The notes below the pieces were generated by a model. That model saw only the letters and a program-made list of their open reading frames with translations. It was not told the DNA's origin and did no database searches. This document shows, in pieces, positions 1-64,000 of a DNA stretch of 64,000 bases. A program made the translations under genes and the position numbers. The DNA lies in contig CATNEN010000007.1 in assembly GCA_950097015.1 (NCBI GenBank), positions 2,604,001 to 2,668,000 on the forward strand. The letters are read 5' to 3'. The stretch comes from Macrostomum hystrix. Taxonomy: Eukaryota > Animalia > Platyhelminthes. The first letter of the stretch is position 1; every line of letters begins with the position of its first letter.

Positions 1-722
1 ATCTTTCTTACCTCTCTCACCAATCTTTCTTACCTCTCTCACCAATATTTCTCACCTCTCTCTCCAATCTTTCTTACCTCTCTCACCAATCTTTCTTACC
101 TCTCTCACCAATCTTTCTCACCTCTCTCTCCAATCTTTCTCACCTCTCTCCCCAATCTTTCTTACCTCTCTCACCAATCTTTCTTACCTCTCTCACCAAT
201 CTTTCTCACCTCTCTCTCCAATCTTTCTCACCTCTCTCCCCAATCTTTCTTACCTCTCTCTCCAATCTTTCTCACCTCTCTCCCCAATCTTTCTCACCTC
301 TCTCCCCAATCTTTCTCACCTATCTCGCCAATCTTTCTCACCTCTCTCCCCAATTTTTCTCACCTATCTCGCCATCTTTCTCACCTCTCTCCAATCTTTC
401 TCACCTCTCTCTCCAATCTTTTTCACCTCTCTCCAATCTTTCTTACCTCTCTCTCCAATCTTTCTCACCTCTCTCCAATCTTTCTCACCTCTCTCTCCAA
501 TCTTTTTCACCTCTCTCCAATCTTTCTTACCTCTCTCTCCAATCTTTCTCACCTCTCTCCAATCTTTCTCACCTCTCTCTCCAATCTTTTTCACCTATCT
601 CTCCAATCTTTCTTACCTCTCTCTCCAATCTTTCTCACCTCTCTCCCCAATCTTTCTCACCTATCTCGCCAATCTTTCTCACCTCTCTCCCCAATTTTTC
701 TCACCTATCTCGCCATCTTTCC
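1..722. repeat. CT-rich minisatellite, ~20-22 bp unit (ccaatctttctcacctctct), in an intron of the minus-strand membrane-protein gene
   Basis: Directly visible tandem degenerate copies; explains the spurious ORF 364..594. Confidence 0.9.
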
Positions 723-768
723 CACCTCTCTCAAAAGCCCATCAGTGCAAACGGTGAGTGGGACTCAC

Positions 769-3700
769 CCGTAGTTGTCAGACCGCTGTTTCCAGCAGAT
801 TCTGGGTCTCCGCCCAGGCGCAGCAGCAGGCAGTTGCCAACTAGCAGGAGCAGTGCAGCCAGGCCGATCAGCGAGCTCTGAAATGCGAGTACCTCACCCT
901 GATATTTACTGTTCGCTTCTTCACTGCCATTTTGCGAACATTTTTACCACTTGTTGGGCCTTTTACACTCTAAAAACTGTCTCCCGATGTACTCATAATG
1001 AACGCTTGTTTGCATGCCTTCTGTGCCCACCATGTTAAACATTATTTCCAATCACAATACCCACAAGTACAACTACTATCACATTTCTCACCATTGTTCC
1101 CTCTCCTCGTGAATGTCCCATTCTCCCCTGACTCTACCATTATCCCATTCTCCCGTACTGACTCTCCCATTCTCCCCTGACTCTCCCATTATCCCGTTCT
1201 CCCGTACTGACTCTCCCATTCTCCCCTGACTCTCCCATTATCCCATTCTCCCGTACTGACTCTCCCATTCTCCCCTAACTCTCCCATTCCCCCCTGATTC
1301 TCCCATTCTCCCCTGACTCTACCATTATCCCATTCTCCCGTACTGACTCTCCCATTCTCCCCTAACTCTCCCATTCCCCCCTGATTCTCCCATTCTCCCC
1401 TGACTCTACCATTATCCGATTCTCGCGTACTGACTCTCCCATTCTCCCCTGACTCTACCATTATCTCCTGACTCTCCCATTCTCCCCTGACTCTCCCATT
1501 ATCCCCTGACTCTCCCATTCTCCCCTGACTCTCCCATTATCCCCTGACTCTCCCATTCTCCCCTGTCTCTCCCATTCTCCCCTGACTCTACCATTATCCG
1601 ATTCTCGCGTACTGACTCTCCCATTCTCCCCTGACTCTCCCATTCTCCCCTGACTCTACCATTATCCTATTCTCGCGTACTGACTCTCCCATTCTCCCCT
1701 GACTCTACCATTATCTCCTGACTCTCCCATTCTCCCCTGACTCTCCCATTCTCCCTGACTCTCCCATTCTCCCCTGACTCTCCCATTCTCCCCCAGTCTC
1801 ACCCTGACTCTCTCATTCTCCTTTAATGACTCTCCCAGTCTCCCCCAGTCTCACCCTGACTCTCCCATTCTCCCCTAACTCTCCCATTATCCCCTAACTC
1901 TCCCATTCTCCCCTAACTCTCCCATTCTCCCCTGACTCTCCCATTCTCGCCCCTGACTCCCCCTGAATCCCCCATTGTCCCGTAACTATTCCCATTTCCC
2001 ATTTCCCGTACTGACTCTCCCATTCTCCCCTGACTCTCCCAGTCTCCCCCAGTCTCACCCTGACTCTCCCATTCTCCCTTAATGACTCTCCCATTCTCCC
2101 CTAACTCTCCCATTCTCCCCTAACTCTCCCATTCTCCCCTGACTCTCCCATTTCCCGTACTGACTCTCCCATTCTCCCCTGACTCTCCCAGTCTCCCCCA
2201 GTCTCACCCTGACTCTCTCATTCTCCTTTAATGACTCTCCCAGTCTCCCCCAGTCTCACCCTGACTCTCCCATTCTCCCCTAACTCTCCCATTATCCCCT
2301 AACTCTCCCATTCTCCCCTAACTCTCCCATTCTCCCCTGACTCTCCCATTCTCCCTGACTCTCCCATTCTCCCCTGACTCTCCCATTCTCCCCTGACTCT
2401 CCCATTTCCCGTACTGACTCTCCCATTCTCCCCTGACTCTCCCAGTCTCCCCCAGTCTCACCCTGACTCTCCCATTCTCCCTTAATGACTCTCCCATTCT
2501 CCCCTAACTCTCCCATTCTCCCCTAACTCTCCCATTCTCCCCTGACTCTCCCATTCTCCCCTGACTCTCCCATTCTCCCCTGACTCTCCCATTCTCCCCT
2601 GACTCTCCCATTCTCCCTGACTCTCCCATTCTCCCCTGACTCTCCCATTCTCCCCTGACTCTCCCATTTCCCGTACTGACTCTCCCATTCTCCCCTGACT
2701 CTCCCAGTCTCCCCCAGTCTCACCCTGACTCTCTCATTCTCCTTTAATGACTCTCCCAGTCTCCCCCAGTCTCACCCTGACTCTCCCATTCTCCCCTAAC
2801 TCTCCCATTATCCCCTAACTCTCCCATTCTCCCCTAACTCTCCCATTCTCCCCTGACTCTCCCATTCTCGCCCCTGACTCCCCCTGAATCCCCCATTGTC
2901 CCGTAACTACTCTCCAATTGTTCCAATGAATTTTTTTACAATCTGACAAAATCAGCTTTTCCTCGTTTCCTGGTTTCTAACGCTGAAGGGCAGCCAAGAA
3001 AAAAAAATATAACCCAACCTTCCTCACGGAATTGTGGCCTGATAAATCTTGGAGTCAGATCATGCTCAGGCTCATTGTAAAATACCAAGAAATATGAAGG
3101 CCAGTAACTAGCATAGTAGAGATCTTAAAATGTGGTAAATCATGCCGAGAAGCTGTCTTTTAATTGGATTCACTCGCCTCACTGCTCTGCTTTTACACCT
3201 CCCACCCCTCTTATGTCCCATAGTCTACCCCTCCTCTGCCCCGTAGTCTACCCCTCCTCTGCCCCATAGTCTACCCCTCCTCTGCCCCATAGTCTACCCC
3301 TCCTCTACCCCATGGTCTACCCCTCCTCTGCCCCATAGTCTACCCCTCCTCTGCCCCGTAGTCTACCCCTCCTCTGCCCCGTAGTCTACCCCTCCTCTGC
3401 CCCGTAGTCTACCCCTCCTCTGCCCCGTAGTCTACCCCTCCTCTGCCCCGTAGTCTACCCCTCCTCTGCCCCGTAGTCTACCCCTCCTCTGCCCCGTAGT
3501 CTACCCCTCCTCTGCCCCAAGATCTACCCCTCCTCTGCCCCATAGTCTACCCCTCCTCTGCCCCATTGTGTGAGACACGCACAGATTTAGCAATGCCTTA
3601 GCAATTCCTTAGATAATCCCACATTAGTCCTAAACACAAATCAAAGAGCTAAATTTAGCGTGTTTTCCGATCGCCCAACCAAAGCACAAACTGGCTTCGC

Positions 3701-4940
3701 ATTCTGTCGCTGACACCTTTGTGCGTTTGTGGTGTCACATTGCAGGAAATCATTTGCGGCACTGGACAGTGCATTTAACATCACACCTATTGAATTAGGC
3801 CCTATAATAAAAGAATAAAAGACGAAAAAATAGAAAGTCTTCTTTGACCAGCCAAGCGAACCCATCAGTGTAAGCGGCCCGAAATAGGAAAGGTGTGAAT
3901 TGCTGAAGGGATATCAATTTACATTTTTATTCTCGTTAGGTTAATCTCGCAAGAACTGGAGATGCCAAATGCTTATTACAATCTTAGAAGCTTAAGAATT
4001 CATTAAAGTTTAATGAATGCCGAAAGCAACATCTCATTCATCAGCTGTCAGCGTGACAAGTCTGCCCACAGCTGAGATTAAAAACCTTGGGGACAAAAAA
4101 TAATGCAGAAAAGAACTCAAAACTGGCGATTGGGAACAGCAGCTGGCGAGGATTTGAAAGGATGTCCCAGCAGCGGCGGTTGCAGTGTCAGATTTCACTT
4201 TCTGGTGATAATTCAGTTCCTCTCTCCAACAACTGGGGATTTCAGGGGCGGTGGGAACTGGCTTCGGTGTGAGCTGTGTGAGCTACAAATAAAAGGACCA
4301 TGCACTGTTCACACAAACAAGAATACTTATGAAAACTAGCTTTTTTGCTTGAGATTAAAGAATGATGCTTTGTCACTGATCCAACACACCGGCCCTAATA
4401 AGCATTGTGCAGCATAATATTGCACATCTGTCCCCTTCCCTACATCTCTCCCTGACACTTTCCCTACATCTCTCCCTGACACTTTCCCTACATCTCTCCC
4501 TAACACTTTCTCTACATCTCTACCTGAAACTTTCCCTACATCTCTCTATGTCACTTTCCCTACATTTCTCCCTGACACTTTCCCTACATCTCTCCCTGAC
4601 ACTTTCCCTACATCTCTCCCTAACACTTTCTCTACATCTCTCCCTGAAACTTTCCCTACATCTCTCTATGTCACTTTCCCTACATCTCTCCCTGACACTT
4701 TCCCTACATCTCTCCCTGACACTTTCCCTACATCTCTCCCTGAAACTTTCCCTACATCTCTCCCTGAAACTTTCCCTACATCTCTCCCTGACACTTTCCC
4801 TACATCTTCCCCTGCCACTTTCCCTGCTACCTTCCCCATATCTCTCACTGCCCAAAAATTACCTTCGACAAGTGGCGAGGTCTGCAGAGATTGCGGCAGC
4901 GGCGTAAGATTCTTGACAGCGAGTTGCAACTCGGCAGCAT
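769..4940 (-). CDS. 5' part of an unidentified type II (signal-anchor) membrane protein; exons 4940..4863 and 877..769, continues beyond position 1
   Basis: ATG at 4940 gives MLPSCNSLSRILRRCRNLCRPRHLSK, then donor AAG|gtaatt (phase 0). Acceptor catttcag| at 878 gives SSLIGLAALLLLVGNCLLLRLGGDPESAGNSGLTTTG, then donor G|gtgagt. A basic tail followed by one hydrophobic helix resembles Golgi glycosyl/sulfotransferase N-termini, but no family motif is inside the window. Confidence 0.55.
1110..2910. repeat. CT-rich minisatellite, ~19 bp unit (ctctcccattctcccctga), with internal block duplications
   Basis: Tandem copies visible; a ~190 bp block near 1790-1985 recurs near 2710-2905. Explains ORFs 1189..2723. 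Confidence 0.9.
3215..3565. repeat. 23 bp minisatellite (gtagtctacccctcctctgcccc)
   Basis: Period 23 measured between 3361 and 3384; about 15 copies. Confidence 0.9.
4430..4835. repeat. 24 bp minisatellite (ctttccctacatctctccctgaca)
   Basis: Tandem copies; translate as (LSLHLSLT)n in spurious ORF 4407..4907. Confidence 0.9.
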
Positions 4941-5059
4941 TTTTGCTGTAAAATTATGTCGTATTTGGCTGTCCCAGCTTCAGAGCGACACGATTGATTC
5001 TCGAGATTGTCCACAACTCCCCGCTCGACATTCTTATACACTTTGCATACCAGTTCCCT

Positions 5060-5210
5060 GCACTTTTCTATTGGCTACTGATAAAACGTCGCCAGTCAAT
5101 CGCCATTGCTGTTCTCTAGGCTGCTGATGAGCCAAAGAGGAGACTCAAACGGCGAGAACCAATAGGAAACGCCGAAGTCAATTCTGATTGGCTGCACATT
5201 GGAGACTGTG
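5060..5210 (-). promoter_or_regulatory. Possible CCAAT-box promoter of the minus-strand membrane-protein gene
   Basis: Clustered attgg/ccaat motifs (about 5070, 5160, 5188) 130-250 bp upstream of the ATG; possible 5'UTR intron 5050..4946 (gtatgc ... ttttacag). Confidence 0.3.
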
Positions 5211-6409
5211 TGTAATCTTTGAGAATGCTGTTTAAAAGTCGAGCAGCAACTCAACCATTTAACAATATCCTGTCAAATAAAAGCCGACTTCCTATTAAAA
5301 ACCGTTGTTAATTCGTTGCTTTATCCAAGTGGCGATTGTGCGCGAAAATCTCTCAGAAAAGAAACATTTTCTACGCATTTTGAATCCCAGTTCAATAGTC
5401 AGGAGTTTGAGTTGTTTGAGTAGCATGGAGACACTTCAAAAACCAGCTGCAGAAAATATCCACAGAATGAATTCTTGAAGATGAAGTGTGTAGCCCTCGA
5501 ATAATCGAATCTTTAAACTTCAGGTTTATAAAACTGTTAAACTTCGGTAGCCCTGCCGATTTGATGGATTTAACGACAAAATGTTTATAGATTACAATAA
5601 AAATCTAATATTCGAATCGTATGCATCATGGTATTAAACTGATTTAAAAACGTACTACGAGCTACTTTGGAAATAAAAAACATTTTCATACGTCAAGCTC
5701 AAGGACACTTTTTTGGTTGAGAATCTTAGATTCGAACTTCTGACTTATTTGCCCGCGAAGGTCAAACAACCGAGCAACAAGCTGACAAATAAATCCGAAT
5801 AAAATAGATTTATGCAATTAGCAGAATTTTTAATGAAAAGTATTAATCAGAATTATCATATTGAAATACACCACAGTAAGCAACGTTATCTATTTATAAT
5901 AGTCTATTTCATACGAGCGTACATTGTATTTTTATTACAGTTGGTTTAAGGAGACAAAAATCTGGATTCCAGTTATTTGCTTTGCGACCTAAAAATAAAT
6001 TGCGTCGCGTTTTAACCAAGTAAGCAAGAAAGCGAGACACGCTACTCAATTTGAGTTATCATTTGATTAATAGGCTACCAAGCGAAGCATACCATTCTTC
6101 TAATAGAAGCGGTAGCTGCTTATTTGACACGGACACAATCGGCAATAAGCAGGTAGAGATTAGGCATCGATGCAAAATATAAAAAACGTAACTATTTTAG
6201 AGCCAGCACTGAAGTATCATTTTATTCATTCAATTTTATAAATCTCTGCATCACTAAAACTTAACACAACAAACACAATAGATTTACGCTAATTGGCTTA
6301 TATACAAATAGCATTATCTTTCTCGAAGCCGATTGGCTAAAAAACAAGTCCAACTCCAACGCCCTTGACGCTGATTTGCTAACTCACAAAACTAGCCACT
6401 TCCAAGACG

Positions 6410-6840
6410 CTCATTGGCTGCCTTATTGGAACAGTTTATCAAAACTCCCTTGATCCTTATTGGCTGCCTTTTAGAACAGTCTATCAAACCTCCCTCGACC
6501 CTGATTGGCTGCCTTATTAGAACAGTCCATCAAGTCTCCCTCGATCCTTATTGGCTGACTTATTAGAACAGTCCATCAAACCTCCCTCGATCCTGATTGG
6601 CTGCCTTATTAGAACAGTTTATCAAACCTCCCTCGATCCTGATTGGCTGCCTTATTAGAACAGTCCATCAAACCTCCCTCGATCCTGATTGGCTGCCTTA
6701 TTAGAACAGTCTATCAAACCTCCCTCGATCCTGATTGGCTGCCTTATTAGAACAGTCCATCAAGCCTCCCTCGATCCTTATTGGCTGACTTATTAGAACA
6801 GTCCATCAAACCTCCCTCGACCCTCATTGGCTGCCTTATA
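6410..6840. repeat. 46 bp minisatellite, each unit carrying ATTGG (CCAAT box)
   Basis: Period 46 measured 6601 to 6647; unit ctgccttattagaacagtccatcaaacctccctcgatcctgattgg. Confidence 0.85.
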
Positions 6841-6900
6841 CAACAGCCAAACAAGGCTTGCGTAACCCCAGAAACATGTTTCGTTACACAGAATATTGTC

Positions 6901-7566
6901 TCAACTGGCGGCAACAGCCTTTTGATGTTTTCCGCCACCATCCGACCGCGCATTCTGTACCCCACTGCCTGAAGCCTCGGCGTCAGCCTCGGAAGCGTCA
7001 ACCTCCGGCAGACGGTCTGCCGGCACGCTGGGCAGCTTGGCGGCCGCTTCGCCAGAATCTGCTAGAAGAGCGTCCAGCTCCGCCTCGCAGGCGGTCTCAT
7101 CCTCGTCAGTCAGCTGACCGCCAGACAGCAGGGCGTCAATCTGGCGCTGATATTCCACTGCCTCCTGGGTCTCGTCCAGCACGGCCTCAACCCGTTCCAG
7201 ACTGAGGAAGGCGTTCAGCTCCTTTAAGGCTTTGTTGCCAGCTTCGAGGCCGGCTACAACCTGGCTCTGCACCTGGGCAAACTCGATGTCCTGCACCAGC
7301 TGGTCCAGATTGTCCAACTGCTGGTCGGTCTTCTCTAGCAGAGTCTCCTGGCGTTTCTTCTTGCGCAGCAGAAGCAGAGCCTTGTCTTTGCGCCCGGCGG
7401 CAATAAGCTTCTTGGCCGTCTCCTTGTCCTTGTTCATCTGGGCATCGACGCGACGCTGATATTTTTTTAGTTCGTCTCGCTGATGCTTCAACTGCAGCAC
7501 TGCTCTGTCCTGCTCCGTCACGGAGCTCGCCTTTGGTGGCTGCCGCTTCTTGCTGAATAGGCTGCC
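6901..7566 (-). CDS. CHMP6: Charged multivesicular body protein 6 (VPS20, ESCRT-III, Snf7 family); coding exon begins at Gly2
   Basis: GSLFSKK..VTEQDRAVLQLKHQRDELKKYQRR..ALLLLRKKKRQETLLEKTDQQLDNLDQLVQDIEFAQVQ..GLEAGNKALKEL matches CHMP6/Vps20. Acceptor ttcactgttcccag| directly precedes GGC AGC; stop TGA at 6903..6901. The source of the initiator Met is unresolved (see findings). Confidence 0.93.
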   Translation of the reverse strand, partial: GSLFSKKRQPPKASSVTEQDRAVLQLKHQRDELKKYQRRVDAQMNKDKETAKKLIAAGRKDKALLLLRKKKRQETLLEKTDQQLDNLDQLVQDIEFAQVQSQVVAGLEAGNKALKELNAFLSLERVEAVLDETQEAVEYQRQIDALLSGGQLTDEDETACEAELDALLADSGEAAAKLPSVPADRLPEVDASEADAEASGSGVQNARSDGGGKHQKAVAAS

Positions 7567-9529
7567 CTGGGAACAGTGAAATAGCATTTAACTTAGTGAC
7601 TTACTGCACCGCGAGATTTTGAAACCTGACACAGCCAGTGCACAGCTGGGTGAACTAAATCACTAGATAATTAAGCATCAGCCACTAAGATACAAACAGC
7701 TAGGATTCGAACTCACGACCTATCAGTCAGAGTAGAATAGTATTTCGGTTCCTAAGATCACAAGTCTGACTAATTAAAACTTTCTAAGTTAAAAGTGCAA
7801 ATAAAAAATAAAAAAATTTGCCGCATATAAAAGTTTTCATTCTTAAACGTATTATATTATAACACACGTCTTCTAAAGTTTGTGTTAGTATAAATAATAT
7901 ATGAATATTAATGACTTTTATTCCGCCTGGGAAACGCAATGTGTCCCTAATTTATCTGGTTTAAGAAAAAAAGAATACATAGAAAAGAAGACAAGTTAAA
8001 TTACAACTGCTGGGAGAGAAAAGCTTTGATTTAGAATGGGATTTGGTTCACAGGATCAGAATGCTTTGGGATTTGCGGGTCATGGCTGCCTCGAAGCAAG
8101 GGGAGAAGCGAGAAATATTTCGGAGACTGTTCAGATACAAATTTTGTTTTTAACGAAATAACACCGACAGCCTGCCAGACGAAACTGTGCATACATAGGT
8201 GATAGTGCATTGGGGAAATAAGAGGAATTGGCCAGAGCTGATGAAGCAATTTCAAGACAGCGGCGTGAATTCCAAGTTTGAGTTGATGGCGAAGTTGGTA
8301 TACGAGCAAGCAAGAAAGCAAGACACGCTACTTGATCATATTTCCCAGGTTTCCAAAAACAAAGCCAGAAAAATTCCTCGGGTAAAGCACACGCACTGCT
8401 ATGTGTTACAAACGCTAGAGTTATATAATATTGGTTGGGGATAGAATCGAAAATAACAAAGACTGTGTTACGGCGGCTTGAGTTACAGGTTCAGACGTGG
8501 CGGGCGGGAGCGGCCGCCCAGATTCGAGGACTGTCCGGTGCTGCAGCTAAATGCACATTAGTTAGTTAGCGCAACGAGGGCCAAAAAGCGTACACATAGT
8601 TTAATTAGTGCATCAGGATTTAAGAGACACACGGACAAGAGACGTAGAAAAAAATATGAAAAACTGTTGATTGTATTAATAATAATTTGAAAATAAGCAT
8701 GCGCTACACTCTGCTCTCTACTAGTTACTAGCTCTCTAGATATCGCATCACGTGCATATAGCCACACACGCACAAGTAGTAAGATGCGAGTTTTCTTTTA
8801 ATTCTTGCTGTACTGGATTAACTTTTTGATTAAAAAGAAAAATAAATAAATGAATAAATAGAGGCTGGCAAAGATTGAGAGAAAATTAAAAAAAAAGTGA
8901 AATTAACCAAAACAAAAACAAAGAACTTGGGGCATGGGGCAGATATCGGCACAAGCATTTAACCGGGACAGATTAATAGAAAAGTTTATAATAGAGTGTC
9001 AGATAAACAAAATATAGCAAGAAAATATTGAAGATATGTGAGCAGTCGGCTAGCAACAGAAACCAAATGAATCATAATAGGGGAAAAGGTTATGTTAGGG
9101 AATCTCACGGAAGACTATCCCACAGAGCTCACAGGTGCATTAATAATAAGTAAGATCAACGGCGTATTAATAAATTAGGTATTCTAAAGACTTTACCAGC
9201 TAGATTTTGGGACAAAACATTCTTAGAAAACGATGACTGAGCCTTCAAGGCTGGGAGCGGGTGCAAAAAACTGAGAGGCGAACAAGCAGCTCACGGTACC
9301 TACATGTATAAATATATGCAAATTTTATAGGCGTTAAAAAACAAACAACAAAACGCTAGCAGTTTTTACGTAGCGCAATTTAACGATACAAAAACTTGAC
9401 TAAAAAGTGAATATAGTTGATCATTTCGTCATAGCGGAGATGCAAAACCAACTTGGCCTTATTTTTTTCTTTCCGAATTTCTGTCTAATATGCTTCAGCC
9501 AGCCAAGACAGTCGTTGAACTCCGAACTA

Positions 9530-12500
9530 TTATTGCTCTCCGTTGTGACCTCGCCGACCTCGACCGCCGCGCTGGGGATCTGAATGACGTAACGAAGAGA
9601 TTCTCAGGATTTCCTCACACTGAGCCCATAATTTCCACATAGATAGCACAGGACTCACCCATACTGAGTCAGGATTCATCCATACTGAGTCAGGACTCAC
9701 CCATACTGAGTCAGGACTCATCCATACTGAGTCAGGATTCATCCATACTGAGTCAGGATTCACCCATACTGAGTCAGGACTCATCCATACTGAGTCAGGA
9801 CTCACCCATACTGAGTCAGGACTCATCCATACTGAGTCAGGATTCACCCATACTGAGTCAGGACTCACCCATACTGAGTCAGGACTCATCCATACTGAGT
9901 CAGGATTCATCCATACTGAGTCAGGACTCACCCATACTGAGTCAGGACTCACCCATACTGAGTCAGGACTCATCCATACTGAGTCAGGACTCACCCATAC
10001 TGAGTCAGGACTCATCCATACTGAGTCAGGACTCACCCATACTGAGTCAGGACTCATCCATACTGAGTCAGGATTCATCCATACTGAGTCAGGACTCATC
10101 CATACTGAGTCAGGACTCATCCATACTGAGTCAGGATTCATCCATACTGAGTCAGGACTCACCCATACTGAGTCAGGACTCACCCATACTGAGTCAGGAC
10201 TCACCCATACTGAGTCAGGATTCATCCATACTGAGTCAGGATTCACCCATACTGAGTCAGGATTCACCCATACTGAGTCAGGATTCATCCATACTGAGTC
10301 AGGACTCACCCATACTGAGTCAGGACTCACCCATACTGAGTCAGGACTCACCCATACTGAGTCAGGATTCATCCATACTGAGTCAGGACTCACCCATACT
10401 GAGTCAGGATTCATCCATACTGAGTCAGGACTCATCCATACTGAGTCAGGACTCATCCATACTGAGTCAGGACTCATCCATACTGAGTCAGGATTCACCC
10501 ATACTGAGTCAGGATTCATCCATACTGAGTCAGGATTCACCCATACTGAGTCAGGACTCATCCATACTGAGTCAGGATTCATCCATACTGAGTCAGGATT
10601 CATCCATACTGAGTCAGGATTCATCCATACTGAGTCAGGATTCATCCATACTGAGTCAGGATTCATCCATACTGAGTCAGGATTCATCCATACTGAGTCA
10701 GGACTCACCCATACTGAGTCAGGACTCACCCATACTGAGTCAGGATTCATCCATACTGAGTCAGGACTCACCCATACTGAGTCAGGACTCACCCATACTG
10801 AGTCAGGACTCACCCATACTGAGTCAGGATTCATCCATACTGAGTCAGGACTCACCCATACTGAGTCAGGATTCATCCATACTGAGTCAGGATTCATCCA
10901 TACTGAGTCAGGATTCATCCATACTGAGTCAGGACTCACCCATACTGAGTCAGGACTCACCCATACTGAGTCAGGACTCACCCATACTGAGTCAGGACTC
11001 ACCCATACTGAGTCAGGACTCACCCATACTGAGTCAGGATTCATCCATACTGAGTCAGGATTCATCCATACTGAGTCAGGATTCATCCATACTGAGTCAG
11101 GACTCATCCATACTGAGTCAGGACTCATCCATACTGAGTCAGGATTCACCCATACTGAGTCAGGACTCATCCATACTGAGTCAGGACTCATCCATACTGA
11201 GTCAGGACTCATCCATACTGAGTCAGGACTCATCCATACTGAGTCAGGACTCATCCATACTGAGTCAGGATTCATCCATACTGAGTCAGGATTCATCCAT
11301 ACTGAGTCAGGATTCATCCATACTGAGTCAGGATTCACCCATACTGAGTCAGGATTCATCCATACTGAGTCAGGATTCACCCATACTGAGTCAGGACTCA
11401 TCCATACTGAGTCAGGATTCACCCATACTGAGTCAGGATTCATCCATACTGAGTCAGGATTCATCCATACTGAGTCAGGATTCATCCATACTGAGTCAGG
11501 ATTCATCCATACTGAGTCAGGATTCATCCATACTGAGTCAGGATTCACCCATACTGAGTCAGGATTCACCCATACTGAGTCAGGATTCATCCATACTGAG
11601 TCAGGATTCATCCATACTGAGTCAGGATTCATCCATACTGAGTCAGGATTCACCCATACTGAGTCAGGATTCACCCATACTGAGTCAGGATTCATCCATA
11701 CTGAGTCAGGATTCACCCATACTGAGTCAGGATTCACCCATACTGAGTCAGGACTCATCCATACTGAGTCAGGATTCATCCATACTGAGTCAGGATTCAT
11801 CCATACTGAGTCAGGATTCATCCATACTGAGTCAGGTTTCATCCATACTGAGTCAGGACTCACCCATACTGAGTCAGGACTCACCCATACTGAGTCAGGA
11901 TTCATCCATACTGAGTCAGGACTCATCCATACTGAGTCAGGATTCATCCATACTGAGTCAGGATTCATCCATACTGAGTCAGGATTCACCCATACTGAGT
12001 CAGGATTCACCCATACTGAGTCAGGATTCATCCATACTGAGTCAGGATTCATCCATACTGAGTCAGGACTCACCCATACTGAGTCAGGATTCACCCATAC
12101 TGAGTCAGGATTCACCCATACTGAGTCAGGATTCACCCATACTGAGTCAGGATTCACCCATACTGAGTCAGGATTCATCCATACTGAGTCAGGATTCATC
12201 CATACTGGGTCAGGATTCACCCATACTGAGTCAGGATTCACCCATACTGAGTCAGGATTCACCCATACTGAGTCAGGATTCACCCATACTGAGTCAGGAT
12301 TCACCCATACTGAGTCAGGATTCACCCATACTGAGTCAGGATTCATCCATACTGAGTCAGGATTCACCCATACTGAGTCAGGATTCACCCATACTGAGTC
12401 AGGATTCACCCATACTGAGTCAGGATTCACCATACTGAGTCAGGATTCACCCATACTGAGTCAGGATTCATCCATAATGAGTCAGGATTCATCCATACTG

Positions 12501-15500
12501 AGTCAGGATTCATCCATACTGAGTCAGGACTCACCCATACTGAGTCAGGATTCATCCATACTGAGTCAGGATTCACCCATACTGAGTCAGGATTCACCCA
12601 TACTGAGTCAGGATTCACCCATACTGAGTCAGGATTCACCCATACTGAGTCAGGATTCACCCATACTGAGTCAGGATTCACCCATACTGAGTCAGGATTC
12701 ACCCATACTGAGTCAGGATTCACCCATACTGAGTCAGGATTCACCCATACTGAGTCAGGATTCACCCATACTGAGTCAGGATTCATCCATACTGAGTCAG
12801 GATTCACCCATACTGAGTCAGGATTCACCCATACTGAGTCAGGATTCACCCATACTGAGTCAGGATTCACCCATACTGAGTCAGGATTCACCCATACTGA
12901 GTCAGGATTCATCCATAATGAGTCAGGATTCATCCATACTGAGTCAGGATTCATCCATACTGAGTCAGGACTCACCCATACTGAGTCAGGATTCATCCAT
13001 ACTGAGTCAGGATTCACCCATACTGAGTCAGGATTCACCCATACTGAGTCAGGATTCACCCATACTGAGTCAGGATTCACCCATACTGAGTCAGGATTCA
13101 CCCATACTGAGTCAGGATTCACCCATACTGAGTCAGGATTCATCCATACTGAGTCAGGATTCACCCATACTGAGTCAGGATTCACCCATACTGAGTCAGG
13201 ATTCACCCATACTGAGTCAGGATTCATCCATAATGAGTTAGGATTTCACAACACTCATTTCTTAATACTGATGTCAGGATTTCTCCAAACTAAGTCGGGA
13301 TTTCCCAATACTAATGCTAGGATTTCCCAATACTAATGCTAGGATTTCCCAATACTAATGCTAGGATTTCCCAATACCAATGTCAGGATTTCCCAATACT
13401 AATGCTAGGATTTCCCAATACTAATGCTAGGATTTCCCAATACTAATGCTAGGATTTCCCAATACTACTGCTAGGATTTCCAAATACTAATGCTAGGATT
13501 TCCCAATACCAATGTCAGGATTTCCCAATACTAATGCTAGGATTTCCCAATACCAATGTCAGGATTTCCAAATACTAATGCTAGGATTTCCCAATACCAA
13601 TGTCAGGATTTCCCAATACTAATGTCAGGATTTCCCAATACTAATGCTAGGATTTCCCAATACCAATGTCAGGATTTCCCAATACTAATGTCAGGATTTC
13701 CCAATACTAATGCTAGGATTTCCCAATACTAATGCTAGGATTTCCCAATACCAATGTCAGGATTTCCCAATACTAATGCTAGGATTTCCCAATACCAATG
13801 TCAGGATTTCCCCATGCTGAGTCAAGGATTCCCCCATGACGCCATCACTGCATTCGCAATCCCAATTAGCATTCAACGGTCAAAACCTACCGCCGCCACC
13901 CCTGGAGGGCATCGGGCGTCGATTCATCGCCGGAAAATCATTGCCACCGTCGGCTGAATCCGTCGCAGATGCGCCCTGCTGCTGTTGCCCACCTCGACGA
14001 TTTCCGCCGCCGCCGCCTCCAGCGTAGCCTCTGTAGGGCCGACGTCCACCGCCGCCTCCGCCACCTCGCCCAGAAGCGATGTGCTGCACTGCCGAATCGG
14101 TGTGGTAGCCTTTCTCCTCCTGGCTGGTGTCGGAGTCGCCGCGGGCAGCGCCGCCTCCGCCTCCGTTTGCCCCGCCGGCGGCCGCGTTGTCATCCCGACG
14201 TTGGTAGGGCAGCTGATGTCCACCGCCGCCGCCGCCGCGTCCGCCGCGACCTCCGCGACCGCCGCGTCTCGGACCACCGCCACCACCACCGCTGCCGTAG
14301 CCACTGTAGCCGCCTCCGTAGCCGCCGCCGCCTCCGTAGCCGCCACCTCCGTAGCCGCCGCCGCCGCTAGCGTAGCCACCAAAGCCGCCTGCGTATCCGC
14401 TACCGCCGTCGCTATCGTAGCCGCCGCCGCGATTCTGCTGGCGCAGCTTAGCGGTCATCTCCTCCCGCTGCAGGGCCAGCTCGTCCACCTGGGCGCGGGC
14501 AAATATGAAATCAAAATGATATGGTCGGTCTTTTCTGCTTTTCCGCTTGACATAAAAATCATAGCAACAAAACCTTACCTGCTTCAGAGTCTCAATGTGA
14601 TAGTCGAGCATAAACTTGGCATTCTCAACGGACTCCTTCGTGCCGATGAAGATGAAGGGCACCATGCCCTCGTCGCCATTGTTTTCTCCGCCGCCAGAGC
14701 CGTCGCCACCAGACGGGGGACGCTCGTCGTCGCCTTCGACGCGAACCCGGATTACGCCGGCCTTGTCAACAATGTCCTGCATTAAATGACGGAGATATCA
14801 AAGCCCGGATGGGTTCCAAGTGTGGGAACTGTAACACTCCGCAATGGATTCCAAGTGGGAACTGTAACACTCCGCAACGGATTCCAAGTGGGAACTGTAA
14901 CACTCCGCAACGGATTCCAAGTGGGAACTGTAACACTCCGCAACGGATTCCAAGTGGGAACTGTAACACTCCGCAACGGATTCCAAGTGGGAACTGTAAC
15001 ACTCCGCAACGGATTCCAAGTGGGAACTGTAACACTCCGCAATGGATTCCAAGTGGGAACTGTAACACTCCGCAACGGATTCCAAGTGGGAACTGTAACA
15101 CTCCGCAATGGATTCCAAGTAGGAACTGTAACACTCCGCAACGGATTCCAAGTGGGAACTGTAACACTCCGCAATGGATTCCAAGTGGGAACTGTAACAC
15201 TCCGCAACGGATTCCAAGTGGGAACTGTAACACTCCGCAATGGATTCCAAGTGCGAACTGTAACACTCCGCAATGGATTCCAAGTGCGAACTGTAACACT
15301 CCGCAACGGATTCCAAGTGGGAACTGTAACACTCCGCAATGGATTCCAAGTGCGAACTGTAACACTCCGCAATGGATTCCAAGTGGGAACTGTAACACTC
15401 CGCAATGGATTCCAAGTGGGAACTGTAACACTCCGCAACGGATTCCAAGTGGGAACTGTAACACTCCGCAATGGATTCCAAGTAGGAACTGTAACACTCC

Positions 15501-18500
15501 GCAATGGATTCCAAGTGCGAACTGTAACACTCCGCAATGGATTCCAAGTGGGAACTGTAACACTCCGCAATGGATTCCAAGTGGGAACTGTAACACTCCG
15601 CAATGGATTCCAAGTAGGAACTGTAACACTCCGCAATGGATTCCAAGTGGGAACTGTAACACTCCGCAATGGATTCCAAGTGGGAACTGTAACACTCCGC
15701 AATGGATTCCAAGTGGGAACTGTAACACTCCGCAATGGATTCCAAGTGGGAACTGTAACACTCCGCAATGGATTCCAAGTGGGAACTGTAACACTCCGCA
15801 ATGGATTCCAAGTGGGAACTGTAACACTCCGCAATGGATTCCAAGTGGGAACTGTAACACTCCGCAATGGATTCCAAGTGGGAACTGTAACACTCCGCAA
15901 TGGATTCCAAGTGGGAACTGTAACACTCCGCAACGGATTCCAAGTGGGAACTGTAACACTCCGCAATGGATTCCAAGTGGGAACTGTAACACTCCGCAAC
16001 GGATTCCAAGTGCGAACTGTAACACTCCGCAACGGATTCCAAGTGCGAACTGTAACACTCCGCAACGGATTCCAAGTGCGAACTGTAACACTCCGCAACG
16101 GATTCCAAGTGGGAACTGTAACACTCCGCAATGGATTCCAAGTGGGAACTGTAACACTCCGCAATGGATTCCAAGTGGGAACTGTAACAACATGCGGGCA
16201 ACTGGAACAATGAAGCCTTTGTCTAACAATGCTGCAGTGTAAGTGCAGCGCACCTGAATATTATTTCCGTTCTTGCCGATGACCCGGCTAACTAGCACTC
16301 TGGGGACTCTGTAGGCCTCCTCCGTGTACTCCAGGAGGGCGCGGGCGCGCCGGCAGGCTTCGGGGTTGTCGCCGTAGATGCGAAATACGCCACGCTCTTC
16401 GTCTAGTTCAACGCCGGTGACGCCTGGCAGTTGGCGGGCCTGCGAATTGGGGAAGATAATATGAAGGGAGATTGAATTTAATTGATTCCCTATTTGGAAG
16501 GACTGACGGACACAGCAGGACATTACATAGAGCTGGTCACTGACTCAAATAGAGAGTCTCTATGTCCTCTACACAACACTGTAGATGCAAGATTATGAGG
16601 CAATAATCTTTCCTAATAGGGGGATAATATCCGGAAAAATTTTAAATGGGGTATTTATCCTCCCATATCGGGGAATTATCTTTCCTAGTTGCAGGATAAT
16701 CTTACATTCTGGGGATAAACTCACCTAAACAGGGGATATGGTCACCTTATTTGGGCGGCTAATATTTACTTATCGGGAATTAAAACTCCCATTTAGAGGA
16801 AAAGCCTCAGAATTAAGGGAATATTCTCTCATACTGTGATAATATGCTCTAATTAGTGCTAATTAGTGGATATTCTCCTCTAATCAGGGTAAAATCGACT
16901 TAAAGATAGTAATTTCTATACTATAAGTATAGTTTTACTCCTAATATGATTAATTTTCCACATGTCAGCCACTATCCACTGGAAATGCATTAAAAATGTG
17001 GCCCACCTGTCCAATATTGGACCCCTGCGAGCCGATAGCCAGACCAATAAAGGAGGGAGGCACAGGGAACTCCTCCATGAGCTGGCCGCCGGACACGTGG
17101 GTGTGCTCAAGCCGCCTGGCCAGCTCATCTGTTCGCTGCTTAAGCAGGCACTTCTGTCGCAGGCCGCGCAGGAACAGCTCTTCGATCAGTGACAGCCGGT
17201 TGATGTCCGATTCGTCGGCGGATAAGACGCTCAGGCGGGTGCCACTGACCAGGATCAGGTAGGGCGAGCGGAACCTGGTTCACCGGGTGGGGTGGCGGGT
17301 TGGCTGCTCTGAGTTTATTACAACTCATTGCTCTATGGCTGCGACAGGGAGCCATAAGACAGCTAACTCGTGGAGAAGGACGGGGGATAGACAGGGAGGA
17401 AAGGTCATAGACAAGACAGGGAGGAAGGGTCATAGAAAAAACAGGGAGGAAGGGTCATAGACAAGACAGGGAGGAAGGGTCATAGACAAGACAGGGGGTA
17501 AAGTCATAGACAAGACAGGGAGGAAGGGTCATAGACAAGACAGAGAGGAAAGGTCATAGACAAGACAGGCAGGAAAGGTCATAGACAAGACAGGCAGGAA
17601 AGGTCATAGACAAGACAGGGAGGAAAGGTCATAGACAAGACAGGGAGGAAGGGTCATAGAAAAGACAGGGAGGAAAGGTCATAGAAAAGACAGGGAGGAA
17701 GGGTCATAGACAAGACAGGCAGGAAAGGTCATAGACAAGACAGTGGGTTAAGTCATAAACAAGACAGGGAGGAAGGGTCATAGACAAGACAGGGTGGTAA
17801 GGTCATAGACAAGACAGGGAGGAAAGGTCATAAACAAGACAGGTTGGTATATTCATAGACAAGACAGGGAGGAAGGGTAAAATACAAGAGGGTAATGTAT
17901 GGGGATAGACAGGGATGAATGGGGATAGGCAGGGATGAATGGGGATAGACAGGGATGAATGGGGGATAGACAGGCATGAATGGGAATAGACGGGGTAGAA
18001 GGTTGATAGACAGTGAGGAACTGGGGGAAGGGGCATCAAAAGATTCGGGATATACTTGGGTGAGATAAGCAAGAAGGTACAGATGACACTAACCGCAGCA
18101 TAATTAGATAACATGAAAGAAGGCAAGGGATGGTGAGAATGTAAAGGTGGCATCGCAAAATGCGTCACTAACCTGCGCACAAGGTCGCCATAGATCTCGG
18201 GATCGCTAACCCGATCGGCCACCTCGTGAGGCACGGTGATGTCGCGCCTGTACAGTCTGACACCGGCAAGCGGCTTGGCAGCTCCGTGCAGCCGGACCCT
18301 GGTCCGCTCCACCACATCCTGGGCGCTGTTGTGTTTGAAGGCACATACAACAAAGTCGCCTTTGACACTGCGCACAGTGGCGGGCCACCAGCAGGCCTCA
18401 GAGGCGTTCAACACTTCGACTTCGTCATTCTCAGACAAAGAGGATTGCACGCAGCTGCCGCCATACACAAAAGCATCAGTCAGTGGCATGGTGGCGAGTT

Positions 18501-20759
18501 GGCCACTGGCATTTAGGTATTCAACACCATTGTCCATCAAATTTCGCACAGTGATCTGTTTAAAGTATTATGATTTTAATAACATTGCAATTTAAAAAAT
18601 ATGGCAATTAGTTGCAAGGTAATTGATTCACAAGGTCATATTTTTGCACTTGACAGCTGTTAGATATGGCAAGGATAAAGAAATGTTAAAAAAATATTTT
18701 AAGTACTTTATGAACTTAAAATAATTTGCATAAACCTTGCTAGTCTGAACCTTAATGAAATTCACATCAGCACTGAAGACCACTGTAATATAATCAAACT
18801 AACTAAGTTATGAAGGTATAAATTTCTTTTAAAAAATACTTTTTTTAATACATTGTGACCCTTTGATAGACATTTTTTAAACACTGCCTTGGCTTAGCTG
18901 ATAATAAAAAAGTGGAAAAACCTAGAGTAGGCCTAGCAATAGCAAGTTTGCTTTCTGATTTTGTCAACTAGGATACACACATATACGAGTATACATATAT
19001 ATATTATTTAAGCTGGCATGAGCATATACAAAAATGAAATAGAAGATTACTGCTCTTGAAGGCAGTGACATTAGAAAAAACATGTTTATTATTTTATTTT
19101 AAAGAAGCATATTCTATTCTAATTAGTTAATAAATATTTTACTTTTATTCATATTTAAAAATATATATTGTAAAGTTGAAGTTTCTATCAAAATATGACA
19201 TGACTATTTTTCTGCAAACTTAGAACAAACATGTGCTAGCATGTTGGCTTCTATGTCAGGGTGTTCCCAGATACCAAATCTCCCAGCCTGCAACTCTCTC
19301 CCTTGGTTTTCACTTTAACTTTAAAAATATGCTCCATAGTCCTGATCATGTAGTGCACTCCAGAATTTAATGGCATGCGTTTTCAAATTTGGTGTGCAGT
19401 GGCGTGCAAATGGAAAAATTGTCATGTAATAGTAGTGACTCTACATGGTGTGCGCGTGCGGTGGTGGTGTGAAAGAACATTATGGATTACGCCACATATT
19501 GTGTTCATGTTTGCATTATCTGTATCATTTTTATTTGAAATTTTGCTTTGAAAATTGTAACATTTTTATGTACACATATTTCTTTCTTTTGCACTTTGTC
19601 TTTATAATATTTGCCTCTCTTGTAATGCATTTTTTCATTTCAAATTTGAACAAATTGCTTAGGAATAGGTCTATAGGTATAGGTTTAGGTATGAGCATTT
19701 GGATATATGTGGATATCCGTATGAATATGGTTAGGTATTGATGTATATATATAGACATGTATAGGTATTGATGTTATTTGGGAAGGGTGTTAGCAAAAAA
19801 AGTGAAACCCTAATCCAAATTAGAATCAATCTCTAAACGGGGTTTCCGTAAATTTATCATGTGTATTTTTGACATGCAGTAAAAGTTTAGTGGCATGCAT
19901 CTGTTTGCTGTCAGCGTGCAAACTATTTTTTTCTCTTTCTGGCATGCACCCAGCATGATCCAGAGTATGGGATATGCTGATCAGATTCCTACAACAATTT
20001 TTCCAGCTTTTTATGTTTGCTATTGCTTGACCAAGAACAAGAATTTTCAGTGAGGCTTTAAGTATTGTATTGGGTGTTCCCAGGTTCAAAAAATATTTTT
20101 ATCTTTAATCTTAGTTACAAAAGTGTCACTCTGTAAGAGCACCCATTTGATATGTGAATATAATAGTAGGCCTAGTAGTTAATCTAAAAAAATATTTGGC
20201 AATCTTCTTGTTCAGATGGTTACTTATTTTACTATAAATAACAGTTTTTTAGCTATTGCAAGTAAAAAATATGTAAATTGTAGTTATAGGCTCATCTTAA
20301 TTCAAATTAGCTACACAGCTTATAAGTTATAATAATGGTTAATGTATTAAAATTTCACATGGTATTCCACATGCTATTCTACACATAAGGTATGGGCCAG
20401 GGAAGACCAGCAGCATTTGCAAATATTGTATTGCACCTACTATGTAGCACTAGTAGGTTAACTAAATTTGAATAAATTAGTTTATTCAAAGTTAGTAACA
20501 GTTTTAGTAATTTAGTTAACAGCTAAATAAAAAATTAAGATAGCTAGGGCAAAAAGATTTCATGAAGAATAAAAATACTTTATTGAGAACGCACTTAAAG
20601 GCGCTCTTGCACAATTAATAAAAAATAGTGAAAAATAGTGACAAATCTATGTAAATTTTTTTCAGGCTAGCTAAGTGAGAATGCCATAGAAAAAATCAAA
20701 GGTCTTACTTGTCGATACTCTCCGCGGGATCCCTTAGCCTCAACCTGCAAAGCCTCCAT
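9530..20759 (-). CDS. FMR1: Fragile X messenger ribonucleoprotein family (FMR1/FXR), ~577 aa; exons 20759..20709, 18555..18173, 17274..17007, 16439..16254, 14776..14579, 14488..13891, 9579..9530
   Basis: Exon 1 MEALQVEAKGSRGEYRQ aligns to the FMRP N-terminus with a phase-0 intron after codon 17. Agenet/Tudor (NDEVEV..CWWPATVRSVKGDF), KH1 (IGLAIGSQGSNI..ARQLPGVTGVELDE), KH2 ([26 protein letters not shown]), MVPFIFIGTKESVENAKFMLDYH and RGG boxes are present. All six introns are GT-AG and phase-consistent; total 1734 nt. The last exon is the least certain. Confidence 0.92.
9650..13240. repeat. 21 bp minisatellite (ccatactgagtcaggattcac), ~170 copies, in FMR1 intron 6
   Basis: Near-perfect tandem array with two polymorphic positions (gga[t/c]tca[c/t]cc); explains the (VNPDSVW)n and (ILSQDSP)n ORFs. 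Confidence 0.97.
13290..13815. repeat. 22 bp minisatellite (ccaatactaatgctaggatttc), related to the adjacent 21-mer array
   Basis: Period 22 measured 13321 to 13343; shares ata-ct-a..gtcaggatt with the 21-mer. Confidence 0.9.
14818..16190. repeat. 33 bp minisatellite (gtgggaactgtaacactccgcaatggattccaa), ~41 copies, filling FMR1 intron 4
   Basis: Tandem copies with no spacers; yields five overlapping spurious ORFs. Confidence 0.97.
17385..17995. repeat. 25 bp (ggtcatagacaagacagggaggaaa) and short 20 bp purine-rich minisatellites in FMR1 intron 2
   Basis: Period 25 measured 17527 to 17552; the 20 bp unit ggggatagacagggatgaat lies near 17900-17990. Confidence 0.9.
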
Positions 20760-21231
20760 TGTTTAAGTATTAAGAAAAATTGAGGTGGACAAAGAAATAG
20801 TACAAATGCGGAAACAAATAAGCCCAACAGTCCCGATGAAAGAAGATGGACAAATTAAGGGTGTTCGTCGATGATCTGTATGACTTAACATTCGTTTACG
20901 CTTTCGATTCGTTTTAAATTACAGGATTTAGGAAATTAGCTTATCTGCTAAACCATGACTTCACACAGGGGTCAAAGTATTATTAAAGAAAGCTTAGACG
21001 CATGAAATATGTTTTAATTAGTATATTATTTTCTATTTACAGGCACGTTTCTTAAAATCCACACCAAGCCCGGTGATTTTTTTCATCATAAAAGCGATTG
21101 CGTTTAAGTGGATGAATTATGATGATCTCGTAAATTCTGTGCTAATGGCGATGGAATTAAATTAATTGCTAATCAGCTTCACGTATCAATTATTGTTGCA
21201 ATTGGTTGCACTGTTGTGTACTCTATAATTG

Positions 21232-21458
21232 CCAGTTAGCAGCTACAAAGAGACGGAGTATATTTGTATCCCGAATGATATAGTTTTGCACATTGTACTA
21301 GCACGAAATGTACGGAATTCGTTGGAGCGAACGTAGTGAGCAGCTACAGATTACCAGTTAGCAGCTACAAAGACGGAGTATTTTTGTATCCCGAATGATA
21401 GTTTTGCACATTGTACTAGCACGAAATGTACGGAATTCGTTGGAGCTCACTACGTTCG
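21232..21458. repeat. ~120 bp-spaced tandem duplication with an inserted 14 bp inverted segment
   Basis: Copies at about 21232-21328 and 21354-21446; cgaacgtagtgagc (21328-21341) is the reverse complement of gctcactacgttcg (21445-21458). Confidence 0.85.
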
Positions 21459-22899
21459 AATGATTGCACGTTTGAAAAAGTATACGTCCGTGCATTCGTT
21501 CGTACAACCTCGTAGTATACCCATGACCAGAGAGAAAATCGCTCTGTTTTACTGGAAAAAAATATAGTACTAAGTATTTACATTTTCTTTATGCCCAGCA
21601 ATACAAAATAATCATAATATATTACTTTTTAATTATGAGTTATTAGTAGATATCCTAAGCAGTATTATAATATGGCTTCCTGGAATTTACGATAAAATGA
21701 TGAATTTGACTAAAGTTCACTGATCAGTAAACTGGTGCCCGTACAATTTACATTTCTTCTTCGGCGTGCACTGGAGCACTTCAGCATAGAAAAATTCATA
21801 CAAGCATCTAATGCAGCCAAAGAGCAAATCGAACCGCTTCAAGTATAGAGTTTGACAAAGAGAATTTTCTTTTTGGTCTCATGTGGGGCACCCTGAAAGT
21901 GGATTCCGAAGGAGAAAAAGTCTGGTTGTTTAACGTTCTAAAAAACGGATAAGTCAAGACTTTTCGAGCTTTTAACAGCTAAAAGTGACACATACGCTCG
22001 TATACAAGTTTTGTTTGTAGTTTAAAATGAAGCGTATATATACTCGTAGTACGCATCTACAAGCCTTGCATCAGTGCGAGGGGTTTTCTATCTCTTATTG
22101 GTGTTGGGTGATAGAGGAGAACAAAAGGCTCGACACATCCCGTGCTTCAGCCAGATGAGGGCTAATTTGCGCAATGCATTGATCTCTTGAGGCTTCAAAA
22201 ATGTTCTAAGAGTGAACTGAAACAACTTGCGATTCCATGCGCAATACGTAGGAGGGAAGTGCATGAAGAACTTCTGGATGTTGAAAAAAATTTTTACATG
22301 AAGTTTGAAGCACAAAAATTTGTCCATATTCTTTTTGGAAGCTAGAACGCGAGTTCTGTTTTGTTCTGTTTTTTTCGCAGCCCTACGACATACGTTGGTT
22401 GTAAATTAAAAAACAAGTTTTACAGTGCTTGCTATGCCTCTTCATGCATTGTGCGAGTTAATTGCGTGTGTTATGAACTGTGCCTTGCCGAAATCAGTTT
22501 TACCGCAACAGACACACGATTTAGCGATTTCCGTCACGCGGCCGGACTAAGCTATTTGTTAACTCTAGGCTCATTTCTAGTGTCCTGTCTGCAGACTCAT
22601 TTGTCAAGCTGGCTCTGATTCTTCAACCCCTTGCGAAATGGTGGTCGATGTATAGTGTGCGGAAGCAAATCTTCGAAAGCAACACATTTTGGGCGATAAC
22701 TTCAACACAATCGTTTTCTGGACTAATTAAACATAGAAAAGGAGCTGAATGCGAGGCCAAGTGTTCAAAGCGTCAAAGCGCTGGATCCATAAGTTCATCT
22801 GAATCCGTTTTATAAACGACGCGAGTGCGTGATGTGACCTGTGTAGGCCAGTGGTAGGCCAACTCCGGCCCCTCGACGCTCCCAAATCCAAATCCAAAT

Positions 22900-23085
22900 C
22901 ATCTCTCCGCTGTCTCATCTCTCCCTGCCCCATCTCTCCCTATCCCATCTCTCCTCGGTCTCATCTCTCCGCTGTCTCATCTCTCCCTGTCCCATCTCTC
23001 CCTATCCCATCTCTTCTCTGTCTCATCTCTCCCCTGTGTCGTCTAATCCCGTGTCTCATCTCTCCCCTCTCTCGTCTCTCCCTAG
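22900..23085. repeat. Degenerate CT-rich simple repeat
   Basis: Repeated catctctccc/gtctcatctctcc motifs. Confidence 0.7.
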
Positions 23086-23469
23086 CTCATATTCCTATAG
23101 TTAATGCGGCCCACTGTCGTATTTTTAGGTTTGCCAACCCATGGTGTAGGTGAATCTATTTCAGTCGTGCTGTTGTGTGGTACAAAGAATTCAGTTTCAG
23201 ACGAGCACAATTGGTCTGCTTCCGGTCTGCAGAATTATTGCTGTCCAGCTTAGCAGCTTGGACTGCTTCACACATAATAAATTTACGAGGCGATTCAGAG
23301 CTTTGAAATCGCCGACAAAGCTCGATAACAAATGCGGTATCATTTAAGTTAAATAACGTAAAGAGTGCTCTACTTTGTCGCTGACTGTCCTAAAATTCGC
23401 GATTTCGCAAATAAAAAAAATGTCTGATCTTCGAAGCCAAAACGTGGCATTGCGCTAACCACTCAGTCA

Positions 23470-23580
23470 TGGGGTGAGTGGCAGAGCGGTCTATCGCGTT
23501 TGCCTCTCGCAACAAGGTCCCTGAGCTCAATTCTACGGCGAGGCGACTTTCATTTGGGGCGCAGACGCGAAGAAAAAGTT
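23470..23580 (+). mobile_element. tRNA-derived SINE family A, 5' fragment
   Basis: ggggtgagtggcagagcggtct (A-box-like) ... gagctcaattc..ggcgaggc, matching the copies at 39335 and 59425. Confidence 0.65.
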
Positions 23581-24494
23581 TCAAAATTTTTCAAATTAAC
23601 TCATTAAAAAGTTGGGTCTAGTGTCACCAATCATGTGCCATTGTCCGCAGCCCTTCTATTATTATTAAAAGCCACTTGGTCATGATGTTGAAACGGTCGG
23701 TTTTAGCAGGCAAAACTGTATTTTGTTGAAGTTTCCATTTTAAGGTATCGCCTCGATGGAACTATTTCTTGAACATCGGAATAAAATATCGACATTCACG
23801 GTCGAGCAGCTGTAATAAAAGTGTGCGATCGCAATCAAAGTCACTGGTGCTGAACAGCGGGCTATGGGACTCAAAAGCTTATTGGCATTCATTTTGAATC
23901 TGTCATTTTTTGCTTGAGCTCTTAAGCAAGGCCTTGATTCTCCGATAAAGAAAACAGGAAGTTGCTTTCAGTATTGTGTATTGCAATGGAAGAATTAAAT
24001 TTGCCTCGCCCTTAATGCTGACATTAATAAATTTGAACAAAATTTTTATTGGCTCCTCAAGAGTACCGACAAATTCAGGGGCGTTCCATGATACCTTCAA
24101 ACGTTTATCCGATTGAAGCCAATACGCCTAAATGTGTACCCGTGTTTACGATTGTGAGTAAAATTTATTAACATTCATTTATGTAGCAAAATCGAAAGCA
24201 TATTTGTGACCCCACAGCTTCCGACATCTATAGCTGTTGTTGTTCACGTTTGGCTGACGGAAATGCATGCGCGAAACTAAGCCACTGCGTGAGTTGCAAC
24301 TCGAGACTATGAAATTATCAAGCAATTCTGAGAACATGCACCCATGCAGAGATTGAAGGTTTTTTGTGCAATTCGATGTCTTCGACGCGCCCTCCTGTCA
24401 TCCTAAATTCTCAAGCCAAATTAGAGAGTGAGAACAAGGAGTGAGATACCCTGTACTGGCTTTTCTAATAAATACTCACAATGCTGGCTCTGAC

Positions 24495-24680
24495 AGCATT
24501 GTGCTGGTCAGAGCGTCGGATTCACGACTGAAAGGTCCGGTTTTCGATTCCCGACTCCACTGTAAGCGTTTGTCCTTTAGCAAGTTCACACAACTGTTAA
24601 ATGGATGCCAGCATTAGCTGGGATAACTGAGGTGGCGTCTCCCAGGCCATGGACTGAACAGCGATAAGCGATGACAGGGG
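24495..24680 (+). mobile_element. tRNA-derived SINE family B
   Basis: tggtcagagcgtcgga..ggttttcgattcccg head; 3' tctccc..ccatggactgaacag shared with the copy at 42095. Confidence 0.6.
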
Positions 24681-25609
24681 CAGATGACAACAATTTATAA
24701 TTTACAAATTTGCTGCTCCCAACTGCATTCCCTAAATTAATGAGGTAAAAAATCACTGATGCCAGTCAGACATGTCACATGATCGTCATAATCACATTCG
24801 CATCGCAATGTAACTATTCTTATGCATATATTAAAAGAAAAAAAATCAACAAATCAATGACTTAATAAGTAAATATTTAGTTCGAGCCACATTAGGGAAT
24901 ACAGCGGAGACCAAGATGCTAAGCCGTAATCAACTGGTTCGGGGAAGACAGGTATCGCAGTAACTGCGGGCAATCCGCCTCCTACAATGCGCCCAGCATT
25001 GATGGCGCGGTGCATTTATCCTGCCTCTCCCTTCTCTCCTGCCCTGCGCATGAATGACAATTCGCCTCCTGGTATCTGGGCCTTGAACCGCACTTCAGCA
25101 CTGTAAGCTGTCCCGATCCCCTGTCAGTGATAAGCGACTTTCTTATACTTTCTACGTTTGCTTTCGACTATAAGTGGGCGGTGGATGGGGCCAGCAGCAT
25201 GCGGCTGGCACACTGGAGTTAGGTAAAGTACAAAAACAAATATTCTACCTGACTAATCGAAACTTTTGGCTCCATGCGATTCCAGTGCATCCAGGTTTCT
25301 GTGGTCAAATTCAGATTTCTGGAGAGCTACTTTCAAAGTTGACAGCAACAGACGAAAGAAGCTGTCACCAATCATTGGACAAAGTCAGGGGCTTCAGCCT
25401 ACTAAGACTGTGTTAGCAGCTAATATCGTCTGACGTGCTACCTGGCAGCGCAGAGCTCAAGACGTCAACTTCAAGCTAGAAGAAGTGCTTAGGTGATGGT
25501 TTTAGCTCTTAAATTGAAGGACAAATATTTTGTTTTATTTGAGGTTCGTCAACCAATGTCACATATTCTTCAATGTTTTATTCAAAATTCTAGGCTAATA
25601 ATGCTAATA

Positions 25610-25870
25610 ATAGCAGGAGGGCAGCGGGCAGTCGCACGTCATTTGGTGACACTAGACCCGCAGCCGGCCAGGAGGCAGTTCGACCCGTTTCGCTGACTCC
25701 TGAGCACACACTCACACAGGTGTGTACATCTGCCCTGACTTTCTCATCGTCAGGTAGTGTACACTTTCACTGCGCCTAGGACGTAAATTGCACGACAAGC
25801 CCTTAAGCCTTCTCTCCGCGGCTGCGCCCCAAATGAATTCCGCGGCTGCGCCGCGGAATCGAGCCAAGGA
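25610..25870 (-). mobile_element. tRNA-derived SINE family A, 5'-truncated copy
   Basis: cactagacccgcagcc..cgctgactcctg..catctgccctgactttctcatcgtcagg..gcggaatcgagc, shared with 59425-59752. Confidence 0.75.
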
Positions 25871-27037
25871 CTACTGGACTAGATAAATAAGAAATAACGA
25901 AATAACGAATAAGAAATTCCTAATGGTCCTTGAATCGAGCTTAAAGATCTAGGCAAACGATCTTACATAAATTTTGTAAGCTAGAAAGAAAACAAAGAAA
26001 CAAAGTGTCCCTGAAACTGTTGGTCATTCAATTCGTATATTTTTACCCTCTTCGTATTCTTCGTTGTATTTCAGTTTTTGTGCTAGTATTAAATAAGTTT
26101 TATAGCCGGAGTCGGTGGCGCTGAAATAAATGGCTATATTAGTGCGAGAGGCACTGCAGAACTGCGATACGTGCACTAACCAACCGAGAATTTTTCAGCA
26201 AGATTGTCGTTGGTTTGCGGATGTCTGGTCCCAGCTGAACACTTGGCCGTGCGCGTACGAGTACAATTCTAATCTGTCTTGAGCCGCCCGTCCAGACTTG
26301 GCTGGGCCGGGCCCGACTTCTCCTTTCTTTTGAGCATGCCGCCAGCTGGGCCAGCTAGTGGGAGGAGAACTGCGAAGCGCGTGTGCGAAAAAGGTTGGAA
26401 AAAAGTGAGAAAAAAGACGATATCACCGACCTCCAGTTCTCTCCCCTTGCCCTCCGAAACCACAGCCTGAGCCTCCTCTTGCCCCCATTTTCATAGAAAT
26501 CGGATCCCAACCTCGGGCGCGGAACAGAGCCGGACCTTTCAAGGTTCTTTCGCTTCCCAACTTTTCAAGAGGGAAGCGATCGACTGCTCACTAGCCAGCT
26601 CACTCTTTGCCCCACAGTTTTTGCTCTGTTGGAGCCAGGCGTGGAGACCACAGTACGCACTCAAACGCGAACGCAGGCAAAGACATATGTAGCAGAATTT
26701 GCACTGCGCAAACGGCTTTCCTCAGAAGCGCGACAATTCCAAAGGGGGCGAGCGCTTTGGTTGGCTGCCAGATAGCTCCTTCCCAGCCCGAGAAGTCACT
26801 CCGCGCCCCAGGCCTCCATTCATTGGACCGCAGGCGATGCCCAGGGACTCTGCGGCGATCGTTTCTACAATGAGACTTGGACTGAGGTAGAGAGTAAGGG
26901 GATGAAAAAATGAAAGAAACAGGAAAAGCAGGACGAGTAAAAAGAACGAAAAAAAGTCAAGCAGCAAGCGGACAAGGAATCGTCGCAGCTAAAAACGCAT
27001 ATTCGTGCACTTGTCGTTGACTCGCTTCACTCCGCAG

Positions 27038-30000
27038 ATGCAGTACGCCCTGTCATCGCAGGACGCAATGTCATCAACCAGCTATTGCCTACCCAAGGCA
27101 GTGAGTGCCCTCGCGAACGCTTCAATGAATGGCACCGATGGAATGGTCGATGACGCGCTGTCTGTGTACGAAGTAGTTTTCTATGCCCTGCTTGCCACGG
27201 CAGCCAGCGCCGTGACTGCCTTCGGAAACCTCCTGGTGCTGGTGTCTTTCCGCATCGACCGGCAGCTGCAGACGGTTAGCAACTACTATCTTATGTCGCT
27301 GGCTGTTGCAGACCTTCTCATCGGCTTCGTATCGATGCCAATCTACACAACCTATCTGTTAGTCAGGAGATGGCCGTTCGGTGTCATTGTATGCAATCTC
27401 TACCTGTGTTTCGACTACACGATGTGCAACGCATCAGTAGCTAGTCTACTAATTATATCCATCGATAGGTACCGCTCGGTGACTAGTCCCTTAGTCTACC
27501 GGGCTCAGCGTACTCCTAAGCGAGCCCTAATCATGATCACCTGCGCCTGGGTCGTTTCTATCGTGTTGTGGAGCCCGTTTATTGTCTTGTCATCAGTCAC
27601 TAAGGAGGATATATCACCGGACGTGTGCCAGGTGGAGTTCATTAACAACAACCTCTTCCTGACATTCTTCACATCTATCATGGCCTTTTTCCTGCCCGTA
27701 ACCGTCATGACCATTCTGTATGTGCGCATCTTTCGCGAAACCAAAAAGCGCCAGCGAGAGCTGCAGAGCCTGCAAGGTGGTTGCGGAGGCGGCAGTAGTA
27801 GTGGTGGTGCTGGTGCCAGCGGATCCACAGCTGCGGCGTCCGCCGATGAATCTCGTAAGCGTCGCCGGCGGCGTCGCCGTTTTGATGTTTCTACCAGCGG
27901 CTCCCTGCTGCGTCGCTGTGTCCGCGGCCTCATTGACAGTGACGATGAAGCTGGAAGCGGCGACAATAACGATGGCGACAGTGGTGGCGGAGCCGGTGTC
28001 GCAACAACTGAAGAAGACGCCACAGAGGGCTGGGAGACGCTCCGTGAGGATCGTCCGGTGTCAACGCAGCACTTTCCTAGGTCAACCTCATACTTTCGAG
28101 TCAACTACCAAGCAGGACGACGAGGTCAACCGGCTGAGTCGTCGCTTACAACGCTGCCTGGCAGTGCAACCTGTGAGTGCGATTTTAGCAATCCGCCTCT
28201 GAATCATGTAGACCGTAACTTCTTGATATAGTCAGCTTATTCCACAGTATATTTATGCAATTTCTTTCTCCTACTATGAAAAATGCTTCAAATCAAGTCT
28301 TTCCGGTTGATGCCTTGCTTCCACTTCAAGTAAGCAAGTAAATGCTAAGAATCTTTGGCTAATGCGATTTCATTTGGCTCCTACGCCTCTAGTCGAAATC
28401 TATTCGTATGCAGCTCCTTGATCGCATTTGTTTTTGATGTTTCGCTCTTCTTAGCTAAGAACACTGGCTTGCATAAAACTTTGCATGAGCTCTGTGCAGG
28501 ATTCCCATGCACGAGATTTTCCTCAGTCTCTTTTGTACAGCTCGCCTTTCATGCAGTTGTCAGTAGGAGTGGAAGGTCAGGCACAGTCGAAGCGCTGATC
28601 ATGAAGCCAATGAAAACAGATGCGAGCTTACTTCAGCACTACGTTGAGTCGCATAGAAAAATCATCAACTTCATGCTGACCTCAAATAGTAATCAGACCC
28701 GACTTTTATATTCGAGATTGAAGCACTGGTTCTGGATTATGGTTATAATCACCCGGAGGACCCTCGGAAATCCTATTGTTCTTGGGACTAGGAAATTCGA
28801 TATGAAATTGTTTGAACGAAGCTACAAGCCATCCATTTGGTTCCGAGAAGATGAATTCGCAACCTTTTTCTCCCGCCGTAACAACAGATCCAGCTATAGA
28901 CGACCGAATCGAGGAGCTGGACGAACAGCAAGAGTCCATGACGTACGTTGTCTGGATCCGCCTGCCAGATTCCAGTGGTCAGACTCGCATTCAGCTGCGC
29001 TCAAAGCGTGCCGCTGCCTGCATTACTGCCAATTCCGGGCAGGGTCAGATCTTAACGAAGACGTGAGCGGCTTTTTTTTCTCTGTTGAGTTTCGATAAGC
29101 AAAAAATGAAACAGAACGTCTTTAACACGTTTAGGCTTCCAACAAGTCAAGCTTCGATTGGCGTTCCAAATTTGAGTGTCCAACAGCGTCAGCAGCAGCT
29201 AAGGCAAGCGCAGCAAGTAGCCCTTGTGGTCGCTAATGCTTCAGCCACAGCCGACGAAGGCTCAGCAGTCAATGCAGCCGATGTCGCCGCGGTTAGTCGC
29301 TTCGATAGCGCCAAGTCGAATGCGACAGCCGACAGCGGCATCGACAGCATCGGGTGCGCAAACGACGGCCCAGGCAGTCTTCGTGCTGTCAACTCAGCGT
29401 TAAAACAGCCACCGTCTTCTCGAAGACCGTCACAAGTCGAGCATCATCGGCAGCAGAAGCAGCAGCAAAACCAACATGGAGCACCCAAGAGCAGCAATAG
29501 CAGCAACAGCAGCAGCAAGAAGGAGTCCAAGAATGAGCAGAAGGCTGCCAAGACACTCAGCGCCATCCTGCTAGTGTTCATAATCACATGGATTCCGTAC
29601 AATGTGTTCACGCTGATCCGAGCCGTGTACAGGGCCAACTGCTCGGACGATCTGTTCAGACCGCTAATTCCGGACACTTTGTACAATTTCGGTGAGAAGG
29701 CTGGGGCAAAACACAAGCAAAGTCCATTAAGCAATCTTATCTAACTCAATAGCAGCAATACGAGCGTAGTTATCAGCATTCTATCTCTATATTGTTTTGG
29801 TTTTAAAAGGCGTACCAAACAAAATCTGTTCAGTCTTTTTAATTGAGCCTGCCATCCTATTTCAGAGCATGGCTAGCGACATAAACTCAAAGTCCTCATT
29901 AACTTCCAACTCTCTGGGCTGAGAAGCCAGCTAATCCTAACGGATAATATTGGAAAATGAACTTAAGCCAAGTATTTTCGCTTGGACTAAACATGGACTA

Positions 30001-33000
30001 AAGAGCAAAAGCATAGCGCAGTCCAACTGAGCTGACAATTTTATCAGACTTTAACTCAGGACATAAAAATCGAACCCAAACACATGAGTCCTTCAAAATC
30101 ATCGATAGGGTAACGAACGATCGCCCAGCTTAGTTCCGGAATTGCTAGCCTTGGCACATCTTCAGTTTACCATGCGATCCGATAGGAGTTGTTGTGGAAC
30201 GGGGTAACAATTTTAACAGTTGCATCATCAAACTCGATGTCAGCATTTGCGGTTCAGTTGAATTGTACTTTTGCGTAAACATAGTTTTTTTGGAAATCTG
30301 AAATTCAATGATAAGAATTGCATGATCGTCATAGTCACTTATCTAAAGCGTATTAAATTGCAAAAAAGCTTCAATTTTGCCTTCTAAATATCGAATTCTG
30401 AAGAAATCAAAGAGGAATTCAAGTCAAGCTTCACGAGAGTCGACATAGCTAGCTGCACTCTGACACGGAATCGACTAAGTTACTTATGAAATAATAGTAC
30501 ATTCGAACACTGGCTCATGTGCATCGTTCACTCGCCTCCAGACTTTACTATCAGAATAGCTAGTAGCGCTCATTAGAGGAACTCAAAAGCGATTTGCGCA
30601 GGATAAGTAAAAGAACCAAGCATTGGAAGGGGAAGAAATCATTTAACAAATTGTTCAGAGCCCTTTAAGCTTGACCATTTTCTACTCTTGCGCCGAGCAG
30701 CAAAGGAATCTAGTGGGCCCAATTCCCAGCAGTCGGCAAGTTTCAAGATGCAAAATGAATCAGAAAGACGCACCTGCGACCAGTCTCACGGTCTGCCCAC
30801 CGACGTCACTCCCTCCCCCCACTTGCTTTGCCACCCCTTGATCCATTCTGCCCCACCCAAGCTTCTGTTCTGTTCAATTCCGAAAATTCTTTAAGTATCA
30901 GTGCAGCACTGGGCAAGCCGGCTGCTAGGAAGAAATCAGGGGAAGGTGGACAGCTCTAATGCTCCGGTAACCTGGACTCTGGACAGAACTTAGTAGGTAA
31001 GCTATTATCTGGTGAATCTTCCACATGACGACAGAGCATTGGGCCTAAGGGTGCACTCGACTCCGGAGCTTTTTCTGCAGCTAATGCTATCTTTGGAGGG
31101 CTAGCTAGTGTGATAGCAGCTGTGCATAACACTGTCGCTGGAGCTGCGTGTCGTCTACTCATACAGCCAACTAGCTGCCATCTGCTCAACACCGTGTCAT
31201 CATCCTGATCTAAAAATGGCAGCTTGCGTCCAAGCTGTTGCCTGAAATGTTTCCGTTCAGTTCTCGAGTAAACCTCCATCGATTCTCTCGCGCACAGACC
31301 ATATGGAAAATTCATCTTCAAACATCCGCCACTGCATTGGGTGGACTGCAGAGAAAGGCTTTTCTTAGCCCTTTTTATTGTCTCCATTTCTTCATCACCT
31401 CAACACTGTCTCCTGATGATTGCTTTCCTCCGCGCAGCCTCCGTCTGCCTCCGCTGAGTCGAGGCGGGCTGTCTCAGACGACGTGAAGTTTAACTGAACC
31501 AAACCGGAAGCTGGTCTGCATGGATTTTTCAGTCTTTCGTTTCCTCGCACTACCGCGACACGCAGCTAGCCCAGATGGGACTCGCTCAGCTTCCGGTTTG
31601 ATGAGGCGAAGGATGAACTGAGCCTGCCCGCTGGAGTCTCGGGGTCTGCCAGTCTCCCACAATGGGAGAGACAGGCGCCGCTAAGTGTCCACACTGGCTC
31701 GCCTACACAGTTGGACTAAAAAAGTGATGAAGGCAAACAATATCCCGGTTATCGATCGCCTACTGCATGGGAAGCATTTTTTTCTAAAGCTACGACCCTG
31801 CGATGGGCACAAAAGATCTTCATTGATGCAACGATGAACTGCAGTGAAAGTGTCCTTTAATTTAAAGGACAGAAACTTGGAACAAAAAATCTTGCAAAAC
31901 TAGATTTCAATCTGTTCTGCAATTGCTTTTCTTCACATTTCTCTGCCCGAAGTAGAAGGTGGGAACCAGAAATGGGAGATGGCGAGATGGGAGAGGAAGA
32001 AGTGCCGGCTCGGCCTGCTCGCCAGTGTGATAACACTGCGGACCAGGCTCTGTGCAGATCCAGCTATTCCTTTGAAGAATAAGAAAATGCTGGCCAGGAG
32101 AATATATCCTCATGGGGATTTCGCAGCCTGCTGCAGATTTTCTCCTTAATATGCAGTTTTTTTGCAGGCGGGCAAGCTAAAACTCTGAACGCTCTCGGTT
32201 GGCCTGACCTGCGCTGTGCTGTTGTAGCCCACGTGCACCCCTGAAATACAAGAAAAGAGGATGATAGCTGGAAGGCCACGCGGCCTAGAGCACACTGGCC
32301 GGTTGTAAAAGGGGAAACGGTCCTATGGGGAGTGTCTCTGAAATGGTTTTCAAACAGTGTATAAACTCCACCTGAGCCCTGAGAAATCGGAAAATATTCA
32401 TGAATTCCGGAAAGAAAAAAGTTTGAGCATTTAGAGATATTTCTCCTGGACTCGAGACGGTCGGTAGGATTTCATGCACTTCATTAAGACCAACTGACCT
32501 CGAGAGAATAAGTTCCAATCGCAGTATTTCAACTTGCATACGGAGATGGACGGGCCACCCCGCCCCCCTTCCAGAAATGACTGAAGGCCTCTTAGCACTT
32601 TGTATTGGAGTGTGGGTGGGCAGAACTGCGACAGGCACCAACCAGCCAAGTCCCAAGTTCCCGCCTATCTATCCCATCCATTCACCCCAGCTTCCTCTGT
32701 GTAGCAAAGCCGTGTGCACCGTTTCGCTTTTCTATAGCCGCTTTTTCAGTCAGACACGCCCCGCGTCCGCCAATGCCCTCCCCCACGACACCGGGGCTCA
32801 GAGCCATCCTTCTGTGTCCTTTAGCCGCAGCCTTCGGTCTTTCATTGCCGCAGTCGTCACATTCCAGAATGGCTGAAACTATTTCTCTGCTGGTATTTTT
32901 TTACCAAAATCGCACCCGCCCTGTCCAAGTTTTCTGGGCAGTTCGCCTTTGAAAGTGCAAACATTTCTAAAGACTTTGTCAGCTTTCAAAAGCGCGCGAC

Positions 33001-33226
33001 TCTCTCTATACGCCAAACCGTTTTCACTTTAGGCTACTGGTTGTGCTACCTGAACTCCACAATGAATCCGGTCTGTTACGCATTGTGCAACGCCAATTTT
33101 CGTCGCACCTTCTGGAAGATTCTAACCTGCAAGAGTCGCAAACGCCGCACCCTGCGACATCTTGGCCAAGGTTTGTACAGCCACAGCCGCGTTGTACACG
33201 CGGTTGGAACGCGCCAGATGCGCTGA
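27038..33226 (+). CDS. Muscarinic acetylcholine receptor (G-protein-linked AChR, A-type-like), ~686 aa; exons 27038..28172, 28888..29062, 29135..29691, 33033..33226
   Basis: [44 protein letters not shown]3 Asp (FDYTMCNAS), [26 protein letters not shown] and [19 protein letters not shown] are muscarinic hallmarks. Splice phases 1/2/1 are consistent; total 2061 nt. N-terminal NAS and NGT sequons are present. Confidence 0.92.
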
Positions 33227-33331
33227 CCAATCAGAGCGAGGCGTTTTAGCCCCTGTCTAAAACCCCCAAACCCAAACCCCACATTTCCTTTCCATTCCTA
33301 CCCATATTGCATGCACATTGCGTGCACAGCC

Positions 33332-34032
33332 CATGGATGAATGAATAGAATGGATTGCTATTCTGGCTCTGGCTATTTTCGTTTTTGACTCTTTTGCATC
33401 CGGTTCCCCCCGTGCCTTTTCATTGGTCGATGATTGCCATAGACAATTTTCGGCCTTCGCCCCTTTCTTTCGATGCACAAACGCAAAGAACAGATTTTAT
33501 TGTAGACGAATCGACTCTCAAATCGTGCTTGTAGGTCTTCCCCCTTTATTTCAAAACACGAGCGAAAGCAACTGAGAATTTAAAGTAGACAAATCGACTG
33601 ATTCGTGCTTAGAAGCTTGTTTAGACGTTCTTTTGTTGTTTACTCACTGTTTATTTTACTTTTATCACTACCATGCCTAATGGCTCAAAGCGCTACTGTG
33701 CTGCACTAGAATGTCTATCCAAGTCAGGGATGCGGGACGACACTGGAGTGAATATCAGCTTCTTTTATTTTCCTGTCAAATCTCCACTTCAACTGACCGA
33801 ATGGATGAGCAATGTGAAGATGGCATCGCAGTTTGTCTTGACAAAGAGCTCAGTATTATGTTCTACATTCTCAGTTCTTTGCGCTTGTGCATCGAAAGAA
33901 AGGGGCGAAGGCCGAAAATTGTCTATGGCAATCATCAACCAATGAAAAGGCACGGGGGGGAACCGGATGCAAGAGTCAAAAACGAAAATAGCCAAAGCCA
34001 GAATAGCAATCCACTCTATTCATTCATCCATG
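33332..34032 (+). mobile_element. Non-autonomous P-superfamily (Galileo/foldback-like) DNA transposon, 701 bp, with a truncated THAP ORF (33673..~33865)
   Basis: Termini CATGG...CCATG; 8 bp TSD GCACAGCC at 33324-33331 and 33033-shifted right copy 34033-34040; ~170 bp terminal inverted repeats; MPNGSKRYCAALEC..FFYFP..W..LCS is a THAP C2CH pattern that lacks its His. Confidence 0.88.
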
Positions 34033-34734
34033 GCACAGCCCAACAAGCCCTGATCCTGTTCCAGCTGAGCTATTTTTACCCGGTTCCGGTTCCTTGCAGT
34101 TGCCTTGATTTCCTGTTGCTTCGCTGTGTCGTTTTTACCATAGCATGTACTTTAATTTTGTTTTCGTTGTTTACTATAGAGTTTTATAGCTAACCAAAAA
34201 ACTATGCAATAGCTAATTCATATAACTGTTTTACCATTTAACCATTTAACCTTTAACCATTTAACTATCCTCGTCTAACCGACCACACTTCTCATAGATA
34301 TTTATTTTCAAATAATGCACCGCTTGAGCTTTAGGTGTTTGACTTCGTGAAGACTGGGAACAAACTCGCCATATTTTGCTGTGTAATGACCTTGATAACC
34401 AATTAATATTGATTTTATAAATAGAGAAATGAACTTCCTGTTTCAATTATTGTGATGTTCACTGTCTTGACGTTTGCGGTGTTGGACTATTTTCATCCCT
34501 GCAGCTTTCTTGTGTTTGTTTATTTTTATTTTGCTTTATTTATTAGAATAGCGGTGGCAGTGCCTCTCGTATCAGCTGGTCTGATGTAACATTGCAGGAA
34601 TTGGTATTGCTAGTCAAATTCTGTTGTCTTTCATACCTCTATTGTAAAATTAATGCTCATTTTTCAGTGCCTGAGCTAGCTCTAAAAAAGTAAGCAAAAA
34701 ATACGAGAATAAATAAGAGAGTAGCAGGATAAGA

Positions 34735-35530
34735 AAAGGGACCAGGGAGAAGGAATAGGGACCAGGGAGAAGGAATAGGGATCAGGGAGAAGGAATAGGG
34801 ATCAGGGAGAAGGAATAGGGACCAGGGAGAAGGAATAGGGATCAGGGAGAAGGAATAGGGATCAGGGAGAAGGAATAGGGATCAGGGAGAAGGAATAGGG
34901 ATCAGGGAGAAGGAATAGGGACCAGGGAGAAGGAATAGGGATCAGGGAGAAGGAATAGGGATCAGGGAGAAGAAAAATGGATCAGGGAGAAGGAAAATGG
35001 ATCAGGGAGAAGGAATAAGGATCAGGGAGAAGGAAGAGGGATCAGGGAGAAGGAAAATGGATCAGGGAGAAGGAAGAGGGATCAGGGAGAAGGAAGAAGG
35101 ATCAGGGAGAAGGAATAGGGATCAGGGAGAAGGAAAAGGGATTATGAAGAAGGAAGAGGGATCAGGGAGATGGAAAAGGGATCAGGGAGATGGAAAAGGG
35201 ATCAGGGAGAAGGAAAAGGGATCAGGGAGATGGAAAAGGGATCAGAGAGAAGGAATAGGGATCAGGGAGAAGGAATGGGATCAGGGAGAAGGAATAGGGA
35301 TCAGGGAGAAGGAATAGGATCAGGGAGATGGAAAAGGGATCAGGGAGAAGGAAGAGGGATCAGGGAGAAGGAAGAGGGATCAGGGAGATGGAAAAGGGAT
35401 CAGGGAGAAGGAAAAGGGATCAGGGAGAAGGAATAGGGATCAGGGAGAAGGAATAGGATCAGGGAGATGGAAAAGGGATCAGGGAGAAGGAAAAGGGATC
35501 AGGGAGAAGGAAAAGGGATCAGGGAGAAGC
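34735..35530. repeat. 20 bp purine-rich minisatellite (gggatcagggagaaggaata)
   Basis: Tandem copies that degenerate toward the 3' end. Confidence 0.92.
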
Positions 35531-36379
35531 TGGAGTGACACTGAGAGTTGATCCCTTTAAGAGCAGGGGCTCTGCTCATAGAGCCAGTTCATTGCTTATA
35601 GCACGGTCAGTAACAAACCACCTAGCCTGGGATAATCCCCAATTAAATCCAGGGGGACGGAGACAGTGAAATGAAGAACTTCTGTCTGCCCACCAGCCTG
35701 CATTATCCGTGGCTTAATAGCTATATGCGTTTTCCGCAAACACAGGATCGGATTCACAGAATCAGTTGCTCTTCTAGACATTATTTTGTTGTCCCAACCG
35801 GAACCACCCCCTGTGGGGACCGGCTGCGGGTTCGCTTTTCAACATTTCCCAGGTTTATACAGTCTTAGAAATCATCTGCTTCTGGATCTTAGTCTCCATG
35901 CGCTGGGGGGGAGGCTGCTGTGATTGCAAGAATGCATCAAATGTGTTTCCAGCGGATAGCGCTGCCATGAACCACCAATTAAGGGGCAGGTGGCCTGCGG
36001 TGTAGGGCCAGACTCATGGTTCCGCGACAGACGGACGAGGGAGCCAACGGCTGTGGAAGGCGACGCAGACATTTGAAAGGAGAAAGTGGGCTTGACTGAT
36101 GACGGCAACAATGAAATTTTCTGTGCAACTGAAAAGGAGAAGTTCTATTGAAGCGGCCCAAACAAAGCTTGGCGCGAGGGATTTCAGTGCGATGCTTAAT
36201 TTTTAAATAACCAACCGGTCCCCACTTAGTTAATTTAAATTTGCATCCGCGAACCCAAGCAGCTGTTTATTATTCAAAGGCTGCTAGAGTGGATGGTAAA
36301 GGAATTGGCGCGCGTCTAAGACCCGAAAATGGCTAGGATAAACTGGCATAGGAGGCAGGATTGACTGGAGAGCTAGCTG

Positions 36380-37370
36380 AATAGGAAAGGGGTAGATTGG
36401 AGAGGGGTAGATTGGAGAGGGGTAGATTTGAGAGAGGGTAGATAGAAGAGAGGGGTAGATTGGAGAGAGGGTAGATAGAAGAGAGGGTAGATTGGAGTGG
36501 GGTAGAGTGGAGAGGGGTAGAGTGGAGAGGGGTAGAGTGGAGAGAGGGGTAGATTGGAGAGAGGGTAGATAGAAGAGAGGGTAGATTGGAGTGGGTATAG
36601 TGGAGAGGGGTAGAGTGGAGAGGGGTAGAGTGGATAGGGGTAGAGTGGAGAGGGGTAGAGTGGAGAGGGGTAGAGTGGAGAGAGGGGTAGATTGGAGAGA
36701 GGGTAGATAGAAGAGAGGGTAGATTGGAGTGGGGTAGAGTGGAGAGGGGTAGAGTGGAGAGGGGTAGAGTGGAGAGAGGGGTAGATTGGAGAGAGGGTAG
36801 ATAGAAGAGAGGGTAGATTGGAGTGGGTATAGTGGAGAGGGGTAGAGTGGAGAGGGGTAGAGTGGATAGGGGTAGAGTGGAGAGGGGTAGAGTGGAGAGG
36901 GGTAGAGTGGAGAGAGGGGTAGATTGGAGAGAGGGTAGATAGAAGAGAGGGTAGATTGGAGTGGGGTAGAGTGGAGAGGGGTAGAGTGGAGAGGGGTAGA
37001 GTGGAGAGGGGTAGAGTGGAGAGGGGTAGAGTGGAGAGAGGGGTAGATTGGAGAGAGGGTAGATAGAAGAAAGGGTAGATGGGAGTGGGGTAGAGTGGAG
37101 AGGGGTAGAGTGGATAGGGGTAGAGTGGAGAGGGGTAGAGTGGAGAGGGGTAGAGTGGAGAGGGGTAGAGTGGAGAGAGGGGTAGATTGGAGAGAGGGTA
37201 GATAGAAGAGAGGGTAGATTGGAGTGGGGTAGAGTGGAGAGGGGTAGAGTGGAGAGGGGTAGAGTGGAGAGGGGTAGAGTGGAGAGGGGTAGAGTGGAGA
37301 GGGGTAGAGTGGATAGGGGTAGAGTGGAGAGGGGTAGAGTGGAGAGAGGGGCAGATTGGAGAGAGGGACA
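36380..37370. repeat. 15-17 bp G-rich minisatellite (gagaggggtagagtg) with recurring higher-order blocks
   Basis: Tandem copies; the gatagaagagagggtagattggagt variant recurs at intervals. Confidence 0.92.
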
Positions 37371-38274
37371 GATGAGAGGCTAAAGTTACAATGCCATAGA
37401 TGATATAGAATATAGAATATTGAGATAATAGAGATGATATAGAATATAGCTGCTCAAGATTACGTGGCGGTAAGCTTGAGCAGCTGTAGTTAAGAACAAT
37501 TAATTTTCAGTGCAGTCGGGCCCGCTAGCTTATTACGCAGGTCGAATTCCTTCCTAAATTCCGTCTCGTTTACGATGTGGGCGAATCTCGGCCTACTGGC
37601 TGCAGTCTCTAATCGGTGGCATTTGCGCTGACAAAAAGAGAAAAAGGTCCGAAGCGAAGGAGACTGAAAGCAGGGACTGCAGGCAATTAAAGCTCCGATT
37701 CTCTGTTTGCAGCGGCTTCTGTTTTCTTTGCGCCTTGGGTAGCTGGCCACGCTAACTTGCCACGGAAATCATCTTGGCTCCTCTCTTCAATTCTGCGCGC
37801 TGGCGGGGTTTAAAACTTTCTTAGAAACTCGGCAGAGCTTCGACAGTGTCGGCAAGCTGGCAAGCTTGAGTGACGTGTTCTTTGTTAAAATCTTCTGGCT
37901 TCTGCTCATGTGAGCATTGGCTCTCTACCAGATCCCTGCCCCAGGGACCTGCCAAGCAAGCGGCGCTTTGGCTGCCTGCTGATGGCAAGTCAGTGTCGAT
38001 CAGGCGGGTCATGCGTCAAATTCTCAGGTGACTCGCGTCAGCCGCATGCCGAAGCTGCCAGACCGCTCCACTGACCCGTCACTGCGTGGCTCGGGGCTTG
38101 TCTGCCCTCCCCCGCGTTTTCTCTGATTATTTGCTGGCACTTTCTTTGCAGTCTGCGTTTTGCCTGACCTTATGCCTGACTTAAGCAATTCAAAAAAACA
38201 TTTTCCTCTCCTTCCCTCACCTCCATCCCTCACTGACTCTCCATTTCTCTCATAACCACATCTCTCCCAGCCTC

Positions 38275-38565
38275 CTGTTCTCACCCTCCTGTTCTCACCC
38301 TCCTGTTCTCACCCTCCTGTTCTCACCCTCCTGTTCTCACCCTCCTTTTCTCACCCTCCTGTCCTCACCCTCCTGTTCTCACCCTCCTGTTCTCACCCTC
38401 CTGTTCTCACCCTCCTGTTCTCACCCTCCTGTTCTCACCCTCCTGTTCTCACCCTCCTGTTCTCACCCTCCTGTTCTCACCCTCCTGTTCTCACCCTCCT
38501 GTTCTCACCTTCCTGTTCTCACCCTCCTGTTCTCACCCTCCTGTCCTCACCCTCCTGTTCTCAGC
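38275..38565. repeat. 14 bp minisatellite (tcaccctcctgttc)
   Basis: About 20 near-perfect copies. Confidence 0.92.
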
Positions 38566-39334
38566 CTTCTCTTCTCTCTCCAATGGGATATAAAACTTGA
38601 CTTTAGCAAATCTACTAGTCCTCAGTTATTTAATAAAGCATTTGATAAACTGTTCAACACCTATAACACCCGCTGTCAGGTCCCAAGGTGATCAGCTGAG
38701 CGAATCGGAGCGGCTCAGTCGCATCTGCTGTGTCCGAGAAGACAATTTGACTAAACAAATTACTTTGTTGTTAATATTGATGTTTTTGTTGCTTGTGTGT
38801 ATATACAAGTACATGCATATATAAAGCACAGAGCTTTACTTATATCAGAGCAGCATTCTTTGAGCAGCTCATAAGCCAGTACTCTCTAAACCAGCAGTTT
38901 GTTTCTACTAAATCTATACTCGTTAACGCTTGAGTTCATTCACGAACCCCTGGCACCATAAATGCTTTGAGCGCACTCAAGCAGTGAGGATTGCTGTGGT
39001 CCCATGTTATGCGAAATTAATTCTTCATCATATTTCAAGTGCTCTACACCAGCAATCGCATGGCAGTCAATTCAAAGCTAAAAACAAATCATTGATCCGT
39101 GCCCATGCTGCAGCCGCTCTCTGTCGTGATTTTAGCCTTTCATGGGAGAGCCTTAAGGAGTTGCACAGTAAGCGGCCGTGATTGTTTATTGAATGCAGTT
39201 CTCCAATCCAAGAGTACACAAGCGGCCAACGATTTTGAGACCAGTGCTTGCTTGCGGGTTAGCGCAGCTTTGAACACCTCAGATTGGAATTTATAAATGC
39301 TTGGATTTGTTTATCAAACGCCAAGCATGTTTCA

Positions 39335-39630
39335 GAGGGGGTGAGTGGCAGAGCGGTCTGATACGTTTGCCTCTCTCACCAATCTCACTGAGCTCGATTC
39401 CACGGCGAGGCCACATTTATTTGGAGTGCAGCCTTGGAGACACGTCCTTGTGGTTTAACCTTCAAGGCACAGCGAGAGTGTACACTGCCATTCGATGAGT
39501 AAGTCAGGGCAGATGTACACACCTGTGCGAGTGTGTGCTTGCGTGCGGTATTTGTGTGAGCATGTGCTCAGGAGTCAGCTGAAAGGGCAGAATTGCCTGC
39601 TCGCTGGTTGAGGGTCTACTCGCAGCAAAT
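39335..39630 (+). mobile_element. tRNA-derived SINE family A, near full length
   Basis: Head gggggtgagtggcagagcgg (A box) ... gagctcgattcc (variant B box), central TG-rich tract, and a body that is the reverse complement of the 59425 copy. Confidence 0.8.
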
Positions 39631-41489
39631 GATGCACTTTGAGTACTTTGCGCTGGCTATTGCTCGTTACTTTATATGCAAGCTTTGCCTGACTCAGCAC
39701 AATGTCTCGCGAAGCAAGCATCCTGAGCACGAATCCGTAGGATGTCCTCAGCCGTAGGAGGACAGAAGGCCATCCGCCTTCTTAGGTTTACTAAGAACCC
39801 CGCAATTAATTTCTTACTGGAGTTACGTAACAGTAGAATAACCACGGGAGGTATTTCAAATAACTACATGTCGGCTATTATTGTTAATTTATATATATTT
39901 GAACCAATATGGATTCACCAAAGAGGTTTTTTACAGAGCAATGCTAGTTGTCCTCGTCACCAGGATCTTCGACAAGAATCGCTGAATAACTCGACGATGC
40001 TGACGTCGGAGGGCTTTGAAATTTTCGTCATCGTAAAGGTCGGAAAAGTTAGAATCAGTTGGTGGACTTTCATGAAAAGCTGTCATTCGGTTTGGGAGCT
40101 ATCGTGCAGTATGCAGTAGGTATTTGAAATACACCGGCAGGCGTCAGCGGATTGAGCAGCAGGTTCTCCTTTTTGGATGCAAATGTACTTTCAAATATAC
40201 TAATGTTCTTGTTCGTTGCGTCTACCCTTTTTGCGTTTCTCTCTCCCTCTCATTTTCTCGCTCGGGCTGTGTGCGGGCTGCGATTGGCAGGCTTGAGCTG
40301 GCAGTGTTTTTCTGACCCTTGCGTGCGTATGATTGGCTGTAGCCGGGTAGGCCGAAAGTCACATGCGATCGTGCAAGGTAATGCTCGGATATCTTTGAAG
40401 ATGATTTACGATGCAGAAAAGACTGAGCGTCCCGACAATCTATTACAGAAAAGTCTCTAAATAAAATTAGCAAGCTGCAAAATAAAATATTTCCGCAGTC
40501 TTCCAAGCAACAAAACTTCGGACAAAGCAGAGCAAACAGACTCGAACAAAACCAGCCGTCTACAGTCAAAAGTGCGGCAAATGTCCTGTCCTACCCCAGC
40601 CGATTGGCTATTATTTGATCAGGCAATCATAATTGGATTAGAGTCAGAAATATTTCCGGGAGAAGGCCACAGCGGGGCGAGAGCAGCCATCGCTCTTCTC
40701 CTTCAAGTGTTGCCCCGAGGCTCTTCAGGTGTGCTATTGAATAATGACGCCTATAGGAGTAGTGCCTTATTTGACAGACTAGAGTTAGTCGAGCTGGCCA
40801 GAATTCTCTGCATCTTCCCAGACTGAAACGGCTTTGCAACAAATGAGCGGCCAGACCCGGATTAAACCAGCTTTGACTGCCCTGATACGCAATTAAGTCG
40901 AATCCAAAGGCCAAACTTTTTTATCGAGCTTGATGATAGTTTGATCCCAGTTTGATTGGGCTCTGGCACTGAGGCTTGAGAGGCCGGTGCAAACCCATCG
41001 GTGCGGGGCTAATCGCCTGCCGAGGTGGAAATTTCGCAGCGGATCGGCAAGTTAAGAGCGATAAACAAAGCCATCGGAGCGTTCGACGGCTCTTGCGCCC
41101 TCATAAGTAGTTCTCTTCTCTTCCCAAAAGAAGCGATGTTGAAATTTCACCCCGCCGCTGGCTTGACACGCAAGCTCGCTCTCAAATCACATCCTTGCCG
41201 CTGTCCCAGTTTTGGACGGGGTTAGAATTTTGTTGCTACTTTGACGAAAAAAGGACTAAACAGACTTTGGCTTTTAAAACTTTTTTTGATGGAAGCTGTC
41301 GAAATTGGTTGGTACTTTCTCTTTCTTCTCTGTGTATACACAAACAGTCCTTAAATGTGTGTAGTTGGATGCCTTCGTGGAAAATTTAACTTACAGAATT
41401 TCAAGGCTCGAATGATGCTACTATTTTGATTTAAGTAGTTTAATGTGAACGCATAGAAGCCAGCTAATGTTGCTTGGCAAGGACCTTTG

Positions 41490-41690
41490 CGACCCAAACC
41501 TTTGCTACAAGGACATTTGCTACCATTGTGATTGCTACAAGCACATTTGCTACCAGCATTATTGCTACAAGGACATTTGCTACCATTGTGATTGCAACAA
41601 GGACATTTGCTACCAGCATTATTGCTACAAGGACATTTGCTACCAGGTCATTGCATTGCTACCAGGACTTTTGTCACCTGTACATTTGCA
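41490..41690. repeat. 30 bp minisatellite (caaggacatttgctaccagcattattgcta)
   Basis: About 5-6 tandem copies. Confidence 0.8.
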
Positions 41691-42094
41691 AACTGTCTAG
41701 CTTTTTATGGGGTCCATCGGATTGCTTTCAGAAGTGCGGTCTATGCTACCTTATATCCAACTGATCATCGTCCTTAACTAAAGGTAATTATAGTGACAGA
41801 AATGGTTGAACTTGAGCAGTTAAATAAATGTGCATCGCGTGCAAGAATTCAAATAAATGAAAACTGAAGAGTCAACTAGATGCACCCATCACCACTGCTC
41901 GAACCTGAGCGAGCTCATATTTGCCTCTTGGTTTTGTACTTTATTCTTGGATATATTTCATATTGGCCACTGTGGAAAAATATTTTATCTGTCCATTGAT
42001 CTTATCTGTCACCTGTTATGATCTTATCTGTCACCTGTTACAATCTTGTCTCTCACCTGTTATGATCATATTTATCTCTTACGATTGTGAGTGA

Positions 42095-42300
42095 CAGCCC
42101 AGAGGTTGGAGCTTTGGACTTCTGACCGAGACGTCAGGAGTTCGAATCTCGGCCGTGGCAGCAAACAGTGTCCTATAGCAAAACACTCGATTCCCTAGTG
42201 ATTCAGTTCATCCAGCAGGATAATCAGAACTAGCAGTTAGCTGGGCCGTAGATGTTGTGTAAGTGCCACAGTCTCCCCAGTCCATGGACTGAACAGTTGT
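42095..42300 (+). mobile_element. tRNA-derived SINE family B
   Basis: ggttggagctttggact..ggagttcgaatctc head (B box), cagtgtcc..agcaa core and ccatggactgaacag tail. Confidence 0.65.
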
Positions 42301-42924
42301 ACAGTGGTCACTAAAAGTGAAGAGCAATTTACATGTTATTTTTAGCACTCTAATAATATCAGTTTGGACCAAGTGGCCGCAAAACAAGCTGCAATGCGAA
42401 AAAAACATTTCATTGTACTCCTAAAAGCAAGTGGGAAGCCTGTGACAATGAGGGCTTCAGCACTGCCGGTGCAGCGAGTTGTAGGGCTTTCCTAATATTA
42501 CTCAGTGCAAGGGGCTGAGGCGGTGAAGTCACTAAAAATAGGCTGACAAGGGAAACAGGAAGTGACGCGAATTGGGCACCGCCGTGGTAAAGTGGGAAGT
42601 TTATTTTTTCATAAAGCTTCCTCACGTGTCATTTGCTGAGCTGAAAGGCGGGGCACAGACAGGCGGGGAGTTATGAGATTGAGATGGAAGCCAGGGCCGC
42701 GCACAGAGAGATGGGGCGTCTGGACGATTGAGACCGTTATCGACTTGTGGGCCAATCGGGGCGAGTTGAGGGGGCGTTGAGAAGCTACTCACTCCACTAC
42801 TCGAGGAAGATAAATGGCGCCAACTTCCTTGAGATTTGACAATTCTGACATCTGACGAACCAGTTGAGCCTTTGCACACAGCATTGCACTGAAGGTGAGT
42901 CACTTTTCAATTAATTAAAGGCCC

Positions 42925-43690
42925 ACATCCATTCCTGACCCACATCCATTACTGACCCACATCCATTCCTGACCCACATCAATTCCTGACCCACATCCAT
43001 TCCTGACCCACATCAATTCCTGACCCACATCCATTCCTGACCCACATCCATTCCTGACCCACATCAATTCCTGACCCACATCCATTCCTGACCCACATCA
43101 ATTCCTGACCCACATCCATTCCTGACCCACATCAATTCCTGACCCACATCCATTCCTGACCCACATCAATTCCTGACCCACATCCATTCCTGATCCACAT
43201 CCATTCCTGACCCACATCCATTCCTGACCCACATCCATTCCTGACCCACATCAATTCCTGACCCACATCCATTCCTGACCCACATCAATTCCTGACCCAC
43301 ATCCATTCCTGACCCACATCCATTCCTGACCCACATCAATTCCTGACCCACATCCATTCCTGACCCACATCAATTTCTGACCCACATCCATTCCTGACCC
43401 ACATCCATTCCTGACCCACATCAATTCCTGACCCACATCAATTCCTGACCCACATCCATTCCTGACCCACATCAATTCCTGACCCACATCAATTCCTGAC
43501 CCACATCAATTCCTGACCCACATCAATTCCTGACCCACATAATTCCTGACCCACATCAATTCCTGACCCACATCAACTCATGACCCACATCCATTCCTGA
43601 CCTACATTAACTCCTGACCCACATCAACTCCTGACCCACATCAATTTCTGGCCCACATTAACTCCTGACCCACATCCATTCCTGACTCAC
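42925..43690. repeat. 17 bp minisatellite (tgacccacatccattcc)
   Basis: About 44 copies with a c/a polymorphism. Confidence 0.93.
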
Positions 43691-43994
43691 ATGTATTCTT
43701 GCTCAACTGTCATCGTGCTGCAAAGAAATTTTGATGAAATAAATGATGCTAGCTTCCGTCAATAAGCATCTAATTAAGGCCAATGACAAAAAAATTTTCT
43801 TGTCTCGCTTTCTAGACATAATCTAGGCCTCAGTAATTTTGCTTTAAATTACATTTCATTTCCTTTAACATTAGTCCGGGACTTCCTTCAACAAAGGGAT
43901 TGCAGCTTTTCAAGGGTTCGTAAAGAGGTTTTTGACACCGTTTCGTATGGCCTCACTAACGCACACCTCTGTCTAACACTCTTTTTGAAACACA

Positions 43995-44230
43995 CCTCCC
44001 TGACACACCTCCCTGACACACCTGCCTGACACACCTGCCTGACACACCTGCCTGACACACACCTCCCTGACACACCTGCCTGACACACCTGCCTGACACA
44101 CACCTCCCTGACACACCTGCCTGACACACACCTCCATGACACACAACTGCCTGACACACACCTCCCAAACATAGACCTCCCTGACACACAACTCCCTGAC
44201 ATGCATCTTCCTGACACACCTTCCTGACAC
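43995..44230. repeat. 12-14 bp minisatellite (cctgacacacctg)
   Basis: Tandem degenerate copies. Confidence 0.85.
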
Positions 44231-45198
44231 ATCTTATTTACACACATCTCACTCTTAGGCATCCTCAATAAATGAATACTTCTAATAAATCACATCAAAT
44301 TCGTATCGAATGACAGCTACACATCTTTGTCCTATCGGCTCGAGAAGTTGATATCCTAATCCGATACGGGATGGATGTAGAGCTAAATCCTCTATTAGCG
44401 AAGGTTTGATCCAAGCATTGGACGCAACGCCCATTCCATATATAGAATGTGCCGATGGATAGTATCTAACACTGAGATTGCCGGATGATGAGTTGAGCTC
44501 GATAAACCCGAGCCGGACCTGTCAGCAGAGGGGAGCGAGCGGACATCCGGCTGCACTTTATAGCACTGGGCGGGTTCGGAACTGGTTGACCATGCCGCTC
44601 CACGGCCGCTCCACTCGATTAGCTAATCAGTAGAGTTGGGGGGTAGCTCCCTAATCCGCCTGTGGAGTGGCGAGCAGATAAGACAGTATCTGCGCCCCAC
44701 AGGTCTGCAGCATCCGCGTGGATGCGGGGAAGAATGAACAGCACCATGGCTGCTCGGTGGGGATGAAGTGGGCGTTCTTGTTTTCAGAGACACAGATAAG
44801 GAAATATGAGGAGTCAAGGAGCGGCACGAGGCCATCAAGGATAGAGCGAGAGTAGATAAGTCAGCGAGATAGATTGAGTGCTGCAATTTGATTAACTTGA
44901 GTGCGACCATGTCAAACAGCAAAGTCTTTTTCATTATAATCTCATAAAAAATGCTGTTTTCTGTCTAAGGTGCATGTCTAAGGAAGTCGTACTATTTATA
45001 GCTTGAGATGTCTTCCTTGAGACGGTCAAGAGACGTCTTCCTTCGTACACTCAGACCAAGGTCACTGACTCTCGGACCAAGGTCCCCTGAGCTCGTATCC
45101 AATTTCTCAATTATCAACTGATCTCAACGACGATTTACCGTTTCAGGCTGCAGTCTTTGGTCTGGAAAGCGAGAAGCAGCAAAGTGAGAGTTTTCACA

Positions 45199-45864
45199 AT
45201 GCCCGAGCAGAGCTGCGACTACCGCGTGGCCGTGTTCGGGTCGGCCGGTGTGGGCAAATCCTCCCTGGTGCAGCGCTTCATTCGAGGCACCTTCAAAGAG
45301 GCGTACACGCCCACAGTTGAGGACACTTACCGACAGGTGATTAGCAGCGATAAGCAGGTGTGCACACTGCAGATTACGGATACGACTGGGTCGCACCAGT
45401 TCCCAGCCATGATGCGGCTCAGCATGAGCAAGGGCCACGCATTCGTTCTGGTGTACTCGGTTACCGCTCGAGCCACTCTTGTCGAGCTAAATGCTGTTGT
45501 TACAGAGCTGCGCGACATCAAGGGCGCCGACATTGCGACTATCCCGCTGATGCTGGTGGCCAACAAGAGCGACGAGCCCGCGAGCAGTCGAGAGGTGAGT
45601 CGAGACGCGGGCGCCGCAGTGGCCGCCAAATGGGGTTGCGGCTTCATCGAAACCTCTGCCAAGGACAATGTCAATGTTAGCGAGGCCTTCGCGCAGCTGC
45701 TGCGCATGGACAAGGAGCGCGACATGGCGCTGCTCTGCGAAGCCGGGTGGCAGCATCAACAATCTGCTGCTGCGGCCACCACCTCAGCCGGTGCTGCTTC
45801 GCGGGGTGGTCGTGGCAGTAGCTGCAGATCGCGTCACAGGAGCCGAAAGTGCAGCCTGATGTAG
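45199..45864 (+). CDS. DIRAS: GTP-binding protein Di-Ras (DIRAS1/2-like), single coding exon, 221 aa
   Basis: [89 protein letters not shown] and CaaX CSLM match Di-Ras. A 5'UTR acceptor is likely at 45146. Confidence 0.95.
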
Positions 45865-48574
45865 CAGCGAGATGAGCTGCTGAGGAATCTGTCACGAGCG
45901 TGACAAGTCAATGACTGGTTGGTCCCAGTGGACTCAGCGCGGCGCCCCAAGGCGTCAATTCTTCCTCTGAACATGCGCACAACTTGTTTTGTTTCCGATA
46001 GTATGAGGCAAAAACGTGCTGCTTTCTGCCACCAACTAATTATTGGACCGCATGTGCAATCCGGTGTTGGCTATGTCAGAAAATCAAGGCCAGTTACATT
46101 TTAATTCGTGAAACGTCGCGCCTGCTACGTTTATCATTTTGAAAACATCTGCTTAGCACACGATTTTTGGATACCACGGATCGGAGTGAGTGAGGCTGAG
46201 GCGCAGACGAGGGTTAGATGTGTAGGCGTAAACAATCCAGAAAAATATTATTTTAATTCACAAATTCCAACGAGTTAACAAGGCCATCTCTGTACTACTT
46301 CAATAATCCTTTGGAATCGTCCTTTGTCCCGAAAACTTCCAATAATATATTTCCGATTCGATGTAACGCGAAGAAGGATATTATTCGTCGCTAATTTGTT
46401 GCGCACCAAATTCCGGTCTAATCATGTAAAAACGATGCGAGCTAATTTGATACGTGCAGTTAAACAGTGGAAGCTATAGCGCTTGTACTAAAATGTCACA
46501 CTGAGTGTTCACTGCTCCCCGGAATCTGCAGGCATGATAGATTAATATATGCGAGAAAACATACCACGCCCTATGGAGGGTGAACACGACGCTCGGAGCA
46601 GAATTGCTCGAATGGGCATGCCAGTTTTTCTCTGAAATCCTCATTGTTACGGCGTGATTCATTTTTTAATTGAAATTCATATTGAATTTTTTATTAAAAA
46701 GTACACCTAGTTTAGATTGGCTTCGATATGTACCACTGCTGCTTTAGTTTAATAAGTGGCACTGCTTTTAAGTGTGCTCTTGATTTTGCTTTTCAGTGTC
46801 ATTTACCCAGAAGTGGCGTGCGTGGATGGAAATACTTTTGTGAAAAATGTCTGCTACTATGGTGGCGCATTGAAGACACCCACCTGCACACCGTCAGAGA
46901 ATTACGGTGGCCTTGAATATATCGAAAGCGCGCTCCGCGATGCATGAACGATAGCAGGTGATTAATAGCTGATACGGCTTGAAGAAGAGAGTTTGGGATT
47001 TGCGAACAGCAGCAATGGAGACAAACAGGGCAGTCGGCTGTTGTTACTTGTAACTTAACACTGGCAAGCTAATGTCATCATTATCCACATGTGTGATTCC
47101 CGCTACTGTGCGAGCTCATTAGTGCATTCCAGAGCACCTTGTGCTTCTTCTCGAATTAGAAATATACTTCACGCGTGAGCACTGTCAAATTACATGTTGC
47201 GAAACGAATAGAACACACAGAATCACAGCAACAATCTCGTATTCTAATATATTATAGAACGAGTAAAACCTTGAGCTAAATTTGAATTCCTAATCTTCAG
47301 GGGTGAATGCACGTGCTCCCATAATCCCTGAGTTCTAATTAGCTGCGAGACCACATCAAATATGAGCATAGCCAAAAGTGCAATATGCTTACGGCTTGAC
47401 AATGAATAATTCAGGGCAGATGTGCACCCCCTGTGTGCGTGCGAGTGTGCTCAGCGTCATCGGATGCTGCAAGTCGACTGTCGATAGAATGATGCACCAT
47501 GCCCACAGCCCAGAAATATCAAAATATTTGTTATTACAAGGACTTCACATTTTGTATTGCTTGGGCCTTAATAATTGATGATAGCATGAATTCAACGAGC
47601 TTGTACTCTGACGTTACCGCATTTAGTCAAAGGGAAATTAGGAATAAGCGAATCAGGCCCACATCCGTCAAATAAAGTCGCTGTTTGCTGGGTCACTGAA
47701 GTTCACGTCTTATAAAACTATGTATATGACTCTAAGCATAGAGCGCATGCTTGCATACTCAATAGATAGCTGTATACGAGATTGATATATTTATAATAAA
47801 CAATATTGCTGCACCCGCCCGGTAAGCAATATCATCAAATATCAGGATCAGTTCTGTCCGGCAATGCGGGCTTGTGTATATAGGGATTCGCCAAATCTTT
47901 ATTCGGCTTCAATCCGGCACTAATAACGCTCAGACGTCACGTACCTGTACTGTACCGGCCTACATTTGCCGCTGCATATGCATTATAAACATGAGCTAGT
48001 AGCCTATTATAGTATGTATATGCATATTATATGCACATTATACTTCCCAAATACAGTTGTACTTCTAATCTATAAAATTACATAGTTTAAAATATTATAG
48101 CCAGGAGTGTCAGAGAGACGCGATTGAAGAACTTCGGGGCATAATGTAACATTTCACTTGTTTTCCACTTAAAATCTTTTTTTGTGATCCAAGAGCAGAG
48201 CAGGAGCACAATCAACACACCTGTATGTAGCTGATGCAGAATTTAAAAAGCAGCAATCAAGTAAAGCGCATGATTTTGCTACAAAGAATTTTACGCGTGA
48301 ACTAAACGTTTCGCAATGCATTCAGCTGTTCCTGCATGCAACCTATAGTGGCTCCAGTATCAAAGTACATTTCACTAAATGAGTTCCGCATTAATTCGAT
48401 TCATCTTCAAAATAGAAAGTGTGAAGATGAAATGTACGATTCACTAATCTATATCTATTGGATTGTATCTTCTAGTAATGCCGCAACAAAAGTACTTTAC
48501 TCGGATAATCTGAGTTGAGTAACGTGAACGTGAAGCACGGCTGTGTACAACAGATGCATCATATTGTTGATAGC

Positions 48575-48800
48575 TGTAGACCCGCAGCCAATGAGAGGCA
48601 ATTCTGCCCAAATTCTGCTGACCCTTAAGCACAGGCACGCACGGGGTTATGTACGCGAGCACAAACGCAGAGGCTTACCACCTATCCTAACTATCAGATT
48701 GTCATGCAGTTTGCATTCTATACTCTCACTGTGCCCTTGGGCAGAGGTCGGAGCAAAAGCGTTAAGTGCGGATCCCTACACCCAGCTCTTAGCGGCTGCG
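48575..48800 (-). mobile_element. Diverged copy of SINE family A
   Basis: tagacccgcagcc..gaggcaattctgcccaaatt..gctgac matches the family A 3' body. Confidence 0.5.
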
Positions 48801-49537
48801 CACTGCGCCACAAATTGATGGTTAGCGGATTTGAAGGACTCGAATTTTGCTAAGAATCAAACTTCAGCATACTACTAGAGCAAGGGCACTCAAGGAGCTT
48901 TGTGTGAGAAGCAAATAACCACTGTGTCAGTCACCCCTTTCGAAGCCACTAAGACAGTTGCTGGAATTCAATAAAATAAATTTCTGCCGGAGACTTGAAG
49001 ACAAGGCATACTATTTATTGTGTGAAAGACACAAAGCAAAAATAAAAATTTTATTGATTGTATCGTTTAAACAAAAAATACAACAAACTAAGAATCCCAT
49101 GTATTCACAGAAGTAAGATAAAAGAAGTAAGATATTAGAAGTAATATAGAATCTGTGGTTTTAAACACTTTTGAAAACAGATTTAATGAAGTGATTTTAT
49201 GTAATTTTTTCCGAGTTGCTTGAGTAACTTTTGTAACTAAAAGCATCGCCAATTTTTAATTTCTGTAGTTTAGAAACGAACTGCATTGCTTTAAGTTAAA
49301 ACATCGCTCATTTCTCGCACAGTTAAAACATCGCACCGTATTTTGTTAAACACAATGAAATCAAAACTTTTTAGCACACACAGTTTTCTAAGAAAAGCGT
49401 AACAGCACGCATGTCAATGTTAGTAGGACGTATGTAAATTGTGAATTGGAGTGTTAATTAAACTTTCTTGTGACTATTTAGCGAACCAATATCACGAGTA
49501 GCAAATTTTTTCTCTGTGCCCTCTATAACGTTGGAGA

Positions 49538-52500
49538 ATGCACTTGTACAACCTAACTCTTCAGCGTGCTTCTATGATAACGCACGCGATTAATGGAAAC
49601 TTTTCTGGCACAAAAAACCAAGAAATCGTCCTTGCCAAAGGAAAGATTATCGAACTACTAAGACCTGATCCAAACACAGGGAAAGTCTTCGTAATTCTTC
49701 AAACAGAAGTGTTTGGAGTAATTCGATCACTGATGCCATTCAGACTCACTGGTGGAAGCAAAGGTAATGCTAACAATATTTTAGGTATTGGGTTTATGTT
49801 TATGAAAATCTGTGTATTTTAGTCATAAAAACGACTTAAGGTAATACAAAGTATTTTTATTTAAATGGTAGAGTTCCACTATAACCAAAATTTTCCTAAA
49901 TGTATCTTATCTTCAAAATTTTCCTTTAGCCTATCCGTATCTATATCAGTCTCAATATATCTTTAAAAATCTTGCAACTTTCTATAACCTCCATAGCATC
50001 TCTTAAATCGTGTGCTGTGTGTGTAAGTGTTATTGCTGTGAGCCACCTTCACACAGCAAATTATTTCCATAGAGTTGAGGTGCAAAGAAATTAAGAAATA
50101 AAATGTCCCCTTTGTCTTTTGTTATATGTAGAAAGTAGAAGCCAAAGGACCAATGGGGTCTGGAATTGCAAAGCCAGGGAGACTGCAGCCAATGAGAATT
50201 CAAGCCTTACCTAGGACTCATCAGGTTTAGGTGAAACCCCCAACTACCCCACAACATGTGTATGGCATTGAAATCTTATGAGCTTAAGTCCCCAATGCTT
50301 TTGTTATAAATCCTGTGACATCCTGTTATCTTTACACCCCACCAATAATCAACAGACTGGAGAAAACTCTACCCACAATTTGCACATTGAATTGAAATTT
50401 CTGAAGTTCTTGAGTCCCAAAATCCAAGGAATTAAGTCAAGGCAGTCTGAAGTGGCTTCACAAATTCTGGTAAATACTCTTTGTTATTAGCCCTCACCAG
50501 GCTAAGGACTGGGGCAGCTACATGACAACATGCACACATGGCAGTCTCAAATACCTCAGTTTTATACCAAAAGTTTTTATAGAGGTTTTGTATGAGCTGC
50601 ATAGAATTTTTTGATTTGAGTTTTCTTTCTACCATTTCTTGTTGTCTCTATATTGACTATGTGCTGTTTTTGTTTTACTTACTTGGGTGCAAACTATATT
50701 TGAGAACTTTACATATCTAAACTAGATATTGGAAACAAAAGTTCCCATAACAAAATCTATATCTAACTTTGTCTAAAAAGCTCTATCCATAGCTTCCTGT
50801 AACTATATTAGCTATAGCAGAACTCTTTAGAAATTATAAAGATCTATTCATATATTCACAAATATAATATTGATTTATATTATAATGCTATTTTTATTAG
50901 TATACTAGCTTTTTTTGCCCGTTGTTTTTGGGGCAGAAATTTAAAGCAAAGCAGTAAGCAATTCACGTCTCTGTAATAACTTTATAGTGAAGGTCACCAT
51001 TTATTTATTTACTGCATTAATGAAAAGTGAAGAGTTTGTTTAAGGGCGTTTTAAGTAAAAAATAAGTGAAAAGTTTGTCCAAACAGCCCCCTCTTGATTA
51101 CTTCTTTAGAAACATGTCTCTTAGCCACTCCTCTATACAGTCAGTGGCAGATCCAGGAATTTTGTTTTGGGGCGGTCTGTCAGGGGAGCGCCATGAGAAT
51201 CACAGAGGGGGTGCCAGCGGCCGAAAAAGGGCGCCAGGAGCCAAGAAAGGGCGCCAGCGGCTGAAAAACGGGAGCCAGCGGCTGAAAAAGGGGAGCCAGC
51301 GGCTGAAAAAGGGGCGCCAGCGGCCGAAAAAGGGCGCCAGGAGCCAAGAAAGGGCGCCAGCGGCTGAAAAACGGGAGCCAGCGGCTGAAAAAGGGGCGCC
51401 AGCGACCGAAAAGGGGCGCCAGCGACCGAAAATTTCTGGTGGGGGCATCTTATTCCCATGATTAAAATTTAGGGGGGCGACTGCCCCCCGCCCCCCCCCT
51501 AAATCTGCCTCTATACAGTATGCATGTACACGCGTATACATAAAGAAAATAGCCATGGCATAACAATAACAATGTCAAAGAAACAAAATTAAACTGCTTC
51601 AGAGTTCAGAGTTAGACAGGTCAAGGTCAATTCGTGACTACTTTTCTATTAATTGCTTGCGAGTCACCTCAAGGCCTGGGGATACACCACATTCTTCGTT
51701 CTTCCCCTTGGTGCGAAAATGAATAGGCCAGCTGGAGTTCCAACACGGGAGCAGGCGACATAAAGCTGCCCATGCGAGAAGCAAGGAGTCTCCAGGTTGA
51801 TGCCAGCCACCTTCAGCGACTGTCCCTGAGCCTTGTTAATAGTCATCGCAAAGCACACTCTCACAGGGAACTGCAGTCGCTTGAACTGAAATGGCAGGTC
51901 CGTGGGGATAATTGGAATCCGGGGAACGAACACAGACTCTCCTCTGCCAGATCCAGTCATTATCGTGGCCTCAATCACGTGTGGGAAGAGCCGCCTGACT
52001 ATCAGTCTGGTGCCGTTACACAGCCTTGGCGCATTCAGGTTGCGGAGGAGCATAATTGGTGCCCCAACTTTCAGCTGCAAGTTGTGCGATGGAGTTCCAG
52101 GAGGATCTAGAGAGTTCAGAAACTCAACAGGATACTCCACAGCGGTGTCATCAGTCAACGTTGTATCAATTGACTTGTAGGTGAAAACTGCACCTGGCAA
52201 CTCCTGAAGCAGTTGGTAGTTAATTTCGTTGGCGGCATCATTTCTAGGACACAGAATTGCCCTCTCTGACAGCCAGTCAACGCCAGCCTCTCTCTTTCTT
52301 CTATCCCAGGCTGGCTGGAGAGAAATATCGACCGGAGAGCCCTGCGCACTGGGACGCCACCGCACTCACCGCACTCAGTCTCAGTGCTGCTTGGGGGCCA
52401 GTAGACAGTCTAGGGGTTTGGGCTGTGTACATTCACGGCTTGAAATACAATGTACAGTCTGGGGCTTCGGCGCCCGGGGAAGGGAGGGGGTGGCTGTAAT

Positions 52501-55500
52501 AAAATTTGGCCCGCAGAGTGGCGGAGGGGAGTTGGGGTGGCTGTCCTCGGAAAACAAAAAGTGACTCACTTTGAGATGATGCAGCTTTGCTCTGGATTGA
52601 GTAGAGATGTTCAAAATTGACAGCATTGTTGGAAAACATGTAAAGTGTAAGTGGATCAAATTTGGAGAAAATCTAACAAAGTGGGGCGACGATATGTCGA
52701 ATTGAGTGATTTTTTGACGATTTTTGAGCAGTTTTTTGCACTTTTGAGCAGGAAGGAAATGATTTTTCGGGAATTTGAGTAGCCTATTGCACTCAGCGTA
52801 GGTGGTTTTAGGTATGTGCAAAGTTTGGTGCGATTTGGTTGAGCGGTTTCGGCGTCTATAAAGACAAAAGGTTGCACACACACACACACAGACAGAGTTT
52901 TCACACGCACGCACTCAGTCTCAGTGCTGCTTGGGGGCCAGTAGACAGTCAAGGCCTAGGGGTTTGGGCTGTGTACATTCACGGCTTGAAATACAATGTA
53001 CAGTCTGGGGTTCCGGCGCCCGGGGAAGGGAGGGGGTGGCTGTAATAAAATTTGGCCCGCAGAGTGGCGGAGGGGAGTTGGGGTGGCTGTCCTCGGAAAA
53101 CAAAAAGTGACTCACTTTGAGATGATGCAGCTTTGCTCTGGATTGAGTAGAGATGTTCAAAATTGACAGCATTGTTGGAAAACATGTAAAGTGTAAGTGG
53201 ATCAAATTTGGAGAAAATCTGACAAAGTGGGGCGACGATATGTCGAATTGAGTGATTTTTTGACGATTTTTGAGCAGTTTTTTGCACTTTTGAGCAGGAA
53301 GGAAATGATTTTTCGGGAATTTGAGTAGCCTATTGCACTCAGCGTAGGTGGTTTTAGGTATGTGCAAAGTTTGGTGCGATTTGGTTTAGCGGTTTCGGCG
53401 TCTATAAAGACAAAAGGTTGCACACACACACACACACACAGACAGACAGAGTTTTCACTTTTATATATATAGATTGTAACTTATAAAAATTATTGTTAAA
53501 ATATGTTTGTTAAGAACTTTTAAAACAAAGTTTTTTAAAATTTTAATTGAACAGACAGTTAAAGATTGAGACAATTTGTAGTTTAGTTTAGTTTTGTAAA
53601 AAGTTCATTATGATTAGCTATGTAAGGGTTATAGTTTTATCAATTATATATATTTAATTATTTCTATTTTTACACATCCTAAGACAATTGGGTCAATTAC
53701 ATTTTCTTTTATTGTTTTATTAGTATGCCAATTTTAATTTAACCTTTTACTCTTTGATTTATTTATAAAGCATTTTTTAGACTAACAAAATATGAATAAA
53801 GAAAGAAATTATATTTAGTTGGCAAAAGTGCTCGACAGAATAATAAGTGAAAAAACACTATTTGGAAGTTGAAAACAATGAATGCTATAAATATTTTTGT
53901 AGCATATAAACTTAATCTTTAGCATCAGGACAGTTGCTATCATTATTAATCTTTAATCTCATTCTTTCCCTCCCTCTACACTCTCAGACTTCATTGTGAT
54001 TGGGTCAGACTCTGGCCGCATAGTCATTCTGGAGTACAATCCATCACGCAATCAGTTCGAAAAGCTTCACCAGGAGACATTTGGTAAGAGTGGCTGCAGG
54101 CGCATTATCCCCGGCCAGTACCTGGCCGTCGATCCTAAAGGTCGAGCTGTAATGATTGGCGCCATCGAGAAGCAGAAGCTGGTGTACATTCTCAACAGGG
54201 ACTCTCAGGCCAGGTTAACAATCTCCAGTCCTTTGGAGGCTTTTAAGTCAAACACCTTGGTCTACCACATGATTGGTAAGCTATCATTACATAACACTCT
54301 GCTCAGATGATCTAGTCTCATAATATTTCACCCAGATGATCTAGTCTCAGCTTGCCTTACACCCACCCAGATGATCTAGTCTCAGCTTGCCTTACACCCA
54401 CCCAGATGATCTAGTCTCAGCTTAAACCCACCCAGATGATCTAGTCTCAGCTTAAACCCACCCAGATGATCTAGTCTCAGCTTACACCCACCCAGATCAT
54501 CTAGTCTCAGCTTACACCCACCCAGATGATCTAGTCTCAGCTTGCCTTACACACACCCAGATGATCTAGTCTCAGCTTGCCTTACACCCACCCAGATCAT
54601 CTAGTCTCAGCTTACACCCACCCAGATCATCTAGTCTCAGCTTACACCCACCCAGATCATCTAGTCTCAGCTTACACCCACCCAGATGATCTAGTCTCAG
54701 ATTACACCCACCCAGATGATCTAGTCTCAGCTTAAACCCACCCAGATGATCTAGTCTCAGCTTACACCCACCCAGATCATCTAGTCTCAGCTTACACCCA
54801 CCCAGATCATCTAGTCTCAGCTTACACCCACCCAGATGATCTAGTCTCAGCTTACACCCACCAGATCATCTAGTCTCAGCTTACACCCACCCAGATGATC
54901 TAGTCTCAGCTTACACCCACCCTGACACACTTGGCACGCAGGCATGGACGTGGGCTACGAGAATCCAATGTTCGCCTGCATCGAAATGGACTTTGAAGAG
55001 GCCGACTCGGACACCAGCGGCGAGGCGGCCCAGAAGGCCCTGCAGCACCTAACCTATTACGAGCTGGACCTGGGCCTGAATCACGTGGTGAGGAAGTACT
55101 CGGAGCCTCTAGAGGAGCACGCCAACTTTCTCATCTGCGTGCCTGGCGGTCAGGAGGGCCCGAGCGGTCTGTTGGTCTGCTCGGAAAACTATATAACCTA
55201 CAAGCACTCGGGTGACCAGCCCGACATTCGAATTCCGTTGCCAAGGCGACGCAACGATTTGGACGATCCGGATCGATCTGTTATGCTCGTGTGCGCCGCC
55301 TCGCACAAGACCAAGACAATGTTCTTCTTCCTGGTGCAGACTGAACAGGTATGGCCTTCCCTTTGCCTCACTTACTCATCCTAGTCCTGATCCTACCATT
55401 GTCCTCTAATCCTACCATTGTCCTCTAATCCTACCACTGCCCTCTACTCCTACCATTGTCCTCTAATCGTACCATTGTCCTCTAGTCCTACCATTGTCCT

Positions 55501-58500
55501 CTAATCCTACCACTGCCCTCTAATCCTACCCTGTACTCTAATCCTACCACTGGCCTTTAATCCTACCTCTGTCCTCTTATCCTACCTCTGACCTTTAATC
55601 CTACCTCTGTCCTCTTATCCTACCTCTGACCTTTAATCCTACCTCTGACCCTTAATCCTACCTCTGTCCTCTAATCCTACATCTGTCCTCTAATCCTACA
55701 TCTGTCCTCTAATCCTACATCTGTCCTCTAATCCTACATCTGTCCTCTAATCCTACCACTGGCCTCTAATCCTACCTCTGTCCTCTTATCCTACCTCTGT
55801 CCTCTAATCCTACCACTGGCCGCTAATCCTACCTCTGTCCTCTAATCCTACCACTGGCCTCTAATCTTACCCCGATCTAATATTCCTTCCATTGTACTAG
55901 AATCCTGCCTCTTCTGAAAAGCTTCAGTCCAGTGTATCCTTCACTGAATCCTTTCAGGGAGACGTGTTCAAACTGACCCTAGAAACCGACGAAGACCTCG
56001 TTACTGAGATCCGGCTGAAATACTTCGACACCGTGCCAGTGGCTGCCAGCATGTGCGTGCTGCGCACCGGCTTCCTATTCGTAGCCTCCGAATTCGGCAA
56101 TCACTACCTGTACCAGATTGCTCATCTGGGCGACGACGATGAACCGACGTTCTCTTCGGCCATTCCGCTGGATCAGGGCGACACGTTCTACTTTGCGCCT
56201 AGGCCGCTGCGCAACCTGGTCATGGTGGACGAGCTGGACAGCCTCTGTCCCGTGATTGACTGCCAGGTAACACTGCTGATTTCAGGTGCTATGTACATTG
56301 GCAAATGGTGTGTGTGTGTGTACATTTTGGTGTGGGTGTCTGTGTGTAAATTGGGGTTAGGGTTGGGTGTGTGTACATTGACGTTAGGTGTGGGTGTGTG
56401 TACATTGGGGTTAGGGGTGGGTGTGTGTACATTGACGTTAGGTGTGGGTGTGTGTACATTGGGGTTAGGGGTGGGTGTGTGTACATTGGGGTTAGGGGTG
56501 GGTGTGTGTACATTATATGCACATTGCTTTCATTTGGGTTAAAGACGTGTGTGCGTGCGTGGGTGTTTGTTTGTGTATTGGTGCATTGCGAATAATGCAT
56601 ATATTGAGGGCTCGAATAGGTTTGGGATTTTTCGCACATTTCATTGTGTCGTTTGGACTGTTTCTAACACAGTGTTTATATTATTTTTGGGATATTAGTA
56701 TTACAAATAAATTAATATATAAAGATAATCTGGGAGTCGTGTGTGCATTGCTAATAACTTGATCGCTTGCCCCCTGCCGCAGGTGGCGGATCTGGCCCGC
56801 GAGGACTCCGCCCAGCTGTTCACCCTGTGCGGCCGGGGTCCGAGATCTTCAATGCGCGTCCTCCGCCACGGCCTGGAGATCAGCGAGATGGCCGTCTCCG
56901 ACCTGCCCGGCAGTCCCAACGCCGTCTGGACCGTCAAGCGCTTCAGCGATGACGAATTCGACTCCTATATTGTGGTGTCCTTTGTCAACGCCACCCTGGT
57001 GCTGAGCATCGGTGAGACTGTGGAGGAGGTCACTGACTCCGGCTTCCTTGGCACCACGCCTACGCTGCAGTGCGGGCAGCTGGGCACTGACGCCCTGGTG
57101 CAGGTGAGCGCTGCCAACACGGCCTATCATTGTCCAACACTAATATTTTTTCCCAATACTGAGGATCTTTATCCCAATACTGAGGATCTTTATCCCAATA
57201 CTGAGGATCTTTATCCCAATACCGAGGATCTTTATCCCGATACTGCTGATCATTTTTCAAATACTGAGGGTCTTTATCCCAATACTGTGATCTTTTTTCT
57301 GAACATCGAGGATTATTATCCGGTTTTTTTTTCATTTTTCATTTTTCATTTTTCATCATTTTTCAAGCAATACCCCATTTTTCAATTGTTCATTATCCCG
57401 TGGATCTCGTCATCTCGCTTCGTTTTCCAGGTCTACCCAGACGGCATTCGTCACATCCGCGCAGACAAGCGCATCAACGAGTGGCGCGCGCCCGGCAAGC
57501 GAGTCATCGCCCGCTGCGCCGTCAACCAGCGCCAGGTGGCCATCGCCCTGGCCGGCGGCGAGCTGGTCTACTTCGAGATGGACGCTGCCGGGCAGCTGAA
57601 TGAGTACACTGAGCGCAAGGACATGTCGGCCGATGTTGTCTGCATGGCCCTGGGCCGGGTGCCGCCTGGCGAGCAGCGCTGCCGATTCCTAGCCGTCGGT
57701 CTGTCCGACAACACCGTGAGAATTGTTAGCCTGGACCCGGCCGACTGCCTGGCGCCGCTCAGCCTGCAGGCCCTGCCCGCGCCGCCCGAGTCGCTTTGCC
57801 TGGCCCAGCTCGGCTCCACCCTGTCTGGTGTGTCTCCGCTTGCAGTTTGTATATAAATTACTACTAAACGATTTCATCTCAGCCGGGGCGGCGGTAGCGT
57901 AGCGGTAGAGCGTCTGGCTTGCACGCAATAAGTCCCGGGTTCGAATCCTTGGCGGAGATACTAGAAAGTTCTAAATATTATTGGTCCTAGACTCGACTCT
58001 GTAGCTGCTTCAAATAAACTTGGTCTGTTGTAACTTCCTGTAAGTAGTATAGTAAGTGAATTCACTCCTATATTTACGCTGATCTTTCAGGTGCCGCCCC
58101 GGACGCGCCCGGCGGGGCAAGCGGTGGCGGAGGCGTCGGCTGGAGCGCCGGCACGCACTACCTGAACATTGGGCTACAGAATGGCGTCCTGCTGCGCGCC
58201 CTCATTGATCCGGTCACGGGCGACCTGTCGGACACTCGCACCCGCTACCTGGGTAGCCGGCCCGTGAAACTTTTCCGCGTCTTCGTCCAGGGCTCCGAGG
58301 CTGTGCTGGCCATTTCTTCTCGGTCCTGGCTGTACTACACCTACCAGAGCCGGTTCCACCTGACACCGCTGTCCTATGGTAGTCTGGAGTTCGCTTCCGG
58401 CTTCTCATCCGAGCAGTGCCTGGAGGGCATTGTGGCTATCAGTGCGAGCACACTGCGCATTCTCAGCTTGGAAAAGCTGGGCACTGTGTTCAACCAGGTG

Positions 58501-61500
58501 AGGCATCTGGGATCAGCTTCTTTGTTAGGAAACTTGTGAAATTTTCAAGAGCTTCAAATGTCGGTTGGTTTATGTTAAATGGTTAATCGTTTCAAGATTC
58601 ACGTCTGGGGAGTAATTTCGGTCTACCAGTCCACAGACTGAACTTTTTGTAGTATATAGCTGTGCAACTGTCTGTACATCTGGCCCAAATCTATCTATGT
58701 CTGTGTTAGCCTGCATTAGTAATAAGTAAACATCTCAACCTCTGAAATCTCCCTGCCACAGGTGACATTCCCGCTGCAGTACACACCGCGCCGCCTACTG
58801 TTGCACGAGAGCGGCCAGGCTGTGCTCATCGAGACTGAGCACAACGCCTTCACCGAGGACAGCAAGCAGCAGAAGAAGCGCCAGATTGCTCAGGAGATGC
58901 TCGAGCAAGCCGGGGGTGCCACCGGCGCCAGCGGCGGCCGCTCCGGCGACGCCCAGCTGGTACGCGAGATGGCGGCCGCCTTCCTCAGCGAGAACCTGCC
59001 CGAGCCAGTGTTCGGTGCGCCGAAGCCTGGCGCCGGCATGTGGGCCTCGGTCATCAGGGTCATGCGGCCCCTCACCGGCCAGACTGCCCAGATCATCCGG
59101 CTGCAGCAGAACGAAGCCGCTCTGAGTATCTGCCTATGCAGGTTCACCTGCAATCCGGTTGAGTCCTACCTGGTAGTTGGCATCGTCAAGGACATGACCC
59201 TGGCGCCCAGGTCAGTAGGCGGAGCTGTTCTGCGCACCTATCGCGTTGTGGGCGCGCTCGAGCGGCTGGACTTCCTGCACGAGACGCCTGTGGAGGATGC
59301 GCCACAGGCCATGTGCCCGTTTCAGGTTGGCTTGCTGATTTAGTTTGATTTAGTGATTGATTGATTCAGCTCACTTGGCAGAAAATTAGGTATTGGCATA
59401 ATAAATAAGTAATAATTGCAGGAATGCGGGCAATCATTTGATGACACTAGACCCGCAGCCAGCGAGGAGGCAATTCTGCCCATTTCGCTGACTCCTGTGC
59501 ACACAAGCACACAGATACTGTACGCAGGCACACGCGCACACAGGTGTGAACATCTGCCCTGACTTTCTCATCGTCAGGCAGTGTACAATTTCACTGTGCA
59601 TTGGAGGTTGGCCCTCAAGTGCGTAGATTGCACAAGCCCCCAGGCCTTCTCCAAGAGGCCGCGCCCCAAATTAATGTGGCCTCGCTGCGGAATCGAGCTC
59701 AGGGACCTTGATGCGGGATGCAAACGCGTTAACCACTCCGCCACTGACCCCCTCGGCATTATCGTATCGGTGTTTTGTTTGTTAGGCATTTTTAATCTAC
59801 CATTCCGCTCGCAATAGCTGAAGTTTTCTGAACAACGTTAAATAAACGTCTTATCTTTTACTGAGAATTCTAGGTAATGTTAGCTTTTATATTCGTCTCG
59901 TACTACTTGCCAGTAGACAGTTAAATAGAGCTCAGTGGTTAGAGCTTCGGACTGCTGTCCGAGAGGTCGCGGGTTCGAGTCTCACCCCATAGGGAACTAA
60001 ACAGTGCCCTTGATTACCTAGTGCCCAAGTTTACTCAGCTGTAGAACGAGCACATGATATGGTAGAAATTCGTGTGACATTTGAGAAACCCCATCTAAAT
60101 CCTAAAATGCTGCTTTCTATTTATGCAGGGTCGCGTTCTTGTCTCGGTGGGGCGAGTGCTGCGAATCTACGATTTGGGCAAGCAGAAGATGCTGCGAAAG
60201 TGCGAGACAAAATCTCTGCCCAACTACATTGTGTCAGTGGCCGCCTTCGGCGATCGTGTTGTGGCTGCTGATGTGCAGGTCAGTTCTATTCTATTTATCT
60301 ATAACTATTTATAGTCTATATTACCGATATGTGTAAAAAATTATATTGTAGACTGAACACCGCCTTAATTATGTTTTTGTGCTTGTGAAACTGTGAATGA
60401 AAATATCCACAATACGGTAATTCTTACTCGCGAAAGGTTTATAGTAAATTAACCTTAAATGGATCGATCATAATGCTGTCCGATATGTATCGAAAATACC
60501 AAACAGCTTTTTTGTTTTACTAAGTTAAAAAAAACATAAAATCAAAGCCTTACCGCGGATGATCGCAGGAGTCCGTCTTCTGGATGCGCTACCGAGCAAC
60601 GGACAACCAGCTGCTGGTGTTCGCTGACGACTCCCTGCCCCGCTGGGTGACCTGCTTGGCCATGCTGGATCAGTACACGGTGGCCGTGGGTGACAAGTTC
60701 GGCAACCTGACAGTGCTTCGCCTTCCGTCAGACGCTGTCGAGGACGACGCCGACGATATCGGCGATCTGGGCTCGGCGCGCGGCTCGCTGTGGGACCGAG
60801 GCGGTCTGCTGGCTGGGGCGGGTCAGAAGTGCGTGGCCGAGTGCACAATCCACATTGGCGAGGCGCTGAGCAGCCTGCGCAAGACCAGCCTGGTGCCCGG
60901 TGGCAACGACTGCCTGCTGTACACCACGCTGAGCGGATCGGTGCGAACCCTGTAGCTTTTATTGGGCTTCTAGGGGCTTAGGTTCTATGTAGGAGCGTCA
61001 GTCTATCGGTTGCTATGGAGATAGCTCTATTGGATTGCAATGAAGGTTGTTGTATCGGTTTCTTTCGTAGTAGTTTTATGGGTTGCTTTAGCGTTATTCC
61101 ATCGGTTGCTAGGTTGTTGTTCCATCGGTTGCTAGTGTGGTAGTTACATTGGTTGCTAGGTTGTTGTTCGATCGGTTGCTTGGGTGATAGTTCCGTCGGT
61201 TGCTAGGGTGATAGTTCCATCGGTTGCTAAAGTGGTAGTTCCATCGGTTGGTAGGGTGTTAGTTCCATGGGTTGTTTAGGTGGTAGTTCCATCGGTTGCT
61301 AAAGTGGTAGTTCCATCGGTTGGTAGGGTGTTAGTTCCATGGGTTGTTTAGGTGGTAGTTCCATCGGTTGCTATGGTAATAGTTCCATTCGTTGCTTGGG
61401 TGGTAGTTTCGTCAGTTGCTAAGGTGGTAGTTCCGTAGATTGCTAGGGTGATAGTTCTATGGGTTGCTAGGGTGATAGTTGCATCGGTTGCTAAGGTGAT

Positions 61501-62159
61501 AGTTCAATTGGTTGCTAGGTTGTTATTTGCGTCGGTTGCTACGGTGATAGTCCCATCGGTAGCTATGATGATACTTCCATTCGTTGCTAGGGTGATATTT
61601 GCATTGGTTGCTAAGTTTTTAGTTCCGTCGGTTGCTAGGGTGGTAGTTTCATCAGTTGCTATGGTGATAGTTCCATCGGTTGCTAAGGTGGTAGTTCCAT
61701 CGGTTGCTAAGGTGGTAGTTTCATCAGTTGCTATGGTGATAGTTCCATCGGTTGCTAGGGTGATAGTCCCATCGGTTGCTATGGTGATACTTCCATTCGT
61801 TGCTAGTGTGGTAGTTTCATCAGTTGCTATGGTGGTTCCGTTCCGTATGTTGCTAGGGTGAATCCCATTTCGATTCGCAGGTGGGCATCGCGCTGCCCTT
61901 GGCCAGCAAGGAGGAGCATGACCTGTTCCAGCACCTGGAGCTGCACCTGCGCTCTCAACACCTGTCCCTGCTTGGTCGCGACCATCTTCAGTATCGGTCA
62001 ATCTATTTTCCCAACCGTCGGGTGATAGACGGCGACCTGTGCGAGATGTTCAACAACCTGGACCCGGCCAAGCAGAAGGAGATCGCCCAGGAGCTGGACA
62101 GAACACCCAGCGAGCTGTCGAAAAAGTTGGAGGACATCCGGACTCGATTTGCCTTCTGA
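49538..62159 (+). CDS. SF3B3: Splicing factor 3B subunit 3 (SAP130), ~1239 aa; exons 49538..49763, 53988..54275, 54942..55348, 55958..56266, 56783..57103, 57431..57827, 58091..58497, 58762..59325, 60129..60278, 60569..60940, 61881..62159
   Basis: High identity from [23 protein letters not shown] through [32 protein letters not shown] and [17 protein letters not shown] to [13 protein letters not shown]. All introns are GT-AG and phase-consistent; total 3720 nt. Confidence 0.97.
51142..51511. mobile_element. MITE nested in the Helitron
   Basis: Imperfect TIRs CAGTGGCAGATCCAGG / CCTAAATCTGCCTC; flanking direct repeat tatacagt (51134-51141 and 51512-51519); internal ~21 bp GC-rich repeats. Confidence 0.7.
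51664..52290 (-). pseudogene. Helitron RepHel PIF1-like helicase, C-terminal fragment
   Basis: [86 protein letters not shown]; the N-terminal Rep domain and motifs I-II are absent. Confidence 0.92.
52371..53458. repeat. ~540 bp tandem duplication of the Helitron 5' region
   Basis: gcactcagtc at 52371 and 52911; copies are nearly identical apart from a short aaggcc insertion and the CA-run length. Confidence 0.92.
54305..54925. repeat. ~30 bp minisatellite (ctagtctcagcttacacccacccagatgat) filling SF3B3 intron 2
   Basis: Tandem copies reach within ~30 bp of both splice sites. Confidence 0.92.
55385..55870. repeat. ~19-20 bp minisatellite (tcctctaatcctacctctg) in SF3B3 intron 3
   Basis: Tandem degenerate copies. 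Confidence 0.88.
56300..56520. repeat. 27 bp GT-rich minisatellite in SF3B3 intron 4
   Basis: Period 27 measured 56401 to 56428 (tacattggggttaggggtgggtgtgtg). Confidence 0.85.
57150..57290. repeat. 21 bp short minisatellite (aatactgaggatctttatccc) in SF3B3 intron 5
   Basis: About 6 copies, translating as NTEDLYP. Confidence 0.8.
57886..57958 (+). pseudogene. tRNA-Ala(TGC)-like pseudo-tRNA or SINE head in SF3B3 intron 6
   Basis: A box tagcgtagcggtagagcg, ttgca anticodon-like loop and B box ggttcgaatcc are present, but the acceptor and anticodon stems do not pair. Confidence 0.55.
59425..59752 (-). mobile_element. tRNA-derived SINE family A, near full length, in SF3B3 intron 8
   Basis: Minus strand head gagggggtcagtggcggagtggtt ... 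gagctcgattccgcagcgaggccacatt; same body as 39335. Confidence 0.82.
59925..60055 (+). mobile_element. tRNA-derived SINE (family B-like head)
   Basis: agctcagtggttagagc (A box), gggttcgagtctc (B box), then cagtgccctt..tactcagctgta. Confidence 0.65.
61085..61860. repeat. 24 bp minisatellite (ccatcggttgctagggtggtagtt) filling SF3B3 intron 10
   Basis: Degenerate tandem copies; explain ORFs 61448..61861 and 61504..62001. Confidence 0.9.
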
Positions 62160-62324
62160 GCACGGCTAGCTCCCACCGAGCCCCCACCGGTGCAGCACCT
62201 GACCTGACTCAGTTGCTTCGCTTTTGTAATCAATTTTTGTAGTCCGGACTCGCTCACGTTTCTGTTGTTGTTGCTCCTTTATTTGCTTCAACTGTCCGTT
62301 TTTAATTCACTCTCCAAGTGTAGA

Positions 62325-62820
62325 GACTAGGTTGAATGCGGGATATTTAGGAAACTAGATTGAATGCGGGATATTTAGGAAACTAGATTGAATTTGGGAT
62401 ATTTAGGAAACTAGATTGAATTTGGGATATTAAGGGAACTAGATTGAATTTGGGATATTTAGGAAACTAGATTGAATGCGGGATATTTAGGAATATAGAT
62501 TGAATTTGGGATATTTAGGAAAATAGATTGAATTTGGGATATTTAGGAAAATATATTGAATTTGGGATATTTAGGAAAATATATTGAATTTGGGATATTT
62601 AGGAAAATATATTGAATTTGGGATATTAAGGGAACTAGATTGAATTTGGGATATTTAGGAAACTAGATTGAATGCGGGATATTTAGGAAACTAGATTGAA
62701 TGCGGGATATTTAGGAAACTAGATTGAATTTGGGATATTTAGGAAACTAGATTGAATGTAGGATATTAAGGGAACTAGATTGAATGTAGGATATTTAGGA
62801 AACTAGATTGAATGTGGGAT
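62325..62820. repeat. 28 bp minisatellite (atttaggaaactagattgaatttgggat) just 3' of SF3B3
   Basis: Period 28 measured 62401 to 62429. Confidence 0.9.
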
Positions 62821-63274
62821 ATTTATTGGATAATTAAAGGTGGGATTAGAATAATGATTTATTACATAGAAATATGAGATTAACAATATGATGTATCAAG
62901 GCAAGCAGGTGGTTTGGAATTGCCATGAAACGCTAAGTAGGCATGAAGCTTTAATGTTAATATTGCTGATGAATAAAATAATGGCGCTGGTTCATTTTGG
63001 AATTTGGATTGCAATCATTGACTCGGAGAGAGTAATGCACTGGTCACTCTTTGTCTATTTAAACGTGGCGCTGGCTGTATGCTGATGCATTACATTTCCT
63101 GCGTCCTTAGTTACATTTTTAAAACAATTTCCAAACCGCCTACCGCAGAGTAGTAATCTGCGGTGACTTCGTGTTAAATAAATTTGCAGCTAGTTGCATT
63201 CGTTTGCAACAATTACCATACGCAAAACACGCTTTTGCCTTCAAAAATAATTAGCATGGAACTGTGCGCATCGG

Positions 63275-63990
63275 TTGGTGATAGTCGACCCGCATACAGC
63301 GAGCAGCCAATTCCACTGGCCGCTGAGCACACACAGGCACACGTATGCGTACACAGGCACACTGATGTGTACACAGGCACACGGATGCGTACACAGGCAC
63401 AAAAATGTGTATACAGGCACATGGATGCGTACAGAGGCACACAAATGTGTACACAGGCACACGGATGCGTACACAAGCACAAAAATGTGTATACAGGCAG
63501 ATGGATGCGTACAGAGGCACACAAATGTGTACACAGGCACACGGATGCGTACACAGGCACAAAAATGTGTATACAGGCAGATGGATGCGTACAGAGGCAC
63601 ACAAATGTGTACACAGGCAGATGGATGCGTACAGAGGCACACAAATGTGTACACAGGCACACGGATGCGTACACAGGCACAAAAATGTGTATACAGGCAG
63701 ATGGATGCGTACAGAGGCACACAAATGTGTACACAGGCAGATGGATGCGTACAGAGGCACACAAATGTGTACACAGGCAGATGGATGCGTACACAAGCAT
63801 AGGGATATGTACACAGGCACACTCACTGAGTTCTCACATTTTCTCACACTCAAATCTGCAAGTCTCATCGTCAGGCAGTGTACACTCTCATTGTGCCCTT
63901 GGGATTGACCCTCTGGGGCGTAAAACTGCTGGTCAAGACCCCAATGTGGCCTCGCAGCGGATTCGAGCTCATGAACCTCTCATGCGATAG
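63275..63990 (-). mobile_element. SINE family A copy whose central CA-rich tract is expanded into a 20 bp-unit minisatellite (63335..63815)
   Basis: Flanks gacccgca..cagcgagcagc.aattc..cgctga and tctcatcgtcaggcagtgtaca..aatgtggcctcgcagcggattcgagctca match the 59425 copy on both sides of the array. Confidence 0.8.
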
Positions 63991-64000
63991 TCGCTGAAGA

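What the first reader, a model, noticed from the sequence alone, without database searches (positions are those of the whole stretch)
7560..7600. CHMP6 has no start codon of its own at Gly2: the AUG may come from a trans-spliced leader and complete the myristoylation signal
Seen: on the minus strand a 3' splice site (ttcactgttcccag) is followed directly by GGC AGC CTA TTC AGC (G-S-L-F-S). By eye I found no ATG|GT or ATG|GC donor (accat/gccat on the plus strand) in the ~2 kb up to the FMR1 stop. Known: CHMP6/Vps20 is N-myristoylated (MGxxxS), and flatworm spliced leaders end in a conserved AUG reported to act as an initiator in schistosomes. Inference: SL-AUG plus this exon gives MGSLFS, an exact myristoylation motif. 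The only genomic in-frame ATG (7587, MLFHCSQG..) sits inside the acceptor region and would bury Gly2. Trans-splicing would then decide whether the protein is lipidated and membrane-targeted.
Basis: partly seen in the sequence, partly recalled or inferred. Interest (0 to 1): 0.82.

Follow-up and report, generated by a model that had tools for sequence, protein, structure and literature searches.

The report
Spliced leader supplies CHMP6 start codon
In this Macrostomum-like flatworm the membrane-remodelling gene CHMP6 has no start codon of its own; RNA data show that a trans-spliced leader ending in AUG is joined exactly in front of its glycine-2 codon, a confirmed new example of a mechanism already known from schistosomes.

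Summary

- **Gene:** On the minus strand, a single-exon CHMP6/Vps20 gene (6904-7566) begins at a GGC that aligns with Gly2 of every orthologue compared.
- **Upstream sequence:** The GGC is preceded by a pyrimidine-rich tract and an AG (7568-7567). I found no ATG|GT or ATG|GC donor up to 9650.
- **RNA evidence:** Assembled RNA contigs from three runs of one study end their genomic match at 7567. They continue with 24 letters that, together with the shared G, equal the last 25 nt of the Macrostomum lignano spliced leader, which ends in ATG. The mature mRNA therefore reads ...UUGCAUG|GGC AGC CUA UUC AGC, giving MGSLFS.
- **Start codon:** The leader's AUG is the first AUG of the mRNA. The genomic ATG at 7587 lies in the discarded outron, which no contig covers.
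- **Upstream gene:** The roughly 2 kb upstream is mostly the 3'UTR of the FMR1-like gene, which ends about 300 nt before the acceptor. This is an operon-like layout.
- **Not tested:** Translation from the leader AUG and myristoylation are inferred. I found no evidence that trans-splicing acts as a lipidation switch.

The mechanism is known (Cheng et al. 2006, schistosomes), so this is a new member of a known kind. First readers of this scan proposed the same for at least eight other genes of this genome; those notes are unchecked.

The parts
6904..7566 (-). CHMP6/Vps20 coding exon, Gly2 to the last residue (221 codons, no introns)
   Evidence: ORF; Pfam Snf7; CHMP6 orthologues; covered by RNA contigs
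6901..6903 (-). stop codon TGA
7567..7568 (-). AG of the trans-splice acceptor; the leader is joined between 7567 and 7566
   Evidence: Loose ends at 7567 in X4, X5 and X6 equal the SL 3' end
7569..7588 (-). pyrimidine-rich tract before the acceptor (14 of 20 C/T)
7585..7587 (-). only genomic in-frame ATG; it lies in the outron and is removed by trans-splicing; an in-frame TAA sits just upstream at 7588-7590
   Evidence: no contig covers 7568-7641
7568..7862 (-). outron / intercistronic spacer (about 295 nt); contains short pieces of a dispersed repeat at 7642-7675 and 7698-7731
   Evidence: tables 2 and 8
6684..6900 (-). CHMP6 3'UTR as far as contigs reach; overlaps a 46-nt tandem repeat
7863..9529 (-). 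3'UTR of the upstream FMR1-like gene
   Evidence: One contig runs from 7863 to 9580 and continues into upstream exons; the stop lies at 9530-9532
9530..9579 (-). last coding exon of the FMR1-like gene (RGG-rich tail plus stop); cis-splice acceptor at 9580-9582
   Evidence: The same loose end at 9580 in all four runs; Agenet and KH exons further upstream

Best explanation
CHMP6 in this flatworm is made from an SL trans-spliced mRNA. The pre-mRNA is probably a read-through of the FMR1-like gene, whose mRNA ends about 300 nt upstream. It is cut at the AG at 7568-7567, and the roughly 35-nt spliced leader, which ends in AUG, is ligated directly to GGC (7566). The leader AUG is the first AUG of the mature mRNA (nt 33-35) and is in frame, so translation gives MGSLFSKK.... 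After removal of the Met, Gly2 is exposed in a consensus N-myristoylation context, as in CHMP6/Vps20 of other eukaryotes. Shown here: the junction, the leader sequence, the frame, and the absence of any other usable AUG. Inferred: initiation at the SL AUG, myristoylation, and polycistronic transcription.
For:: in three RNA contig sets (X4, X5, X6; samples S4-S6, one study) the contig matching 6684/6791-7567 continues with ATGCAATAAATTGAGTCTTCGCAG on the plus strand; the reverse complement of that, plus the shared G, is an exact substring of the M. lignano SL given in PMC8629364, running to its terminal ATG. The modelled mRNA has its first ATG at nt 33 and translates to MGSLFSKKRQPPK. The runs are RNA: all four show the same splice junction at 9580 and none covers 7568-7641; every orthologue starts MGxLF/MGxxF, and the window's exon starts at the aligned Gly; the closest relative, M. 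lignano BOX15_Mlig015664g1 (75% identity), is annotated 'partial' and starts at the same Gly (GSIFSKK). That annotation cut gene models at sites where SL-trimmed reads map (PMC5730564). SLs are reported as highly conserved among Macrostomum species, and the terminal ATG is described as a likely start codon; use of the flatworm SL AUG as initiator is documented in S. mansoni (Cheng et al. 2006; SmSirt7); query residues 14-49 match the Vps20 peptide of PDB 3htu, so the N-terminal region is a conserved, functional part of the protein.
Against: The contigs are assemblies (Logan), not raw reads, and come from a single study, so minor isoforms would be missed. The -3 position of the SL AUG is U (a weak context), so some leaky scanning to Met45 is possible. 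There are no protein-level data. In the public M. lignano assembly the Gly codon is preceded by ATG and not AG. Taken at face value, that would mean the arrangement is not conserved.
Confidence: 0.85

Rival explanations
1. A cis-spliced upstream exon ending in ATG supplies the start codon.
For: None was found. The only argument is that short 5' exons are easy to miss.
Against: There is no ATG|GT or ATG|GC on the minus strand from 7567 to 9650. The region from 7863 to 9580 is the 3'UTR and last exon of the FMR1-like mRNA. The contigs in three runs carry the SL at the junction and show no joint to any upstream place (table 5).
Confidence: 0.02
2. A share of transcripts stays unspliced and is translated from ATG 7587, giving MLFHCSQG... 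with a buried glycine. This would be a non-myristoylated isoform, so trans-splicing would act as a lipidation switch.
For: ATG 7587 is in frame, 21 nt upstream. Contigs drop rare variants (caveat).
Against: There is zero contig coverage of 7568-7641 in all four runs. The seven extra residues have no counterpart in any orthologue. The nearest upstream RNA is the end of the FMR1-like 3'UTR, so an unspliced RNA would be an uncapped or polycistronic precursor with upstream out-of-frame ATGs at 7840, 7826 and 7678.
Confidence: 0.05
3. The mRNA is trans-spliced, but ribosomes skip the SL AUG and start at Met45, giving a truncated, non-lipidated protein.
For: The SL AUG has U at -3 and lies only 32 nt from the cap.
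Against: Residues 2-44 are conserved from this worm to vertebrates. They include the region matching the Vps20 peptide of PDB 3htu, so they must be translated. Between the window and M. lignano the first codons differ by conservative or synonymous changes. In schistosomes the SL AUG is used as initiator.
Confidence: 0.06
4. The SL-exon junction is an assembly chimera of the contig builder.
For: The SL is shared by thousands of transcripts, and graph assemblers can mis-join at repeats.
Against: The two sides share only one base (G), far less than a k-mer. The same junction appears in three separately assembled runs. The junction falls on a canonical AG and exactly at the conserved codon 2.
Confidence: 0.02

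Closest known systems
Flatworm SL 3'-terminal AUG used as initiator methionine (Cheng, Cohen, Ndegwa & Davis 2006, J Biol Chem 281:733; cited in PMC9851317, PMC12582326 and PMC5832876)
   Same: The SL ends in AUG, is joined in frame directly to an ORF that lacks its own start, and the conserved N-terminus is restored only with the SL Met.
   Different: That case was described in Schistosoma mansoni, where more than 40 cDNAs are said to need it. This one is in a free-living macrostomid, with RNA junction evidence but no translation assay.
SmSirt7 of S. mansoni (PMC3772001)
   Same: A single named gene whose initiating ATG is provided by the SL.
   Different: A different gene and a parasite. The N-terminal residue has no lipidation role there.
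slORFs (slORFfinder, PMC9851317)
   Same: An ORF created or completed by a start codon carried in the SL.
   Different: slORFfinder relies on ribosome footprints, and none are available here.
CHMP6 / Vps20, the N-myristoylated ESCRT-III nucleator (Yorikawa et al. 2005, Biochem J 387:17, title cited in PMC4772496)
   Same: Snf7 domain, MGxLFxKK N-terminus, a region similar to the ESCRT-II-binding Vps20 peptide (3htu), and 50-60% identity to animal CHMP6.
   Different: In the other animals compared, the annotated protein starts with its own Met. Here the Met codon is not in the gene.
M. lignano BOX15_Mlig015664g1 (P0001)
   Same: 75% identical, intronless, downstream of a KH-domain (FMR1-like) gene, and the model starts at the same Gly and is flagged partial.
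   Different: The assembly reads cttgcATG|GGC, with no AG. That assembly was polished with RNA-seq, so the T may have come from SL-bearing reads (the true sequence would be cTTGCAG|GGC). This is unresolved.
SL-resolved operons of M. lignano (PMC8629364)
   Same: The downstream gene is SL trans-spliced, on the same strand, with a spacer of about 300 nt. This is below the 1 kb threshold used there.
   Different: No polycistronic precursor was seen in the contigs.

Membership tests
SL-AUG-initiated mRNA (flatworm SL terminal AUG as initiator) | The organism has an SL that ends in AUG | tested here: met
   The loose end at 7567 plus the shared G equals the last 25 nt of the M. lignano SL, ending in ATG
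SL-AUG-initiated mRNA (flatworm SL terminal AUG as initiator) | The SL is joined directly and in frame to the ORF | tested here: met
   The junction is ...TTGCATG|GGCAGC in three runs; the modelled mRNA translates to MGSLFS
SL-AUG-initiated mRNA (flatworm SL terminal AUG as initiator) | No other in-frame AUG in the mature mRNA upstream of conserved residues | tested here: met
   The first ATG of the modelled mRNA is at nt 33 (the SL); the next in-frame one is Met45
SL-AUG-initiated mRNA (flatworm SL terminal AUG as initiator) | Ribosomes initiate at the SL AUG | not testable with these tools
   This needs ribosome profiling or N-terminal proteomics. It is inferred from conservation of residues 2-44
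CHMP6 / Vps20 | Snf7 (ESCRT-III) domain with best similarity to CHMP6 orthologues | tested here: met
   PF03357, E 7e-37. Among the named top hits nearly all are called CHMP6 or Vps20, at 50-60% identity
CHMP6 / Vps20 | N-terminal MGxxxS myristoylation motif | tested here: met
   GSLFSK fits the PROSITE-type pattern, but only with the SL Met in front
CHMP6 / Vps20 | The protein is actually N-myristoylated | not testable with these tools
   This needs metabolic labelling or mass spectrometry
CHMP6 / Vps20 | N-terminal helix that binds ESCRT-II (Vps25/EAP20) | tested here: inconclusive
   There is sequence similarity of residues 14-49 to the Vps20 peptide of PDB 3htu (E 2.6e-7). Binding was not tested
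SL-resolved operon | Same-strand neighbours, downstream gene SL trans-spliced, spacer under 1 kb | tested here: met
   The FMR1-like contigs end at 7863-7878 and the acceptor is at 7567; the criterion is from PMC8629364
SL-resolved operon | A polycistronic precursor RNA spans both genes | tested here: inconclusive
   No contig bridges 7568-7862. Contigs miss rare precursors

The most novel reading that the evidence does not exclude
CHMP6's dependence on the leader AUG is conserved across Macrostomum (and perhaps more widely in flatworms) and is used for regulation. The extent of trans-splicing, or TMG-cap-dependent translation, would set how much lipidated ESCRT-III nucleator a cell makes. A minor unspliced or Met45-initiated product would act as a non-membrane-bound variant.
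Probability: 0.07. Interest if true: 0.6.

Novelty: new member of a known kind. Interest (0 to 1): 0.35.

Why it matters
This is an RNA-backed case outside the parasitic flatworms in which a conserved, functionally important N-terminus exists only after trans-splicing. The N-terminus here is the lipid anchor signal of the ESCRT-III nucleator.

In practice, genome annotators will call this gene 'partial', as in M. lignano, or extend it to the wrong ATG at 7587 and bury Gly2. Pipelines for SL-bearing species should add the leader AUG before calling ORFs.

It also flags a possible polishing artefact at trans-splice acceptors in the RNA-polished M. lignano assembly.

Biologically it adds little that is new, because the mechanism has been known since 2006.

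Tried and rejected
- **SL RNA gene in the window:** I searched for the SL 3' end plus donor with up to 3 mismatches and found none. The leader therefore comes from elsewhere in the genome.
- **tRNA and Rfam scans of the outron:** both were negative, despite a T-arm-like GGTCGTGAGTTCGAATCC.
- **Alignment with the M. lignano upstream region:** 380 nt upstream shows no clear homology beyond the last roughly 40 nt, so no conserved promoter or outron element could be defined.
- **'SL fossil' idea for M. lignano:** I considered that a retroposed or cDNA-converted copy of the leader lies before the M. lignano gene. The anchored similarity score is 12. Only 2 other distinct sites among about 4,100 ATGs scored (the three M. 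lignano loci are near-copies of one another) reach that score. I set the idea aside in favour of a simpler explanation. That assembly was Pilon-polished with RNA-seq, and a single inserted T would turn a consensus acceptor TTGCAG|GGC into TTGCATG|GGC. I could not decide between the two here.
- **Exact-sequence look-ups:** I looked up M+P0001 and the window protein to find transcript contigs; nothing is on record.
- **Supplements of two SL papers:** I searched them for CHMP6. The only hit was 'snf7-related' Smp_070030, listed as trans-spliced in S. mansoni, and its subfamily is unknown.
- **Papers not held:** Cheng 2006 and Yorikawa 2005 are not in the library. They are cited through papers that quote them.
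- **A fuzzy-regex script:** it timed out and I replaced it.

Full report
**What is in the sequence.** On the minus strand the window reads ...aaATGctatttcactgttcccAG|GGC AGC CTA TTC AGC....
- The AG is at 7568-7567, the GGC at 7566-7564 and the ATG at 7587-7585.
- An in-frame TAA lies at 7590-7588, directly before that ATG.
- The ORF 6901-7587 is intronless and carries a full Snf7 domain (PF03357, E 7e-37).
- Its best named relatives are CHMP6/Vps20 of animals at 50-60% identity. The closest relative is a Macrostomum lignano protein at 75%.
- In the alignment, all nine non-Macrostomum orthologues start MG(x)LF/MGxxF. The window's glycine at 7566 aligns with their Gly2, and the seven residues MLFHCSQ encoded between ATG 7587 and the AG match nothing.
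- A script found no ATGGT or ATGGC on the minus strand between 7567 and 9650. 14 of the 20 bases before the AG are pyrimidines.

**RNA evidence.** One search found seven runs holding the stretch. I laid four of them on 6500-9650. All four are kept as assembled contigs.
- They are RNA. Every run shows the same splice junction at 9580, and none covers the stretch 7568-7641.
- In X4, X5 and X6 (three samples of one study, contigs at least 99% identical to the window), the contig matching 6684 or 6791 to 7567 continues with 24 letters that lie on nothing in the window.
- On the plus strand these letters read ATGCAATAAATTGAGTCTTCGCAG.
- Their reverse complement plus the G shared with the acceptor is an exact substring of the 35-nt M. 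lignano spliced leader printed in PMC8629364. It runs to the leader's terminal ATG.
- The mature mRNA therefore reads ...UUGCAUG|GGCAGCCUAUUCAGC.
- With the full leader modelled in front of the exon, the first ATG is at nt 33 (the leader's own). It is in frame and gives MGSLFSKKRQPPK. The next in-frame Met is residue 45.
- No joint to any upstream exon was reported (table 5).

**Surroundings.**
- A single contig runs from 7863 to 9580 and continues into upstream exons. The reading frame stops at 9530 after an RGG-rich tail.
- Exons further upstream carry Agenet and KH domains. This is the FMR1-like gene, and the '2 kb spacer' is mostly its 3'UTR.
- Its contigs end at 7863-7878, about 295-310 nt before the CHMP6 acceptor.
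- By the criterion used for M. lignano (same strand, downstream gene trans-spliced, spacer under 1 kb), the pair would count as an operon. No precursor contig spans the gap, so co-transcription is only inferred.
- The same gene order (KH gene, then CHMP6) is found at three M. lignano loci.

**How it most likely works.**
- Shown: the acceptor is used for SL trans-splicing; the leader ends in AUG; the junction is in frame; the mature mRNA has no other AUG before conserved residues.
- Inferred: ribosomes start at the leader AUG. Three things support this. Residues 2-44 are conserved from this worm to vertebrates. They include a stretch similar to the Vps20 peptide of PDB 3htu. The flatworm SL AUG is a documented initiator in Schistosoma mansoni (Cheng et al. 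2006 as summarised in PMC9851317; SmSirt7 in PMC3772001).
- Inferred: after Met removal, G-S-L-F-S-K is a substrate of N-myristoyltransferase. It fits the pattern G-{EDRKHPFYW}-x(2)-[STAGCN]-{P}. Human CHMP6 is described as myristoylated (title of Yorikawa et al. 2005, cited in PMC4772496; the paper itself is not held).
- I found no support for a 'switch'. The outron ATG at 7587 is absent from all contigs, and an unspliced RNA would be a precursor carrying upstream out-of-frame ATGs at 7840, 7826 and 7678. Without trans-splicing there would most likely be no protein rather than a non-lipidated one.

**Comparison with M. lignano.**
- The M. lignano protein is annotated 'partial' and begins GSIFSKK, at the same codon.
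- That annotation cut gene models at places where SL-trimmed reads map (TBONE pipeline, PMC5730564). This argues that the M. lignano mRNA is trans-spliced at the same point.
- Yet the assembly reads cttgcATG|GGC at all three loci, with no AG. The about 20 nt before GGC resemble the leader's 3' end. Its anchored score is 12; only 2 other distinct sites among about 4,100 ATGs scored reach that score (the three M. lignano loci are near-copies of one another).
- The assembly was polished with Pilon using RNA-seq as well as DNA reads.
- The simplest reading is that the true sequence is cTTGCAG|GGC, a perfect match to the reported [T/C]TNCAG trans-acceptor motif. SL-bearing reads would then have introduced one T.
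- A real genomic ATG, or a leader fragment copied in through cDNA, is not excluded.

**What is known, and novelty.**
- That flatworm leaders end in AUG and can donate the initiator Met has been known since 2006. More than 40 S. mansoni cDNAs are said to require it.
- A full-text search for spliced leader, myristoyl and AUG together gave four papers; the one I opened (PMC3772001) does not link the two, and the titles of the other three are on unrelated topics.
- So the CHMP6/myristoylation twist appears undescribed. It follows automatically from the known mechanism for any MG... protein.
- First readers of this scan proposed the same mechanism for NDUFA5, SFMBT, PPP2R3C, DPH7, NSA2, HYI, NUDT12 and a nuclear receptor in the same genome. 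These are unchecked, but they suggest the phenomenon is common here.

**Organism.** The runs and organisms are coded, so I do not name the species. The closest public protein and the 25-nt identity to the M. lignano leader point to Macrostomum or a close relative.

**Limits.**
- The contigs come from one study and cannot show minor isoforms, exact 5' or 3' ends, or expression levels.

**Verdict.** This is a new, well-documented member of a known kind and of moderate interest.

Noticed in passing
L004:9975-10003 (also L005 and L006, same coordinates; L001-L003:3975-4003): In the public M. lignano assembly the CHMP6 Gly codon is preceded by cgatttacttgcATG, which resembles the SL 3' end, and there is no AG. 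That assembly was Pilon-polished with RNA-seq, so SL-bearing reads may have written a T (or more) into a true TTGCAG acceptor. If this is general, trans-splice acceptors in that assembly may be systematically altered.
   Followed up: partly
L004:14381-14406 (-), L005 ATG ending at 14124 (-), L006 ATG ending at 14136 (-): An SL-like stretch (GCTGCTAAGACAAAATTTATACATG followed by CGTAAAG) lies about 3.5 kb downstream of M. lignano CHMP6. It has the highest similarity to the leader among about 4,100 ATG contexts scored. It may be a decayed SL RNA gene or another polishing trace.
   Followed up: no
window 9649-13245, 13257-13812, 14809-16189: Three long, very regular tandem arrays sit inside introns of the FMR1-like gene: 21 nt x 171 copies at 96% identity, 22 nt x 25 copies, and 33 nt x 42 copies at 97% identity. 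The 21-nt unit contains TGACTCA and a GGTGAGT donor-like motif.
   Followed up: no
window 6413-6846: A 46-nt tandem repeat (9.5 copies, 91% identity) covers most of the CHMP6 3'UTR and runs past its end. Each unit carries CTAATAAG, and the longest contig ends at 6684, about 15 nt after one such motif.
   Followed up: no
window 7642-7675 and 7698-7731: Two 34-nt pieces in the CHMP6 outron match contigs of other transcripts at 90-95% identity, so they belong to a dispersed repeat. The neighbouring sequence has a tRNA T-arm-like GGTCGTGAGTTCGAATCC, but ARAGORN and Rfam find nothing.
   Followed up: partly
window 9139 (27-nt deletion in X4), 8167, 8197, 8932, 8958-8959, 9176, 9215: Allelic differences in the FMR1-like 3'UTR appear between runs, including a 27-nt indel. 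This points to polymorphism among the sequenced worms.
   Followed up: no
window 7598-7603 (-): GTAAGT, a donor-like hexamer, lies 31 nt upstream of the acceptor AG (gcaGTAAGTcac). It would define a 37-nt mini-intron, but the RNA contigs give no sign that it is used.
   Followed up: no
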